From Candidatus Nomurabacteria bacterium (GTDB lineage Bacteria > Patescibacteriota > Minisyncoccia > Phycocordibacterales > UBA9973), in the NCBI GenBank assembly GCA_016699365.1, contig CP064973.1, forward strand, positions 139,920 through 203,919: 64,000 nucleotides of DNA, read 5' to 3'. How positions within the stretch are numbered: position 1 is the first letter of the stretch; each line of letters starts with the position of its first letter. The notes under the pieces are model-generated. The model was not told the origin of the DNA and ran no database searches. It saw nothing but the letters and a program-made list of their open reading frames with translations. Both the position numbers and the translations under genes were made by a program. Positions 1-64,000 of the stretch are shown here, piece by piece.

Positions 1-1387
1 TAATTGTCATAAATTCAGCAGTATGTCTTGCAGGTTCAACATTATTAAAAATATCATCCGCTTTTTCTGCAATTACACTTGGCGCGAATGGCATAAACTC
101 GCTTCTTTTCAATCTTTTATTCAAAATATCATTCACATCTTTATTTCTAGGATCTGCTACGATTGTTCGAGCACCCAAGGCTCTCGGTCCAAATTCCATT
201 TTCCCGTCAAAAATACCAACGATAGATCCTTCTGCTACTAAACCAGCCACCACCTCCGCTGAGTTTTCAAGGGTACTGTATTTTCTTCCTTTGTTTTCTA
301 ATATTTTTTCAATAGTCTTATTGTCTGTGTGTGTTCCAAAATAAACATGCTCTAACGGATTTTGCTCAGTTCTCGCGCTCTTTACTTCACTAGTATTATT
401 TAGGTACCAAAGAGCAGAACCCAGCACAAGTCCTTCGTCACCCATCGCTGGTTGTATAAAGATATGTTCAATTTTGTTTTTTTCAACTAATCTTTGATTT
501 AATTTTACATTTGCAAAAACTCCACCCGCGAGACAAAGCGATGTGTGTGGATTTTTTTCAAGCAACACCTGCACATGACTAACCATGAGTTCTTCCAATA
601 GTGCTTGTGCAGCAGAAGAAATTTCTTCTTTTGAAAATCCTTCTATTACTAATACCTTGATTTCTTGCATCATTTTTTTATATGGTGCTCGACGAAAATG
701 CATTCCTCCATTAGTATTCCATACCAATGTCTTTCTCATTCGATCTATTAACACGTCAGGGCTTGCATATGCAGCAAGTCCGACAATTTTTCCTTCGTGT
801 TGATTTGGCTTAAATCCCAGCCCTTCAGTAATTGCGCCATAAAAAGTACCAAGTGATTCAGGAGAATCACCTCTTACAAGTCTTTTCCATTTTCCATACT
901 TTACAGAATATGCAGTATGAGAAAGAGTGTCTCCAAGCGCATCACACGTTACAACAAGAGCCTCACTTTTGCCGGAAAAATAATACGCTGAAGCCGCGTG
1001 CGCCAAATGATGGTCGCAAAAAAATATTTTTGCCTGAGGACAAAATGACTTTTTGAATTTTCTTACTTTCAAATCCTTTTTGAAAGAATCAAACATGTTT
1101 AAAAAATGGCCAATAAAAGCTTTAGGTTTCCAAATTTTATATGAACTTAAGAGTGACCACTTTCGTATTGCATAATGAACAGCACTTAGATGCGAGATTG
1201 TCATAACATCTATATCTTTACCTGAAATCCCCGCCTCTTGCACTACAAAATCTATTGACTGGTACGGCCAACCCCAATAAAATTTCTTTCTATTTATGCG
1301 TTCTTCCGAAACACATGAAATAACCACACCATCTTTTAAGATAGCTGCGGAAGCATTATGCCCGTCATGGATTGAAAGTATTATCAT
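1..1387 (-). CDS. Carbamoyltransferase, NodU/CmcH family. N-terminal about 460 aa are in the window; the C-terminus runs off the window start.
   Basis: Own translation of the minus strand from the ATG at 1385-1387 gives MIILSIHDGHNASAAILKDGVVISCVSEERINRKKFYWGWPYQS..., then ...HHLAHAASAYY..., ...LAGGVFANVKLNQRL..., ...PAMGDEGLVLGSALW... and ...EFGPRALG... These are typical of NodU/CmcH O-carbamoyltransferases. It is absent from the ORF track because there is no in-window stop. Its start overlaps the stop of the downstream glycosyltransferase (ATGA). Confidence 0.8.
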   Translation of the reverse strand, partial: MIILSIHDGHNASAAILKDGVVISCVSEERINRKKFYWGWPYQSIDFVVQEAGISGKDIDVMTISHLSAVHYAIRKWSLLSSYKIWKPKAFIGHFLNMFDSFKKDLKVRKFKKSFCPQAKIFFCDHHLAHAASAYYFSGKSEALVVTCDALGDTLSHTAYSVKYGKWKRLVRGDSPESLGTFYGAITEGLGFKPNQHEGKIVGLAAYASPDVLIDRMRKTLVWNTNGGMHFRRAPYKKMMQEIKVLVIEGFSKEEISSAAQALLEELMVSHVQVLLEKNPHTSLCLAGGVFANVKLNQRLVEKNKIEHIFIQPAMGDEGLVLGSALWYLNNTSEVKSARTEQNPLEHVYFGTHTDNKTIEKILENKGRKYSTLENSAEVVAGLVAEGSIVGIFDGKMEFGPRALGARTIVADPRNKDVNDILNKRLKRSEFMPFAPSVIAEKADDIFNNVEPARHTAEFMTI

Positions 1388-2520
1388 ATTGATATAAAAG
1401 ACTGTATTTTAGGTGCTTGCTTAATCTTTTCGTGAACGTACATTTTGGCACGTGCCACCACGTCACCTACATTACCGTCCTTGTTCTTTATCCTCTCCAC
1501 AATTTCCTTGAGTGATTGCGAGAAGTTGTGCTCATCAAAAAACCAACCACGATTTAATTGCTCTCCAATACTATCACGTAATCCCCCCACAGGAAAAGCT
1601 CCCACCAAGACTCCGCACAGCATGGCTTCAAGTAATGAAAGACCTAGTGCCTCAGAACGTGATGGTTGGATATATAAATCAGCAAAATAATAATACGACC
1701 ACACAGCATCATGATTAACTGCTCCGACAAAGTGAACCCTATCATGAATATTTAGTTCTTTACACCTATCTTTTAATTCTTTCATCATGGAACCTTCACC
1801 AACAATGACCAAATGCGCACGAGTGTCTTGAGTTGAAAAAGCTTCGATGAGTAAATCAATACCTTTTTCTTTTTCCAAGCGAGATACAGTTAAGAGTGTC
1901 ATTGATTCATCACTGATACCAAGTTGTCTTTTTATTTCTACTGATTTTAGCTTTGAAAATTCTGGGATATGTTCAAAGGTTTGGGGAGTAAAAGAATGAA
2001 TTGATTCTTCTTTTATTTTTAAATAATTTTTTGCATATTCAAAACTATCACGACTAATTGTCATAGCATGATCAATTCTTCTTCTTACCACAAGCTCAGA
2101 AAGCACAACGTACCAGTACCTCGCCTTGCTTCCAGTTTTTTTTGCCCACACTCGATTTAGTCCGTTAATAAATATACACACCTGAAATCTTTCTTTCTTA
2201 AAAAAGTTGACCCACCACAAGAGTGCTGCATCTGCTGCAACAACAAGATCAGGAATAAATTTTCTTTTTACAATAAAAATAATCGCAACAATGCCTAGAA
2301 AAAAATCTGAGAGCGGACGAGCGTGTTGGAATGGGAATTTTATGACTTTACTTGTTACATTTTTTGAAATAACTTTATCACCTGAAACTGGACCAACTTG
2401 TAAAAAATGGATGACATTATTTTCAGGATCAAACCCATCACGGTTAAGACGCCTGAGGACTTCTTTTGAGTCATGGAGTGAGAAGCCACGCCAATCGTAA
2501 GCAAGGATTAGTATTTTCAT
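1384..2520 (-). CDS. Glycosyltransferase, GT4/GT1 (GT-B fold)
   Basis: 378 aa with the C-terminal motif EALGLSLLEAMLCGVLVGAFPVGGLRDSIGE (the E-x7-E nucleotide-sugar-binding signature of GT4 enzymes). Confidence 0.8.
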   Translation of the reverse strand: MKILILAYDWRGFSLHDSKEVLRRLNRDGFDPENNVIHFLQVGPVSGDKVISKNVTSKVIKFPFQHARPLSDFFLGIVAIIFIVKRKFIPDLVVAADAALLWWVNFFKKERFQVCIFINGLNRVWAKKTGSKARYWYVVLSELVVRRRIDHAMTISRDSFEYAKNYLKIKEESIHSFTPQTFEHIPEFSKLKSVEIKRQLGISDESMTLLTVSRLEKEKGIDLLIEAFSTQDTRAHLVIVGEGSMMKELKDRCKELNIHDRVHFVGAVNHDAVWSYYYFADLYIQPSRSEALGLSLLEAMLCGVLVGAFPVGGLRDSIGEQLNRGWFFDEHNFSQSLKEIVERIKNKDGNVGDVVARAKMYVHEKIKQAPKIQSFISI

Positions 2521-2562
2521 ATAATATTCTTAATAGTATCAAACTTTTCAATCTAATTATAC

Positions 2563-3273
2563 TTGTCAAAAATATCTGCTCGTGATATAAATACAATCAC
2601 AATCATGTCTTCACCTGATAAAAACATTCAAATATTTGGTATCCACAACTACGACGAATATTGGAAAAACAGAAAGAATAAAAATCGAACCTACAAGACG
2701 GATATACACCGCATTCTTGTTGAGCTTGTTGTAAAACATACACCTCAAAAATCAAAAATTTTAGATTTAGGTGTCGGACCAGGACATCTTTTCAAAGAGC
2801 TCCAAGAATTGAAATTTGATATGTATGGAGTTGAAATTTCTGAGGAAGCCTTTGGTCTGTATAATTTTCCTTCAGATCAAATAACAAAACATGATCTCCA
2901 AAAAGGCATCCCTACTATTACTGCCAAGCCATTTAAAACAATCATTGCGAGCCATATCATTCATCACATGCGTGAGCCAATCTCTTTTATTCATCAAGCA
3001 CGTGAAAACTTAGACACGGGTGGTATTTTTATTGTCGCAACTCAGAATATTTCATTTATATTGTACCGATTAAAGTATTTATTTTTTGGTGAATTTCCAA
3101 AGGTAAGTTTTGGACATATAAATTTCATTAGTCCATATGAATATCGAGAAATTCTTAAAAAGTCAGGTTTTGAAATTATTGACATACGCACAACTGGTAG
3201 TCATACATTTTTAAACAAAATTTTTCCGTTCTGGTTTTCTGGTACTTTATTCTTTGTGTGCAGAAAAACCTAG
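2563..3273 (+). CDS. Class I SAM-dependent methyltransferase
   Basis: 236 aa with motif I LDLGVGPGHLFKEL and post-I acidic residue YGVEISEEA, a Rossmann methyltransferase pattern. Confidence 0.7.
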   Translation: MSKISARDINTITIMSSPDKNIQIFGIHNYDEYWKNRKNKNRTYKTDIHRILVELVVKHTPQKSKILDLGVGPGHLFKELQELKFDMYGVEISEEAFGLYNFPSDQITKHDLQKGIPTITAKPFKTIIASHIIHHMREPISFIHQARENLDTGGIFIVATQNISFILYRLKYLFFGEFPKVSFGHINFISPYEYREILKKSGFEIIDIRTTGSHTFLNKIFPFWFSGTLFFVCRKT

Positions 3274-3879
3274 TGTCTTAAGAAGTGATTCCTCTTGTAG
3301 TTTTTCGTACACCAAACGATTTGGCGTACTATGCTCTAAATAATCAATATCAACAAAAAAGAGTTTTTTTGTATCTTTATTTTTATACAGCATATTTTTT
3401 AGCTTGATATCTCCGTGGACAAAACCAGCACCATGCAACAGATTGAGCATCCTAATTGCATCTCTAGCTATAAATTCCCTATCGTCATCTTGTAGTAAGT
3501 GAATCTCTGGTGACCAAAAATCTTCTAAGTACTCCATTGCGATAAAACCCTTTATTTGTGTTACTTGTGGAAAAAAAATGCTTACCTCTTGGGGTAAATT
3601 TTCAAAAGTATGGATTTGTTCCTCTGTGGTAGGATGATTTCTTCCTGAAACAAAATTATACATTGAAGAAAAAGGATTTCTTAGTTTTAGAAAATATTTT
3701 TTATTATCCGTACGCGAAGTTGCCTTATAACAAAAATGAGAAAACGTATACCACTTCTTTACTATCGAAACATTGTGAGTTCTTATTAAATTAAAAATAA
3801 CAAAAATCACTACTGGGAAATACCCCAAAACAATCGAAGTCCTGTTAAGTAACGAGAAAAAATGTTTAATAAAAATCAT
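3247..3879 (-). CDS. Protein-kinase-like fold protein, Kdo/WaaP (lipopolysaccharide kinase) family-like, with an N-terminal TM segment
   Basis: LHGAGFVHGDIKLKNMLY (HGD catalytic loop) followed by LFFVDIDYLE (DxD). Its 3' end overlaps the convergent methyltransferase by 27 nt. Confidence 0.55.
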   Translation of the reverse strand: MIFIKHFFSLLNRTSIVLGYFPVVIFVIFNLIRTHNVSIVKKWYTFSHFCYKATSRTDNKKYFLKLRNPFSSMYNFVSGRNHPTTEEQIHTFENLPQEVSIFFPQVTQIKGFIAMEYLEDFWSPEIHLLQDDDREFIARDAIRMLNLLHGAGFVHGDIKLKNMLYKNKDTKKLFFVDIDYLEHSTPNRLVYEKLQEESLLKTLGFSAHKE

Positions 3880-3885
3880 ACATTA

Positions 3886-4533
3886 TTATTTCTTTGCGAC
3901 AATAAAGTACCCAAGTGGAAATGGTTGTTTTCTTTTCATCCCAGATGGAATTAGTGTATCAAGTAAAAGCGCGAGTGAATTAAAAATAAGTTTAACAGGC
4001 CATATTAAGAAAAATGCATTGAGCGCATATGCACACACACTAAATCTATCACCAATTTGTTCAAGTAACTCAATTTTTAAATTAGACTCTTCTAGTGCTT
4101 TTTCAAACCCTTCTTTAGTAAGTCTGCCGAAATCCCGAGGCTCGGGCATACAATTGACTCCAAATGGATTTGAAATCAGCACACAACCACCATCTTTAAG
4201 TACACGTCTACATTCTACTAAGACATGATTAGTTTTTTCTGCAATATAAAGATTATGAAATAAAAGAACAGTATCGACACTTGAATCCTCATACGGAAAT
4301 CTTTCATTAAAATTAAGAACCTGCGACACTCCTTCTTTTTGAACATAGTCAGTTCTTATGTGTACAATCTCTTTTGGTAAATATTTGGCATATGTGAGAT
4401 TACCGCCTGAACCAATATCAAGTACTCGCCCTTTTATATATCGAGAAGCCTTAAAAACTTCTTGTTGAAATAGTATCCTGTACAGAGTCTTTCCGGAGAT
4501 TGTCTCTCTTAAATAGTCACCTATAAGCATCAT
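3886..4533 (-). CDS. Class I SAM-dependent methyltransferase (Methyltransf_11-like)
   Basis: VLDIGSGGNLTYAKYL motif I and VLKDGGCVLIS motif. Confidence 0.7.
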   Translation of the reverse strand: MMLIGDYLRETISGKTLYRILFQQEVFKASRYIKGRVLDIGSGGNLTYAKYLPKEIVHIRTDYVQKEGVSQVLNFNERFPYEDSSVDTVLLFHNLYIAEKTNHVLVECRRVLKDGGCVLISNPFGVNCMPEPRDFGRLTKEGFEKALEESNLKIELLEQIGDRFSVCAYALNAFFLIWPVKLIFNSLALLLDTLIPSGMKRKQPFPLGYFIVAKK

Positions 4534-5273
4534 CTTCGAACTTTAGCATATATTCCAAAAAATGTTGAGAGTTTAGCCTTAAATGCTAATTTGTCAGTTT
4601 TACTATCAATCGAAATTCTAGGAAGTGAAAATAGATCAGATTGTTGATCCACAAACCCATTTATTGTTGTGACCGCACTACTATATCCTGCTTTCTGTAC
4701 AAAATCTATTTCTCTTTTACTAAACTTTCCACGTGGATATGCAAAAGAATTCTCACTCTTACGTGCAACTTCATTCATCAGTTCATTTACTGAAAGATTT
4801 ATTAATTCTCGATGAGTCATTGCATGTGAACCAATTTCAACTAATGGATTCTTAGATAATAGCACTATTTCATCTTCTACCAGTAATTTACATATTACCC
4901 CGTCAGATGTCTTAATTTCATTTGAATCAACACGTTTTGGCCAAAATAAAGTACTACAAATATTTCTCTTTTCAAACTCTACAAGTGCCGTAGTTAAATA
5001 ATCACGATGGCCATCATCACACGTTATGACAACTACTTTCCGTAATGATTCTTTATTTTTAATTTTTTGTACCATCTGGGATTGTGTCAAAAATACGTAT
5101 TCATTTTTCTTTAAGTAATCCAACTGCCACTCAAAATCTTCCAAAGGAACATTAAAGAACGCGTTTGGTAATTCAAAAGAGTGGTACATTAAAATTCTTG
5201 CCTTGTTATCGGTCAAGAAATAATCAAATAATATACACACTTTATAAAATAGTATTCTCAAAATAGATTTCAT
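4530..5273 (-). CDS. Polysaccharide deacetylase (NodB homology domain, CE4)
   Basis: VVVITCDDGHRDYLTTAL (the TFDDG-type motif 1) and H-rich downstream motifs. Overlaps neighbouring genes by 4 nt. Confidence 0.7.
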   Translation of the reverse strand: MKSILRILFYKVCILFDYFLTDNKARILMYHSFELPNAFFNVPLEDFEWQLDYLKKNEYVFLTQSQMVQKIKNKESLRKVVVITCDDGHRDYLTTALVEFEKRNICSTLFWPKRVDSNEIKTSDGVICKLLVEDEIVLLSKNPLVEIGSHAMTHRELINLSVNELMNEVARKSENSFAYPRGKFSKREIDFVQKAGYSSAVTTINGFVDQQSDLFSLPRISIDSKTDKLAFKAKLSTFFGIYAKVRR

Positions 5274-6316
5274 ATGTACATAGAAAAATTATCCATCAAT
5301 AGTTTCAGACTATGCTTTTTGCCAATCTCAACCAGTGTATCTTGCTCTACATCACAAGAAACAATACACTTTTCAAACATACGTGCTACATCCTCAATTT
5401 CCAATGACTGTATTCCGATTTCTTTTCTTATGCCTTCAGGTAGTTCATCCAAAAAACTTGTATTGTATACAAGTGGAACGCATCCGCAATATGCAGACTC
5501 CCAAATTGTCTTATCAAAACTACCAGATGAAGTCAGGTTTATACAAAATCTATGTGCCGAATATATTTGAGGTAATTTTGTATGATCTACTGAATCAAGA
5601 AATGTAATCTTGCTTGTGAGATTATTTTTATTGATTGTTTCTATCAATGCATCTGTATACTTTTTATCGATATCGCCATCTATGGGTCCAACTAAATTTA
5701 GAGTAAAATCTAAAGTCGAATTCTTGCTAAAAAGCTTTGTGAATGCATTAATTATTATATCTACATTCTTAATTTCGGAAATTCGACCTACATACAAAAA
5801 AGAATGTTGCTTTCTTTCTATATTCCCTACAGGCCGAAACAGATTTTCGTCTATCCCCACAGGCATTTTGATTGAATTTTTAAATTTTGAAGTATACGAT
5901 CCTGAGGAAGTGTAAAAAACTTTTTGAGCCATAAAACCCGCAACTTGTGTCTTCCACGAACCCAGTTTATGATTTCGCCACAAAAACACTTCTTTACACA
6001 AAAATCTCCAAATCACTCCTCCTAAAAGTACGTACTCTTCGTTCATATGAACAAAGACTTTCTCGTAATTTTTCCTTTCTGCGATAATGTATTTAAAGAA
6101 ATTAAAAATATATTTTATTTTAGAAACACCGCTCTCTTTTCCAAGTGTCAGAACCTTAACATTTAACGGGAAATCAAACTCACCTTTTTTAAGACATATA
6201 ACAGTTACAAATTCATATTTTTTTGAAAACTCTATTATCCACGAATGAAAAAAACCCAATATTGGATCATTTCTATCCACCGTCTGAGTCAGTATGAGCA
6301 GTCGATTTTTTTTCAT
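5270..6316 (-). CDS. Glycosyltransferase (GT-B, GT4-like)
   Basis: 348 aa with C-terminal ...WESAYCGCVPLV... nucleotide-binding region. Lies in a glycosyltransferase cluster. Confidence 0.6.
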   Translation of the reverse strand: MKKNRLLILTQTVDRNDPILGFFHSWIIEFSKKYEFVTVICLKKGEFDFPLNVKVLTLGKESGVSKIKYIFNFFKYIIAERKNYEKVFVHMNEEYVLLGGVIWRFLCKEVFLWRNHKLGSWKTQVAGFMAQKVFYTSSGSYTSKFKNSIKMPVGIDENLFRPVGNIERKQHSFLYVGRISEIKNVDIIINAFTKLFSKNSTLDFTLNLVGPIDGDIDKKYTDALIETINKNNLTSKITFLDSVDHTKLPQIYSAHRFCINLTSSGSFDKTIWESAYCGCVPLVYNTSFLDELPEGIRKEIGIQSLEIEDVARMFEKCIVSCDVEQDTLVEIGKKHSLKLLMDNFSMYI

Positions 6317-6320
6317 GACG

Positions 6321-6977
6321 TTATTTTCTTATCGGGTTTCTGGCAACAAATAAAAACATATGAGCAAATGAATACTTAAAAAGCCACGAAAGGAGCCAAA
6401 ACTTTTTTGAGACAATTGGAATAATCTCTACATCACTAAAATGTTTTTCCAAGATCGACCTAAACTCTTTATAGGTAAAATGATTTATGTGAGTTGGGTC
6501 TTGTAATGGTGTATGCTTTTTAATATTGAATATGAAGCGTATCTTTGACTGAAAACTATAAGCAAATGGAACAGAACCTACAAATAAACCGTTATCTTTC
6601 AAAACAAAGGAGGCTTTTTGGGTTATATTTTCTGGATAGTATAAATGTTCTAAAACTTCAGCTGCAACAACAACGTCAAATGTCTTTGCTTGTAAGCCCC
6701 AATCCCCATTCAGGTCAACCTGTCGCACTTTTATAGGAATAAGTGCCTGAGCACGATCTAATGCCTCTTGATCAATATCTAAGCCAAGCACGTTGTTCCC
6801 TTCAAAAAAATATTTTGTTAAAGCCCCATCACGACACCCAATGTCAAGAACATCTTTACCTTTTTCTATAACATCACGAAGAAATGGCCCTCTTTCTTGT
6901 TCCATGGTGATAAAATATTTTCCCCTACGATTAATGTTATGTTCGCTGTAAATCTTTTGAAGTGAATTAGATTCCAT
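6321..6977 (-). CDS. Class I SAM-dependent methyltransferase
   Basis: VLDIGCRDGALTKYF motif I; VLGLDIDQEA; VVVAAEVLEHL. Confidence 0.7.
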   Translation of the reverse strand: MESNSLQKIYSEHNINRRGKYFITMEQERGPFLRDVIEKGKDVLDIGCRDGALTKYFFEGNNVLGLDIDQEALDRAQALIPIKVRQVDLNGDWGLQAKTFDVVVAAEVLEHLYYPENITQKASFVLKDNGLFVGSVPFAYSFQSKIRFIFNIKKHTPLQDPTHINHFTYKEFRSILEKHFSDVEIIPIVSKKFWLLSWLFKYSFAHMFLFVARNPIRK

Positions 6978-6990
6978 AATTAATTTAAAA

Positions 6991-8142
6991 TTATTTATTA
7001 TAACTTATAGCTTTCTGTATATTCATTAATAAGACCTTATTATACTCTAATCTATCCCTATACTCATATTTATGTGGATTGTTAATCAGGTATTCTTTTG
7101 CTTCCTGATATATTTCAAATTTATCTAATAAATAGTCCGTTTTTTGAAAAAAACAAAGACTGTCTTTTGGCGAACAAATCCAACCACTCCTTCCTTCAAT
7201 TATAACTTCTGATGCAATTCCTACATCACTGGCCAAAACTGGAGTACCACAAATCAATGATTCAATAATTGTCAGACCATAACCCTCAAATCTTGAACTT
7301 ATCCAAAATAAATCAGCTATTTTATAATATGGAGCTAAGTCATTAATCCATGGTATAAAAAGTACACTTGATTCAATCTTTAGTCTTTTAACCTTCTCTT
7401 TTAGAAAAAGACTTTGTGATCCTGAGCCAATTATAACCAATCCAATCTTTTGTGGGTATTTTAAATCTAACTTGGAAAAAACATCTAGTGCCATGGAAAT
7501 ATCTTTTTCTATTTCTAATCTCGAGGCCATAAGAATCAAAAATCTTTCTTGTTTAAATAAATCTTTTTTTTGAATTTTTACATTGTTTAAAATTTCATAT
7601 TTTTTTACATCTATAAATACAGGGACAACGTCGATAGCGGCTGTAGTAATTTTTTTTTCTCTCAAACTATTCATTATTCGCTTTGAAACACATCTTATAG
7701 AATCTGCCTGTCTAATTACAAAATATGCAATAATAATCCTTATGTACTGTAAAAAAGTATTTTTAAAAAATGGAGAAAATAAGTCAACATGAATCTGAAT
7801 ATTAAGTGCACAACCTGTGATCTTTGATACAATAAACCCTACAAGGCCACACTCAAAAGGATCTTGTGTCGTAACAACGACATCTTTAAATTTATCTTTG
7901 GGTATATTTTTAATTATTTTAATACTTATAATAACCGCATCAATAATACAAAGTATTTTAAAAAAGGATTTCGTTGGGTAAAGTATAGTATTATTAATAT
8001 ACTGCTTGGCAAAAACATCCTTTTTTAAAGTAAATATAACAGCATGGTATTCATCAAAAGATTTTGCAATGCTTAAAACACGATCTCTGGTAGAACTCTC
8101 AGTAAATAATCTTCTTTCTGTGCCTATTGCTACAACAATCAT
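6991..8142 (-). CDS. Glycosyltransferase family 4/1
   Basis: EGYGLTIIESLICGTPVLASDVGIASEVI motif. Confidence 0.75.
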   Translation of the reverse strand: MIVVAIGTERRLFTESSTRDRVLSIAKSFDEYHAVIFTLKKDVFAKQYINNTILYPTKSFFKILCIIDAVIISIKIIKNIPKDKFKDVVVTTQDPFECGLVGFIVSKITGCALNIQIHVDLFSPFFKNTFLQYIRIIIAYFVIRQADSIRCVSKRIMNSLREKKITTAAIDVVPVFIDVKKYEILNNVKIQKKDLFKQERFLILMASRLEIEKDISMALDVFSKLDLKYPQKIGLVIIGSGSQSLFLKEKVKRLKIESSVLFIPWINDLAPYYKIADLFWISSRFEGYGLTIIESLICGTPVLASDVGIASEVIIEGRSGWICSPKDSLCFFQKTDYLLDKFEIYQEAKEYLINNPHKYEYRDRLEYNKVLLMNIQKAISYNK

Positions 8143-9140
8143 AAAATTATTCTTTCAAAGTCAGTAATAATATCTTCCCAGGTATTAATGTATCTACAAT
8201 TTAAAATATTTTCCCTTAAAGAGGAGTAAATTTTCGGGTCACATATTTTTGTTATACCATCTTTTATAGAATCTAAGTTAAAAGGTTCAATTAAAATACC
8301 CATATTCATAAACCGAATATTTAATCCTGTATGTCTAGTCAAAATGAATGGTTTACCAAAAGAAATACCCTCAAGCACTATATTGGGATTTACCTCCGAA
8401 AAAGAAGGAGCCGCAACAGCGTAAGATGTTTTAATTTGTTCTTGTATATCTTGGTGAGTAGAGATCTTATCAAAGATTTCTACTCCAACACCTTCTTTAG
8501 AAACTTCAGCCACAGCTTGTGTAAACATTGCATTATTTTTTAACTTTATTTTGCGAGAAGAAAGTATAATCTTTTTGTTTTGACTAATACCACAATCATT
8601 AACTCCACTAAAATAATTTTCAATAAGAACAATCTTAAAATCAGGAATCTTGTAATTTTTTAATAAAAAATTACCAAACCACATAGAATTAACAACTACT
8701 TTAGTTGATTTTTTTAGAGTGTATTTTGTCAAACCCTTTATAATATTTTCTTTCACAGAAAAATCATTTTTATCATAAAAAGACTCAAGGGTTATATTTT
8801 GACCTGTATGTTCAATATGATATTCCCAAAGAAAGTCACCACCTATTCTAATAAAGAATTTTTTATTAAACACAAAGCAAGCAATCGCAGTAGGGAATCC
8901 AACACTAACCGCATCTAATAAAATTACCCTATCTGCCCATAAAACTTTAGGTAAAATTTTTATAAAAAAACATATATGTCTAATTAAAGAAGGCATATTT
9001 CTTTCCCAGGTAAAACTAGAAACTTTCACACGGTGCCCTCTTGAGCGAAAACCTTCATTTAAATTAAAGGCATACTGAGCAGGCCCTCCGATTTCTGGAG
9101 GATAAATTCCTGTTGCGATAAGAATGGATTTTCTGTTCAT
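8139..9140 (-). CDS. Glycosyltransferase (GT4-like)
   Basis: N-terminal MNRKSILIATGIYPPEIGGPAQYAFNL (GT4 N-domain) and C-terminal EVNPNIVLEGISFGKPFILT. Confidence 0.6.
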   Translation of the reverse strand: MNRKSILIATGIYPPEIGGPAQYAFNLNEGFRSRGHRVKVSSFTWERNMPSLIRHICFFIKILPKVLWADRVILLDAVSVGFPTAIACFVFNKKFFIRIGGDFLWEYHIEHTGQNITLESFYDKNDFSVKENIIKGLTKYTLKKSTKVVVNSMWFGNFLLKNYKIPDFKIVLIENYFSGVNDCGISQNKKIILSSRKIKLKNNAMFTQAVAEVSKEGVGVEIFDKISTHQDIQEQIKTSYAVAAPSFSEVNPNIVLEGISFGKPFILTRHTGLNIRFMNMGILIEPFNLDSIKDGITKICDPKIYSSLRENILNCRYINTWEDIITDFERIIL

Positions 9141-9194
9141 TATGTTATGAGAATACTACAAGAAATACTTCTGCGCCAGGTATCAAAAATAGGA

Positions 9195-10358
9195 TTATTT
9201 AAATACCTCTTTCATCTCCCCTGCTATCAGATTCCAATCATATTTCTCAATCACCATCGACTTCGCATTTTCTATAATGCGATTTTTTTGTTCAGGATTA
9301 TTTTCAAATCTCATTATTGCTTCTGCAATACTTTTCGGGTTTTCTACTTCACAAAAGTATCCTGTCTCTCCATCTTTCAAAAAGTCTGGTATCCCACCGA
9401 CAGATGTTGCAACTACTGGCAAACTTATTGCCATAGCTTCTAGAAACGAATTGCCCAAGCCTTCTGAAAGTGAAGGTCTCACAAATACATCTGAAATTTT
9501 CAAATACTTTGGCATTTCACTGTGTGGTACATACCCGAGAAAAATAACCCGAGCTTTTAGATGTAAACTGTCAGCTTTTAGCTTTAAATCATTCTCGAGT
9601 GGGCCGTTGCCTAGCACCAGAAAAATAAAATTCTCTGGCAAATATTTTAGTGACTCGATTATATCCCCCACTCCGTTTTTCTTTACGAGACGGGACGTTG
9701 TAATAATCACTTTTTGAGATTTATTTATACCCAATTTTTCCTCTAAAGTCGTGATCTCTCTTAGATCATAATTTCTCGTAAATAAAGATACGTCCACTGC
9801 ATTTGGAATGACCACCGGAGTATCTCGAAATCCCATACTTTTACCGAAATCTGCTAGGTATGTAGATATAGCCTGTATGGTGTCAGCATGGGTAAAAATA
9901 CGCTTCCAGAGTGGGTATACGAGCGCTACACGACGCTTTATGTAGGAAATGGGATCTCCTTCCTGAAGTGTCAAAATGAAGCGTATTTGAGGGTATTTTT
10001 GCTTGAAAAACAAAGCTCCGAACCCAGCATAGTTGGCCATAATCGCCCACATACTTTGGAAACATATCTGCTTCTCGAGTCTCTTTGCTTTCATGTACGA
10101 CTGAAATGGAAATAGGTATTTTGAAATCTGAAAAAACACCTTTCCGACAACAGGAATACCCAGTAGATACGGCCCTACTCTGTGCACTGTAATATTGCCT
10201 ATTTGTTCAACTCGCTTCCGGTCAGTGCGCATAGTTACCATGAAAAAGCTCGCTTCGTCTTTGCCGATACGATCTGTGATCTCTTTCACTGCGACCTCTG
10301 CTCCCCCGACAAAGTTTGGGTAGTATACAAGCGAGAATATTAGAATCTTTTTATTCAT
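9195..10358 (-). CDS. Glycosyltransferase family 4
   Basis: MNKKILIFSLVYYPNFVGGAEV... and SLSEGLGNSFLEAMAISLPVVATSVGGIPDFLKDGETGY. Confidence 0.8.
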   Translation of the reverse strand: MNKKILIFSLVYYPNFVGGAEVAVKEITDRIGKDEASFFMVTMRTDRKRVEQIGNITVHRVGPYLLGIPVVGKVFFQISKYLFPFQSYMKAKRLEKQICFQSMWAIMANYAGFGALFFKQKYPQIRFILTLQEGDPISYIKRRVALVYPLWKRIFTHADTIQAISTYLADFGKSMGFRDTPVVIPNAVDVSLFTRNYDLREITTLEEKLGINKSQKVIITTSRLVKKNGVGDIIESLKYLPENFIFLVLGNGPLENDLKLKADSLHLKARVIFLGYVPHSEMPKYLKISDVFVRPSLSEGLGNSFLEAMAISLPVVATSVGGIPDFLKDGETGYFCEVENPKSIAEAIMRFENNPEQKNRIIENAKSMVIEKYDWNLIAGEMKEVFK

Positions 10359-10423
10359 AAGAAAAGTATACCCTCGGGTAAGTTTTTTACAAAATAACTA
10401 TTTAATATTAAATGTTTTGGTGC

Positions 10424-10451
10424 TAGACAAAATAAATTTTAGTGATATAAT
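10424..10451 (+). promoter_or_regulatory. Sigma70-like promoter (TAGACA-16-TATAAT) upstream of the esterase gene
   Basis: tagaca at 10424-10429, a 16-nt spacer, and tataat at 10446-10451. It lies about 35 nt upstream of the ATG at 10487 in a divergent intergenic region. Confidence 0.35.
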
Positions 10452-10486
10452 ATAAAAATTATCCTACTTTTTTTAAATAAAAAATA

Positions 10487-11377
10487 ATGAAAAAAATCAC
10501 AATACTCACATTACTTTCTTTAATTACAAGCATGTTCCTATTTACAAACGCACAGGCAGCGTTTGTTCCCTACGAATTAGAGACAATCTCTGACGTATAT
10601 TTTGGCACAGTCGATAGTACAGATCTCTACCTCGATGTAATCCGACCTATCGGTACCGCGTACGAAACTCCCGCTATCATATGGGTACACGGAGGAGGAT
10701 GGTCTGCTGGTACACGCTACCAAGAACCAGGTAGTGAGGCTTACACACTCGCAAGTTATGGCTACGCTATCGTCCCTGTAGACTACCGACTCACACCAAC
10801 AGGCACCCTACCTGAACAAATCCATGACGTTCGAGGAGCAATCCGCTTTATCCGAGCACATGCAGAAGAATACAATATCGATGCAGATCATATTGCAGTA
10901 CTCGGTTCGTCTGTCGGTGGAGCTATCGCTTACATGACAACACTTACAAATGATGATCCATTTTACTTTGGAGAAGTAGGAGGAAACCTAGACGAGAGCA
11001 ACGAAGTCCAAGCTGGAATAAACTTCTTCGGATCACTGTCAGTTGAAAGTATCGGAGAACTCAAACCTTCTCACAGAACAAAACTAGCAGACGCACTCGA
11101 CTGTGCCGATGTACTCACACTCGACTGTGCAGAAGAACTCGAGATCATCGACGTGAACTTACTCGCAAATGCAGGAGATGCTCCACTATATACCTTCCAT
11201 GGCAATGCTGACCTAAGTGTCCCCTACACACAGAGTGTCGAAATGTCAGCCGACATCACCGCACTCGGAGGAATATCTTTTCTCAAGATAATCCCAGGAT
11301 ACGATCATGAAATATCGATGATGAACACACAGATCCCTACCCTAAAAAGATTCTTCAAGAAATATTTGGGGGTGTAA
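10487..11377 (+). CDS. Secreted alpha/beta-hydrolase (esterase/lipase-like)
   Basis: Signal peptide MKKITILTLLSLITSMFLFTNAQA. IWVHGGGWSAGT oxyanion-hole motif and GSSVGG nucleophile elbow (GxSxG). Confidence 0.7.
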   Translation: MKKITILTLLSLITSMFLFTNAQAAFVPYELETISDVYFGTVDSTDLYLDVIRPIGTAYETPAIIWVHGGGWSAGTRYQEPGSEAYTLASYGYAIVPVDYRLTPTGTLPEQIHDVRGAIRFIRAHAEEYNIDADHIAVLGSSVGGAIAYMTTLTNDDPFYFGEVGGNLDESNEVQAGINFFGSLSVESIGELKPSHRTKLADALDCADVLTLDCAEELEIIDVNLLANAGDAPLYTFHGNADLSVPYTQSVEMSADITALGGISFLKIIPGYDHEISMMNTQIPTLKRFFKKYLGV

Positions 11378-11392
11378 AAATTGATTGTCATT

Positions 11393-11421
11393 AAAAAAAT
11401 CTACTTAGAGTAGATTTTTTT
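11393..11421. terminator. Bidirectional intrinsic terminator between convergent genes
   Basis: The hairpin aaatctact-tagag-tagattt is flanked by A and T runs. Confidence 0.5.
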
Positions 11422-11449
11422 AATGTTCCTAAAATATTTAAAAAGATTT

Positions 11450-12535
11450 TTATCTTTCATACACCTCAAAAGTTTTTTGAATCATTTGTTCTTTTGAAAA
11501 ATTACTTTTTACCCTCTCGTGCCCCAGCTCGCCCATTTTTTGTAAAGCAGGTTTATCTGAGAATATTTTTTCTAGGACCTCTGCCCATATTTCAGAACTA
11601 GAATCTCTAGGAATCAACACTCCGACATCACTCGACACTGCTTCAGATATTCCTCCAACATCACTTGCAAGCACTGCGCACCCCTCGGCCATCGCTTCGA
11701 GTATTGTCATTGGGAAACCTTCCCATAGTGTAGGTAAGACAAATACAGAACTTTCTCGTAAAGTTTTTCGTACAAGACTCCCATCGCACTCGCCCATCAT
11801 ATGTACATGTGCGCTCAAGTCCAACTTTTTAATTAATATCTCTAAATCAGGTCTTTGTGCCCCATCGCCTATAATAGACAGTTTCGGTAATTCCACACCT
11901 TTGTTTTTTAAAATATGAAGTGCGCGAATCAAAACTTCTGGTTGTTTTGGAGGAACAAGTCTACCAACAAAAACTATTGAATTTGTTTTCTCTGTAGATA
12001 TGTTGTCCACTATAGTTACGCCGTTATATACAGTAACCACTTTCTCATCTCGAAGTAACAAGAATTTTTTTATATTCTTTCTATCGTTTTCCGAAACAGC
12101 AATAATTTTTTTACAAAATCTAGATGCGATAAATTCTGCAACAATCGCAATTGGCTTTCTCCAGAGCGGAGCGCCTTTTGTAAACGCTATACCGTGAGCA
12201 GTGAAAATTGTTGGGTATTTTCTACCCAGAGCAAGTCTGCCGATAAACCCTGCAAAAGAACTATGAACTGAAATTATTTCAGGATTAAATTCTTTTGCGA
12301 CCACTCTCAAGTCTAGGTATGTTTGCAAAATAGAAAAAGGATTGAATGTATTACCAAGTTTTGAAGATACATACACTTCAAAGCCGTATTTGGTAGCTTC
12401 GTCTACCAAATACCCCTCACCTCCAGTTACGAGCAAGACCTGATCTCCTTTTTCTTTATGACTCAGCAAAAGTTCGTGGAGTACACTCTGCGCTCCACCA
12501 CGTTCTGCTTTTGTGATTAGATATAAAATACGCAT
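11450..12535 (-). CDS. Glycosyltransferase family 4
   Basis: MRILYLITKAERGGAQSV... and EGFPMTILEAMAEGCAVLASDVGGISEAV. Confidence 0.8.
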   Translation of the reverse strand: MRILYLITKAERGGAQSVLHELLLSHKEKGDQVLLVTGGEGYLVDEATKYGFEVYVSSKLGNTFNPFSILQTYLDLRVVAKEFNPEIISVHSSFAGFIGRLALGRKYPTIFTAHGIAFTKGAPLWRKPIAIVAEFIASRFCKKIIAVSENDRKNIKKFLLLRDEKVVTVYNGVTIVDNISTEKTNSIVFVGRLVPPKQPEVLIRALHILKNKGVELPKLSIIGDGAQRPDLEILIKKLDLSAHVHMMGECDGSLVRKTLRESSVFVLPTLWEGFPMTILEAMAEGCAVLASDVGGISEAVSSDVGVLIPRDSSSEIWAEVLEKIFSDKPALQKMGELGHERVKSNFSKEQMIQKTFEVYER

Positions 12536-14583
12536 TAAATTTTATCGAAGAAATATAAACTAACTTCAGGAAAAGATTTTATATTTTTATCTATATAAGA
12601 TACAACTTGCTGACTCTTTTCTATGTTTGGATTGATCGCAAGTCCTTTTTGCGCCCACTCACGAGCAAGATTAAATTTACCTTGATACAAAGACAGGACA
12701 GATTTCATCCAATACCCTTGTGGAATCTCAGGATTCATCTCTATAGCTTTGTCTAATACCAAACTTGCTTCCTCGAGCCTATTTACCCCAAGCAGATTGC
12801 TATACATCAACACATCGGCGTAGTTAAAATGCGCGCGAATATCATTTGGATGACTGTCTAAATAATTTTTGTATTCATTTGCAAATATCTCAAGTTCTTT
12901 TTTGAAGTTTTCTTGGTTTTTTGGATTTTCGATTGACGCTGGATTTTCTGATATTCCTCTTTGGAAATCAGTCGATGTTCTCCAGAGAAAAGAAGGCAGA
13001 TCCATAGGTGAACCAAAAAGTACAGGATACATCGGCAATCTCTTCTCAGCACTTCCAACTGTACGAATAGTTCCATTTGTATGTTCAGCTCGAGCTATAG
13101 GCATAGTCCCAGCGAAAAATGCCCAACCAAAATATCCAATCAAACAAACTGCACCTATATATTTTATATATACAGGAACAGCTAAAGTATGATTACTTTC
13201 TTTATTGTTTTCGATATAAGTTTTACGGTATAGATTTGAAGCTAGTGCAATCATAATCAAAACCGCAACCAGAGATATAGTGGTATCAAAAGCTGTTTGA
13301 AGTTCCGCTAAGTGTCCTAAAAAGTAAATTATCAATATTGAAGCTAAGAGTTGATCATTTTTTTCTTTTGATTTTAGTAACACATAAACTAGTGAACCCA
13401 GTACAACAAAATACACAAGCAGGTAGAAAGACAACCCAATATATCCAGTGTCTACTGCTTGATCGATAAATACATTGTGTGCTCTGTCGAACCAAGCTTC
13501 GTTACCGAAACGCTCTTCTAGAAGTCTATTGTCATAATTTTGTTCAAACCCTCGATCAAAGTTGTCAGTTCCCCATCCGAGCAATGGTCTTTCCTTTATC
13601 ATATTTGCAGATAGTTCCCAGACTATAGGTCTAGCACTTGTTGCCTGACTCAAATAAACTCCTCTTAGATACCCATCTTCAGCCAAGAAAGATCTTATCA
13701 GCACAGCAGAAGAGACTAGGGTTATTACTAGAGCACCCCATATCAGCCCTCTCCTTATCTTTGCACTTGATATTTTTGAACCGAAATAAAAAACTACTAA
13801 AGCAAAAAGTGATATAGCTAAAACATACGCACCCGCACGAGCTTCTCCGACAATCCCCATAGGATTAGTAACCAAATCCACCTGCCCCTTCCAAACCTTA
13901 TGACTTATGATATAAGGGTTTATAAAAAATGCGACAGGCAAAAGTCTATGCCACCACTTTTTTTCACTACTTTCTGTCGAGCGAACAAGGTATATAGAAA
14001 TCAAAAATGCAGCAAACAAATACATTGCAGCGAAAGTCGAGTTACCAAAAGAAAACCCATCCCACAACCTTGTTTTAAATATAAGACCCAATCCTTCCGG
14101 ACCTAGTAGAGATAGTACTGAAAAAATACCTGATGAAACTGCAAAAACCTTCAAGAAACCTCTTTGGACTTCTTCGTCTTTAAATAAATATGACAAGAAG
14201 TAGTAAATCATCACAAGATGAGAAAAGAAAAATATACCACTTACGCGTGCTGCCTTAGACCAAAAAGATATTGATGGATCTACACCGTTTAGACCAGCTA
14301 AAACCAAAACAATAAAATACATAGACAAAACTAAGGCTATAGGTGACTTGAAAAGTTTCACTTCCCTGTTTTTTTTAAATAGAGATATGGCAAATATGAT
14401 AGCCAGGATCTCAATTATAATCATCAGAAAAATAGCCCGGGATGATGTTCCGTTGTACAAATAACCTTTAAATAAAATTATTGGGAAAAGTGCAATAAAT
14501 CCCACCAAAACATATCTGATTAGTTCAAATATTCCACTTTTTAATTGATTTTTAGACATGCTTTTATTATACGCACCATTCAT
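12535..14583 (-). CDS. Polytopic membrane protein with Wzy_C/O-antigen-ligase-like domain and C-terminal TPR repeats (candidate oligosaccharyl/polysaccharide ligase)
   Basis: 682 aa. At least 10 hydrophobic segments are followed by a soluble C-terminal region with TPR-like repeats (...ASLVLDKAIEMNPEIPQGYWMKSVLSLYQGKFNLAREWAQKGLAINPN...). The architecture matches O-antigen ligase family proteins with TPR. Confidence 0.6.
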   Translation of the reverse strand: MNGAYNKSMSKNQLKSGIFELIRYVLVGFIALFPIILFKGYLYNGTSSRAIFLMIIIEILAIIFAISLFKKNREVKLFKSPIALVLSMYFIVLVLAGLNGVDPSISFWSKAARVSGIFFFSHLVMIYYFLSYLFKDEEVQRGFLKVFAVSSGIFSVLSLLGPEGLGLIFKTRLWDGFSFGNSTFAAMYLFAAFLISIYLVRSTESSEKKWWHRLLPVAFFINPYIISHKVWKGQVDLVTNPMGIVGEARAGAYVLAISLFALVVFYFGSKISSAKIRRGLIWGALVITLVSSAVLIRSFLAEDGYLRGVYLSQATSARPIVWELSANMIKERPLLGWGTDNFDRGFEQNYDNRLLEERFGNEAWFDRAHNVFIDQAVDTGYIGLSFYLLVYFVVLGSLVYVLLKSKEKNDQLLASILIIYFLGHLAELQTAFDTTISLVAVLIMIALASNLYRKTYIENNKESNHTLAVPVYIKYIGAVCLIGYFGWAFFAGTMPIARAEHTNGTIRTVGSAEKRLPMYPVLFGSPMDLPSFLWRTSTDFQRGISENPASIENPKNQENFKKELEIFANEYKNYLDSHPNDIRAHFNYADVLMYSNLLGVNRLEEASLVLDKAIEMNPEIPQGYWMKSVLSLYQGKFNLAREWAQKGLAINPNIEKSQQVVSYIDKNIKSFPEVSLYFFDKI

Positions 14584-14593
14584 CCAAAAACAA

Positions 14594-14621
14594 CAAAACC
14601 GCCCCGAAGGGCGGTTTTGTT
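14594..14621 (-). terminator. Intrinsic terminator (palindromic, usable on both strands) after the surface-protein gene
   Basis: The hairpin ccgccc-cgaa-gggcgg is flanked by an A-run and a T-run. Confidence 0.6.
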
Positions 14622-14651
14622 TACCTGTAAAATTTACAGTATCAAGCGAGA

Positions 14652-16658
14652 CTAGTTAAGAGTTCCGTATGAAGTCTTAAATGAGTCAAGGTTTGAAGTG
14701 TAAGAGTTACTTGGTGTTGCATCTGTTGATGTTGTTGTCCATCGGATTCCAGATAGTGCAGCGCGGTATAGACCTGCTGCTCCAGCTGTAGGAAGCTGAA
14801 CTGAAACCGTAACCTCAAATGTGTTTTCTTCACCATTTGTAAGTTCAAATAGACCTGCAGCATTTACAGAAGTGTTAGTTGTGTTAGCAAGTACAGCTGA
14901 AACTCCACCTGTTGTAGCAGTTCCTGCACGGTCAACAGTTACAGATGTGTAACCATCTGTGTTTGCACCTGTTGTATCGTCAGCAAGTGAAGAAACGTAA
15001 ATTGTTTCTCCAACAGCCTTCACCTTGTACTTGATAGTAAATGATCCTAGGTCATCGTTTGCTGATCCACCATCAGATATTGAACCAACTGAAGCTGATA
15101 CGAAAGTAACCATGATTCCGTTTGAGCGAAGCTGTTGAGCCTCACCTGTAGCAGTACCAGTTTTCTCTGTATCATCTGTCAATTGATCACCTTCTTCGTC
15201 CTCAGCATCAATGTAGTCATTGTTTGTTGAAGTCAAAGATGCAAGCAATGTGTCTCCTTCTGCGAATACAGTTCCATCGATTTCTTTTATGTCAGCTTGA
15301 ACTTCGAAGTCTACTGTATCACCAGCAGAAAGTGTGAAGTCTAGGTTATCGAATGTGATTGTACCTGTAAGAGCAGCAGTGATTGTCATTGTCTCTGTGT
15401 ATTCCTCACCGTCAATTATCAACTTAACAGATGTAGCGATATCATCGATACCGTTAGCAGTTCCTGAAGAAGTTGCTGTGAAAGTGATAGGAAGTTCATC
15501 GATAATGATGTCTGAATCTCCTTCTGCTTCAAGAGTTCCCATAAGTAGAGATACGTCATCTGTTGAACCTGTATCACTTACCAATGCGATTCCAGCTTCT
15601 GGTGAATCTGAGTCTAGTGTAACTACTAGTTCAGTATCAGCAGCATCTGAGAATGAAACGAAGTCAATAGTAACATCCATTCCTGGCATATCACCTGTTG
15701 AGTCATCAGTTGTTGTAACACCTGATCCATCAACGAATCTTATGTTAAGTACATCAACATCCCATGAATCTCCAGTAAGATCTGAAGAATCGAATGTTCC
15801 TGCAGCATTAACTACGATGTAGAAGTTCTCAGTTTCGTCTGCTCTAATAACAGCACCGTCAAGTGATACTGTTCTTGTGTAGATATCAGATGATTCTGTG
15901 AATTCATCAACGTCTGCTGAGCCAACTTCTGTTGAACCCATCATGATTGAGATTGAATCAATGTAGTCATCTAGGTGTAGTGAACCAGTGTTTCCAGTTG
16001 AATCGAATTGAATCTTCATAGATGAGATTTCGATATCACCATCGTTTGTAGCTTCAACTTCGAAACCTGCAACTGTAACATCATCTTGTCCCTCACCAAC
16101 CTCTTCGCCACTGTATGAACCAAGTTCTGTAACGTTAGAGATATCTCCGAAAGATCCTGCTAGAGGACCAGTTGGAGTTGTTGTTCCTGCACATGAAACT
16201 CCAGTTGTAGGAGAAAATCCTACTGTTGAAGTACATCCTGCTGGAAGAGTTGTAGCTGCAGCACATGAAGCGCCAGTTGTTACACTGTAGCCTGTGTTTG
16301 AAGTACATCCCGCTGGGTAAGAGCCAGTAGCCATACCGTTGATAGATGCTGCAGTCATAGGACCAACAACACCATCAGCTGTAAGACCGTGAGCTGATTG
16401 ATAAGAAACAACAGCTGCCTTAGTCAAAGGACCAAAGTTGCCGTCTGCAGTAAGACCTCCAAGAGCTGTCTGTAGGTTTACTACTTGTGTTCCACTTGAA
16501 CCTTGTGAAAGGTTTGGAGGAACTGTAACCAAAGCATATGTTGATTTTGCTAGTGCAAGAACTGCAACAAAAGCGAAAGCAACAACTGCGAATTTTGTAA
16601 ATTTACTCATAATTAAAATTATCCTTGTTAATCGCCGCGTGGTATTTTTCTTTATCAA
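14652..16658 (-). CDS. Secreted peptidoglycan-binding, Thr/Ser/Asp/Gly-rich acidic repeat protein (putative cell-surface protein). The probable true start is Met17 at about 16610.
   Basis: Signal peptide MSKFTKFAVVAFAFVAVLALA. Tandem PG_binding_1-like motif TQVVNLQTALGGLTADGNFGPLTKAAVVSYQSAHGLTADGVVGPMTAASI. Three copies of AGCTS-x-G(Y/F)S-x-TTG-x-SCA. A following roughly 500-aa low-complexity acidic T/S/D/G-rich region. Confidence 0.6.
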   Translation of the reverse strand: MIKKNTTRRLTRIILIMSKFTKFAVVAFAFVAVLALAKSTYALVTVPPNLSQGSSGTQVVNLQTALGGLTADGNFGPLTKAAVVSYQSAHGLTADGVVGPMTAASINGMATGSYPAGCTSNTGYSVTTGASCAAATTLPAGCTSTVGFSPTTGVSCAGTTTPTGPLAGSFGDISNVTELGSYSGEEVGEGQDDVTVAGFEVEATNDGDIEISSMKIQFDSTGNTGSLHLDDYIDSISIMMGSTEVGSADVDEFTESSDIYTRTVSLDGAVIRADETENFYIVVNAAGTFDSSDLTGDSWDVDVLNIRFVDGSGVTTTDDSTGDMPGMDVTIDFVSFSDAADTELVVTLDSDSPEAGIALVSDTGSTDDVSLLMGTLEAEGDSDIIIDELPITFTATSSGTANGIDDIATSVKLIIDGEEYTETMTITAALTGTITFDNLDFTLSAGDTVDFEVQADIKEIDGTVFAEGDTLLASLTSTNNDYIDAEDEEGDQLTDDTEKTGTATGEAQQLRSNGIMVTFVSASVGSISDGGSANDDLGSFTIKYKVKAVGETIYVSSLADDTTGANTDGYTSVTVDRAGTATTGGVSAVLANTTNTSVNAAGLFELTNGEENTFEVTVSVQLPTAGAAGLYRAALSGIRWTTTSTDATPSNSYTSNLDSFKTSYGTLN

Positions 16659-17213
16659 AAATACTCGCTAGCCATACACGTAATTAATAGTCTAGTTTCG
16701 ACGAAACTAAATTGGTGTGTATGTTGTGCCCGATACTTATCACCGAACACTGTTCAGGCACTTAATTAAGGTGTCTGAACCTTTTGAACTCTCCGATAGG
16801 GAGAATTCATTCTGCCTTGTCGACAGGGCATATTTATCAGTATGTCGCCAAGTGAAAAACAAAAACATCGCGCCAATAAATTGGACGCGAAAAATTATTT
16901 GATTTTCAATGAGCGATCATATTGAAACGAAACACTTTGTTCTTGTCTATGTTCCTATCAACAAACAACAAGAACGTTCTGACAGTGTAGCATATTCTTT
17001 AAAAATAAGCCACAACTGTACATATTCATTATAAGACCCACAATGTTTTAAAGCATAGCGGCTTATGTGGATAACTTGTTAAATAGCAAGCTATTTTTGT
17101 TATCTATGAATATTGAAGCTTCTAGGCTCTATAGGTGTTATCACCCATAAACAGACTTTTCGGCTTCATATAACTAGACGATATATATAGTATGTTTCTT
17201 ACAAATAAAAACT

Positions 17214-18128
17214 CTATATAAGTGAGTATTTTGACCAACGCTTCTCCCCTGTCTTTTTGAGAATATTGTCCTTTACAAGAGCGGTTAATTCACGCTGAAG
17301 TGTCTTTTCGCTACAGTTCTTAACTATAAGAGAAATGTCCTTTACGGTTACTGAGTTATTGTTCTTTAGTGCTAATAGTATTGAATTTCTTCGCTCATTT
17401 TTAATTGCTATATCAACTTTTTTAGATTGACCTGCTTGCTTGTCCTTTTTACTTTCTGTGTTTATGTCTTTTATATTTTTTGTATTAGTGTGTCCTTTAT
17501 AAAAATCGTTTGTTGCAGGACCGGACTGTCCTTGACCATTAGATTTATTTAAAAATATCTTTAGTAGATTATTCTCTTCCGATATTTCAGTAGGTTCACT
17601 TTTAAATTCTTCGCTTGGTCCGAAAGTAAAATTTTTCAAAAAATCAGCTCTTTCTAGATCTAAAGATTTCAATCCTTCTATTGTAAATACAGACTTATTA
17701 TTTTGAATTCTGAGCATAACTAAGTCACTTGAAAGTTTGGTAAGTTCCCGCATTAAAACACTACTGTTCATGGTACCTATAAGTCCAACTATTTGAGATA
17801 TTTCTAGAAAAGAAAGTAGGCTTCTGATTATTTGCTCAGCAGATTCAATTTCAAAGTTTGTCTTTATTGCTGTTTTATTGTCCGTTAGACCAATAGTTTT
17901 TAGAAGGTCCAAAGATGATGTCCTTAATGAACTTTTCATTGGCTCTCCGTCTTCTATGCATTCTGTGACCATATATAAAGCAGTAACTATCTTCTGTGTC
18001 CTTTTAAGCAAAGAACTGGCTTTTGTATTCTGGGCTTTATTTTCAACAGAGAATACAGGAGAACCTATTTCCCCTTCATTTCTGTTTTCTATGTGACTAT
18101 TAGACGAGATGTCCTTTTTAATATCCAT
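17214..18128 (-). CDS. Hypothetical protein with C-terminal winged-helix (DeoR/HTH_11-like) DNA-binding motif
   Basis: C-terminus NSVTVKDISLIVKNCSEKTLQRELTALVKDNILKKTGEKRWSKYSL matches the HTH_11/DeoR-type wHTH pattern. The N-terminal 230 aa have no recognisable motif. Confidence 0.35.
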   Translation of the reverse strand: MDIKKDISSNSHIENRNEGEIGSPVFSVENKAQNTKASSLLKRTQKIVTALYMVTECIEDGEPMKSSLRTSSLDLLKTIGLTDNKTAIKTNFEIESAEQIIRSLLSFLEISQIVGLIGTMNSSVLMRELTKLSSDLVMLRIQNNKSVFTIEGLKSLDLERADFLKNFTFGPSEEFKSEPTEISEENNLLKIFLNKSNGQGQSGPATNDFYKGHTNTKNIKDINTESKKDKQAGQSKKVDIAIKNERRNSILLALKNNNSVTVKDISLIVKNCSEKTLQRELTALVKDNILKKTGEKRWSKYSLI

Positions 18129-18263
18129 GTCCTTTATAAATTAGATGTGTCCTTAATAAAATTCGGCTCACTAAAAATCGTGTCCATTATATATGAGACA
18201 TCATGCATTTGTAAAGCAAATGGGAAAATATCTTTATAAAATAAAAGGAAAAATGCTATACTA

Positions 18264-20470
18264 ATGTTTATCATGGCAAAAAATATAGCTAAAAATAGCA
18301 AGAAGGGTGATGTTGGTAAAAAGACCTCTTCTGATGTAAAAAAAGTGCCTGTTTCTAGATTAAAAGATGAGACAAAAAATGGAGTTTACGCGATATTGTG
18401 TCTGACTATAGCATTCTTTCTACTTCTATCTCTTTGGAACAATGCTGGCGTAGCTGGATCATTTTTCTACAATTTATTTTCAAAATTATTGGGTGTTGGA
18501 TATTATCTACTTCCAATATTTTCTATCGCTCTTGGTATATCTTTTCTTAGATCCGAAAGACCTAGTTTGGCACTAACGCACTCCATAGGAACTGCACTCT
18601 TTTTTATATCTGTTTTAGGTATTATCGATATTGTAGTTTTATCAAACACCTTACCGGGTGGATACATAGGACGGATAATCGCATGGCCTTTTGTCGCACT
18701 ATTTGATACATATGCAAGTATTTTATTTTTAGGAGCACTACTAATAATCTCAATATTTATATTATTTGATACTCGACCAAACATGGGCACACTTCCTGTT
18801 CGGGTTAGAAATTTCTTGTTTGGTAAAAAAGACAACGAAGAAGAAATGGAAACTGAGGCATATGTAGCCAAACCAGAAGACACCACAAATCCTGAGCCAG
18901 AAAAAATAGAAGAAATAAAAAAATCTGAACCAGAAACAAAAAAGAAAGATGGCAAAGATTCTGTGGCAGACGAAGAATTCGTTTTAGCTAAATCAAAAAA
19001 TAAAGCTAGTACTTACACTCCCCCACCTCTATCACTTCTAGAACCAGACAAAGGCAAGCCAAATGTTGGAGACATAAAAGCAAACGCAAATATAATTCAG
19101 CGCACTTTAGCAAACTTTGGAATTATAGTAGAGATGGATGAGATAACTATCGGACCTACTGTTACAAGATACGCACTGAAGCCTGCCCAAGGTGTGAAGC
19201 TTTCTCGTATCGCAGCACTGCAAAATGACCTAGCTCTCGCACTTGCCGCCCATCCTATACGTATGGAGTTGCCTATTCCTGGAAAGTCACTCGTGGGAAT
19301 AGAGATCCCGAACAAAACAAAATCAACTGTCGGTCTCGGTGCACTTCTTGCAGATCCGAACTTTATAAATTCTCCAAAACCTTTGATATTTGCACTTGGA
19401 AGAAATGTTGCGGGTAAGCCTACTCATATAAATATAGCCAAAGCTCCTCATGCCCTTATTGCGGGTACAACTGGATCTGGTAAATCTGTCACCATACACG
19501 CACTTATTACTTCACTTCTATATAGAAACGGACCTGAGGACCTAAAATTCATAATGGTGGATCCAAAACGCGTAGAACTAACTCTATACAACAAGATCCC
19601 CCACCTTCTTACGCCTGTTATTACTGACGCCAAGAAATGTATATTGGCGCTTAAGTGGGCAGCAAAAGAAATGGAAAGACGTTATGACATACTACAGAGT
19701 CATTCTGTTCGAGATATTGAGTCATACCATGACAATATATATGCCAAAAAACCAAAAGATAGTGAAGAGATTATGGACCGTATGCCTTATATAGTTATCA
19801 TAATCGACGAGTTGGCTGATATTATGCAAGCTTATCCTCGTGAACTAGAGAGTGCTATCGTTCGCCTAGCACAAATGTCTCGCGCTGTCGGAATACATCT
19901 TATACTCTCTACTCAGAGACCTGAGGTAAACGTGATCACAGGACTTATCAAGGCAAACGTACCTACTCGTATAGCTCTACGTGTTCCTACTCAAGTAGAC
20001 TCTCGAACAATTCTAGATACAAGCGGAGCTGAAAAACTTCTAGGAGCTGGAGATATGCTCTTCTCTGGAGGAGAAGGTCAACCAGAACGTCTACAATCTG
20101 CATTTATATCAGAAGACGAGGTCAAAAAGTTGTAAAATATCTATCAGAAGCATTTAGAAACGAAGTTCCAGGTGACGATATAGCTTTTTCGGGTCCCCTA
20201 ACAAGCGAACCTAGTATATTTAGCGCGACTCTAGACAACGATACTAGCGAGGATGATGATTTATATGAAGAAGCTAGGCAAATAGTTATAGAAACACAGA
20301 AAGCTTCAACTTCATTCCTTCAGAGAAAACTTGGTATAGGCTACGCAAGAGCAGCTAGACTAATAGATATCCTAGAAGAAAGAGGTGTAGTCGGTCCTGG
20401 TAATGGAGCAAAACCTAGAGAGGTCCTGGAAAAAACTGCTGAAGCAGAGCAATCTGGATTTACTGGATAA
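18264..20470 (+). CDS. ftsK: DNA translocase FtsK/SpoIIIE. It is interrupted by a -1 frameshift in the A5 run at 20124-20128, and the gamma domain is encoded in another frame up to 20470.
   Basis: N-terminal TM segments, Walker [10 protein letters not shown] and Walker [12 protein letters not shown]. The track ORF ends ...SEDEVKKL*, but the -1 frame continues [17 protein letters not shown]...[59 protein letters not shown] (the FtsK gamma winged helix). One extra A in caaaaag restores ...[13 protein letters not shown]... Confidence 0.8.
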
Positions 20471-20473
20471 AAT

Positions 20474-20827
20474 ATGACCTTCAAACAAAAAGCTGGTATG
20501 GGTGCAGGCATTGTATTCGGAATAATAGTTTTTTTATATGCAATTTTTAGACTTCATGACCTAATATTCGGAATAAATATAAAAGTTGAAGGCATAGAGA
20601 ATGGTATGGTTGTCACAGATCCAAATATACAAATAGATGGTAATGCAAAAAGGGCTAGTTTTGTCACCCTAAATGGAAATGAAGTATTTATATCAAAAGA
20701 AGGAGATTTTAGTGAACCAATAGTACTTTTACCAGGAGAGAATGTGGTATCATTGTATGTGAAAGATAAATTCGGTAAAGACACAACCGAGATATATAAA
20801 GTAGTCTATTTAGTAAGTAATCAATAA
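20474..20827 (+). CDS. Hypothetical single-pass membrane protein
   Basis: 117 aa with an N-terminal TM ([18 protein letters not shown]) and a beta-rich C-terminal domain. Confidence 0.4.
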
Positions 20828-20831
20828 ATTT

Positions 20832-21889
20832 ATGGCATTCAAAAAAACAGCCCCAAAAGAAAAGAAGCAAGTAGGAATGGAGATTGAAGATACAATTCGT
20901 TCCATTCAAACAAAATTCGGAGAAGGTGCAATTATGAAACTTGGTGACACACCAAAAGTAGACATAAATACTATTTCTACTGGATCGCTCGGGCTTGATA
21001 TGGCTCTTGGAGTTGGTGGTGTCCCCCGCGGACGTATAATAGAAATATTTGGACCAGAATCATCTGGAAAAACAACTCTTGCGCTTCACATAGTTGCCGA
21101 AGCACAAAAGACTGGAGGTGTTTGTGCATACATAGACGCAGAACATGCAATGGATCCAGTTTATGCAAAAAATCTTGGTGTTAAAACAAATGAACTTCTA
21201 ATTTCTCAACCAGACACAGGAGAGCAAGGTCTTGAAATATGTGAATCACTTGTACGATCTGGAAAAATCGACGTAGTAGTAATAGACTCAGTTGCAGCTC
21301 TTACTCCAAAAGATGAAATCGAAGGTGATATGGGCGCTCAGCACGTGGGCAAACAAGCTCGCCTAATGTCCCAAGCTTTGCGAAAACTTACAGCAATCGT
21401 TGCTCGATCAAAGACAACTGTTATTTTCATAAACCAAATAAGAATGCAGATTGGCGTAATGTTTGGAAATCCTGAAACTACACCAGGAGGAAAGGCGTTG
21501 AAATTCTATACATCAGTTCGACTAGATATACGTCGCATAGCTCAAATTAAAAAGGTGAAGAAGTTGTAGGAGGGCGCACACGAGTAAAAGTAGTAAAAAA
21601 TAAAGTTGCCGCTCCATTTAAACAAACTGAGTTCGATATAATATACGGAGAAGGAATATCCCGCGAAGGTGAACTAATGGCTTTAGGTGAAAAACTTGGA
21701 ATAATCACAAAATCTTCAGGTGGTTCATATGAGTACAAAGGCAAAGATGGCGAAGGTGCAGTGAAACTTGGACGAGGATATGACGCAACACGTACGTTTT
21801 TGAAGGAAAATTCAAAACTATCTAATGAAATTTTGAAACAAGTTAAATCTCGCTTTGGAGAAATACAAGTTTCAAGTAGTGGAGAGTAA
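20832..21889 (+). CDS. recA: Recombinase RecA. It is interrupted by a -1 frameshift in the A5 run at 21549-21553.
   Basis: [13 protein letters not shown] Walker A and a typical RecA core. The track ORF stops at ...[12 protein letters not shown]. The -1 frame continues [45 protein letters not shown]..., the canonical RecA C-terminal half, ending at 21889. One extra A restores ...IKKGEEVVG... Confidence 0.85.
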
Positions 21890-21912
21890 TAAAAAAAGAC
21901 ACTAGCAAGAAT

Positions 21913-21935
21913 TCCCCTTCGGGGGTTTTCTTTTG
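21913..21935 (+). terminator. Intrinsic terminator after recA
   Basis: cccc-ttc-gggg hairpin followed by ttttcttttg. Confidence 0.55.
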
Positions 21936-22035
21936 CCTATAACTTTTATTTCATCAGTGGTAATTTATTGTTTAGTTCTCGGAAAATTTTAAATTACTAA
22001 GTACATGATATGGGTTACAAAAAACAAAAACCCTT

Positions 22036-22056
22036 ACGGGTTTTTTTATATTGTTT
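22036..22056 (-). terminator. Intrinsic terminator
   Basis: aaaccc-ttac-gggttt hairpin with a T-run. Confidence 0.45.
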
Positions 22057-22419
22057 TTATAGAAATACACTATCCAATGTATTTGGAGTAGATGTAATCA
22101 TATTTTTTCTATATGAATTTAAAAAATACCTAACAACTAGCACAGACAGTAGTAGCACAATCATCAAAACGAACTGCTTGTTATCAAATGCAGAATATAT
22201 AATTCGGGCGACTTTTCTTGAAGCGATCAAAAGACACAATATCCCAATTAAAGTAAAATATGGGCTCCATAGGTCTTTTGATTCTGCCAAATACTCCCCT
22301 ACTAATGCATAAAACATTCCAACAATGTATACGCAAATATAAAAAAATATAATTACAAAACTATATATTTCCATAAAAATAGCTTTTCTAGATTGTACTC
22401 CTTGTATAAAATATATCAA
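22057..22419 (-). CDS. Hypothetical membrane protein (3-4 TM)
   Basis: 120 aa, strongly hydrophobic. Confidence 0.35.
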   Translation of the reverse strand: MIYFIQGVQSRKAIFMEIYSFVIIFFYICVYIVGMFYALVGEYLAESKDLWSPYFTLIGILCLLIASRKVARIIYSAFDNKQFVLMIVLLLSVLVVRYFLNSYRKNMITSTPNTLDSVFL

Positions 22420-22428
22420 CCAAAAGAT

Positions 22429-22459
22429 TAAACCCGCTCCGCGAATGCGGAACGGGTTT
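22429..22459 (-). terminator. Intrinsic terminator
   Basis: aaacccgctccgc-gaat-gcggaacgggttt imperfect hairpin. Confidence 0.45.
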
Positions 22460-22464
22460 GTGAA

Positions 22465-22686
22465 TTAGTTTTCCTCAATGCCTTTTGCAATAGCACCCAG
22501 CATCACCGCAAAAGTGATTGTAGATGGAATTGCAAATACAAAGGCTCCCGCAAATACAGTTACCTCTCCTAGAATAGATAGCGGGGTTCCGTATGCACTT
22601 TCTATGACTAAAGTCATAAGTGCCATAATGAACACGAATGCAGCAATGTAAGCCACACAAGAAAATAAGATTACCAATATTCTCAT
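22465..22686 (-). CDS. Hypothetical small membrane protein (2 TM)
   Basis: 73 aa hydrophobic. Confidence 0.35.
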   Translation of the reverse strand: MRILVILFSCVAYIAAFVFIMALMTLVIESAYGTPLSILGEVTVFAGAFVFAIPSTITFAVMLGAIAKGIEEN

Positions 22687-22743
22687 ACGTTTTATTTTTT
22701 TATATTATGTCATATATAGATAGATAAGTCAATAAAATAACCG

Positions 22744-22772
22744 TTGCAAAATAAGGCTGTTTGGGCTAGAAT
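22744..22772 (+). promoter_or_regulatory. Sigma70-like promoter (TTGCAA-17-TAGAAT) upstream of efp
   Basis: ttgcaa at 22744-22749, a 17-nt spacer, and tagaat at 22767-22772, about 45 nt upstream of the efp ATG. Confidence 0.35.
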
Positions 22773-22816
22773 CTTTGTGTTATTAGCTAGAGCCTAACGG
22801 CCTAATTTCATTCAAC

Positions 22817-23407
22817 ATGTCTATACTTTCCTACAGTGAAATAAAAGAAAAAAAGATCATTATTTGGAACGAGGAGCCTTTTGAGGTCCTTGAAAGTCAC
22901 GTTGCTCGCACTCAACAACGCAAACCTCAAAACCAAGTAAAAATGCGCTCACTTATAAACGGTCGCGCAGTAAACGAAACTTTCCGCTCATCTGATACAG
23001 CGAGTGAGGCAGATTTGGAGAAACGTGAAGTAAAATTCCTATATACAAACAAGGGTGAGTTCTGGTTCGCAGACCCTAGCGACCCAAGCAATCGTTTTAA
23101 ACTCGATGAAAAAATACTAGGATCAAATGTAAAATTCCTAAAACCAAATGAGAACGTAACAGCTCTCGTATGGACAGATGAGGATGATGAAGAGAAAATC
23201 ATAAGCATCAATCTTCCTATTAAGATGACATATGTTGTTAAGGAAGCTCCACCCGCAATCAAAGGCGACACTCGAACTGGAGGAAACAAGGTTGTCACTC
23301 TTGAAAACGGTGCTACTATAAACGCTCCCCTGTTTATTGCCGAAGGCGATAAGATAATCGTAAATACAGAAACTGGTGAGTATGTCGAGCGAGCTTCCGA
23401 TAAATAA
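22817..23407 (+). CDS. efp: Translation elongation factor P
   Basis: ...IIWNEEPFEVLESHVARTQQRKPQNQVKMRSLINGRAVNETFRSSD... aligns with the EF-P N-terminal KOW-like domain. Three-domain length (196 aa). Confidence 0.85.
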   Translation: MSILSYSEIKEKKIIIWNEEPFEVLESHVARTQQRKPQNQVKMRSLINGRAVNETFRSSDTASEADLEKREVKFLYTNKGEFWFADPSDPSNRFKLDEKILGSNVKFLKPNENVTALVWTDEDDEEKIISINLPIKMTYVVKEAPPAIKGDTRTGGNKVVTLENGATINAPLFIAEGDKIIVNTETGEYVERASDK

Positions 23408-23422
23408 TCTTTACAAAAAAAG

Positions 23423-23448
23423 AAAACCCGCTGTATAGCGGGTTTTTG
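23423..23448. terminator. Bidirectional intrinsic terminator between convergent efp and the ABC exporter
   Basis: aaacccgc-tgtata-gcgggttt. Confidence 0.6.
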
Positions 23449-23451
23449 TAT

Positions 23452-25212
23452 TTAATTTTGCTCTAAGTTCGCATACTGACGTTCCCAAAGTGAGCGATAA
23501 AGCCCATCAGGTAGATTCATAAGTTCATTATGAGTTCCACGTTCATATACTCGTCCTCCATCGATAACAATGATCTCATCGAGCTGAGCGACAGTAGTAA
23601 GCCTATGGGCTATAACAAGCATTGTCTTGCCTACCATCTCACGAAGCACCATTTGTACTTCATTTTCAGTTTCGGTATCAAGTGCGCTCGTCGGCTCATC
23701 AAGCATGAGTATCTCTGCATCTTTCAAAAATGCAGCAGCGATAGCAAGTCTTTGGCGTTGTCCGCCAGAGAGTTTTACTCCCCGCTCACCTACAAGTGTG
23801 TCATATCCTTTTTCCAATTTCTCGGTTATAAAGCTATGACATGATGCACGTTTTGCAGCAGCTACTATCTCTTCCATTGTTGCATCCGGTTTTCCAAACG
23901 CAATTATTTCTTTTATTTTCCTATGCGGGAAACTTGGATCTTGTGATACATAACTCAAAGTTTGCCTAAGCTCTTTTTGGGTAATATCACGTATGTCCAC
24001 TTTTCCAATAGTAATCGATCCATATCCATCAGGTATATCGAATTGTCTTAGCAAGAGTCTAGTAATAGTTGTCTTACCTGCACCTGTTGTGCCCACAAAT
24101 CCATATCTTTTTCCTGGCTTCAAGCAAAGATTCAAGTGATCCAATACCACCGAATCTTTATTTGGATATTTAAATGACACATCGTTGAAGCAAATCGTAC
24201 GATCACCATTGAGCTTTTTAGGCTCTGGTGTGTCTTGAATCGTAGGATCTTCACTCAACACAATCGACATGTCATATGCATCTGCGAGAGATTTGCGAAT
24301 ATTTGTTATAGCCCTTGAAACTTGCCACATATAACTAGTAAGTGTACCGATATATGAATAGATCAATACTACTGTACCAATAGTTACCAACCCAAGGGTC
24401 GCTTGTCTGATAACTATATACATAGACACAAGCTTGAACGTAAGGACGAGCAGGGATTGTATTGCATTGAATTTATTCCCTAGAAGCCACGCCTTTGCTC
24501 TATGCTTGTATTCATCGTAAGTGGTTTTTTTAAATTCATCGTGCTCTCTGTCTTCAGCGGTATACGAATGAATCATATGAACACTTCCAATAATATCACT
24601 CATGTGTCCTGTTGTATGAGAATCTGCATCTGCAGATCTCAAGTCATATGGCGTTCTCTTTTTAGAAAAATAAAACGACAATAACAAGAACGACAAGGTC
24701 CATACAACAAATACAAACCCCAGTCCAGGCATGGTACTAAATACCACAAAGAATACTCCGCATAATATTATAAAAACACGAAGTAACGTAAAAACAAATT
24801 CATCGAATACTGTTTCTGTGGTCCCAGCAAACCTCCTACTTTTAGCGACTATAGAACCTGCAAACGTACTTAGGAAAAAATCCGTACTACGTTTAAGCAA
24901 ATCCTTGATTGCATAGTCTTTAAGGTATTTTATTATCTTGGTCTCCGTATGAACGATAAACCAGTCTCCAAGTCTATTTGCCATCCAAGCAAATACACCT
25001 CCAACCGCAATAAGACTAAAAAATACAAGCGTGTCACCTTTTTTTGCGACAATAGAATCAATCAACATTTTCCAGAAAACTGGCTCAAGGACTGACTCAA
25101 TAAATATCGCAATACCGTAAAATAGCATTGTTGCAAATGCAATTTTACGGAAAGCATAAAAAGCTTTTTTCCAATGCTTCCATACAGGAGCAAAAAGTTG
25201 TTTCTGTTGCAT
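23452..25212 (-). CDS. ABC exporter with fused permease and ATPase, MsbA/type I exporter-like
   Basis: Six N-terminal TM helices. Walker A GTTGAGKTT, ABC signature LSGGQRQRLAIA and Walker B ILMLDEPTSALD. Confidence 0.85.
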   Translation of the reverse strand: MQQKQLFAPVWKHWKKAFYAFRKIAFATMLFYGIAIFIESVLEPVFWKMLIDSIVAKKGDTLVFFSLIAVGGVFAWMANRLGDWFIVHTETKIIKYLKDYAIKDLLKRSTDFFLSTFAGSIVAKSRRFAGTTETVFDEFVFTLLRVFIILCGVFFVVFSTMPGLGFVFVVWTLSFLLLSFYFSKKRTPYDLRSADADSHTTGHMSDIIGSVHMIHSYTAEDREHDEFKKTTYDEYKHRAKAWLLGNKFNAIQSLLVLTFKLVSMYIVIRQATLGLVTIGTVVLIYSYIGTLTSYMWQVSRAITNIRKSLADAYDMSIVLSEDPTIQDTPEPKKLNGDRTICFNDVSFKYPNKDSVVLDHLNLCLKPGKRYGFVGTTGAGKTTITRLLLRQFDIPDGYGSITIGKVDIRDITQKELRQTLSYVSQDPSFPHRKIKEIIAFGKPDATMEEIVAAAKRASCHSFITEKLEKGYDTLVGERGVKLSGGQRQRLAIAAAFLKDAEILMLDEPTSALDTETENEVQMVLREMVGKTMLVIAHRLTTVAQLDEIIVIDGGRVYERGTHNELMNLPDGLYRSLWERQYANLEQN

Positions 25213-25260
25213 ATTTCTTTATTTATTTTTTTGAATGAACAATATGGTTTAAAACATCCT

Positions 25261-25294
25261 ATTGGTTGCCCGATAGGATGTTTTAAACATTCAA
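25261..25294 (-). terminator. Intrinsic terminator (12-bp perfect stem)
   Basis: aaaacatcctat-tggttgcccg-ataggatgtttt. Confidence 0.55.
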
Positions 25295-25504
25295 GATAGA
25301 TTCTTAAATCCTTTTAACATCCGGTCCGGCCGGGATTGAGATATTTGAAACGACAGAATACGCACGTTCAAAAACGATTGGTGTAACCGCCCCGAACTTA
25401 TGTGCGAGACTGATTGAAGTATTTGATTGTGTGTTTATCATATTCATAACTTTATTATCTTAGCATATTTTTAAAAAAAGTCAAACTATTGTTTGGGGAA
25501 AACA

Positions 25505-25536
25505 AAAACACCCCGCGCCTGCGGGGTGTTTTTGTT
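25505..25536 (-). terminator. Intrinsic terminator immediately after the rpsR stop
   Basis: aacaccccgc-gcct-gcggggtgtt followed by a T-run. Confidence 0.65.
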
Positions 25537-25737
25537 TTATTTTGCGATATAAGGCATCAAACCCATGAAGCGTGATTGCTTTATAGCAAGAGCAAGCTTT
25601 CTTTGGTTCTTTGCAGTCATATTTGTCTTCTTTCGAGACAAGATACGTCCGTTCGGATTCACAAATTTTCGCAAGACATCAATATCTTTGTAGTCGATAT
25701 GCTTGATGTTATTTGCTGAGAAATAATCTTGTTTCAT
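25537..25737 (-). CDS. rpsR: 30S ribosomal protein S18
   Basis: DYKDIDVLRKFVNPNGRILSRKKTNMTAKNQRKLALAIKQSRFMGLMPY. Confidence 0.9.
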   Translation of the reverse strand: MKQDYFSANNIKHIDYKDIDVLRKFVNPNGRILSRKKTNMTAKNQRKLALAIKQSRFMGLMPYIAK

Positions 25738-25755
25738 AGTTTTTATAATTAATTT

Positions 25756-26196
25756 TTAAAACGGTATATCTTCGGCGTTTATGTCTTCAGATGGATATTC
25801 AATTGTATCTGGCTCTCCAGAATTTTTTGAAGGACCTTCTGATTTCGACAAATCTCCACTCGCACCCCCAGAACTTTTTGGACCAAATTGGAAATTTTCG
25901 ACAACTATTTCAGTGCGATATTTCTTTTGACCATCCTGCTCCCAGCTTCTAGTTTGCAGACGTCCGTCTACATATAGAGAATTCCCTTTCTTGCAATACT
26001 GAGATATAAGCTCAGCTGGCTTACCGAAAGCCACTAAGTTGTGGTATTCAGTAGAATCTTGTTTTGCACCATTTGCATCTTTCCAAGATCTATTTGTTGC
26101 TAGACTAAAACTTGCAACTTTCACACCTGACGGAAGAGATTTTAGCTCAGGGTCTCTTGTTAGATTCCCAATGAGCATAGCTTTATTGAGATACAT
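25756..26196 (-). CDS. ssb: Single-stranded DNA-binding protein
   Basis: OB-fold N-terminus MYLNKAMLIGNLTRDPELK... and an acidic C-terminal tail ending DIPF. Confidence 0.9.
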   Translation of the reverse strand: MYLNKAMLIGNLTRDPELKSLPSGVKVASFSLATNRSWKDANGAKQDSTEYHNLVAFGKPAELISQYCKKGNSLYVDGRLQTRSWEQDGQKKYRTEIVVENFQFGPKSSGGASGDLSKSEGPSKNSGEPDTIEYPSEDINAEDIPF

Positions 26197-26277
26197 AATT
26201 ATTTTTATACTTACTTAATAATTCGACGTAAACCTAATTTTCTATATTGTATAACAATTTACAAAACTTATCGTCTT

Positions 26278-26745
26278 TTATTCAGCAGCAACCATCTTCT
26301 CAATTTCTGCATCTACCTCCTCTTTGTTTATAGGAAGTTTTACTTCGTCTTCAGTAGAACGAGTCTTCTTTGCAGAATCTTTACCGAAAGGCTTCTTTGA
26401 TATAAGAGTATTCTCGCGAATAGTCTTTATAGCCAAGAATCTTATTATCTCTTCGTTCATAGCAAGAAGCTTAGAGATTTCTTCGATCTTACTTGGATCA
26501 AGTTCAAATTTTACCCATCCAAAATAAGCCTTCAAAAACTTCTCTTTCTTGTTTGCGATTGTACGATCCATTCTGTATGCAAGATCGATTAGACGAGGAT
26601 GATCTTCAGATATGAATACTCCCCCTCTTTCAGTTATCAAATCTTTGATTGCAGTAACTTTCGCTCCCAATTGCTCCTCAGCTATATGAGGCACAAAAAG
26701 ATAAGATATTTCGTATACAGTTAATTTTTTTATTTCGTTTTCCAT
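26278..26745 (-). CDS. rpsF: 30S ribosomal protein S6 (with C-terminal acidic extension)
   Basis: YEISYLFVPHIAEEQLGAKVTAIKDLITERGGVFISEDHPRLIDLAYRM. Conserved rpsF-ssb-rpsR gene order. Confidence 0.85.
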   Translation of the reverse strand: MENEIKKLTVYEISYLFVPHIAEEQLGAKVTAIKDLITERGGVFISEDHPRLIDLAYRMDRTIANKKEKFLKAYFGWVKFELDPSKIEEISKLLAMNEEIIRFLAIKTIRENTLISKKPFGKDSAKKTRSTEDEVKLPINKEEVDAEIEKMVAAE

Positions 26746-26861
26746 AATAAAAGCGCCGAAAGGCGCCCGAATTTAATTTCGTAAAAATCCCGCTTCGGAC
26801 CAAGGAGCCACAGAGTCAGATCTGTGACTAACGGGATGTGCCCATACTAACAGGGCATAGT
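26746..26861 (-). promoter_or_regulatory. Candidate rpsF 5' leader (possible S6:S18 autoregulatory element). It contains a GC hairpin plus U-run abutting the start codon.
   Basis: On the minus strand ggcgcc-tttc-ggcgc is followed by ttttatt and then the ATG. Further upstream hairpins are cacaga-gtcaga-tctgtg and gggatgtgccc...gggcat. Confidence 0.3.
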
Positions 26862-27635
26862 CTAAAAATCAAGCTTGAAAAACCTTTTAGAGTTTTCAAT
26901 CAAAACATTCCGCACCTCCTCCTCATCTAGGCCTTTTATACGAGCAATTGCTTTATAAACCTCCTCTACCATCCATGGTTCGCAAGTTTTGCCTCTATAA
27001 GGCACTGGGGCTGCGTATGGGGCGTCTGTTTCGGCCATTATAGACTCTAGTGGCAAGAATCGGATCACCTCGTCATAGTCGCCCGAGAAAGTAACCGGCC
27101 CATCAAAACTCATAGTATGTCCGCCTTCGAGCGCTCTTTTAGCTACATCTACATTGCCCACAAAAAAGTGAAAATTGGCACGTACTCCTACTCCACCAAG
27201 AATATTCAAAACTTCTTCATATGCATCCATACTCCCCTTACTTGGACGAGAATGTATCATAAGCGGCTTACCGACTTTTTCTGCAAGTTCGATATGTTTT
27301 AAGAAAATTTCTTTTTGACGAACTTTTGATTCTTCACTCTCGTTTCGGAAATAATCCAAACCTGTCTCACCTATCGCAACAACTTTAGGATTTTTAGCGA
27401 GCTCTTCTAGCTCATCACTCCAAGACTCTTCATGATTTGGATGTATCCCAACTGTCGCATATAAAAAATCATTTTGTTCAGCAAGACGAATAGCTTCACG
27501 AGTTGTCGCAAGCTCTGTTCCAACTGTTATGGTCGCAACACCTTTTTCCTTCATCCGCTCTATCACTTCACTTTGGGTTTCCAAAAGTGGCGAAAGATTT
27601 AAGTGTGAATGTATATCTATATATCGTATTTGCAT
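26862..27635 (-). CDS. tatD: TatD-family metal-dependent hydrolase/DNase
   Basis: MQIRYIDIHSHLNLSP... (the His-x-His metal site) and TIM-barrel TatD motifs along 257 aa. Confidence 0.8.
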   Translation of the reverse strand: MQIRYIDIHSHLNLSPLLETQSEVIERMKEKGVATITVGTELATTREAIRLAEQNDFLYATVGIHPNHEESWSDELEELAKNPKVVAIGETGLDYFRNESEESKVRQKEIFLKHIELAEKVGKPLMIHSRPSKGSMDAYEEVLNILGGVGVRANFHFFVGNVDVAKRALEGGHTMSFDGPVTFSGDYDEVIRFLPLESIMAETDAPYAAPVPYRGKTCEPWMVEEVYKAIARIKGLDEEEVRNVLIENSKRFFKLDF

Positions 27636-27701
27636 CCCTCTACTATCTCATAAAATTGAGCAAAAAGAAAAAGCCTGATTAATTTATCAGACTTTAAAAA
27701 A

Positions 27702-28574
27702 TCACTGAGTGATTAATTCTTTTTTTCCTCTATATAGAAAAGAAAGAATTAATCCAAATACTATAGCTATTAAGCTAAAAATCCAAAAATCAAACCCTGT
27801 ATATATGTTGTACATAAAAATATATGTTATGCATATAATTGGATAGAAATAAAATCTAATTCGATTTTTAGTAAAATTTTCATTAAATCTTTTATTAACT
27901 GCATATATATAGAATATAGTGCAAAGAATTAACAGAATCCAAACAATCAAATTTGAAGCTCCAAACGGCATAATACTATCCGTATTCACAGCTAAAAAAA
28001 TTATTGTCAGTAATCCGATTATAAAACTTATAAAAATCATTCGTAAAGAGTGAGCTCTATATCCATACTTACTAATTAATAGAAAAAACATCGCAGAAAA
28101 AAAAGTTATCCCCAACAAAAAAATAAGATTCTCGAAAGCAAATTTATTTTTTATTTCTACAACTTCTTTTCCGATTACCCTTCCTTCCTTTTTATCCAAA
28201 AGTAAATTTAACTCGGTATTTACATATTTTCCAAAAAAACCATAGTCAGAAAAAGTTCGGGTTTCTGAAATTTTTTTATATGATATATACCCGTTTGTAT
28301 AAATATTCCCCATTTGAAAATTATTTAAGTTCCATTTTGAATCAGATAGGACAAATGACTCTACTGGATACTCAAACGAGCGATTAATCGTACAATTATT
28401 GATGGAGTCACACGTCTTCTGGTCGAGTTGTATGTTATGGATATACCATATCTCATCCCTAACCCTTTTTATCTCTACTCCGAGCTCTTTTTTATCGAGA
28501 ACCACTTCGGACATTGCAGAAAAATAAGCCAATATTGCTACAGCAAAGAACATAATTTTTTTCATAATAATCAA
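27702..28574 (-). CDS. Hypothetical polytopic membrane protein with an N-terminal extracytoplasmic domain
   Basis: Signal/TM, a roughly 140-aa soluble region, then 5 TM segments. Confidence 0.35.
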   Translation of the reverse strand: MIIMKKIMFFAVAILAYFSAMSEVVLDKKELGVEIKRVRDEIWYIHNIQLDQKTCDSINNCTINRSFEYPVESFVLSDSKWNLNNFQMGNIYTNGYISYKKISETRTFSDYGFFGKYVNTELNLLLDKKEGRVIGKEVVEIKNKFAFENLIFLLGITFFSAMFFLLISKYGYRAHSLRMIFISFIIGLLTIIFLAVNTDSIMPFGASNLIVWILLILCTIFYIYAVNKRFNENFTKNRIRFYFYPIICITYIFMYNIYTGFDFWIFSLIAIVFGLILSFLYRGKKELITQ

Positions 28575-28648
28575 TTTTATTTTACAAGATATTACAATAT
28601 ATAAATATTTTTGTCAAAAAGAAAAACCGGAACGATCCGGTTTTATAC

Positions 28649-29137
28649 CTATATGGAGATAAAGTCTTCAGCTTTCCCATTTTTTGTAGCTTTCAATACT
28701 TTGAAGCCAACACCTTGTCCATGGATAATATGGAAATAGTATCCATTATATTCCACCAAGGACGTTGTGAATTCGTTGGGAGTATATTTATCCAACTTTC
28801 TTCTCAAATTAACTTCCTTTCCATTATCTTGAGCAAAATAGAAAGTTCGGTAAAGATTCTTATTTGGATGAGGTTCTATACCTTTGCTCATTAGCCTCCT
28901 CTTATAAGACTCATTATGAGCTTTTCTCAGGCGGTCCATCCACTCATCAAACCTATCCTTTTTAATTACATTTTTAATAAACTCCTTTTCCCAATTATCC
29001 CAGTCAAGTCTAGCTCTGCGTTTCCTGGCTTTTTCCAGAGATAAAATTTTCCTTAATGCCTTTTGTCCTTCTGGGCTATCTAAAAAGTCCAAGGTTTTAC
29101 TAGCCGCTCTGTTAGAAAATTCACTTTTTTTCCCCAT
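28649..29137 (-). CDS. Hypothetical basic protein
   Basis: 162 aa, K/R-rich, no recognised motif. Confidence 0.3.
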   Translation of the reverse strand: MGKKSEFSNRAASKTLDFLDSPEGQKALRKILSLEKARKRRARLDWDNWEKEFIKNVIKKDRFDEWMDRLRKAHNESYKRRLMSKGIEPHPNKNLYRTFYFAQDNGKEVNLRRKLDKYTPNEFTTSLVEYNGYYFHIIHGQGVGFKVLKATKNGKAEDFISI

Positions 29138-29185
29138 TACTAAAATTTTTTATCAGAATACCCCGACATACCCCAAAAGTCAAAT

Positions 29186-30625
29186 CTACCCTACTCTCAA
29201 AAATAGAGGTTGTTCTGGTTTTTTATTTAGTCTTAAATTTTTTTCAATTTCTTTTGCTGTTTGTGGGAGCATAGGAATTATCATTTTTTGAATTTTCCAA
29301 AGTCTTTTAACGCACTCAGTTATTAAGTCTTTTCCTTTTTGTTCATCATCTTTAATTACTTGAAAAGGTTTATTTTCTTGAATAAATTTATCTGTCTCTG
29401 ATATATGATGCCAAACTATATTCATAGCAAAACTTATATCAAAATTATCCATGGAAGAATTGAAGTCAGGAGCTCTGTCTATTCCATCATCCACAATAGG
29501 ATCTTCTAAATACTTTTCAGAAAGTGTTAGTATTCGTGATGTCAGGTTCCCCAATCCATTTGCAAGACCGGCGTTGTATGCGTCTTTGAATCGCTCAAGA
29601 GTAAACGGAGAATCTTCGAAACTAGAAACTTCTTTTAGTAAGAAAAATCGCAACGCATCTACGCCATACTCACGAGCAATGTCTTTCGGGTCAACAGTGT
29701 TCCCTAGACTCTTACTCATCTTTACCCCACCATCTGCTGTTATGTGCCCGTTTACTATTATCTGGTGAGAGTTTGGTAAGTCTGCAGCCATAAGCATCGC
29801 CTGCCACATACTAGCCTGGAAGCGAGTATTGTCTTTACCACAATACTGAGTCGGTGTTCCGTTTTTCCAGTATTTTTCAAAAGTTTTCATATCAGTCGGA
29901 TATCCAACGTTTGCTATATAGTTCACAAGCGCATCGAACCATACGTACATCACGTGCTCAGGATTACCAGGGACTTCTATTCCCCATGGCATTTTGGATT
30001 TAAGACGTGAAATAGAAAAATCTTCAAGTCCGCGCTCGACAAAAGCCCTCACTTCATTGAAACGAAAGTCTGGTATTACGAAGTTTGGATTTTTCTCATA
30101 AAAATTTTTCAACTTTTCAGTAAAGGCAGAATACTTGAAGAAATAGTTTTCTTCGTCTATAAGCTCTAGTTCCATATTTGAATGATCGGGACACTTACCA
30201 TCTACAAGTTCTGAATCTGTCTTTTCGCTTTCACAACCAACGCAATACTTTGTCTGATAGTTTTTCAGATATATGTATCCATTTTTCTCTACCGTGCTCC
30301 AGAATTCTTGTGCGGCCTTTATATGTCGCTCGTCAGATGTTCTTATAAAATGAATATCGTTCTTTACTCCAAAAAGTTTTACTGATTCATAAAATTTTTC
30401 TACGTTTTCATCTACAAAAGTTTTTACATCTTTACCTTCGCTCTCAGCCTTTTTAAATATCTTGCTACCGTGCTCATCTGTGCCAGAATTGAAAAAAACT
30501 TCCTCACCTACAAGTTCATGATATCGAGCTACGGAATCCGCGCGGATAAATTCGAGCGCGTGCCCCATATGTAGTTCCGCGTTAACATACGGCAACGTTG
30601 TTGTTATGTAAAAAGGTTTAGACAT
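29186..30625 (-). CDS. metG: Methionyl-tRNA synthetase (core, no C-terminal EMAP domain)
   Basis: PYVNAELHMGHALEFIRADSVARY (HMGH) and KMSKSLGN. Confidence 0.9.
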   Translation of the reverse strand: MSKPFYITTTLPYVNAELHMGHALEFIRADSVARYHELVGEEVFFNSGTDEHGSKIFKKAESEGKDVKTFVDENVEKFYESVKLFGVKNDIHFIRTSDERHIKAAQEFWSTVEKNGYIYLKNYQTKYCVGCESEKTDSELVDGKCPDHSNMELELIDEENYFFKYSAFTEKLKNFYEKNPNFVIPDFRFNEVRAFVERGLEDFSISRLKSKMPWGIEVPGNPEHVMYVWFDALVNYIANVGYPTDMKTFEKYWKNGTPTQYCGKDNTRFQASMWQAMLMAADLPNSHQIIVNGHITADGGVKMSKSLGNTVDPKDIAREYGVDALRFFLLKEVSSFEDSPFTLERFKDAYNAGLANGLGNLTSRILTLSEKYLEDPIVDDGIDRAPDFNSSMDNFDISFAMNIVWHHISETDKFIQENKPFQVIKDDEQKGKDLITECVKRLWKIQKMIIPMLPQTAKEIEKNLRLNKKPEQPLFLRVG

Positions 30626-30626
30626 T

Positions 30627-31691
30627 TTATACTTCGAGTTTTTTCTTTTCTAAGTCATCAAAAAATTGCAGGAGACAAACTGCGATCGGCACAGCAAGTA
30701 ATATTCCCCAGAAACCAGCAAGAGTTGCACCAATCAATAGAGACAATATAACTATTAGCGGAGAAACCCCGACAACCTTCTTAACAATCATTGGAGCAAG
30801 TATGTATCCTTCGATCTGTTGGACTATTGTATAAAAAAGTATAACTATAACCGCAAGTGAAACTCCCCCGCTCATATATCCAAAGATAATTCCCGGGATT
30901 GCAGCCAATATTATTCCAAAAGGAATAAGTTCACATATAGCCGCCGCAAGAGCTAGCAAGAAGGCATATTCAACTCCCATCAGAGAGAGACCAACATAAG
31001 TAACTACTCCAATAATTAATCCCAAAAGTAATTGACCCTGAACCCAAAGTCCGATCTTGTGCTCTGTTCTCTGCCATAGACCGATCACATAAGCCTCTTT
31101 ATTTTTAGGTGTAACTATTCGCAAAAAACTTTCTATACCCTTCTCTTGCATAGAAAGGTAAAAAGAAATAACTATAAGTAAAACTAGATTGAAAATTCCA
31201 CCAAATAAAACAGATGCCGCGGTAAGGAAACCTCCTGATATACCCGCCACAAAAACCTGGATCTTTGATATTAGAGAAGTAAGAGAAATGTTGTGAGATA
31301 TTCCAGAAACAATAGCCTTTGCTCCATCAACAGTTGAATCATCTTGGAAATTGGAAAGGAAGCTAGACGAAGGAAGGTAGTCGGCCATAAACCTGACTAG
31401 ATTTGAAACTTCATTGGTGAACACAGGTAGAAATGCATAAAATATTGCAACAAGCAGAGCCAAGCCCAAGAAATATATACCGAGCACACTAAGAGTTCTA
31501 TTCATACCAACAATACGATGCATCTTTTTAACCCCAGACTCAACAAAAGAAGCCACTACAATCGAAGCCAATAGGACCAGTACGATATCTTTTATCGCAA
31601 ATATAAAAAGTATAAAAAGCACAATAAGTGCCGCATTTACTAGACTGCGAAAACTTATATGTACACTAATTTCTTTATTGTGTTCGCTCAT
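30627..31691 (-). CDS. AI-2E family transporter (UPF0118/PerM-like)
   Basis: 354 aa with 8 TM helices. C-terminal ...GFWGILLAVPIAVCLLQFFD... is characteristic. Confidence 0.65.
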   Translation of the reverse strand: MSEHNKEISVHISFRSLVNAALIVLFILFIFAIKDIVLVLLASIVVASFVESGVKKMHRIVGMNRTLSVLGIYFLGLALLVAIFYAFLPVFTNEVSNLVRFMADYLPSSSFLSNFQDDSTVDGAKAIVSGISHNISLTSLISKIQVFVAGISGGFLTAASVLFGGIFNLVLLIVISFYLSMQEKGIESFLRIVTPKNKEAYVIGLWQRTEHKIGLWVQGQLLLGLIIGVVTYVGLSLMGVEYAFLLALAAAICELIPFGIILAAIPGIIFGYMSGGVSLAVIVILFYTIVQQIEGYILAPMIVKKVVGVSPLIVILSLLIGATLAGFWGILLAVPIAVCLLQFFDDLEKKKLEV

Positions 31692-31723
31692 AAGAGCATA
31701 ATAGCACTTAGACTATGTCTTTG

Positions 31724-32992
31724 CTAGAAATGTAGGCCTTTTTCCAAAAACTTACTATCTTTGAAAGGCCCTATCAATGCTAGGTTTAGATGTTTGTCGA
31801 TAAATATTTTTTTAGCCATATTGCGCACATCTTCCTTGCTGACTTTTCTGATTTTACGCTCCATGCTTTCCAGTTCTTCGAGCTTCTTCCTCATCACCTC
31901 TTGTCCGCCGAAAAACATCGCATATGCATCAGTAGACTCGAGTTCAAGCTTCATGGTACCTACTATGTATTCTTTTACTTTATTCAACTCATCGTCACTG
32001 ACTAGATTTTCTTTCAAGTCGATGCATTCTTTTAGGATCTCACGCACCACTTCCTCTACACGAGCATTTGTAACTCCAGCTCTGATTTCAAAATATCCAT
32101 GATCCGTATACGCATCATTGTCTGACTTTACATAATACGTAACACCCATCTCTTCGCGAAGTTTTATAAATAGTCTAGATGACATACCTCCACCAAGTAT
32201 AGTCGCAAGGACTGCCAATGAGGCATTGTTTTTACTATAAGCATTTTCAGTTCGAACACCCAACACAAGATGTGTCTGATCTGTAGCTTTGTATTTCAAA
32301 AGAATTTTTGGTGCAGATTGGCGCTCAATTACTTTTTTCTTTGTAGACTTTTTTGTATTTTTTAATTTTGCAAAAACTTTTTTAGCTTCACTTAGCATCT
32401 CACTCTCAGTTACGCTTCCTGCAATCACTACTGTTGTTGCAGAAGGAACATAATGCGCTTTTTTATAATTTACAAAATCTTTTCTTTTCATTGCTCGAAC
32501 ATTTTCGCGAGTTCCTGCAATACACCAACCTGCTGGTTGGTCACCGTATAGAAGTTCCATAAACAAATCTTGCACATGACGTTGAGGCATATCCTCATAC
32601 ATATTGATCTCCTCTACTATCACACCTTTTTCCTTTTCCATCTCTCCTTCTGGAAAAGTTGAATTCAGATATATGTCACTAACTACATCAAAAACTTGTT
32701 TGAAATGCTTTGAATCTGCCTTGGCGTAGTAACCGGTATATTCTTGTGAAGTAAAGGCGTTGTACTGACTACCTAGAGCATCAAGCTCGTGTGATATAGC
32801 GCGAGCTGAGGGACGTCTCTCTGTACCCTTGAAGCACATATGCTCAAGGAAGTGAGATAGGCCATTATTGGCCTTGTTTTCGTATTTTGAGCCTGTTTCT
32901 ACGAGCACTAGTACTGTTACGGTCGGATTGTCTTTCATCGGGATAGTGATAACCCTGAGGCCATTGCCTAGCTTTGTGCGTTTTATTTTCAT
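31724..32992 (-). CDS. M16 family zinc peptidase (pitrilysin/insulinase-like)
   Basis: Inverted zinc motif HFLEHMCFKG (HxxEH) near the N-terminus. Confidence 0.8.
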   Translation of the reverse strand: MKIKRTKLGNGLRVITIPMKDNPTVTVLVLVETGSKYENKANNGLSHFLEHMCFKGTERRPSARAISHELDALGSQYNAFTSQEYTGYYAKADSKHFKQVFDVVSDIYLNSTFPEGEMEKEKGVIVEEINMYEDMPQRHVQDLFMELLYGDQPAGWCIAGTRENVRAMKRKDFVNYKKAHYVPSATTVVIAGSVTESEMLSEAKKVFAKLKNTKKSTKKKVIERQSAPKILLKYKATDQTHLVLGVRTENAYSKNNASLAVLATILGGGMSSRLFIKLREEMGVTYYVKSDNDAYTDHGYFEIRAGVTNARVEEVVREILKECIDLKENLVSDDELNKVKEYIVGTMKLELESTDAYAMFFGGQEVMRKKLEELESMERKIRKVSKEDVRNMAKKIFIDKHLNLALIGPFKDSKFLEKGLHF

Positions 32993-33085
32993 ACCTAGAA
33001 TAATACCAGAAAATAAGGGTTTTTGCCTATATATTTGACTTTAAAGGGTAAACATGCTATAATATTGACAAATCGATATAAAATT

Positions 33086-33469
33086 ATGAAGTTTATACAG
33101 GCTCTTTTAATTCCGGCTTTGATCTCGATCGCCATGTGCAGTTGCACAAAAGAAGAGATTATTGTGGTTGGAGACTATGTGTCTCCTGTTGGAGAAACCA
33201 AAATCGAACTCGCAGAATTACCTGTGGGCAAGGTATATGGTTACCTCGAAAACCAGAATGGTGAGGAGTTCATGGCTGAATTCCTCGTACCGGACACATT
33301 AATAGCCGGTATTGCAGAAGCCCTCCATAACGGAGAAGAGGTGTTGATAAAATATCTCTCCATCGACCAGTCCTATGTAGAGGACGAATCCGGGATGTTC
33401 TCGGAGGAGCACGATATAGTGTTGGCCGAAGGCAACCTCGAAGTGTCCAACTTCAAGGTCATCGAGTAA
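33086..33469 (+). CDS. Hypothetical lipoprotein
   Basis: MKFIQALLIPALISIAMCSC lipobox. The track ORF starts upstream at 33023, but the signal peptide begins at 33086. Confidence 0.45.
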   Translation: MKFIQALLIPALISIAMCSCTKEEIIVVGDYVSPVGETKIELAELPVGKVYGYLENQNGEEFMAEFLVPDTLIAGIAEALHNGEEVLIKYLSIDQSYVEDESGMFSEEHDIVLAEGNLEVSNFKVIE

Positions 33470-33491
33470 AAATATTTTAGGACATTGTGAG

Positions 33492-33520
33492 CCGCAGGAT
33501 TTGTTTCCTGCGGTTTTTTA
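33492..33520 (+). terminator. Intrinsic terminator
   Basis: ccgcagga-tttgtt-tcctgcgg followed by a T-run. Confidence 0.6.
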
Positions 33521-33575
33521 TTTTCTATATAGCAAAAAATTAAACATTGTGGTATAAAAACAAAAAAGTTACTTA

Positions 33576-34109
33576 ATGAAGAAGATAATAACCCTCCTTA
33601 CGTTTATTTGCTTATTTAGCGAAGTTATCAAATCTCAAAATTCTATATCCTGCCCTACATTTCTAAAGAGTGAAAAGAGCGGGCTCAGTCCATGGCAGAA
33701 ATATACAGTTAAAACAGGTCTGGTATTTATTGCTGGAGCAAGCGATGGTGTGAGTCAAACACTAGCATTTCATTACGAATATTTTCAAAATGACTTCCCA
33801 GATGCTCCACAAAACTACTGGAATCCAGACAGCAGCTGGTATAACAAGTGGGCAAATGGTGACCCCAACCAAGGTGAGGCGTTTCCAGGAAGCTCCACAA
33901 TGTTCGTCTGGACAACTGACGGATACCATTTATTTAGAACAATCTCGAAGACCTCGTTGGTTTCGGGAATATGTTTTGGAACAGTGGTAAATGTATATGA
34001 CCAAAAAAAATGGTGGATATATTTAACGGACTTCGTATTATATTCCGTCGCATATTCCGCAGGATTTCATCTAACATACACACTCATGTTTGGTAAACCA
34101 ACGGAGTAA
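33576..34109 (+). CDS. Hypothetical secreted Trp-rich protein
   Basis: Signal peptide MKKIITLLTFICLFSEVIKSQ. No recognised domain. Confidence 0.4.
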   Translation: MKKIITLLTFICLFSEVIKSQNSISCPTFLKSEKSGLSPWQKYTVKTGLVFIAGASDGVSQTLAFHYEYFQNDFPDAPQNYWNPDSSWYNKWANGDPNQGEAFPGSSTMFVWTTDGYHLFRTISKTSLVSGICFGTVVNVYDQKKWWIYLTDFVLYSVAYSAGFHLTYTLMFGKPTE

Positions 34110-34114
34110 AAATA

Positions 34115-34144
34115 AACCACAGAATTTTCTGTGGTTTTTGTTTT
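34115..34144 (+). terminator. Intrinsic terminator
   Basis: aaccacaga-atttt-ctgtggtt followed by a T-run. Confidence 0.6.
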
Positions 34145-34192
34145 CATTGACATTGGAGACGCTCAAGAGTTTAATTAAGAAAAGACTGTATT

Positions 34193-34900
34193 ATGAAAAT
34201 AAATTTGGTTTTACTTGCCACAATGGTACTACTTCCCTTTTTGGCAAAAAGCCAAAAAGAAGATTCTTTGAAAACAGAAAAAGTTTATATAGATTATACT
34301 TTTGGCCATATTCAAAATAGAACTTTTGTTGGATTGAAAAATGACTTTGACAACCAAAAAATATTTTTTGGTGACAATATTGAAGCTTCCTTCGACCTAA
34401 AAAATCCGCATTTTGGAATTGGAGCAAATATGATGGTCTATAAAAAAATCGATGCTGTGTTTTTTGAAACAAAAAAAGAGTTTAGTGTAGCACTCGCAAC
34501 TTTTACTTATTCTCCTTTTATTACAGAAAACTTTTTAATAAGAGTGGGAATTGGTAGTACTTCAAAACAAGATATTGCGAGCTCTTACTCTGCTAGATAT
34601 CTGATAGATTCTATATTCCCTTCTGGAAGTATATTTTTTGAAGGAAACGCAGTATTACTAGGCGACGACCTAGATTACAACGCGCTAGCCTTTATAGCTA
34701 AAAATGGATATTTCGTTGGAGGGTACTATACAAACAACGGAGTGAGTGGAGTATGCTTTGGGGCGATCGAGCAGTGGATGATGTTAAAGATTGTTCTTTG
34801 GAATGATCGAATCGAAGGAAGGAACATGTTCTCAAATGCATTCCAACTAGACCTAACTTTCCCACTAGTTAGAAAAACACCTAAATTGATTTACAAATAA
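34193..34900 (+). CDS. Hypothetical secreted beta-rich protein
   Basis: Signal peptide MKINLVLLATMVLLPFLAKSQ. Alternating hydrophobic pattern. Confidence 0.4.
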   Translation: MKINLVLLATMVLLPFLAKSQKEDSLKTEKVYIDYTFGHIQNRTFVGLKNDFDNQKIFFGDNIEASFDLKNPHFGIGANMMVYKKIDAVFFETKKEFSVALATFTYSPFITENFLIRVGIGSTSKQDIASSYSARYLIDSIFPSGSIFFEGNAVLLGDDLDYNALAFIAKNGYFVGGYYTNNGVSGVCFGAIEQWMMLKIVLWNDRIEGRNMFSNAFQLDLTFPLVRKTPKLIYK

Positions 34901-34903
34901 AAA

Positions 34904-34949
34904 AACCCGCATTCGCAAAATTTAAAGCGAAGCGGGTTTTATTTTTTTT
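34904..34949. terminator. Bidirectional intrinsic terminator between convergent genes
   Basis: aaacccgc(a)ttcgc-...-gcgaagcgggttt is flanked by A and T runs. Confidence 0.55.
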
Positions 34950-36264
34950 ATACCAATCTTTCTTTTATATAAGAAACGAGCTCATCTATTGATACACGTT
35001 CCTGTTTGCCAGTATCGCGATCACGAATAGTAACTGTGTTCAATAAATCTGGATTTTCACCTAAAGTATCGAAGTCTATAACAATACACCATGGAGTACC
35101 AATCTCGTCTTGTCTACGATAACGCTTGCCGATGTTTCCATTGTCATCGTATGCCACTCTTCCAAATTCCTTCTTCAACATACTGAAAACTTCTCTAGAT
35201 TTATCTACAAGTTCAGGCTTATTTTTCAAAAGTGGCGATACAGCACATACAATAGGAGCAATACTTGGTTTTAATTTTAAATATTCTCGCACTTCTCCAT
35301 TCATTTCATCTTCTGTGTACGCAGAAAGTAATACCGCTAAAAATGCTCTGTCTGCACCAAAAGAAGGTTCAATACAGTGAGGTGTAATCTTCCCACCCCC
35401 TTCTTCATCTATATATTCAAGTTTATGAGTCTTCAGATCGTAATCAGTTCTGTATGCTAAGCCGAAAAGTTCTTTCCTACCAAAAGGATAATCAAACTCG
35501 AAGTCTACAGTTTTTTTAGAATAAAAAGCTCTATCTTCATCGCTTACAAGTAGCTCATGAGTTTTTGCTGTGTCTATCCCAACCTCATTCATCCATTCAA
35601 TCATAGCGCCTTTCCAAAAATCAAAAGTCTTTTCCCAGTCTTCTTCACGAACAAAATATTCTATTTCCATTTGTTCAAATTCACGCTGACGAAAAAGAAA
35701 ATCTCGTGGAGTAATCTCATTTCGAAAAGCCTTACCTATCTGAGCAATACCGAAAGGAAGCTTTGGATGATATGCGTCTACTACATTTTTGAAGTTTACA
35801 AATATTCCCTGAGCTGTTTCTGGACGAAGGTATGATATAGCAGAAGAATCTTCTGAGGCTCCAACTTTTGTTTGAAACATCATATTGAATTGTTTTGGTT
35901 CACTTAATTTACCATCACATTCTGCGCATTTTTCTTTATCTTCTATTTGGTCTGCACGAAAACGTCTCTTACATTTTTCGCACTCAACCATCGGATCAGC
36001 AAAATTGTCTACATGGCCTGTAGCTTGCCAGACTTCTTGGCGCATAAGTATTGCAGCGCGAATACCATACATATCTTCACGATTTGAAACAAATTTTTTC
36101 CACCAAGAATCTTTTATATTATTCAGAAGTTCCGCACCTAAATGTCCGTAATCGTAAGTCCCCGCAAGTCCTCCATACACTTCAGATCCTTGAAACACAA
36201 AACCACGGCGCTTGCAGAGCGAAATTATCTTTTCCATCAAATTGTCTTCTTGTTTATTTTCCAT
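34948..36264 (-). CDS. glyQS: Glycyl-tRNA synthetase, alpha2 (class II, archaeal/eukaryote-like) type
   Basis: ...GFVFQGSEVYGGLAGTYDYGHLGAELLNNIK... N-terminus plus class II motifs and a C-terminal anticodon-binding domain. 438 aa. Confidence 0.85.
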   Translation of the reverse strand: MENKQEDNLMEKIISLCKRRGFVFQGSEVYGGLAGTYDYGHLGAELLNNIKDSWWKKFVSNREDMYGIRAAILMRQEVWQATGHVDNFADPMVECEKCKRRFRADQIEDKEKCAECDGKLSEPKQFNMMFQTKVGASEDSSAISYLRPETAQGIFVNFKNVVDAYHPKLPFGIAQIGKAFRNEITPRDFLFRQREFEQMEIEYFVREEDWEKTFDFWKGAMIEWMNEVGIDTAKTHELLVSDEDRAFYSKKTVDFEFDYPFGRKELFGLAYRTDYDLKTHKLEYIDEEGGGKITPHCIEPSFGADRAFLAVLLSAYTEDEMNGEVREYLKLKPSIAPIVCAVSPLLKNKPELVDKSREVFSMLKKEFGRVAYDDNGNIGKRYRRQDEIGTPWCIVIDFDTLGENPDLLNTVTIRDRDTGKQERVSIDELVSYIKERLV

Positions 36265-36269
36265 ATATA

Positions 36270-37346
36270 TTAAGGAGTTACCTTACCCATTCCAGTTATA
36301 AAATTATTATCATTATACAGGGCTGTAGTCAATGCAGAGCGAGAACTACGAATTATTGTGTCAGTAAATGAATCTGTACCCGTAAGAACAGTTTCTAGGA
36401 TAATTTGTGGAGTAGTATCTATCTGACTAGTAGATGGAGTAAGAGCTATTTTGAAAGAACCTTCTCGAATAGTCTTAGTTAGTCCTGTGCCAGATAAAAC
36501 ATTGCCAAGTTTCCATGTGACTGTCCGGGTTGTATCATCGTATATTATATTTTCACTAGCAGGATAAGTAGCTCCAGCATACTTAACATAAGTAGGCAAA
36601 ACTGCTTTTGCTTCTGCGCCCGTTACATCAGAGGATGAGTTTGTAACTGACCAAGTTATTGTATAAGTAGTCTCCTGTTCTGCGCGAGGTGGCATAGGCC
36701 CTGTGTTTACAAAAGGACCTTGAAAATACAGAGCCTTACCCGCAACTTGTAAATCGGTTGCAACCTTAACTGTTCTTTTTTGAAAATTAGTAACTTCTGT
36801 AACTAGCCCACCAAGTGAAGGTTGTTTACCTTTTATACTAATCTCCACAATTATAGAAGGACTTTCAAGTAATGTATTCCCGGAATATAGAGGGACAGAA
36901 GATAGATCAAATGAAACAGTTCCACTATCTCCAGGCTCAACAGCTACAAATCCGTTTGTAGTGCTTTTATCCCAAATAATTTTATTATTCAAAGAATCAT
37001 AAAAACCACTTCCAAGAGTCAGTGAATTCTCGTCATAGGCATTGCCTGTTATTTTTGCAGTCATCTCTAGATCAGTAACACGTGTAGGAAGATTGTTTTT
37101 CCAATTTATTTCAAATTCAATATCTTTACCGCCAGAAACTATTACGTCTTCTGAGTTTGATCCGTTTATAAACAACTCTGTTTCAAGAAAAGGTTTCTTG
37201 ATTAAAATGATATGTGAGAGTGATGTATAGGTAACACCTAAAGAAGTTAAGTTATCCGCGGAAGCTTCTCCTACATAAACCCTAAAGGCGCGCTCTTCGC
37301 CATCCTGACCATTTAGAGAACCTTTTATAGTCACAGTCTTTTCCAT
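36270..37346 (-). CDS. Hypothetical beta-rich protein. It is possibly the C-terminal part of one gene together with 37431-38216.
   Basis: 358 aa, Thr/Ser/Gly-rich beta-strand pattern. It is in frame with the upstream ORF and separated only by one TAG. Confidence 0.4.
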   Translation of the reverse strand: MEKTVTIKGSLNGQDGEERAFRVYVGEASADNLTSLGVTYTSLSHIILIKKPFLETELFINGSNSEDVIVSGGKDIEFEINWKNNLPTRVTDLEMTAKITGNAYDENSLTLGSGFYDSLNNKIIWDKSTTNGFVAVEPGDSGTVSFDLSSVPLYSGNTLLESPSIIVEISIKGKQPSLGGLVTEVTNFQKRTVKVATDLQVAGKALYFQGPFVNTGPMPPRAEQETTYTITWSVTNSSSDVTGAEAKAVLPTYVKYAGATYPASENIIYDDTTRTVTWKLGNVLSGTGLTKTIREGSFKIALTPSTSQIDTTPQIILETVLTGTDSFTDTIIRSSRSALTTALYNDNNFITGMGKVTP

Positions 37347-37430
37347 ACCAGAAGATATGTCTCCAAGTTCCCAAACATTGTCTAGTGAGGCTGGCGCAGG
37401 AGTGGAGTCACTAAATCTAAATCCTGATGG

Positions 37431-38216
37431 CTACTCAACGCGCATCAGCATATTTTCAGCACTTTTCTCTGCACTGGAAGCAACTTTCATAACTAGGGTT
37501 ATGTCTTGATTTGAAGCACTCTCTGTAGGAGCATCAATAGATAAAGTTACAGGGGCAGAATTTATTGTTACGGGGAAATTTATATCTTTCACAAAAATTG
37601 CACTAGATCCTTGGATTCTATATTCAAGAGAAACTTTTACATCTTTTATACTACCCTGCTCTCCAAACAAAACTACTTTTATATTTTCTCCGTGTGTGCG
37701 TCCAGAATCTATAGTACCTATGTTTATTCTAGGCAACCTCACGATATCACTACCAGAAACAGTCGCTCCGCCTTTTGGATATTCAACCAACAAATCTGCG
37801 AGTTCAAGAGGTACAGAATTTCTATTTGTAATTTCAATCTGTAAAGATAGCTCTTCTCCGCCTTCTGCAAACGAATTACCTAAAACTACTATATCTATGT
37901 TGTCATTTGAAACAGTCGCAGGTCCACCAAAAAGTTTATATCCAGCAAAAACCAAAGACCCTAATAGGACAATTAGAGAGTAGATAAAAATTTTTTTAAA
38001 AAAAGATGGTTTCATTGAATCGGTGAGGGAATTTATTTTTGAAATATTAATTTTACTAGAAACAGGATCCGCGTCACTCCCCCAAGTCGGAGATACGGCA
38101 AAATCTTTTTTATGCAACACACTAGAAGATTTCTTGTTTACAACAGAATCGTCTTTTGTATATAAGTGTTTTTCAAGCTCATTTAAGCTATTTGGAGCTT
38201 CATCTCTTTTATCCAT
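37431..38216 (-). CDS. Hypothetical single-pass membrane protein with an extracytoplasmic beta-rich domain
   Basis: TM FFKKIFIYSLIVLLGSLVFAGYKLF, then repeated beta-sandwich-like segments. Confidence 0.4.
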   Translation of the reverse strand: MDKRDEAPNSLNELEKHLYTKDDSVVNKKSSSVLHKKDFAVSPTWGSDADPVSSKINISKINSLTDSMKPSFFKKIFIYSLIVLLGSLVFAGYKLFGGPATVSNDNIDIVVLGNSFAEGGEELSLQIEITNRNSVPLELADLLVEYPKGGATVSGSDIVRLPRINIGTIDSGRTHGENIKVVLFGEQGSIKDVKVSLEYRIQGSSAIFVKDINFPVTINSAPVTLSIDAPTESASNQDITLVMKVASSAEKSAENMLMRVE

Positions 38217-38257
38217 GTAGAAAATTATAGCACAGTGAAGTATGTGTGGTCGATAAA

Positions 38258-38842
38258 TTAGAGATGACTCTCTTTTAGAGCTCGATTGATCTCAAACAAT
38301 ATAGTTTTCTTTTCAAGCTTCTGATAGATTTCTCTGTTTGGATCAAATACATCATCCAAAATTGGAGCAAATTTTTCGACATCACCAATATACCCAAGAT
38401 GATGAAGAATGCGCAAAACCAAAACCAATTCCGTTTTTTGTTTGTTTTCTATGCTTAAATTTTCTTGATTATAAAAACGTAGGCCAAAAAGTAGGTCTTC
38501 AAAAATTTTTTCATTTTTCTCTTCCCCTGCGCACAGGCGTATAACTAAAGAAGCAATTTGTTTTATCGTAGAAAAAGCCTGTAAATCTCTATAAGTATGA
38601 CTAAAAGACTCTCTAGCAACGGCTGTTGTTACTCTCCATACATCTTTGCCTCTAACAAGATCGATTTCAGCATATGAATAATCCTGTAAAGCATATCGAA
38701 GCTTGGAACTCTCCTTGCGTATACTTTGCACCCTTGCACTAATTAAACCCAGCTCACGTGTATATAAATACAAGGTCTTGTTTGATTCACCAAGATTTTT
38801 ACTACCTAGAATGATTGCGTGGGTGTGGTGTATATGATGCAT
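38258..38842 (-). CDS. recO: DNA repair protein RecO (compact form)
   Basis: HAIILGSKNLGESNKTLYLYTRELGLISARVQSIRKESSKLRYALQDYSYAEIDLVRGKDVWRVT matches the RecO N-terminal OB-fold consensus. Confidence 0.55.
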   Translation of the reverse strand: MHHIHHTHAIILGSKNLGESNKTLYLYTRELGLISARVQSIRKESSKLRYALQDYSYAEIDLVRGKDVWRVTTAVARESFSHTYRDLQAFSTIKQIASLVIRLCAGEEKNEKIFEDLLFGLRFYNQENLSIENKQKTELVLVLRILHHLGYIGDVEKFAPILDDVFDPNREIYQKLEKKTILFEINRALKESHL

Positions 38843-38876
38843 ATATTAGAAAATAATAATCAGACACAGAAAAATA

Positions 38877-39641
38877 TTACCAGGAATTGTATTTATTGTC
38901 TGATTCTTCAAAAGTATCTTCGAGCTCTTTATGATGTGTATCTAAAAAATCTGAAATATTATCTTGATGCAGAGTTTCTCTATCGATATATTTTTCTTTG
39001 TCTTTCATATCCCCAAAAACTAAATCTTGTTTCGATTTTGCAAGCTCTCCTCTATAAGCTCTTTCAATTTTCTTTGGGTCAGATTTGTTTAGTGTTTTTA
39101 AATTTTCTAATCTTTTTGAATGATGCCTCACTTTTTCTCTCCAACCATCATTGCCACTATTAGGAGCCAGTGGTTGCCTTAAAAGACCCAAGTGAGACGC
39201 TTCAATCTTGTCCATTTCTGATAAATTATCGTCGGGCTTAATTTCCTCTTCAATTTTTTCTTTTTCTTCAGATCCAGCTTTTTTAGCATTATAAAAAGCC
39301 CTGTCATACGGATCATCCATATCAAGATAATGACCTTCAAAATAAAATGCAGATTTTTTCTGTTCAGTGTTTTCCAAACTTACTCTGTCATCTTCAAGTT
39401 CCCCTACATAAATATCTGCATTACTATGAGCACTTAGACCTTCCCCATACCTTTTCCAGGAGTCATCTGCTTGGTCATGAACTTCGTCTATTGGAACATA
39501 TTTATGTTTGTGGTGTTTCGGTTCTGGGTCTTCCTCAGACTGCTCTGGTAGGAAAGACTTTGAGATAAAATTTTTCATATACCTTATTATATCAGTCAAA
39601 AAAATAAAGGAAAACCGCTCATAGAGCGGTTTTTTTATCAT
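38877..39641 (-). CDS. Hypothetical acidic protein. The start is uncertain; an internal Met at about 39578 is the more likely start.
   Basis: Charged low-complexity sequence. The terminator-like hairpin at 39611-39637 lies within the annotated first 10 codons. Confidence 0.3.
   Translation of the reverse strand: MIKKPLYERFSFIFLTDIIRYMKNFISKSFLPEQSEEDPEPKHHKHKYVPIDEVHDQADDSWKRYGEGLSAHSNADIYVGELEDDRVSLENTEQKKSAFYFEGHYLDMDDPYDRAFYNAKKAGSEEKEKIEEEIKPDDNLSEMDKIEASHLGLLRQPLAPNSGNDGWREKVRHHSKRLENLKTLNKSDPKKIERAYRGELAKSKQDLVFGDMKDKEKYIDRETLHQDNISDFLDTHHKELEDTFEESDNKYNSW
39611..39637 (-). terminator. Intrinsic terminator downstream of the 39638-40300 gene
   Basis: aaaaccgctc-ata-gagcggtttttt. Confidence 0.5.
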
Positions 39642-40300
39642 ACACCTATTGGTTTCTGATCTATTTTTTGAGATTTCTTTTCAGCCGGAACTTTGTAGTT
39701 CCGATAAATAATTGTAACTACCATTGCTCCCCAGAGAAATAATATAGAAACAAGATCTAAATTGACATACAAAGAGGATTGCAGTCCTAAAAAGTCTACG
39801 AACCTAAAAAATAAAATCATAAACAAAAAGAATACAATCCCAGCAGATAGACTTACTTTGTCATAAGCCTTTCTATTTCTAACACCAAATATTCCGTTGG
39901 AAGAAAACCTATCAGATACCCATAGTACAATAAAAGACCAAATAAATATTGCGATCCAGACATTGTATTGTCCTTTTGCTAATTCTCGACCAACTTCGTT
40001 GGTATAAATAGTATTCCAACCTTTATTGAAATTGTACGACTTTTCGTATCGTATATTCCAAACTTTTTTTGGGAAAATAGGTAATCCTAAAACTTTGGCG
40101 TATTCTCGCTCTCTTTCTACAAAAGTTACGACGAGTTGCTCACCTTGATTTTTGAACAAAAATGCTGCATCTTCTGCCGAAATATATTTTGGCTTAGTCC
40201 TGATGATATACCTTGGTACACCATATTCAGGGTCCAATTCTGCCGAAGCAGAAGTAACTAAAAACAGAAAAAATAAGAGGGTTGTTACTGTTTTTTTCAT
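39638..40300 (-). CDS. Hypothetical secreted/membrane protein
   Basis: Signal peptide MKKTVTTLLFFLFLVTSASA, plus 3 C-terminal TM segments. Confidence 0.35.
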   Translation of the reverse strand: MKKTVTTLLFFLFLVTSASAELDPEYGVPRYIIRTKPKYISAEDAAFLFKNQGEQLVVTFVEREREYAKVLGLPIFPKKVWNIRYEKSYNFNKGWNTIYTNEVGRELAKGQYNVWIAIFIWSFIVLWVSDRFSSNGIFGVRNRKAYDKVSLSAGIVFFLFMILFFRFVDFLGLQSSLYVNLDLVSILFLWGAMVVTIIYRNYKVPAEKKSQKIDQKPIGV

Positions 40301-40345
40301 AGTACTTTTTTTATCAAAGTACTCTAAAAAGATATGCTTGTCAAT

Positions 40346-40768
40346 CTATTTGGAATCTATATTTATAGGGTGGTATTTGCGCCAGTATTTTCTCCATGGA
40401 GTGTAGAGTAGGAATATGAGTACACCAGCGAGCGCTGAGTATGCACCGAGAATTAGAAAATATAAAAACCAGCAAAGTTCTTTCGCATAAAAATAATAAT
40501 TGAGTTTGTAATAACAGTGTACATCGGCAATACTTGTTGTCTTTTTCTTGTGCTCTTCCCGCTCCTCGAGGCGACTAGCAATAGATGTGTGACAAAATGT
40601 GAAAAATACTGCGAGTACACCGAGCCACTCGATCGGACCTTTTCCTGAAACTGCTCCGACAAAAAGCAGAGCAATCAAAACAAAAGCATATTCAACATGG
40701 TATGTTCTACATTTAAAAATAGACTTTATTTCTTCGACTGTCCTGATTAGAAGTGGGGTATGTTTCAT
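40346..40768 (-). CDS. Hypothetical small membrane protein
   Basis: 140 aa, 3 hydrophobic segments. Confidence 0.3.
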   Translation of the reverse strand: MKHTPLLIRTVEEIKSIFKCRTYHVEYAFVLIALLFVGAVSGKGPIEWLGVLAVFFTFCHTSIASRLEEREEHKKKTTSIADVHCYYKLNYYFYAKELCWFLYFLILGAYSALAGVLIFLLYTPWRKYWRKYHPINIDSK

Positions 40769-40769
40769 A

Positions 40770-41351
40770 CTATTTCATCATTTCTCTTAATACATCTAAT
40801 GCTTCCGGAAGTTCGCGCACATTATCTAATCCTGTAAAATGACCTCGCTCGTGAAGCGTGATAGTTTCCGCATTCAATTCTTTTTCAAGTAAAATTTTAT
40901 TTTCTGTGAGCAATACATACGGATCATTGTCGGAAAAAATACCTGCGATTTTATCAGTGTGTATACGGATGTGATTGAAACTGATCGGAGTTTTTAACCA
41001 AGGTGTCGCAATATCTGGAGATTCTCCATCATCTAGACTCTCTAAGGTGAATACAAACCACGGTGCAATAAGTAAAATACCTCCGATTTTTATATTCTCT
41101 GGGAGAGTTGCAATATATCGAAGCGTCGTCTGACAGCCCACACTGTGTCCGACAAAATAAGTATCTTCATCTGGGAGCCCTACTGAATTTCCTAGTGCAG
41201 GAACCCAGTCTTCTATTGTCGGTGTATCAGGATGTGGCATAAGAGGCGCTATGACCTCGCAACCCTCGCTTTCCATAGATTCCCTGATCCATTTGAGCAT
41301 TGACTCATCAGGACTACCACCCCAACCGTGTGCAATTATGATTCTTTTCAT
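40770..41351 (-). CDS. Serine hydrolase, YdeN/RBBP9-like alpha/beta hydrolase (Ser_hydrolase family)
   Basis: MKRIIIAHGWGGSPD... N-terminus and FVGHSVGCQT nucleophile elbow. About 190 aa. Confidence 0.6.
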   Translation of the reverse strand: MKRIIIAHGWGGSPDESMLKWIRESMESEGCEVIAPLMPHPDTPTIEDWVPALGNSVGLPDEDTYFVGHSVGCQTTLRYIATLPENIKIGGILLIAPWFVFTLESLDDGESPDIATPWLKTPISFNHIRIHTDKIAGIFSDNDPYVLLTENKILLEKELNAETITLHERGHFTGLDNVRELPEALDVLREMMK

Positions 41352-41352
41352 A

Positions 41353-44300
41353 TTAGTTTATTCTAATCTTTTCCTCACCATCTCCAAATGTGATATCCGA
41401 AACTCCTGCGGTCTTTTTCAAATCTTCTTCAAACCCTTGAACTGTTTCCTTGTATTCATTTGCAAGCGTAAGCTTAATAACATCACTAGGTTTCAAGCCT
41501 TTTTCTTTTCGCATGTCTTGGATAGAGCGGAGTAGCTCACGATAGTCTCCTTCACGTTTTAGTTCGGGAGTTATATTTGTGTCGAATGAAACTTCACTTC
41601 CAACTTCAACATCTTTTACATTTAGCTCGTCTTTTATTATTTCTACAAACTCAGAAGATAATTTTTCTTTTACAAAGAAAGTAGCGAGTGGCTGTCTTAG
41701 AGGAATATTTAATTTTTTTCGAATAGAATTTCCTTCAGTACAAAGATCTCGAACTTTTTGCATCTCTGATATTATTTCTTTATTTATTTTTCCTGCTTTT
41801 GGCCAATCACACAAATGAACTGACTCGACATCACTCTCAAGTTTCAATTTCTGCCACATGTCCTCTGCACTAAATGGTGCAAATGGTGCAATAATTTTCG
41901 CCAATGTTTTTAATACAACATACATAGTCATCTTTGCTGAAAGTGACCCGTCTTTCAATCTGTCTCGTGAACGGCGAAGGTACCAAGTCGAAAAGTCGTC
42001 GATAAAGTCGCGTGTTGCACGCACAGGTTCGAGAAGCTTGAAATTGTCTAGGTTATTTGTTGAAAGTTCTACAAGCTGGTCTAGCCTAGCGAGAATCCAT
42101 TGATCCAAAACAATTGTTGTAGATCTAACTTCTTTTTCTGCATCTATCTCAGCATCTCTTTCTCGATAAAGTTCATAGAAAGCTAGTACGTTGTATAGAA
42201 GTCCGAAGAACTTACGATGAAGATCAAGCACTGTTTTCTCGTCGAAGTTTTTTGAGTCTCCTGGCTGGTTTACAGAATACATCCACAATCTGAGTGTATC
42301 TGCACCATACTTCTCTATCATCTCCCAAGGCTCCACGATGTTGCCAAGTGACTTACTCATTTTCTTGCCCTCTGCGTCTAGGATGTGCCCAAGACAGATT
42401 ACATTCTTGTATGCCTTGCCAGTGCCCATAAGCGCTCCTATGGCGTGAAGTGTATAGAACCACCCTCGAGTCTGGTCGATGGCCTCACAGATGAAATCTG
42501 CTGGATAACCACGAGTCTTTTTGAAGAATCCTTTTTAGGCTGAAAAACATTTTTGTCATTTCCAAATGGATAGTTGTCTTGCGCGAAAGGCATCGCACCA
42601 GAGTCGAACCACACATCCATAACCTCTTTTACACGCTTGAACTTTTTACCGTCTTTTTCTAATTCAACAGAGTCGATAAATGGCTTATGTAAGTCGAGTT
42701 CAAAGTTTTCGTTGTGAGGAAGAGGAGTAAAATCTAATTTTCTAAATTCTCCATTTTGTAAATATCTATATTCGCTTTCTTTTTGAACTATTCTTAAAGA
42801 TTCTTCTGGTGTATATCCGCTTGCACCAGAAAAGAGTAGCCATGCTGGCCCACCATGTGTGACTATAAGAATATTTTTTCCAGCATATTTACTATCTAGT
42901 TCATACAGAAAATTTGTTACTCTTTTCTTTATTTCATTATGAGATTCCCCTCCAGGCATTTTCTTATCGAAATTTTCTGGTATTTTAGGTAAAGCTTTGT
43001 GGAATTCTGACCATTTTGTTCCACCAAAATCTCCAGGATTAAATTCTCCCAGCTCATCATGATAAGAAATACTTTTTTCATCTAACCCTAGAACATCTTT
43101 TACAATACTAGATGTTTCTTTGGTTCTGATAAATGGCGAAGAAACAATAAAATCTATTTTTTCAGACTTCAACATCTCTGCATATTTTTTTACCTGCAGC
43201 TTACCATTTTCATTTATATGGTCTTTTGCATCTTTATTTACACTTATTGAACCAGTTAGATTATTGTCAGATTCTCCATGCCGCATTACAAAATATTTAT
43301 TTCCACTTTTCTTTGTATATTTCTTGAGTGTATCGACAGAGTCGACAACTATTCGCTCGCCGTCTTCTGCCTCCCATATCGGAAGTGGGGTTCCCCAATA
43401 CCGCTCACGAGATATCGCCCAGTCTTTTACTTCACGAAGCCATTCACCAAAACGTCCGTCTTTTATATGACTTGGTTCCCATTTAATACTATCGTTTTCT
43501 TTAAGTAATTGATTCCTGAGTTTTGACATTCCGATATACCAAGAATCCCGCGCATAATATATAAGCGGAGTTTTGCATCTCCAGCAGTGTGGATATGAGT
43601 GCTCGTATTTTTCTTTCTTGAATAGAAGCCCCCGGTGTGCGAGGTCCTTAATGATATCTATCGCAACTTCTTCATCCTTTACAAATCGTCCTGACAGAAA
43701 ATCCATACCTTCCAAGAAATGTCCATCTTCTTTTACCAAATGGAACTTCGGCATACCGACTTTTGTTCCGAGTTCGAAGTCTACTTGTCCGTACATGACT
43801 GCGGTGTGCACCAAACCTGTTCCGTCAGTAGTTGTAACGAAGTCTGCAGAATGCACTTTGTATGCATTTTTCATATCTATATCTTTTGGAGCAAGATTTT
43901 TGAAATACGAATACAGTGATTCATATGATAATCCAACAAATGCTTTGCCTTTCAATTCCTCTATGATTTCATATTCACCTTCGACTATAGAGAGTCTTTC
44001 TTTAGCAAGAATCAGAATATCGTTTTCTTTTTTTATTTTTACATAATCGATATTCTCCCCCACCGCAAGACCTACGTTTCCCGGAAGTGTCCACGGAGTT
44101 GTAGTCCATGCTAGAAAATATGTATTCTCCTGACCAACAACTTTAAACTTTGCAGTCACCGATAAATCTTTGTCATCTTGATATCCTTGTGCGAGCTCAT
44201 GCGAAGAAAGTGCAGTTCCACAACGTGGACACCAAGGAAGAACTTTGTAGTCTTTGTATAAAAGTTTTTTCTTTTCTGTTTCTGCCAAAATATTCCACAC

Positions 44301-44780
44301 AGATTCGATATATGAATTGTGATACGTGACATATGGATTCTTGTGGTCCACCCAGTATGCAACACGGTCAGTGAACTTTTCCCATTCGTCGATATATTTC
44401 CAGACAGATTCACGGCACTTCTGATTGAATTTCTCTACACCATATTCCTCGATTTCCTTTTTGGATTTGAGACCCAGTTCTTTCTCGACCTGGAGCTCCA
44501 CAGGAAGTCCATGTGTGTCCCAGCCACCTTTGCGACGAACATGGTACCCTCGCATAGTTTTGTATCGAGGTATAGCATCTTTGAAACAGCGAGGTTCGAG
44601 ATGGTGCAGTCCTGGCATACCGTTTGCAGTCGGAGGTCCGTCGAAGAATACGAACTCCCCTTCTGGAGAATCCTTTGCAAGGGTTTTACTGAAAATATCT
44701 TTCTCCTGCCACAATTTCAAAACTGCTTCTTCTCTTAAAGCTGATTCGGATTTATTTGGTTTTTGGTTTTCTTCTGACAT
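41353..44780 (-). CDS. ileS: Isoleucyl-tRNA synthetase. It is split by a -1 frameshift in the T5 run at 42532-42536 and carries an inserted histidine-phosphatase (PGAM-like) domain.
   Basis: N-terminal PPTANGMPGLHH, CP1 editing motif TTTPWTLP, then DWAISRERYWGTPLPIW, the DVWFDSG motif, and KMSKSLGN in the downstream ORF. One extra A restores ...[48 protein letters not shown]... Confidence 0.85.
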
Positions 44781-44825
44781 ATTGACAAATTATATTATAG
44801 ATGGTAATTTTAAAAAAAATATTGT

Positions 44826-45038
44826 ATGAAACATATTATAAATTTCATCTTTGGCACAATTGGCGGCATAATAATTACACTGCTTATTGTAGGAGTAACA
44901 GCTTTATTTGATGATCAAATGAAAAAAGTTCCTTGGGAAGCAGTCCTCTTTGAAGGAATAATAATGGGTATACTTTTTGCCATATCAAGATACTTTAGTG
45001 ATAAAGATGACAAAAAGAATGATCCACATGTATTCTAA
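44826..45038 (+). CDS. Hypothetical small membrane protein
   Basis: 70 aa, 2 TM. Confidence 0.3.
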   Translation: MKHIINFIFGTIGGIIITLLIVGVTALFDDQMKKVPWEAVLFEGIIMGILFAISRYFSDKDDKKNDPHVF

Positions 45039-45267
45039 ACAAAAAACTCGTCCTAAAATTACGACAAAAGTCATAATTCAAGGACGAGTTTCTTTTTTTA
45101 TCCAAGAAATCGTGGTACCACCTCGGTTCCCCTTTCGGGCTTATTACAGCTTTTACGGGCTTGCCCGCTGGGGTCTACTTAATTTCTTCCCAGAGCATTG
45201 GAGTTGATATCTCCTAATCGCGCTTATACACTTATACTATATAAAATGAGAAAAAATGCAATAAAAC

Positions 45268-45293
45268 AAAACCCCGGAATTCCGGGGTTTTAA
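45268..45293 (-). terminator. Intrinsic terminator
   Basis: aaaaccccgg-aat-tccggggtttt. Confidence 0.6.
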
Positions 45294-45296
45294 ATT

Positions 45297-45638
45297 TCAA
45301 TTCAATTTGGGGTAAAGCGAACGCCAAGCTATTTCTGCAGATTTATCAGTAATCAATAAATTGTCATTGTTGTCGAAATACAATTCATGCCACAGATCAA
45401 ACGCATACTCATCATCATCTGAAGCAAGGAATAAATCAAATAAATGCTTTGCTCCTGGTACGCCAACTGGTTTTTTTAAAAGTTCATATTTTGATTTAAA
45501 AAATCTTTTTAAATCTTCAGCAGATAGAAACTGAGCTGAAGTTCTTTTAAATTCTTTCTCGAGCTCATCGATTTCAGTCTGTGTGTATAATTTTTCCATA
45601 ATTCTACGATTTCCGAAACTATATATCCTGGCGCACAT
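45297..45638 (-). CDS. Hypothetical protein (likely start MEKLYTQ...)
   Basis: About 100 aa, no motif. Confidence 0.3.
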   Translation of the reverse strand: MCARIYSFGNRRIMEKLYTQTEIDELEKEFKRTSAQFLSAEDLKRFFKSKYELLKKPVGVPGAKHLFDLFLASDDDEYAFDLWHELYFDNNDNLLITDKSAEIAWRSLYPKLN

Positions 45639-45664
45639 TAAGTCAACAGTGTTACAATAGCTAC

Positions 45665-45907
45665 ATGGATCTCTTGTCTTTTTCTCAAAATATACTTGGA
45701 TATATAACTAATCCTGAAAATATAATTTTTGTTTTTTGGGTGATTGTACTTATAGTTATATTTATATCTCTAATTATGATACTTCATTGGAAACAATATG
45801 CTGAAAATATATTAGGCGGTATTGTTTTGTTTACTGTCTACGGAATCGGAGTATTTATATTAATCAGTAATATTTATCAAAAATTACAAACATTTATCGG
45901 TGTATGA
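45665..45907 (+). CDS. Hypothetical 2-TM membrane protein
   Basis: 80 aa. Overlaps the downstream gene by 4 nt. Confidence 0.35.
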   Translation: MDLLSFSQNILGYITNPENIIFVFWVIVLIVIFISLIMILHWKQYAENILGGIVLFTVYGIGVFILISNIYQKLQTFIGV

Positions 45908-46434
45908 AATTAAATCCTGGAGAAAAGAAAATAGCAGTATTTCGCAAACATTGGTTTTATCTCGGACTAGAGGCTCTGATGTTTGCACTAATCGCAATAC
46001 TTCCCTACCTGATGGTATATTTTGGTGGGATATACTTCGATATTTCTATCCCCGAGCGGTTTGTGCCTCTGTATGAACTCTTTTATAGTCTGTGGCTGGT
46101 GTTTGTATGGGTTGGATTCTTTGTTTCGATCACAAACTATCTACTTGATATATGGATACTCACATCTGAGCGACTCATAGATGTGGAACAGTTTGGACTT
46201 TTTTCTCGTAGAATATCTACTCTGCAGATTGATAAAATACAGGATGTGACCGTAGCTGTATCTGGAATAATTGAGGAGATTATCAGTAGTGGAAATGTTT
46301 CTGTACAAACTGCTGGTGAAACTCATGAGTTCCATATACCACACGCTCAGAATCCTGAAAAAATGAAGGAGAGAATACTGACTGTAGTTCGAGTAAAAGC
46401 CAACGAAATAAAAACTGTTAGAATAGAAAATTAG
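45904..46434 (+). CDS. Membrane protein with bacterial PH-like domain (bPH_2/DUF304, YdbS-like)
   Basis: Two TM segments followed by ...ERLIDVEQFGLFSRRISTLQIDKIQDVTVAVSGIIEEIISSGNVSVQTAG..., typical of DUF304. Confidence 0.5.
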   Translation: MKLNPGEKKIAVFRKHWFYLGLEALMFALIAILPYLMVYFGGIYFDISIPERFVPLYELFYSLWLVFVWVGFFVSITNYLLDIWILTSERLIDVEQFGLFSRRISTLQIDKIQDVTVAVSGIIEEIISSGNVSVQTAGETHEFHIPHAQNPEKMKERILTVVRVKANEIKTVRIEN

Positions 46435-46468
46435 AAAAACCACCCATTAAAAAGGTGGTTTTATTTTT
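46434..46468. terminator. Bidirectional intrinsic terminator
   Basis: aaaaccacc-cattaaaaa-ggtggtttt. Confidence 0.55.
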
Positions 46469-47013
46469 TAAAACAGAAAAAGTTCGTACGAGCACATAGA
46501 GTTGTAACTATGCGTATCGACAACCTTCTGTTGGTCTTCGAACCCGTAGATTATTCTGTAGCCATATGTAACAGGTGTACTGTTAGATGTTATAAGCATG
46601 ATTGATTTTATCTTGTGGTCGTTTGTGGCGACAAGATTGTATCGGCGTACCTCATGCAGCATATCATTCCAATAAATATGTTTCTGCGGATTGTCTGTGG
46701 TCATGGTAAGTCCATCTGGATGACGAGGATTTTCGGTGTAAAATATCTCGTCTAGAGTGGCCATCACAATCTCTTTTTTTATTTTCGCATCTCTTGCAAA
46801 GATGGATTTTTTGAAAAAAATAAGTGTGACTATTCCAAAACCAATAGTTGCAATTATAGGCAACAACAACTGCTGTATATTTTCCGCAAGTGTAAAATTA
46901 TTTAGGGATATACATGTTAAAACCAGGGCTACTAACCCAATGAAAAGGTTATTCCTTTCATTTTTTGTGAGAGGGTTTTTTTCCTCAATCCGAGCTTTTT
47001 CGATTTGATTCAT
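46468..47013 (-). CDS. Hypothetical membrane-anchored protein
   Basis: One TM, then a 100-aa soluble domain. Confidence 0.3.
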   Translation of the reverse strand: MNQIEKARIEEKNPLTKNERNNLFIGLVALVLTCISLNNFTLAENIQQLLLPIIATIGFGIVTLIFFKKSIFARDAKIKKEIVMATLDEIFYTENPRHPDGLTMTTDNPQKHIYWNDMLHEVRRYNLVATNDHKIKSIMLITSNSTPVTYGYRIIYGFEDQQKVVDTHSYNSMCSYELFLF

Positions 47014-47080
47014 TTTTTGTTTTTTTTGGTGAACTTTATCAGTGTTATATTAACACATAATATGATTTTAGTCCAATATT

Positions 47081-47110
47081 AAAACCGTCTCACAAATGTG
47101 GGACGGTTTT
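47081..47110 (-). terminator. Intrinsic terminator
   Basis: aaaaccgtc-...-gacggttttt. Confidence 0.5.
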
Positions 47111-47115
47111 TAGGT

Positions 47116-47811
47116 CTAATATTCTGTTTCTAGGGGTTCTAGCTTTTCATCTATAATACCCCCTTCGATAAGCTCCTCCTTGTAACGCTCCCAGAAGGAA
47201 CGAAGGAAAGTAACTCTCTTTTGGGCAAGTCTTTTGCCTTCGTTTGTACTCATTGTTTTAGCTACAACAAAAAGTCTTTTCTTAAACAATTCTATGCTTG
47301 CACCAACTTTTTCGGTTACTTCACCTGCACACAGAGGATCAAGCGGATTATAAAACGGCCTGTTCATCTCTCCACCAGAACTAAAAGTACGCATAATAGC
47401 AAGAGCTCCAACACTTTCAAGCTTGTCTGCGTCTTGTAAAATTGCGGATTCCCAGGTAGATGGTTCAATGCCGTTTGAAAAAGAGCATTCTTGTATGCAA
47501 TCTTTGACTCTTTTTATTTTTATCTCTGGGTATCCAGGGACACTTTTTAGTAAGACTTCCGCCAAGTCCGCGCTCTTACTAGGTGCAAGATTGTTCCTTG
47601 GGTCATCCTTACGGAAAATTACCGAGTCGTGAAAAATAAGTGCGGGGATCAAAATATCATAATCAGTTACTTGTATTGTCTCGCTCTTTGCTATTCGCAT
47701 TCCGAGGTTAAATACACGCCGCATATGCTCAAGATCATGAGATTTGTCATGTTCGCCTATGTGAGGCATAAGCAATCTAAAACAATCAATCATCAATTTG
47801 TTTTTGTCCAT
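47116..47811 (-). CDS. HD-domain metal-dependent phosphohydrolase
   Basis: H...HD...H...D pattern: SHDLEHMRRV, LIFHDSV and LQDADKL. Confidence 0.65.
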   Translation of the reverse strand: MDKNKLMIDCFRLLMPHIGEHDKSHDLEHMRRVFNLGMRIAKSETIQVTDYDILIPALIFHDSVIFRKDDPRNNLAPSKSADLAEVLLKSVPGYPEIKIKRVKDCIQECSFSNGIEPSTWESAILQDADKLESVGALAIMRTFSSGGEMNRPFYNPLDPLCAGEVTEKVGASIELFKKRLFVVAKTMSTNEGKRLAQKRVTFLRSFWERYKEELIEGGIIDEKLEPLETEY

Positions 47812-47855
47812 TTAAATAACTTTTTTAGAACAATAACAGATTGTGCCGAATTAGT

Positions 47856-49571
47856 CTACATTTTTTCTGGAGCTTTTATGCCTAAGATATATAAACCGTT
47901 CTTTTGAATTGTCGCAAAGGCACTTGTTATCATGACTTTATAGCCACTTGTTTTGTCTGTGTCATCCACTATCTGAGTCTCGGCATAAAAAGAATTGAAA
48001 CTGCGAGCAAGCTCTACCAAATATGAAGCAATCGCATGTGGAGCGTATTCTTTGTAAGCCATTGCCACAACTTCTGGGAATCTGTACAACAGTCTTTCTA
48101 TCTCAAAAATACTTTCTGTAGGACTATCGGCGGAAATTTCTATAGAAGCCGTTTTTGCCTTTTCTATAATTGACCTAGCGCGAGCATGAGAATAGGAAAG
48201 ATATGGCCCTGAATCACCTTCAAAAGAAAGTGATTTATCAAAATCAAAAATTATATCTCTACCTGTCGCTTGTTTTAAGACGGAATATTTCAAAGCTGAA
48301 ACTGCAATATCATTCACAAGATTTTTGTCTTCTGCTCTGTTACTCTCTTTCATTTTTTCTGCTACTTTTTCTCCAATATCAGAAAGCAAGGAATCCCCCG
48401 TTACTACATCTCCAGTACGAGAAGACATCTTACCTGTAGGAAGACGGAGCATCCCGTGGGATATATGTTTGGTTTTTTTGGCTAAGTCTGGAAATACTTG
48501 ATTCATTGCTTCGAGTAACACACGAAAATAGTCATTGATCTCATTGCCTGTTACTACGATTGATTCATCGTAGCCGTAAGTATCAAATTTAATCTTTGAA
48601 AGACCCAATTCTTTTGCTTCGTATGTTGGAAGACCTTGGGAATTTATAAAAACACGAGTATGGAGTTTTGGGTTATATTTCTCGCCCTTAAAAACAATCG
48701 CACCATTTTCACCATTTTCAAAAACCCCGTTTTCTATGTTGGACAAAACTATATCTTTACCAAATTCTCCAGTTTTACTTTCAAAGAAATAAAAATCAAA
48801 TTTTGTTCCAAGCTTTTTATATATCTCTTCAAAATATTCCAAACTCTTTGCTCTTCCAAGGTCATAGAATCTATTTATTTCAGAATCAGACCTATCATAT
48901 ATTTTTTTATTAAAATCTTTGATTGTATTTTTATCCTCTTCGGTATCCCCCTCAAGTTTTGAACCGAGCGCATAGCAAGAACCCAAGAATTTCGCCCAAA
49001 CCTCGATTGGAGCCTCTTCACTCGGCAAGCTGTCTTTATTTTCAATCATCCCAAAAATTGCTTTTGCTACATGCAACCCTACGTCACCTTGGTAACACGC
49101 ACGTTTTATTTCTGCCCCATTCCATTCAATTATGCGAGAAAGTGTCTCACCTATTGTATTGCTCATCAGGTGTCCTATATGAAATTCTTTGAATGGATTT
49201 GGGTCTGTATATTCTATTATCACCTTTTTACCAGAAAGAGTATCTGTTTTACCAAAATTTTGATCATTAAAAATATGGTCGATTGATTGTATAAAAAATT
49301 GATGGGACAAATAAATATTTATAAACCCAGCACCCGCGACTTCTACCCTGTCTATCTCTTTTGGTAAATCAGACTTTATCGAATCGACAATTTCCTGAGC
49401 CACTTCTTTTGGATTCTTACCAACCTTTTTTGAAGCAATTAGAGCTATGTTTGTAGAATAATCACCGTTCGACAAATCTGCCGGGTGTTCCCAGTTTATA
49501 TCTATAGATTCTATCCCCAAGACCGCTACTCTGGCCTTTATTTTTTCACTTAAAACATCTAGTACTACCAT
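47856..49571 (-). CDS. argS: Arginyl-tRNA synthetase
   Basis: N-terminal Arg_tRNA_synt_N-like domain, FHIGHLMSNTIGETL (HIGH) and a C-terminal DALR anticodon-binding region. 571 aa. Confidence 0.9.
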   Translation of the reverse strand: MVVLDVLSEKIKARVAVLGIESIDINWEHPADLSNGDYSTNIALIASKKVGKNPKEVAQEIVDSIKSDLPKEIDRVEVAGAGFINIYLSHQFFIQSIDHIFNDQNFGKTDTLSGKKVIIEYTDPNPFKEFHIGHLMSNTIGETLSRIIEWNGAEIKRACYQGDVGLHVAKAIFGMIENKDSLPSEEAPIEVWAKFLGSCYALGSKLEGDTEEDKNTIKDFNKKIYDRSDSEINRFYDLGRAKSLEYFEEIYKKLGTKFDFYFFESKTGEFGKDIVLSNIENGVFENGENGAIVFKGEKYNPKLHTRVFINSQGLPTYEAKELGLSKIKFDTYGYDESIVVTGNEINDYFRVLLEAMNQVFPDLAKKTKHISHGMLRLPTGKMSSRTGDVVTGDSLLSDIGEKVAEKMKESNRAEDKNLVNDIAVSALKYSVLKQATGRDIIFDFDKSLSFEGDSGPYLSYSHARARSIIEKAKTASIEISADSPTESIFEIERLLYRFPEVVAMAYKEYAPHAIASYLVELARSFNSFYAETQIVDDTDKTSGYKVMITSAFATIQKNGLYILGIKAPEKM

Positions 49572-49596
49572 AATCGAGATTCTATCATAAAAAAGA

Positions 49597-49626
49597 AAAA
49601 ACTCCTGTTATGGGAGTTTTGTTTTT
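49597..49626 (-). terminator. Intrinsic terminator
   Basis: aaaaactcc-tgttatg-ggagtttt followed by a T-run. Confidence 0.55.
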
Positions 49627-50407
49627 AAAAAATTTTGACTTTAGGCTTGTCCAGTTTTTTCACCACTTCTTCAATATAAGAAGTTTCGTATTTTTGACTT
49701 TCTAGAAAAATTTTTATAACAGATACAGGTATTTTGTTCTTGTAATACTTATATCTTTGGTGTTTAATTTTCTGCCTATCAAATAAATCGACGAGCATTT
49801 TGCTCAAAGATTCAATTCGCATTCCAGAAGACTCATCGCCATACTGATCTATTTGAATCGCCTCTTTAAACCGCTCGATTGGAAAAGATTTTTCAATTTC
49901 TGGCTTGTATACCTCTACTTCCCTATTGTGATGAATCTGAAAAATAGAATTGCCGTCTTTTTTCTCTTCCAAAGTAAAACCTTCAGATAAAAGATATTCA
50001 TAATACTCAAAGTCTTCACTCAAAAATTTATCGAGTAAATCTTTCAGTATGAAAAATTCAACATTCCAACTATCAAGAGGATTATACTCTTTGTACTTAT
50101 TCTTGTAGAAAATCAACATCGAATGCGTACTTCTTGCTTCTTTATCAAATCCCAAAAGAGTACTTATATCCTTCAAAATTAAGACCTTTTCAAGATGCTC
50201 AAGCAACTTGATACACAGCAAAGCTCTACACATAACTCTATATTTTGCCCTAGAACCCTTTTTCCCAGAGTACAAAATTTCTGTTTCTGTTATAGAGAGT
50301 CTGGGCTTACTGGACTCTACTATGGATCTCAGAATTATACTTGCGAGTTTTCTGTCAGAGTCTTTAAGAATTCTCTTTTTTAGAAAGCGTCTTTTTTTTC
50401 TAGCCAT
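49625..50407 (-). CDS. Hypothetical protein with basic N-terminus
   Basis: 260 aa. MARKKRRFLKKRILK... No motif recognised. Confidence 0.3.
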   Translation of the reverse strand: MARKKRRFLKKRILKDSDRKLASIILRSIVESSKPRLSITETEILYSGKKGSRAKYRVMCRALLCIKLLEHLEKVLILKDISTLLGFDKEARSTHSMLIFYKNKYKEYNPLDSWNVEFFILKDLLDKFLSEDFEYYEYLLSEGFTLEEKKDGNSIFQIHHNREVEVYKPEIEKSFPIERFKEAIQIDQYGDESSGMRIESLSKMLVDLFDRQKIKHQRYKYYKNKIPVSVIKIFLESQKYETSYIEEVVKKLDKPKVKIF

Positions 50408-50471
50408 TTTGTGCTTTTTTTAACACTATACAAGAAACTAGATAAATGTAAACCATTAAAATACAAAATAA

Positions 50472-50498
50472 AAATCCCCCGATTTCGGGGGATTTGTT
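50472..50498 (-). terminator. Intrinsic terminator
   Basis: aaatcccccg-atttc-gggggattt followed by a T-run. Confidence 0.6.
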
Positions 50499-51092
50499 TT
50501 ACTTAACGAGAAATGGAGAAACTATTTCCCAAATATCATCATGAACTTCTTCGACTGATCTATTGGCATTTACAATACTCCAGTTAAATTCTTTGGCTAG
50601 ATCCAGGTGTATAAGCCGGATTCTTTCAGTTTTTTCATCGTCTGTTTCAAAACGATGCCCCGCTTCTACGCTATCCATAAATCTCTTGCCGTCGAGAAGA
50701 ACTGAAACTGTGGGCAGGAGTAGGTGCTTATTTATCTCTATCATATGATCCTTATTGAGGCCGTCACCTGTCCCGTATGCAATACCAGTTCCGGTATACA
50801 TCTCTGCAATCACAATATCAAGAGAGCTTAACATTTCTTTTAGTCTTGGCTCAAAATCAGATCTATTCTGAACATTTAACTCCTGCAAACCAAGAGCAGA
50901 AATATTATTAGGATTGCCCTGTTTCAGACACTTATGTATAGAAGGACCTGTCGGCTCAAGACTATAAATCGGATATTTAACATATGCAAAACTCTTGCCT
51001 TTGTTAATTAATTTTTCAGTCAAACGAATAAGTTGAGTAGTCTTACCAAGATTGGTCACACCCATTAAAGTAAAAAATATACCTTTCTTCAT
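50499..51092 (-). CDS. tmk: Thymidylate kinase-like P-loop kinase
   Basis: P-loop FFTLMGVTNLGKTTQ. DRY-like/LID segments align with Tmk: IVIAEMYTGTGIAYGTGDGL, HRFETDDEKTERIRLIHLDLAKE and NANRSVEEVHDDIWEIV. Confidence 0.65.
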   Translation of the reverse strand: MKKGIFFTLMGVTNLGKTTQLIRLTEKLINKGKSFAYVKYPIYSLEPTGPSIHKCLKQGNPNNISALGLQELNVQNRSDFEPRLKEMLSSLDIVIAEMYTGTGIAYGTGDGLNKDHMIEINKHLLLPTVSVLLDGKRFMDSVEAGHRFETDDEKTERIRLIHLDLAKEFNWSIVNANRSVEEVHDDIWEIVSPFLVK

Positions 51093-51152
51093 AAAAGAGC
51101 AGTTTTTGTTTCATAGACATTTATACTACAAATAAACAAAAAGGAAGTATTG

Positions 51153-52316
51153 CTACTTCCTTAAAACTGTGTTGATTTTTTGGGCGATTTTTATCATATC
51201 TTTCTCTGTTTTTCCTATCGTAGTTTCGGCTGCTGTGCCGAGCCTGATGCCGGATGGGTCAAATGGTGAACGAAGTTCAAACGGAATTGTATTTTTATTT
51301 ACAATAATTCCAGTTTTCTCCAAACGCTCGCTCGCCTCTTTTCCTGAAATACCTTTTCCATTCATCCATGTATCAACCAGTATCAAATGTGAATCTGTAC
51401 CACCAGACACAATCCTCCAACCAAGTTTCTTTAATTCAACCGCTAAAGCTTTTGAATTTTTTATAACTTGTTTTGCGTATTTTTTAAAACTAGGTGTACT
51501 CGCTTCTTTTAGCGCTACTGCGATAGCGGCAATCTGGTTTTCATGCGGACCACCTTGCAAACCTGGAAAAACTGCTTTGTCTATTTTTTCTGCGTATTGT
51601 TTTTTGGAAAAAATTATTGCACCACGCGGACCCCGCAATGTTTTATGAGTTGTAGTGGTTACAATATCTGCGTATTTAAAAGGACTAGGATAAACACCGC
51701 CGGCTACAAGACCTGCTATGTGTGACATGTCCACCAAAAGTAAAGCTCCGACAGAATCAGCAATATGACGAAATTTTTCCCAATCAACAATTCTTGGATA
51801 TGCAGTAAACCCAGCGACGATTATATCTGGTTTGTGGAGTGCGGCTTCACGTTTCAAATCCTCATAATCTAAAACTTCTTTATCTTTATCTACTGAGTAC
51901 GGAACTTGTTTCCAAAAAATTCCTGATGCTGAAACCTTGTGGCCATGTGTCAGATGCCCTCCACTTTCAAGTGACATACCAAATATTTTCCCCCCTTTTG
52001 GAACAAGCGCAGTATAGACTGCCAAGTTTGCCGGAGACCCAGACAAGGCCTGAACATTCACTCCCCACTCGTCCTTATTTAATTTAAATAGCTTCAAAGC
52101 TCGCTCCTGCGCCAATTTTTCAATCTTGTCTATTGTTTCATTGCCTCCATAATACCTTTTCCCAGGATAACCTTCTGCATATTTGTTTGTAAGCTCACTA
52201 CCGAGTGCTTCCAAAACATCTTTTGAAACATAGTTCTCTGAAGCAACAAGATTGATTACACTCTTCTGGCGCTTTTTTTCTTCTGATATTAGTTTTCCAA
52301 TCTGTAAGTCTTTCAT
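51153..52316 (-). CDS. glyA: Serine hydroxymethyltransferase
   Basis: PLP-lysine motif TTTTHKTLRGPRGAIIF. N-terminal ...VINLVASENYVSKDVLEALGSELTNKYAEGYPGKRYYGG. Confidence 0.9.
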   Translation of the reverse strand: MKDLQIGKLISEEKKRQKSVINLVASENYVSKDVLEALGSELTNKYAEGYPGKRYYGGNETIDKIEKLAQERALKLFKLNKDEWGVNVQALSGSPANLAVYTALVPKGGKIFGMSLESGGHLTHGHKVSASGIFWKQVPYSVDKDKEVLDYEDLKREAALHKPDIIVAGFTAYPRIVDWEKFRHIADSVGALLLVDMSHIAGLVAGGVYPSPFKYADIVTTTTHKTLRGPRGAIIFSKKQYAEKIDKAVFPGLQGGPHENQIAAIAVALKEASTPSFKKYAKQVIKNSKALAVELKKLGWRIVSGGTDSHLILVDTWMNGKGISGKEASERLEKTGIIVNKNTIPFELRSPFDPSGIRLGTAAETTIGKTEKDMIKIAQKINTVLRK

Positions 52317-52364
52317 TATGTTTTAGATATTAGCATGTAATCAAAAAAAGAATAAGTAAAAAAT

Positions 52365-52392
52365 AAAACCCCGAAAATCGGGGTTTTGGTTA
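52365..52392 (-). terminator. Intrinsic terminator
   Basis: aaaacccc-gaaaatc-ggggtttt. Confidence 0.6.
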
Positions 52393-52394
52393 TT

Positions 52395-53846
52395 TTATTT
52401 TTCAACAATATCATGCAATCCACGCTTCATATCCCATTCACTATCGGACATCTCTACGTGAAGCTTCAAATCTGGAAACTCTCTCATCATCCACTCTGCA
52501 CATTTCTTTTCCATATTGCGCACGGTCGGATGTACAGCAAGACCAGTGCGAAGTTCCTGCACAAACACCTCTGAAACCAGATTACGGGAGAATTCGCACG
52601 GACACTTGTAGCCCATTGGAATAAAATACTGCAAATCAAATTTTGAAATTTGAGTACTGAGTTCGAATACCAACTTTTCAACCTCTCTCAAAAGAGATAT
52701 GGCACGATCTTTGAGGTTCTCAGGTAACTGTTTCAAGTACCAGTTTTCAAAACCATATTTAATCGTCAACAACGGAATCTCTGTAATACCATTTCGTTGG
52801 CGCTGAATATCTCTGAAAGAGCGATAGTCCAAAAGAGTCTTGAAGTGAATATCTCCTAACTTACCCATGACTTTTGGAAGCTCAGTCTTTTTAGGGCGTG
52901 CGTCGATGTATTTTTGATATTTCCTGAAGTCCGTCATGTGTACTGTGCCCCACATTTGAAATTCTGGCCAAGTAGTATCGTCAGGATCAAAGTAACATAA
53001 ATCTTCTGCACACATCTTCCAGTATTCTTCTTGCTCAGGATAGCTTTTCTTCTTTGTGTATGTTGCTGGAAAATTTGATTTCAGAACATTCAAAATATTT
53101 TCCGCTATACCCGAAACTTCACCTGATGGATTGTAAACTAACAATCTTTGCTGTTCATCAATCTGTCTCAGGTTCATATGTATTGAAGCATTGGTGCGGG
53201 CACCAGCGGGCAAAAATGCCCCGAGGATATCATACATCTTTGCATTAATAGTCTTCTCGTACTGAGCTTTATGCTCCCCATCTGTTTTATCTGAAGGCTT
53301 AGGATCCATAGGAAAACGAGCCTTAAGATATTCAGGTAATACCCTGATGCCTTCTTCGTAGAAATCCATCAGCATATCGATGATCATTCTAGTGTTTTCT
53401 AAATCAATAGGGTCATAACAACCAAGCTTGGTCATCGCAACATATCTCGTACTAGTTTCCTGTCCACTATAAAGTGGCCAGTTCTGAAGTTGCTTTGCAG
53501 CAATCATAGATATGCCGTCGAGATAAATGGTAACAGTACCACAATCTCCGATTGATTTGTCTCCATAATTTACATAGAAACTTTCCATGAAATCACTTGA
53601 GCCTTTGAGTAAAACTTTACGCAAATTCACAAACATACCACCGGAACTTCTGGAATTGAGCGACTGAAGCATCGCACTGTCTTCCGGACTTGGAAGATTA
53701 AACAATGCCACTATCGCACCCGTATCTGTCTCTTCGGCAGAGATTGTATGCAATAATTTTTCTACTTCTTCACGTCTTTCCTCTGGAACAGACGCGAGTA
53801 AACCATCCATTTTATTCTGGACAATTGGGTTGATTTCTTTTTTCAT
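52395..53846 (-). CDS. Double-length Thy1/ThyX-like protein (putative flavin-dependent thymidylate synthase, divergent)
   Basis: 483 aa. Two ThyX-signature-like segments: ...QLQNWPLYSGQETSTRYV... and ...DYRSFRDIQRQRNG..., in RHR-x7-S / QSxRY positions, but the first lacks RHR. Lies between glyA and a dCTP-deaminase-like gene. Confidence 0.4.
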   Translation of the reverse strand: MKKEINPIVQNKMDGLLASVPEERREEVEKLLHTISAEETDTGAIVALFNLPSPEDSAMLQSLNSRSSGGMFVNLRKVLLKGSSDFMESFYVNYGDKSIGDCGTVTIYLDGISMIAAKQLQNWPLYSGQETSTRYVAMTKLGCYDPIDLENTRMIIDMLMDFYEEGIRVLPEYLKARFPMDPKPSDKTDGEHKAQYEKTINAKMYDILGAFLPAGARTNASIHMNLRQIDEQQRLLVYNPSGEVSGIAENILNVLKSNFPATYTKKKSYPEQEEYWKMCAEDLCYFDPDDTTWPEFQMWGTVHMTDFRKYQKYIDARPKKTELPKVMGKLGDIHFKTLLDYRSFRDIQRQRNGITEIPLLTIKYGFENWYLKQLPENLKDRAISLLREVEKLVFELSTQISKFDLQYFIPMGYKCPCEFSRNLVSEVFVQELRTGLAVHPTVRNMEKKCAEWMMREFPDLKLHVEMSDSEWDMKRGLHDIVEK

Positions 53847-53943
53847 CTATATTTAATTTTGGTGAAATTTGTCTTATTTCTACCTTAATTCTCTACCCAA
53901 GTCAACAAAAGAAAATCCGCCCCAAAATCGGGACGGATTAAAT

Positions 53944-55074
53944 TTAAATAAATTGTTTTGCAAGTTTCGCCTTGATCTGGCGAGTATAATTTGAAGGAAT
54001 CGAATCGTAGTGTATGTTTGGAATCTCAGCCAAATGCTCATACTTGAGTCGAGCAATCGGCTGGCGATGGCGAACTACCATACTTTCAAAGGCTCTTACT
54101 TCGAGCGTAAGCGGTCTTCCGAAACCTTTCCCATCTTCTCCAACACCCCAACCCGGATCAATAAATCCAGCATAGTGTGAACGAAATTCTCCGAAACGAT
54201 CATCGATAGACGCCATCTCACTTGCATAACCAACCGGAACCACAACGTGCTCATATGATGAGAGAATATAGAATTTCCCAACCTGAAGAATAATCATATT
54301 ATTCTTGCTTTCAACTGTCTTAAAGAAATCTTCTGTCTTGTAGGTACTCTTGATATCGATCACAAGATCTTTATCATTATTTGCGACATATCCAAGTGGT
54401 ATATCAGTAGAAATGGCATCAATAGTTAAGATGACCGATCTTTGGTTATCTTTGGCTTGCATTTCTTTTAACCCAATTCGATTGTTTGTATTGGGATCAA
54501 AAAGTACACCCGGACTCTGCATCAGAGACTCTAATTCAAATCCCCCAATGCGTGTATCGCTATAACAAAGACGTAATTGGTTTAGAGAAATATTCGGATA
54601 AAGTTTTATATTAAAAGATTTTGGCTTTATAAGAACCCACAAATCTCCTTTCCATCCTTTTCTGTAAATAGAGTCGTATGGCGATATACAATCAGCCAAT
54701 AATCTAACATGCAAATCTAATCTACCGGATGTTGATTTAGGATTTGCATATCCATAAACATTTTGAGGCAAATCCAAACTTTCGTTTAATTTTGCAACAT
54801 ATGTGCGATTTACCCTGATGGGTTTATCGATGGAATGTTTTATATAACCGACTTCATTTATAGTTTCCCATACTGTTTTATTCTCGGGAACCTGAAAAGA
54901 ATTTTTAACTTCATAAATCTCACCGGATATAGACAAGTCAATCGAAGCTGGCTTTATGTTGTCTTTTTTAAGACCAATAATAAATCTGTTTTCAGCGAGC
55001 ACGCTTAAGTGCTGTGCGGGCAATGCCCCTCTAGAACTTTCAATATTTTTCATCAAATTTACTGTTTTTTTCAC
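53944..55074 (-). CDS. dCTP deaminase family protein, long (about 370 aa) form
   Basis: AGFIDPGWGVGEDGKGFGRPLTLEVRAFE matches the dCTP deaminase/dUTPase beta-hairpin motif (IDPGf.G...tLE). N-terminal ASIDLSISGEIYEV and KSTSGRLDLHV. Confidence 0.55.
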   Translation of the reverse strand: MKKTVNLMKNIESSRGALPAQHLSVLAENRFIIGLKKDNIKPASIDLSISGEIYEVKNSFQVPENKTVWETINEVGYIKHSIDKPIRVNRTYVAKLNESLDLPQNVYGYANPKSTSGRLDLHVRLLADCISPYDSIYRKGWKGDLWVLIKPKSFNIKLYPNISLNQLRLCYSDTRIGGFELESLMQSPGVLFDPNTNNRIGLKEMQAKDNQRSVILTIDAISTDIPLGYVANNDKDLVIDIKSTYKTEDFFKTVESKNNMIILQVGKFYILSSYEHVVVPVGYASEMASIDDRFGEFRSHYAGFIDPGWGVGEDGKGFGRPLTLEVRAFESMVVRHRQPIARLKYEHLAEIPNIHYDSIPSNYTRQIKAKLAKQFI

Positions 55075-55169
55075 ATTAACACAAAAGACCCAAATTGCAA
55101 TTCAATAGTTTTTTGAATGTATACAAAAGATACATTATGTGGTACTCTCAGCCTAAGAAAATATGTTAT

Positions 55170-55694
55170 ATGAAAATTACAATCGTAGCCGCGCTACAGA
55201 GTTCGGATAATCCGAAACTCAATAGAGGTATAGGCAAAGACAATAAATTACTCTTCAGGCTTCCACCTGACATAAAGCGTTTAAAAAAATTAACTTTAGG
55301 GCATCCAGTGATTATGGGTAGATTGACCTATGAATCATTACCGGATGATTTTCGTCCACTTCCTGGAAGAAAAAATATTGTTATAAGTAAAAACCCACAA
55401 TTTAAACCACATAAAGATGTGGAAGTTGTGGAATCACTTGCTGAAGCGATAAAATATGCGAGCACACTAAACGACGAAGATGTGTTCATAATTGGAGGAG
55501 GACAAATCTACAAAGAAGCTATAAATAGCGGGGTTGTAGATCGACTTGAATTAACTCTAATAAAAGGTAAAGAAAAAGCCGACACATTTTTCCCAGAATT
55601 TGAGAACTTTGGAAAAATTACGGATTCGTCTTCCTTTCATTATGAGGAAGGTGACCTGGACTACCAGTTCATAACGATCGAAAAAAATAAATAA
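55170..55694 (+). CDS. folA: Dihydrofolate reductase
   Basis: MKITIVAALQSSDNPKLNRGIGKDNKLLFRLPPDIKRLKKLTLGHPVIMGRLTYESLP matches DHFR (IAA...IG..N.LPW...D...FK..T....VIMGR.T.ES). The track ORF begins at 55095, but homology starts at the Met at 55170. Confidence 0.8.
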   Translation: MKITIVAALQSSDNPKLNRGIGKDNKLLFRLPPDIKRLKKLTLGHPVIMGRLTYESLPDDFRPLPGRKNIVISKNPQFKPHKDVEVVESLAEAIKYASTLNDEDVFIIGGGQIYKEAINSGVVDRLELTLIKGKEKADTFFPEFENFGKITDSSSFHYEEGDLDYQFITIEKNK

Positions 55695-55696
55695 AA

Positions 55697-55721
55697 AAAG
55701 CAGTCATCTCGACTGCTTTTA
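55697..55721 (+). terminator. Intrinsic terminator after folA
   Basis: aaagcagtc-atctc-gactgcttt followed by a T-run. Confidence 0.55.
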
Positions 55722-55730
55722 ATTTTTTAT

Positions 55731-55768
55731 AAAAAAACACCCTCACATTTGTGTGAGGGTGTTTTTTT
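55731..55768 (-). terminator. Intrinsic terminator after rplK
   Basis: caccctcaca-tttg-tgtgagggtg (a 10-bp stem) is flanked by A and T runs. Confidence 0.65.
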
Positions 55769-55770
55769 AT

Positions 55771-56193
55771 TTATATAACGTCGATTCCTGCTGAGCGTGC
55801 TGAACCTTCTACGATTTTCATTGCTCCTTCGATATCTTTTGCATTCAAGTCTACTAGTTTCTTTTCTGCAATTTCTCGAACTTGAGCTTTTGTAATCTTT
55901 CCAGCTTTTGAAGTGTTTGGTCTTCCAGAACCCTTCTCGATTCCAGCGGCTTTAAATATAAGTCCTGCTACTGGTGGAGTTTTGATTACGAAATCATAAG
56001 TTCTGTCTTCGTAAACAGATATTTGTACTCCGACAATGTCCCCAGCCATACTAGATGTAGCAGCATTAAACTTAGTAACGAAGTCACCGATGTTTATACC
56101 TGCTTGTCCAAGTGCTGGTCCAAGTGGTGGAGCTGGTGTCGCCTTTGCAGCCGGCACCTGTAGTTTTACTTTTTTGATAATTTTCTTTGCCAT
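55771..56193 (-). CDS. rplK: 50S ribosomal protein L11
   Basis: [36 protein letters not shown]... Confidence 0.95.
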
Positions 56194-56289
56194 AAATGTT
56201 TATTTAAATGCCTATTTTTAGGTTTTTAGGCAACCTTGAAGCTAACGCGTAACGGGTTTAGATTAACAGAAAATACGCGATGTGTAAAG

Positions 56290-56838
56290 CTATAATTTTT
56301 TGACCTGAAGGAAGTCTAGTTCAACCGGAGTCTCACGACCGAACATTGAAACTAGTACTTTTACTTTACCTCTTTCATGATCTATCTCATCTACTCTACC
56401 TTCTAGATCTTTGAAAGGACCGTCTGCGATGCGGATAATTTCTCCAACATCAAGATTGATGTTGTGTTTTGCAGTTTTATCAACTTCCATTTTACCGAAT
56501 AGGGCATTTACTTCATCTTGGTTTAGAGGAACTGGGTTTACACCTGCTCCAACGAAACCTGTAACACGCGGAGTGTTACGCACAACGAACCATGAGTCGT
56601 CAGTAACTATCATGTCTACTAAAACATAACCAGGATAGACTTTTTCATCCTGCTCAACTCTTTTGCCACCCTTTATTTTTATCTTCTTTTCAACAGGAAC
56701 AATAACGTTGAAAATCTTGTCTTGCATTCCAAGGGATTCAATACGCTGCATTAGATTACGCATAACAGCATTTTCATAACCTGAATATGTGTGTATTGCG
56801 TACCAGTTTCGTGCACCTTGTGCTTCTTGTTTTGCCAT
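56290..56838 (-). CDS. nusG: Transcription termination/antitermination factor NusG
   Basis: NGN domain WYAIHTYSGYENAV... and KOW GEIIRIADGPFKDLEGRVDEIDHERGKVKVLVSMFGRETPVELDF. Confidence 0.9.
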   Translation of the reverse strand: MAKQEAQGARNWYAIHTYSGYENAVMRNLMQRIESLGMQDKIFNVIVPVEKKIKIKGGKRVEQDEKVYPGYVLVDMIVTDDSWFVVRNTPRVTGFVGAGVNPVPLNQDEVNALFGKMEVDKTAKHNINLDVGEIIRIADGPFKDLEGRVDEIDHERGKVKVLVSMFGRETPVELDFLQVKKL

Positions 56839-56865
56839 ATAGTTTAGTAGATATTATTTAAAAAA

Positions 56866-57048
56866 TTAATAAATTAAAATCTTTTGTAGACCGGAAGAAA
56901 ATATAAAATCAAAAAATCCAAGCAAATATGCAACAAAACCAGATATAACCAAAACTGCAAGTGTATATAAAATTGCTTGGCTTTTAGTTGGCCAATTCAC
57001 ATGTTTTAACTCTGCTTTTGTTTCTCTTAAATAATTTAGTATTTTCAT
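56866..57048 (-). CDS. secE: Preprotein translocase subunit SecE (minimal form)
   Basis: ETKAELKHVNWPTKSQAILYTLAVLVISGFVAYLLGFF. Conserved secE-nusG-rplK order. Confidence 0.8.
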   Translation of the reverse strand: MKILNYLRETKAELKHVNWPTKSQAILYTLAVLVISGFVAYLLGFFDFIFSSGLQKILIY

Positions 57049-57150
57049 ATATTTATCTAGGGTAGCTTAATTGTATAAAAAATTCTTTATAAAAAAACAC
57101 CCTTCGGGGGGTCGTTTATTTAACAAGTATATCAGACTCTATCAAAATGT

Positions 57151-57178
57151 AAAGGCCGGAATATTCCGGCCTTTTTTT
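57151..57178 (-). terminator. Intrinsic terminator
   Basis: aaaggccgg-aatatt-ccggccttttttt. Confidence 0.6.
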
Positions 57179-57653
57179 ACAAAACTAGTATAAAATCGGG
57201 GTCCAACCAAAGGTGGTTTATAGTGTCCAACCTTTGCTTGTGAGTCCTTCCATCGCGAAACATAAATTCAAAAACATGTTTCAACTTTTCAATATTTTTA
57301 CATCCATATTGTCCTTCTTTTAGAACAATATCCAAGTTACCAATCTGCTCGACATATATCATCTTGCTGCCGAAATATTTGTTTCTATTTATTTCATCTG
57401 CAATTTGATGAACATTCAATGTGCCGAAAAGAACATGCCACAAAATATGTTTTGTTTTTGGAGCATTTCTGTAAAGATTGTTTTTTTGAGAAGTCCCTCC
57501 TATAGAACGAGGACGTCTGTGGTGGTCATTGCGACCTGAAACATTAAAAAATTGGATCGTGTTTTGGTCTTTCTTGATTTTGTACGCGATTGCTTTGTCG
57601 ATCACCTGTCCTTCATAAGGCAAGATGATCTTGCTGGTACTACCTGGTTCCAA
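57177..57653 (-). CDS. HNH-endonuclease-like domain protein (Cys-less variant), putative
   Basis: NDHHRRPRSIGGTSQKNNLYRNAPKTKHILWH resembles the HNH core (DHH..P.S.GG....NL......H...H). Confidence 0.4.
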   Translation of the reverse strand: MEPGSTSKIILPYEGQVIDKAIAYKIKKDQNTIQFFNVSGRNDHHRRPRSIGGTSQKNNLYRNAPKTKHILWHVLFGTLNVHQIADEINRNKYFGSKMIYVEQIGNLDIVLKEGQYGCKNIEKLKHVFEFMFRDGRTHKQRLDTINHLWLDPDFILVL

Positions 57654-57752
57654 ATTGAATTATTTTTTTGATTAGAAAATAGCTTGTTTAATCTATTATA
57701 CCCTGTGACACAACTATTACAAATATGTTGATAAATAAAAATACCCATATAA

Positions 57753-57790
57753 AAAACCACTATCTACTTTTACGTGGATAGTGGTTTTTT
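57753..57790 (-). terminator. Intrinsic terminator
   Basis: ccactatc-tacttttacgtg-gatagtgg is flanked by A6 and T6. Confidence 0.55.
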
Positions 57791-57794
57791 ATAA

Positions 57795-58574
57795 TTAACG
57801 TATTTCGTAAGTTATTGATACAGAAGAAGTAAATTTATTTTCTCCCAATGGAACCTCTGGGATAGAAGAAGCATCCTTTTCCATAGCCATAAAGCTATCA
57901 TTACCCATATAATTATAAGGCATCTCTCCATTTTCTTGAAAGCTAACTATTTGAACCAACTTAACATCTAAATCTTTAGCTAAGATTTTTGCTTTCTCTT
58001 TTGCTATATCGATTGCGTTAGCTCTAGCAAGTGCTTGAACTGCATCCTCATCATCTATTGCATAATTTGGACCGTAAACGAGAGTCACGCCATTTTCACC
58101 AAGAAGAGCGAGCACTGCCCCTGTCATTGAAGTATCGTGCAATTTTACCTCTATGCTTTCTGAGACTGTATAGCCAATTATTTTCTGTTCATTGTATCTA
58201 CAAGAATAGTAAGTACACGGAACACCACTATATTTAGGAGTAGACGTATATGATGTTGTCTTTATATCTTTATCTAAAATTCCTAAATCTCTAATACTTT
58301 TCAAATTAAGAGCTATCGCTTCTGTTGTTTTATCTTGAGCTTCCTTTACTGACTCTCCGTCATTTGTAATTGTAAAATTAATTAGTGCTACATCAGGTAT
58401 TGCAAAGGCCTCTCCACTCCCAGATACAGTAATCGTAGAAAATGGATTGTTATCACCCCTACCTAGATCTGAAACTGCATCGACAAACTTTACAAAAACA
58501 AACAGGGTCAGTACTACTGACAGTATTGCAACACTATTCATCGCAAACTTCTTTTCATCTATATTTAAATTCAT
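57795..58574 (-). CDS. SIMPL-domain (DUF541) secreted/membrane-anchored protein
   Basis: N-terminal TM, then ITVSGSGEAFAIPDVALINFTITNDGESVKEAQDKTTEAIALNLKSIR, typical of the SIMPL family. Confidence 0.6.
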   Translation of the reverse strand: MNLNIDEKKFAMNSVAILSVVLTLFVFVKFVDAVSDLGRGDNNPFSTITVSGSGEAFAIPDVALINFTITNDGESVKEAQDKTTEAIALNLKSIRDLGILDKDIKTTSYTSTPKYSGVPCTYYSCRYNEQKIIGYTVSESIEVKLHDTSMTGAVLALLGENGVTLVYGPNYAIDDEDAVQALARANAIDIAKEKAKILAKDLDVKLVQIVSFQENGEMPYNYMGNDSFMAMEKDASSIPEVPLGENKFTSSVSITYEIR

Positions 58575-58614
58575 ATCTTTTTGCGCAAAGCGCTATTAAA
58601 ATAATAAAAATAAT

Positions 58615-59019
58615 CTAGCTAACAAACTTATCTTTCGTGCTCTGAATTATCTCTTTGGTCTTTTCATAAGGGTCTACTCCCAAAAGTGTATGCATAGCAC
58701 CCTCTTTTTTAGCATGTGCTGCCAATATGTTTATAAAGCGCAACATGGTTCCTATACCTAAAAATATATAGACCATTGTAAATATTTTTCCTGCAATTGT
58801 TGCAGGGGAAATATTATCGGCCCCTACTGTTGAAAGAGTTGTTACAGAAAAATACAAAGAATCTAAGTATGACCATTTTTCAACCAGGTGATAAAAAATC
58901 GACCCAGACAATAATATGATCAATAAAAATACGAGAACACTTCTAACTTCACGCTCACGCAATGCATCACGCAGGGTCCTACCAAACCTAACAAACATCA
59001 AAATAAAAATTGAATTCAT
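58615..59019 (-). CDS. Two-TM pore-loop ion channel (KcsA/NaK-like) with non-canonical selectivity filter TVGADN
   Basis: M1 helix, then pore helix plus filter YFSVTTLSTVGADNISPATIAGKIF, then M2 TMVYIFLGIG. 134 aa. Confidence 0.55.
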   Translation of the reverse strand: MNSIFILMFVRFGRTLRDALREREVRSVLVFLLIILLSGSIFYHLVEKWSYLDSLYFSVTTLSTVGADNISPATIAGKIFTMVYIFLGIGTMLRFINILAAHAKKEGAMHTLLGVDPYEKTKEIIQSTKDKFVS

Positions 59020-59020
59020 C

Positions 59021-59497
59021 TTATTCTACAGCGAGCAATTCAACTTCAAAAATCAAAGTTGCTCCACCTGGTATAACACCCGGGATACCACTTGGACCAT
59101 AAGCAAGATCACTTGGAATTGTAAGAATTCTAGTTTCTCCTACTTTCATACCAGCCACACCCTCGTCCCAACCTCTAATAACCTGAGAAGCTCCTAGGTT
59201 GAAAGAAAATGGTGTTCCACGATCACGACTTGAATCAAATTTAGAACCATTTTCAAGCGTTCCTACATAATGAACACTAACTTTACTACCCTCTGTAGCC
59301 ACTTCTCCAGTACCGACGACTTTAATTTCATAAGAAAGGCCACTTGCTGTTGTGATTTTATCCATAGATATTTCTGTTGTTTTTATATCTGTATTTTCTG
59401 GAGCCTTAACGGAGCTCGGGAAAACACGGAAAATTATAATTAATAAAATAATAAAAACTACTATAATTACTATATTTAAAAGCGTTTTTTTATTCAT
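59021..59497 (-). CDS. FKBP-type peptidyl-prolyl cis-trans isomerase (membrane-anchored/secreted)
   Basis: N-terminal TM, then GLSYEIKVVGTGEVATEGSKVSVHYVGTLENGSKFDSSRDRGTPFSFNLGASQVIRGWDEGVAGMKVGETRILTIPSDLAYG. Confidence 0.9.
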   Translation of the reverse strand: MNKKTLLNIVIIVVFIILLIIIFRVFPSSVKAPENTDIKTTEISMDKITTASGLSYEIKVVGTGEVATEGSKVSVHYVGTLENGSKFDSSRDRGTPFSFNLGASQVIRGWDEGVAGMKVGETRILTIPSDLAYGPSGIPGVIPGGATLIFEVELLAVE

Positions 59498-59551
59498 TTA
59501 AATAGTATATCCTACCTTTACTGTATATAAAAGCGCATATATAATCTAATT

Positions 59552-59992
59552 ATGATAGAAACAAATACACTAGCTCCAGACTTTTCACTACCAGATGAAA
59601 ATGGAGAATTTCACTCATTAGAAGAATATAGGGGATCTTGGGTATTGTTATATTTTTACCCCAAAGATGATACGCCAGGATGCACAAAAGAAGCGTGTTC
59701 TTTACGTGACCACGCCCTAGATTATGAACAAAATGACTTGATTGTGGTTGGAATATCAAACGACAGCGGAGAAAACCATCAAAAATTTATATCTAAATAC
59801 AAACTACCCTTCACTCTTCTTTCGGACGAAAAAGAGAAAGTAATAAACATGTATGGAGCCGGAGGTGCACTTGGAACTAAGAGAATATCCTATCTTATAG
59901 ATCCTGAAGGCATGGTAGAAAAGGTTTATCCAAAAGTTGATCCTGAAAATCACGCAGGAGAAGTTTTAAAAGATCTAGAATCTCTTAGATAA
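59552..59992 (+). CDS. bcp: Peroxiredoxin, Bcp/PrxQ type
   Basis: YFYPKDDTPGCTKEACSLRD (peroxidatic Cys in the PxxxTxxC motif). Confidence 0.85.
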   Translation: MIETNTLAPDFSLPDENGEFHSLEEYRGSWVLLYFYPKDDTPGCTKEACSLRDHALDYEQNDLIVVGISNDSGENHQKFISKYKLPFTLLSDEKEKVINMYGAGGALGTKRISYLIDPEGMVEKVYPKVDPENHAGEVLKDLESLR

Positions 59993-60679
59993 CTCCCCTT
60001 TGTGTTTTCTGATTGCATCCAACACCTCTTCATGAGTGTCTAAAACCTTATATATATTTACATCTGTTTTATCTATTGCTTCATGCAACTCCAAAACATT
60101 TTCTCTTATGAATTTATCCATTGGACCCCAATAATCTGAACCCATCAAAAATATTGGTGCTTTTGGAATTTTATTGGTTTGAGTGAGTGTAAGTATTTCA
60201 AAAAGCTCATCGAGCGTACCAAAACCTCCAGGATAAAATATATATGCACTTGCAGCATATGTAAGAGTGGTTTTGCGAGCGGAAAAATTATTGAAACGTA
60301 CTGCATCAGTTACGTATTTGTTTACATTCTCTTCGTTTTTAAGTCTGATCGGTAAACCCAAGGATATTCCACCCGCTTCTTTTGCTCCCTTGTTTGCGGC
60401 TTCCATAATACCCGGACCTCCGCCAGTTACGACTATAAAATCTAACTCATTAACAATTTTATAAGCTAAATCAAGCGCATCTATATAGTGCTCATTTTCT
60501 TCAGTAAATCTTGCAGAGCCAAAGAAAGACACAGAATCCTTGTAACTTTCTATAAACTCAAATCCCTGTTTAAATTCCCTATTTATACTACAAAGACGAG
60601 CTGTACTCTTGTCATTTCTGCTTTCGTCTAAACATTCAATCTCTATCTCTTCTGGTGTAAGCCATTTATTTTTATCCAT
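59975..60679 (-). CDS. LOG family protein (TIGR00730, cytokinin riboside 5'-monophosphate phosphoribohydrolase-like)
   Basis: VVTGGGPGIMEAANKGAKEAGGISLGL and PGGFGTLDELFEILTLTQ. Confidence 0.8.
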   Translation of the reverse strand: MDKNKWLTPEEIEIECLDESRNDKSTARLCSINREFKQGFEFIESYKDSVSFFGSARFTEENEHYIDALDLAYKIVNELDFIVVTGGGPGIMEAANKGAKEAGGISLGLPIRLKNEENVNKYVTDAVRFNNFSARKTTLTYAASAYIFYPGGFGTLDELFEILTLTQTNKIPKAPIFLMGSDYWGPMDKFIRENVLELHEAIDKTDVNIYKVLDTHEEVLDAIRKHKGELSKRF

Positions 60680-60680
60680 T

Positions 60681-61508
60681 TTATTTTGTCATAGTTATCG
60701 CTTCTTTATAAATCTGTTCTGCTAATTGTTTTTCAATTCCAAATTTTTCATGAATAGTCTTTGGATTAAAAAGTATAATATCTTGTGCAAGCATTATATT
60801 ATTTTTAGAAAAAATATCTAAAACATCCTTGTCTACTGACGGCAGTACAGTAACTGGAAATAATTTGTTCTTTACAATCATATCTTCTAGACTATCACCT
60901 TCTGGGTAATTCCACCCGGTAATTTTTATAGACCTACACTTAGCATACCTTACAGCTGTATCCGTAAATTTGGTGTTAGTGATGACCCACATTTTGTGAT
61001 CAAATTTATTTCTCTCTTTTTTGTTTTCAGCCTCTTCAATATCAAGCAATCTTGCATAAGCATACATAACAACTGGAACGTGTGTACGTATACCTTGCTC
61101 ATTGTGATATTTAGCTTCAACCAAAAAATGCGTATCCTCTTTTTCTGCAGCAACATCAACCTCATGTTCTATGCACGCACCCTTCATTATTTGATTTAAT
61201 TTAGTCTTGTAGCCATATGACTCAAGGATTGTGGCAATATATCTTTCAAATATAAAACCAGCTGGACCAAGAGCTGAAACAGCCTTCCGCAGACTATAAA
61301 CAGCGGCCAGTGTGAGGTCTTCTTTTATTAAGTAAGATAAGGCTTTTCTGTATATATTACTAGTCGTTATGTCTGGGTCAATCTCAGATGATATGGATTC
61401 ACAAACTGTTTTTGCCAATTCCTTTGGAGCCCCAGAATGCTCTAAAGAAGAACATAATTTTTCTTTATCAAATAATTCTTTCTCCCCTGTAGATTTTATA
61501 ACTTGCAT
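60681..61508 (-). CDS. ATP-cone domain fused to Mrr-like restriction-endonuclease (PD-(D/E)xK) domain
   Basis: N-terminus MQVIKSTGEKELFDKEKLCSSLEHSG... (ATP-cone). Then GFIFERYIATILESYGY...EHEVDVAAEKEDTHFLVEAKYHNEQG (Mrr_cat-like D...EAK). Confidence 0.5.
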   Translation of the reverse strand: MQVIKSTGEKELFDKEKLCSSLEHSGAPKELAKTVCESISSEIDPDITTSNIYRKALSYLIKEDLTLAAVYSLRKAVSALGPAGFIFERYIATILESYGYKTKLNQIMKGACIEHEVDVAAEKEDTHFLVEAKYHNEQGIRTHVPVVMYAYARLLDIEEAENKKERNKFDHKMWVITNTKFTDTAVRYAKCRSIKITGWNYPEGDSLEDMIVKNKLFPVTVLPSVDKDVLDIFSKNNIMLAQDIILFNPKTIHEKFGIEKQLAEQIYKEAITMTK

Positions 61509-61876
61509 ATTTTGATTATAACCTGCAATAGGAGCATTACAAAAAATATATTTTGAAAAATAATATCTTTATGATAAAGTCTGAAAATCATGGAAAGAAT
61601 ATGGAAAATATTGATGCTGTTTGGACTTGCGATTATATATCTACCGTCTTTTTTAGTAGTTACACACCTTACAGAAACTTGGTCAGATTTACTCGAAGAT
61701 TCCCTAGGACTCTAAATACCAATCAGAGCGCTCTCGTATAGAGCGTCTTTTTGTTTATAGTAACTATCAGCGGTATTTATAATTTTTCTTTGAGTGTAGT
61801 CAATAATAAATGCAATCAAAAGTGCATTTATTATCAAAAGTGCGTATAAAAATGGGCTTTTGCGATTGTGCATATA

Positions 61877-63016
61877 TTATTGATTATTTTCTCTTCTGTC
61901 TAATTCTTTTTTTACATATTCTAATTCACTTTGTTTTGCAAATAGATCAAGCTCTAGATCAGTCTTTATATCTTTATATAAAAGTTTGCGTATTTCTTCC
62001 TCGTCCACAAGTCCGTTTAGCACACCTTTCAAAATCTGATATTTCATATTTATATCCCACAAATTTTCTGGTCCTCCAGGTTTTTTATCTTCAGCCCATT
62101 TTCTATAGGTAGAAGATAATTTCTCAACGGGCATAACAACAAGCATTATGTCATCTACCTCTCTTTCATGCTTTCTCTTAGACTTACCCTTTAGATTCCT
62201 CCTTGATCTTTCAACTTGTTTCTTTTTAAAATCTTCTTTGGCTTTATTTAAAGTAAACTGAACACCGATAATTTTATCGTCTTCAGTTACACCTACAGCA
62301 CGATTGTGGTTTTTTCTTCTGATTAAAAAATCAATTTTCTGCTCTACGTCCTGATAAACATCAGCTTCTTCTATTTCAAAATCTGCACCTTCAATAGAAA
62401 GCTTCGCTAACAGGCCTTTGATCATTTTTTCAGCTAAAAAGCCTTCAAACTTATCTTGATTATCTTTGCTTTTTTTAATCTCAAGATATGCCTTTTGTTT
62501 AAAAGTATCCGTAGTTGGACTGGTAGATTCATCTAAAATAATCTGCTCATCCAATTTATTTGCAATTTCCCTTTTTGCCTCACTTAAAATATATTTTTTC
62601 TGGACACTTTTTGGAACAGAATTATCAAATCCATAAGTTATACCCCATTCACCATCAGTCAAAATATCAGAAATATCTAAAAAAATTATAGTATCTTTAC
62701 TGTTAGAATAGTAAAACTTTCCCGAATTTTTATCAAAAGAAACGATTCTTGTCTTTTCTAGTGACTCAATTACACCTCCATTATCAAGCTTTCTAAATTG
62801 CTTGTGCATTTTGCGCATTATATTCTGTTTTGATTTTTGTATATTTAAAATTTCTGCTTGAACTTCAGCTGAATTTCCTCTTTTTTTAGAAGATTTTTCT
62901 ATTAAATTACCGGCTTCTTCTTGCAAAAAAACTCTCTCTTCTTTAGAGATCTTTGTTGCAGTATCTTTGGCGTGAGTATTGTATTCGTTTAAAATTTCTT
63001 TGAAATTTTCACGCAT
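61877..63016 (-). CDS. Hypothetical Lys/Glu-rich protein
   Basis: 379 aa, highly charged and likely helical. No motif recognised. Confidence 0.3.
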   Translation of the reverse strand: MRENFKEILNEYNTHAKDTATKISKEERVFLQEEAGNLIEKSSKKRGNSAEVQAEILNIQKSKQNIMRKMHKQFRKLDNGGVIESLEKTRIVSFDKNSGKFYYSNSKDTIIFLDISDILTDGEWGITYGFDNSVPKSVQKKYILSEAKREIANKLDEQIILDESTSPTTDTFKQKAYLEIKKSKDNQDKFEGFLAEKMIKGLLAKLSIEGADFEIEEADVYQDVEQKIDFLIRRKNHNRAVGVTEDDKIIGVQFTLNKAKEDFKKKQVERSRRNLKGKSKRKHEREVDDIMLVVMPVEKLSSTYRKWAEDKKPGGPENLWDINMKYQILKGVLNGLVDEEEIRKLLYKDIKTDLELDLFAKQSELEYVKKELDRRENNQ

Positions 63017-63019
63017 ATA

Positions 63020-63208
63020 TTAACCTAAAATCCCAAGTGTAAGAGCTAGGGTAAAAGATATTCCTAATATGCCTAGAATTGGATGGATTCTGTATAAAAT
63101 AATAGAAGCCACAACTAGTATAAAAAACTTCACATAACCAACTACTTCTATCGCGTTTATAATAGGAATCAAAAATGATGGTGTATTCATACAAGAATTA
63201 TAACACAA
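63020..63208 (-). CDS. Hypothetical small 2-TM membrane protein
   Basis: 62 aa hydrophobic. Confidence 0.3.
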   Translation of the reverse strand: MCYNSCMNTPSFLIPIINAIEVVGYVKFFILVVASIILYRIHPILGILGISFTLALTLGILG

Positions 63209-63979
63209 TCATTTGTTGCTATCCCATATCTTTCTCCAGTCTTGTAAATTATCCTTGTGGTTATCGCAAAAAACTTTAAATTCATCTATAGAAACTATAT
63301 TTGCACTTATGTTTTCACTATTTTTAATACCAAAAATTCTAGCACCGTCGAGTGCAATTATCTTATCTTTGTAACGCAGTTCTATCTGCAAGTGTAATCT
63401 CGGGACCATACCGCGAGTATCTCCACTATTACCAACAGTTCCAATAGAGCGCGTAGTCTTGATAGGAATATTTGGATAGGTATGAAAACTCATTTCACGA
63501 AGCATTTTTTGATATCTCGTAAATTTAATCTTATTTTTATCCAAGTGCATATAAATACTCCAAAGTGAGAAACCGTCATCGGTCTTTAGGTCTGGATGAG
63601 ATACCAATACATATTTTCCATTGGTCCTACTAAAACCTGAATATTCAAATATGCCTGGCAATATAGGATAAACTGGTGTTTTGTAATCGGCTAAGATATC
63701 TATACCTATATGAAAATAATTGGCTGTGTGAATTATAGGATGAAACCTAAGACCAAAGTGACCAAAATATTCATCTATTTTTATCTGTTTAGTTTTTATA
63801 GGATAGCGTAAGCCTATGATTTTAGACAGTCTATTATAAAAATCTTCCCAAAACTCATCGTAAGTGAGGTCGGGAATATAGTGCTCTATCTTGTATTGAT
63901 AAGACCCTGGTCTTCTAATAATTCTATCTTCAATCGGTGGTAAAACCTGCATAAAAACAGTATACCGCGAAGGAGCCAA
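63209..63979 (-). CDS. M23 family metallopeptidase (LytM-like)
   Basis: YFHIGIDILADYKTPVYPI (HxxxD) and LWSIYMHLD (HxH), characteristic of M23 peptidases. Confidence 0.6.
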   Translation of the reverse strand: MAPSRYTVFMQVLPPIEDRIIRRPGSYQYKIEHYIPDLTYDEFWEDFYNRLSKIIGLRYPIKTKQIKIDEYFGHFGLRFHPIIHTANYFHIGIDILADYKTPVYPILPGIFEYSGFSRTNGKYVLVSHPDLKTDDGFSLWSIYMHLDKNKIKFTRYQKMLREMSFHTYPNIPIKTTRSIGTVGNSGDTRGMVPRLHLQIELRYKDKIIALDGARIFGIKNSENISANIVSIDEFKVFCDNHKDNLQDWRKIWDSNK

Positions 63980-64000
63980 ATAGCTAAAATTGATTATTCG

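Follow-up and report, generated by a model that had tools for sequence, protein, structure and literature searches.

Aminoacyl-tRNA synthetases are among the best-studied enzymes, and accessory domains for editing, tRNA binding or signalling have exposed new biology in them time and again. In class Ia synthetases, the textbook example of a second catalytic site is the CP1 editing domain, a universal and ancient module that hydrolyses aminoacyl esters and interrupts the Rossmann fold of IleRS, ValRS and LeuRS. Here, a different enzyme domain was found nested in a type-2 IleRS of a tiny uncultivated bacterium, encoded on the minus strand of the window (the whole 64-kb stretch of DNA that was analysed). 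This histidine phosphatase represents an apparently undescribed design common to hundreds of related species, and it also occurs in ValRS. The initial annotation knew of no synthetase with an embedded phosphatase; a literature search likewise found no paper on a phosphatase nested in IleRS or ValRS, yet the architecture is not rare (see below).

The IleRS backbone was conventional. The frame-repaired protein scored 873.2 bits against TIGR00392 (ileS), above the cut-off of 621.4, and its best PDB matches were IleRS2 of P. megaterium (8c8w, E=1.6e-234) and the T. thermophilus enzyme (1ile). Likewise, a Foldseek comparison with the PDB ranked the type-2 structures 8c8v/8c8w and 1ile before the type-1 structures 1ffy and 8c9e, the AF2 model (mean pLDDT 85.4) reaching a TM-score of 0.77 to 8c8v. 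A match to PF19302 indicated the C-terminal organisation of type 2. The HIGH signature was present as GLHH; the variant [A/G]XHH has been reported for some IleRS2 (bioRxiv 10.64898/2026.02.03.703510). Judging from its motifs, the IleRS part appears to have all features for charging tRNA(Ile), i.e. the HIGH variant, KMSKS, the CP1 editing motif and the anticodon-binding domains (Table 1). The CP3 cysteines (CxxC...CxC) flanking the insertion site were lost in the window copy and in several relatives, and present in other members.

Table 1. Features of the ileS locus (window coordinates; residues numbered on the frame-repaired protein)
Feature	Coordinates	Strand	Residues	Remarks
Type-2 isoleucyl-tRNA synthetase gene	41353..44780	minus	1142 aa after frame repair	here a 780-aa ORF and a 358-aa ORF
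HIGH signature motif, variant GLHH	44601..44612	minus	57-60	read from sequence
WTTTPWTLP, CP1 editing domain motif	44082..44108	minus	225-233	intact; invariant in 73 homologues
DWAISRERYWG, CP2-CP3 linker	43392..43424	minus		about 25 residues before insert; read from sequence
Nested histidine phosphatase (His_Phos_1), CP3 subdomain	42708..43316	minus	489-691	about 203 aa
RHG motif	43275..43283	minus	R500, H501, G502	H501, putative catalytic nucleophile; read from sequence
N507	43260-43262	minus	N507	conserved too
Second phosphate-binding arginine, in SPFIRTKET	43125..43127	minus	R552	invariant column
General acid/base glutamate, in GGES	42945..42947	minus	E612	
Second active-site histidine, in THGG	42855..42857	minus	H642	invariant column
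Exchangeable cassette core	42725..43272	minus		about 50% DNA identity to closest relative, flanks 99-100%
A5 homopolymer, frameshift splitting the gene	42532..42536	minus		one A fewer than closest relative (A6)
KMSKS signature motif	42349..42363	minus	807-811	in downstream reading frame

A complete branch-1 histidine phosphatase, in frame inside the catalytic region of IleRS, had been proposed in the initial annotation and was borne out by reading of the sequence, by Pfam and by an intact catalytic set. A single frame of the ORF 44780..42438 (minus) runs through DWAISRERYWGTPLPIW (aa 453-469), YFVMRHGESDNN, SSPFIRTKET, GGESH, THGGP and RVKEVMDVWFDSG (aa 716-728). The HMM search matched PF00300 (His_Phos_1) to aa 497-666 with E=7.2e-33 and 114.3 bits (gathering score 21.7), which is far beyond chance, and the match was flanked on both sides by tRNA-synt_1 stretches. 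The excised region alone scored 118.5 bits to PF00300, and the insert displayed the alpha/beta phosphoglycerate-mutase-like fold. The location proposed earlier, before the second half of the Rossmann fold, also held: the insertion site is CP3, between the DWxxSRxRYWG linker and that half. Its extent had been overestimated. Instead of about 245 aa, the insert comprises about 203 aa that stand in place of about five residues of ordinary IleRS2, and residues 470-488 and 692-715, which lie outside it, are the normal CP3 linker of type-2 IleRS.

Conservation of the catalytic residues was followed in an alignment of 16 diverse inserts that were merely 24-48% identical. The R, H and G of the RHG motif were invariant in these and in 73 full-length homologues, and E612 was invariant in the former and at least 90% conserved in the latter. 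R552 and H642 were invariant columns as well, and R500, H501, R552, E612 and H642 are all present and invariant or nearly so across divergent inserts. For pairs with a vertically inherited cassette, dN/dS ranged from 0.04 to 0.16 in the insert and from 0.07 to 0.11 in the IleRS body; the insert is conserved by purifying selection. The nested domains were acidic (median pI 5.7, net charge -6), which disfavours a generic RNA-binding role.

The fusion occurred in at least 498 GTDB species genomes of Paceibacteria and other candidate phyla radiation (CPR) bacteria. All 119 full-length matches within the best 120 carried PF00133 and PF00300 together, and at most loci the fusion formed one ORF of about 1100-1360 aa. 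Such proteins are plentiful in public databases under generic names, e.g. 'class I tRNA ligase family protein'. The closest relative (P0121) was found on 8 contigs from independent samples, and the genes beside ileS were equal in length to those of the relative. The fusion is not an assembly artefact: the relatives searched displayed it as single ORFs in many independent assemblies, which answers the concern of a chimera or mis-join raised initially. Short matches that looked like split genes appeared instead to stem from a length limit near 1.75 times the query, a 324-aa query having returned at most 567 aa and the 1142-aa query full-length proteins.

Three further aspects, namely the other IleRS sites together with ValRS, cassette exchange and the frameshift, were absent from the initial annotation. 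Related domains were encountered at four IleRS sites (CP3 and three further ones), singly or in pairs; one of the further sites, where the anticodon-binding domain begins, is remote from the acceptor end. In Gracilibacteria and Peregrinibacteria, ValRS carried one to four copies, mostly at the homologous site. The domain was present in 71 of the 120 ValRS-type proteins listed, mostly about 25 aa past DWxISRQ, and the preferred site in IleRS and ValRS taken together was about 25-35 residues past the DWxxSRxRYWG linker. In yeast IleRS, the homologous linker (453-ARDWNVSRNRYWG-465) lines the tRNA-3'-end/reveromycin pocket (PMC7955072). Among 1.84 billion representatives, the nearest relatives of the cassette were almost all nested in IleRS or ValRS, with the proviso that the short cassette matches of about 190-220 aa may include fragments; P0256, the only one inspected, is a truncated IleRS.

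The phosphatase core behaves as a recombining cassette, with an ancestry separate from that of the IleRS backbone. The DNA alignment of the window with locus L083 displayed sharp breakpoints, identity running until ...ATGCGGCATGGAGA (RHGE) and resuming from CTCTTCCTCACAAC (PLPHN). Cassette identity and backbone identity to the window were uncorrelated (r=-0.11), and cassettes were exchanged even among backbones as distant as 46-52% identity. Silent donor cassettes or an inversion system by the gene were rejected, since tblastn with the insert plus flanks revealed a single copy in the window. A second copy within 5 kb on either side was likewise absent by tblastn across 80 GTDB loci, save one. 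In that locus (L001) the sole second copy was inverted and lay at the terminus of a contig built from noisy long reads, on which many genes were broken up. Junctions serving as recombination sites at the DNA level were also rejected, synonymous-codon conservation there (0.53 at the 5' and 0.56 at the 3' junction) being that of the gene average (0.53).

The window ileS is not an uninterrupted coding sequence, whereas its relatives are intact. DNA alignment and three-frame translation opposed CCT-AAAAAGG in the window to CCTAAAAAAGG in the closest relative, with flanks 99-100% identical. The frameshift lies about 100 nt downstream of the end of the interval 42636-43373 and leaves the KMSKS half in a second ORF (41353..42429/42534). 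Programmed frameshifting was considered, given that a -1 slip on U-AAA-AAG would give back the exact wild-type peptide, and was rejected. Since neither a Shine-Dalgarno-like stimulator nor an obvious downstream hairpin was seen by eye at the A-run, and since the relative has one extra A, the frameshift most likely stems from a homopolymer error, or else from a very recent lesion, rather than being part of the design. A split yet functional IleRS was also rejected: the first start codon of the downstream ORF follows the essential PADFI...DQTRGWFY segment, so that this pair of ORFs, in its present form, could not restore the fold.

To our knowledge, characterised members of the histidine phosphatase superfamily hydrolyse or transfer terminal phosphomonoesters. 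The structures nearest to the insert were small-molecule monoesterases throughout. This speaks against the aminoacyl-adenylate and Ap4A that had been suggested as substrates, the former being a mixed anhydride and the latter a dinucleotide polyphosphate. Closer assignment was attempted with curated profiles. The best NCBIfam match was the alpha-ribazole phosphatase CobC (TIGR03162), at 79.2 bits for a cut-off of 162.9. Cofactor-dependent phosphoglycerate mutase (TIGR01258/dPGM) gave 19.3 versus 81.7 bits, the archaeal dPGM model 60 versus 225, the phosphohistidine phosphatase SixA (TIGR00249) 34.5 versus 74.5 bits, and the phosphoserine phosphatase PspA (NF045917) 55.1 versus 350 bits, although PspA was the best structural match. 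Identity as a phosphoglycerate mutase, CobC, PspA or SixA was rejected, each scoring under its cut-off, and specificity cannot be read from homology since the insert reached no NCBIfam equivalog cut-off. Membership in a defence system was also dropped, no PADLOC-DB profile having matched the insert at E<=0.01.

We regard it as probable, with modest confidence, that the protein is naturally bifunctional, an ordinary type-2 IleRS of a Nomurabacteria-like (Paceibacteria, CPR) bacterium bearing at its CP3 tip a self-contained phosphatase of about 203 aa that would work on its own as a phosphomonoesterase akin to PhoE, PspA, GpgP and CobC. Attack of H501 on a terminal phosphate would yield a phospho-histidine intermediate, with R500, R552, N507 and H642 holding the phosphate and E612 protonating the leaving group. 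The phosphatase is presumably active, and its substrate would be a small phosphomonoester. Judged solely by reaction chemistry, AMP from aminoacylation and editing is the first candidate, because it is the only phosphomonoester made by the synthetase itself. Since the domains sit at several loops and swap freely between backbones, we infer that tethering to IleRS (or to ValRS in other CPR lineages) matters, and not precise geometry. The single preferred CP3 site after the linker of the tRNA-3'-end pocket could indicate that geometry does play a part, favouring a tRNA-directed role. On a bolder reading, which is conceivable though doubtful, CPR bacteria endowed class Ia synthetases with a novel activity, the one to four modules nested in IleRS or ValRS being mechanistically coupled to tRNA charging. 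If so, the modules could serve as a built-in antidote to tRNA-targeting toxins by freeing the tRNA 3' end of a blocking phosphate or pyrophosphate, or they could break down some phosphorylated product or inhibitor in the active site; the speed at which cassettes swap and multiply would then mirror an ongoing conflict.

The first of these roles, taken as a specific proposal, holds that the phosphatase, just ahead of charging, frees the CCA end of tRNA(Ile), or of tRNA(Val) in the case of ValRS, from a 3'-phosphate or 3'-pyrophosphate that blocks it, the damage coming e.g. from toxSAS-type toxins and cassette turnover reflecting an arms race. We consider it unlikely. The preferred IleRS/ValRS site past the linker of the yeast tRNA-3'-end pocket is consistent with it, and a 3'-terminal phosphate, being a monoester, fits the fold chemically. 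Such a block does exist, since toxSAS toxins stop aminoacylation via pyrophosphorylation of the CCA end (bioRxiv 10.1101/2021.04.30.441581, PMC11559606). Cassette exchange and copy-number variation also look like those of conflict-driven loci. However, the domains are acidic, their closest structures are small-molecule enzymes, PADLOC defence families gave no match and some domains, as at the start of the anticodon-binding domain, lie far from the acceptor end. Moreover, we know of no superfamily member that acts on RNA ends.

Also improbable is that the cassette is a nesting-tolerant module spreading by homologous recombination among large, essential and conserved synthetase genes, a housekeeping phosphatase unrelated to aminoacylation whose fusion merely secures co-expression in gene-poor cells. 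Swaps across distant backbones would be expected, positional requirements appear loose (several loops, tandem copies), and free exchange suggests that a co-evolved interface with the body is unnecessary. Yet the relatives of the cassette are nearly all nested in IleRS or ValRS (with the proviso on short matches given above), independent nesting in two paralogous synthetases at a homologous site would be puzzling if there were no functional link, and no drive mechanism (no nuclease) was seen.

HipA-family kinases inactivate GltX and TrpS via phosphorylation near the ATP site, and a phosphatase that undoes inactivation of this kind, whether of the synthetase itself or of a partner in translation (e.g. 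after phosphorylation by HipA- or Doc-type kinase toxins), can be imagined. This is very unlikely here: protein phosphatases were more distant structural matches, the SixA score fell below its cut-off, and the surroundings of the gene revealed no kinase partner. A non-catalytic module, either a ligand sensor or a purely structural substitute for the lost CP3 zinc knuckle, would agree with the missing cysteines of the window copy and several relatives; it is highly improbable in view of the full catalytic set kept across very divergent cassettes, the low dN/dS of the insert and its presence in many members that retain the knuckle. Finally, an assembly chimera or a decaying pseudogene without functional meaning is scarcely credible and, for the insert, largely refuted: the window copy is frameshifted and metagenome assemblers can strain-switch at conserved stretches, producing some apparent mosaics, but intact ORFs of like architecture occur in hundreds of genomes and independent samples, the frameshift is a single homopolymer base amid 99-100% identical DNA and the neighbouring genes match those of the relative in length.

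Intact catalytic residues, purifying selection in hundreds of species, occurrence at multiple sites and in ValRS, and cassette exchange together imply a selected function, one not predicted from current knowledge of the aminoacylation cycle. The question is directly testable, as intact homologues can be synthesised and assayed, and the answer may reveal either a step of quality control or repair that is new to translation or an uncommon way of packaging metabolism in gene-poor symbionts. As a natural case in which defined loops of a class I synthetase tolerate a nested domain, the fusion is also of use to protein engineering.

Compared with known IleRS2 (P. megaterium 8C8V/8C8W, T. thermophilus 1ILE), the whole backbone is alike (HUP/Rossmann fold, CP1, CP2, CP3, anticodon-binding domains and PF19302 C-terminus), and the window protein differs by its phosphatase of about 203 residues, the loss of the CP3 zinc-knuckle cysteines and the frameshifted copy. 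Like CP1, the insert is a presumably hydrolytic domain within the Rossmann fold; unlike CP1, it is apparently restricted to CPR, is located in CP3 or in further loops, adopts an unrelated fold and is without an established link to proofreading. IleRS with an N-acetyltransferase (NF040702, ileS_w_GNAT) is another curated IleRS with an additional enzyme domain, but of another family and, judging by profile coordinates, not at CP3; the window protein scored 317 against its cut-off of 1999. With the small-molecule branch-1 histidine phosphatases PspA (4IJ5), GpgP (6S2Q), PhoE (1H2E), HFP (9MMH) and CobC (6E4B), the insert shares just 20-24% identity and, unlike them, it is nested in the loop of another enzyme and not free-standing. 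RNase H/CobC-like acid phosphatase (PRK07238, Rv2228c type) was the second-best NCBIfam match of the insert, at 75 bits for a cut-off of 326, so that the window protein is not a member. There, His_Phos_1 is likewise fused to a nucleic-acid enzyme, but end-to-end, whereas the fusion in the window is nested.

A histidine phosphatase domain (His_Phos_1, PF00300) nested in-frame within isoleucyl-tRNA synthetase (IleRS), as the initial annotation had proposed, was borne out by Pfam (E=7.2e-33) and by conserved catalytic residues, and the fusion proved broader than first reported. The two IleRS ORFs (see table) are a single gene split by a frameshift, as shown by three-frame translation: the IleRS reading ends with ...NDKNVFQPKK in the first frame and resumes in the next one (28 letters), followed by ...KMSKS.... 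The frame-repaired protein (1142 aa) was classed as ileS by NCBIfam (873 bits versus a cut-off of 621) and displayed tRNA-synt_1 in two stretches (E=2.8e-112) together with Anticodon_1 and DUF5915 in Pfam. Plus-strand ORFs overlapping the gene were taken to be antisense by-products.

Features of the IleRS gene and its nested phosphatase in the window
Feature	Window position	Strand	Residues	Basis
Upstream ORF, 780 aa	44780..42438	minus		ORF list
HIGH signature	44601-44612			
EAEDG	~43370-43385		470-474	
Insertion	42708-43316		489-691	8c8w alignment
His_Phos_1			497-666	Pfam, HMM
Low identity to L083	42725-43272			
EKDG	~42640-42660		707-712	
Loop after DVWFDSG	42513-42563		740-756	
Frameshift, A-run	42532-42536	minus		
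Downstream ORF, 358 aa	42429..41353	minus		ORF list

At the break, the window reads CCT-AAAAA-GG where locus L083 reads CCT-AAAAAA-GG (A5 versus A6, a 1-nt deletion). L083 carries the gene of P0121, the closest intact relative (85% identical), which was found on eight contigs from independent samples. The surrounding DNA was 99-100% identical and the repaired peptide was identical to that of P0121. As written, the downstream ORF begins past the essential PADFI...DQTRGWFY segment and the two pieces would therefore be unable to form an active enzyme. Neighbouring genes matched in length between both genomes, so errors are not widespread. The frameshift most likely reflects an error in the homopolymer or a lesion of very recent date. 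P0129, the protein deposited at NCBI for Candidatus Nomurabacteria on a contig of 705 kb, has this truncated form too; it is the window's own 780-aa ORF. The loop containing the frameshift displayed ~9 extra residues (PKKGFFKKT, pLDDT <50) with respect to P. megaterium IleRS2, and in other IleRS this same loop (site C below) accommodates an entire phosphatase domain. As its HIGH signature the window gene has GLHH, an [A/G]XHH variant tied to mupirocin hyper-resistance in IleRS2 (2026 preprint, bioRxiv 10.64898/2026.02.03.703510); among 73 relatives the consensus reads GIHH. In the closest relative, IleRS has two neighbours (L083:9440-11411), one of the isochorismatase family and one with tRNA_bind (PF01588), that are missing from the corresponding position of the window (40346-41351), the remaining neighbourhood being syntenic (ArgRS, bPH_2, Ser_hydrolase and RecO).

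In the terms used for eukaryotic IleRS structures, the insertion site (site A) belongs to the CP3 subdomain, after the CP2-CP3 linker ARDWNVSRNRYWG, a segment lining the tRNA-3'-end/reveromycin pocket (PMC7191050, PMC7955072). In an alignment including domain-free IleRS from candidate phyla radiation (CPR) bacteria (P0066, P0119), the GSxxEL-to-HRPxID segment measured 208-231 aa with the domain versus 28-30 aa without it. Query residues 12-488 and 692-1063 aligned with chain residues 9-477 and 483-852 of P. megaterium IleRS2 (8c8w), hence ~203 residues, not the ~245 initially annotated, stand in place of ~5. CP3 carries a zinc motif in T. thermophilus IleRS (PMC7191050, PMC7955072). The CxxC...CxC cysteines flanking the insertion site were retained in many relatives and lost in the window, where, as in close relatives, EAEDG and EKDG replace them; window-type CP3 probably binds no zinc.

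The catalytic apparatus is complete, conserved and under purifying selection. R11, H12, R63, E123 and H153 (insert numbering) were invariant in 16 inserts only 24-48% identical to that of the window. Across 73 full-length proteins, R500, H501, G502, R552 and H642 (protein numbering) were invariant, and N507 and E612 were conserved in at least 90%. For gene pairs with a vertically inherited cassette, dN/dS was 0.04-0.16 in the insert versus 0.07-0.11 in the IleRS body. The fold is nearest to small-molecule monoesterases, the surfaces are acidic (median pI 5.7), and the insert reached no NCBIfam equivalog cut-off.

The fusion is widespread. A search with the insert and its flanks returned dozens of PF00133 plus PF00300 proteins from Paceibacterota, Nomura-, Uhr-, Magasanik-, Niyogi-, Colwell- and Sungbacteria. 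Junction-specific patterns, scanned over one genome per GTDB species, confirmed at least 498 stretches encoding a relative, and both domains were present in 119/119 full-length matches among the best 120 to the full-length query. Most of the 80 fetched loci displayed one open frame of ~1100-1360 aa with KMSKS. P0002 and P0005 represent a second, strongly divergent backbone (DWxISRNRYWAxPLP, AEYIAQTRTWFYY; flanks ~46% identical to the window type) with the insertion at the same site and a cassette type common to both backbones.

Among 1.84 billion representatives, the insert alone gave 9560 matches (31 at E<=1e-30), the best nearly all nested in IleRS. Several IleRS carried two domains, elsewhere in the protein: site B within the second half of the CP3 knuckle, site C between WFESGSMPYA and FPADFIAEG, and site D at the beginning of the anticodon-binding domain, in combinations A+B, A+D, B+C and C+D. 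The P0329 cluster (L086:4001-8260; six contigs, up to 1.06 Mb) is a 1419-aa IleRS of another lineage with two domains at sites other than the window's; P0331, P0306, P0349 and P0288 are further multi-domain cases. The domain also occurred in ValRS, of which P0248 carries four. With P0248 as query, 71 of the 120 listed ValRS-type proteins possessed it (58 single, 11 double, one triple and one quadruple; e.g. P0248, P0389, P0393, P0414, P0420 and ~65 others), mostly starting ~25 residues past DWxISRQ, the site homologous to the window's. Those named among the matches listed were Gracilibacteria or Peregrinibacteria (contigs up to 1.37 Mb). The phosphatase is a modular, exchangeable domain repeatedly associated with two sister synthetases, IleRS and ValRS.

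Between the window and L083, DNA identity was 79-100% along the gene versus ~50% in the cassette, whose edges were razor sharp, right after the RHGE codons and right before PLPHN. Among 119 full-length homologues, identity to the window was 66-95% for the body and 32-61% for the insert (r=-0.11). Three-taxon conflicts between body and insert ancestry were common, with body or flank versus insert identities of 0.94 and 0.45 (P0150/P0176), 0.85 and 0.92 (P0150/P0174), 0.46 and 0.78 (P0001/P0005), and 0.52 and 0.77 (L041/L057). These sequence patterns suggest that the core moves among IleRS backbones via homologous recombination at conserved junctions; neither nearby donor copies nor special DNA-level conservation at the junctions were found. 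Assembler chimeras could account for part of the mosaics in short-read MAGs, but the overall non-correlation, like the replication of contigs, speaks for most of them being real. A second, inverted, partial copy with a different cassette (L001:6831-7710, minus) lies beside the IleRS at L001:5001-6611, where a 57.7-kb contig ends; since many genes of this contig are fragmented, the copy may stem from fold-back or strain mixing in the assembly and not represent a donor cassette.

The nested domain would be catalytically active, hydrolysing phosphomonoesters while tethered to the synthetase. That cassettes are swapped freely, that several sites tolerate them and that their surfaces are acidic speaks for an autonomous rather than a tightly docked module. 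The restriction of the cassette clade to IleRS/ValRS and its CP3 preference beside the tRNA-3'-end pocket speak for selection on the association itself. AMP, the sole phosphomonoester arising from the synthetase reaction, is for that reason the first candidate substrate. The most interesting alternative is tRNA 3'-(pyro)phosphate, of the kind yielded by toxSAS toxins (bioRxiv 10.1101/2021.04.30.441581, PMC11559606). The initial interpretation is partly supported, its proposed function being a prediction. Aminoacyl-adenylate and Ap4A, which it had put forward, are a misfit with the superfamily's chemistry, which to our knowledge concerns terminal phosphomonoesters.

Full-text literature searches, CPR groups included, retrieved no published description of an IleRS or other tRNA synthetase with a nested histidine phosphatase, and phosphatase-bearing synthetases are filed under generic database names. 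A phosphatase is nowhere mentioned in a 2026 preprint on domain architectures of 96,219 IleRS (bioRxiv 10.64898/2026.02.03.703510). The novelty is a class Ia synthetase with an extra nested catalytic domain, which matters for both synthetase and CPR biology.
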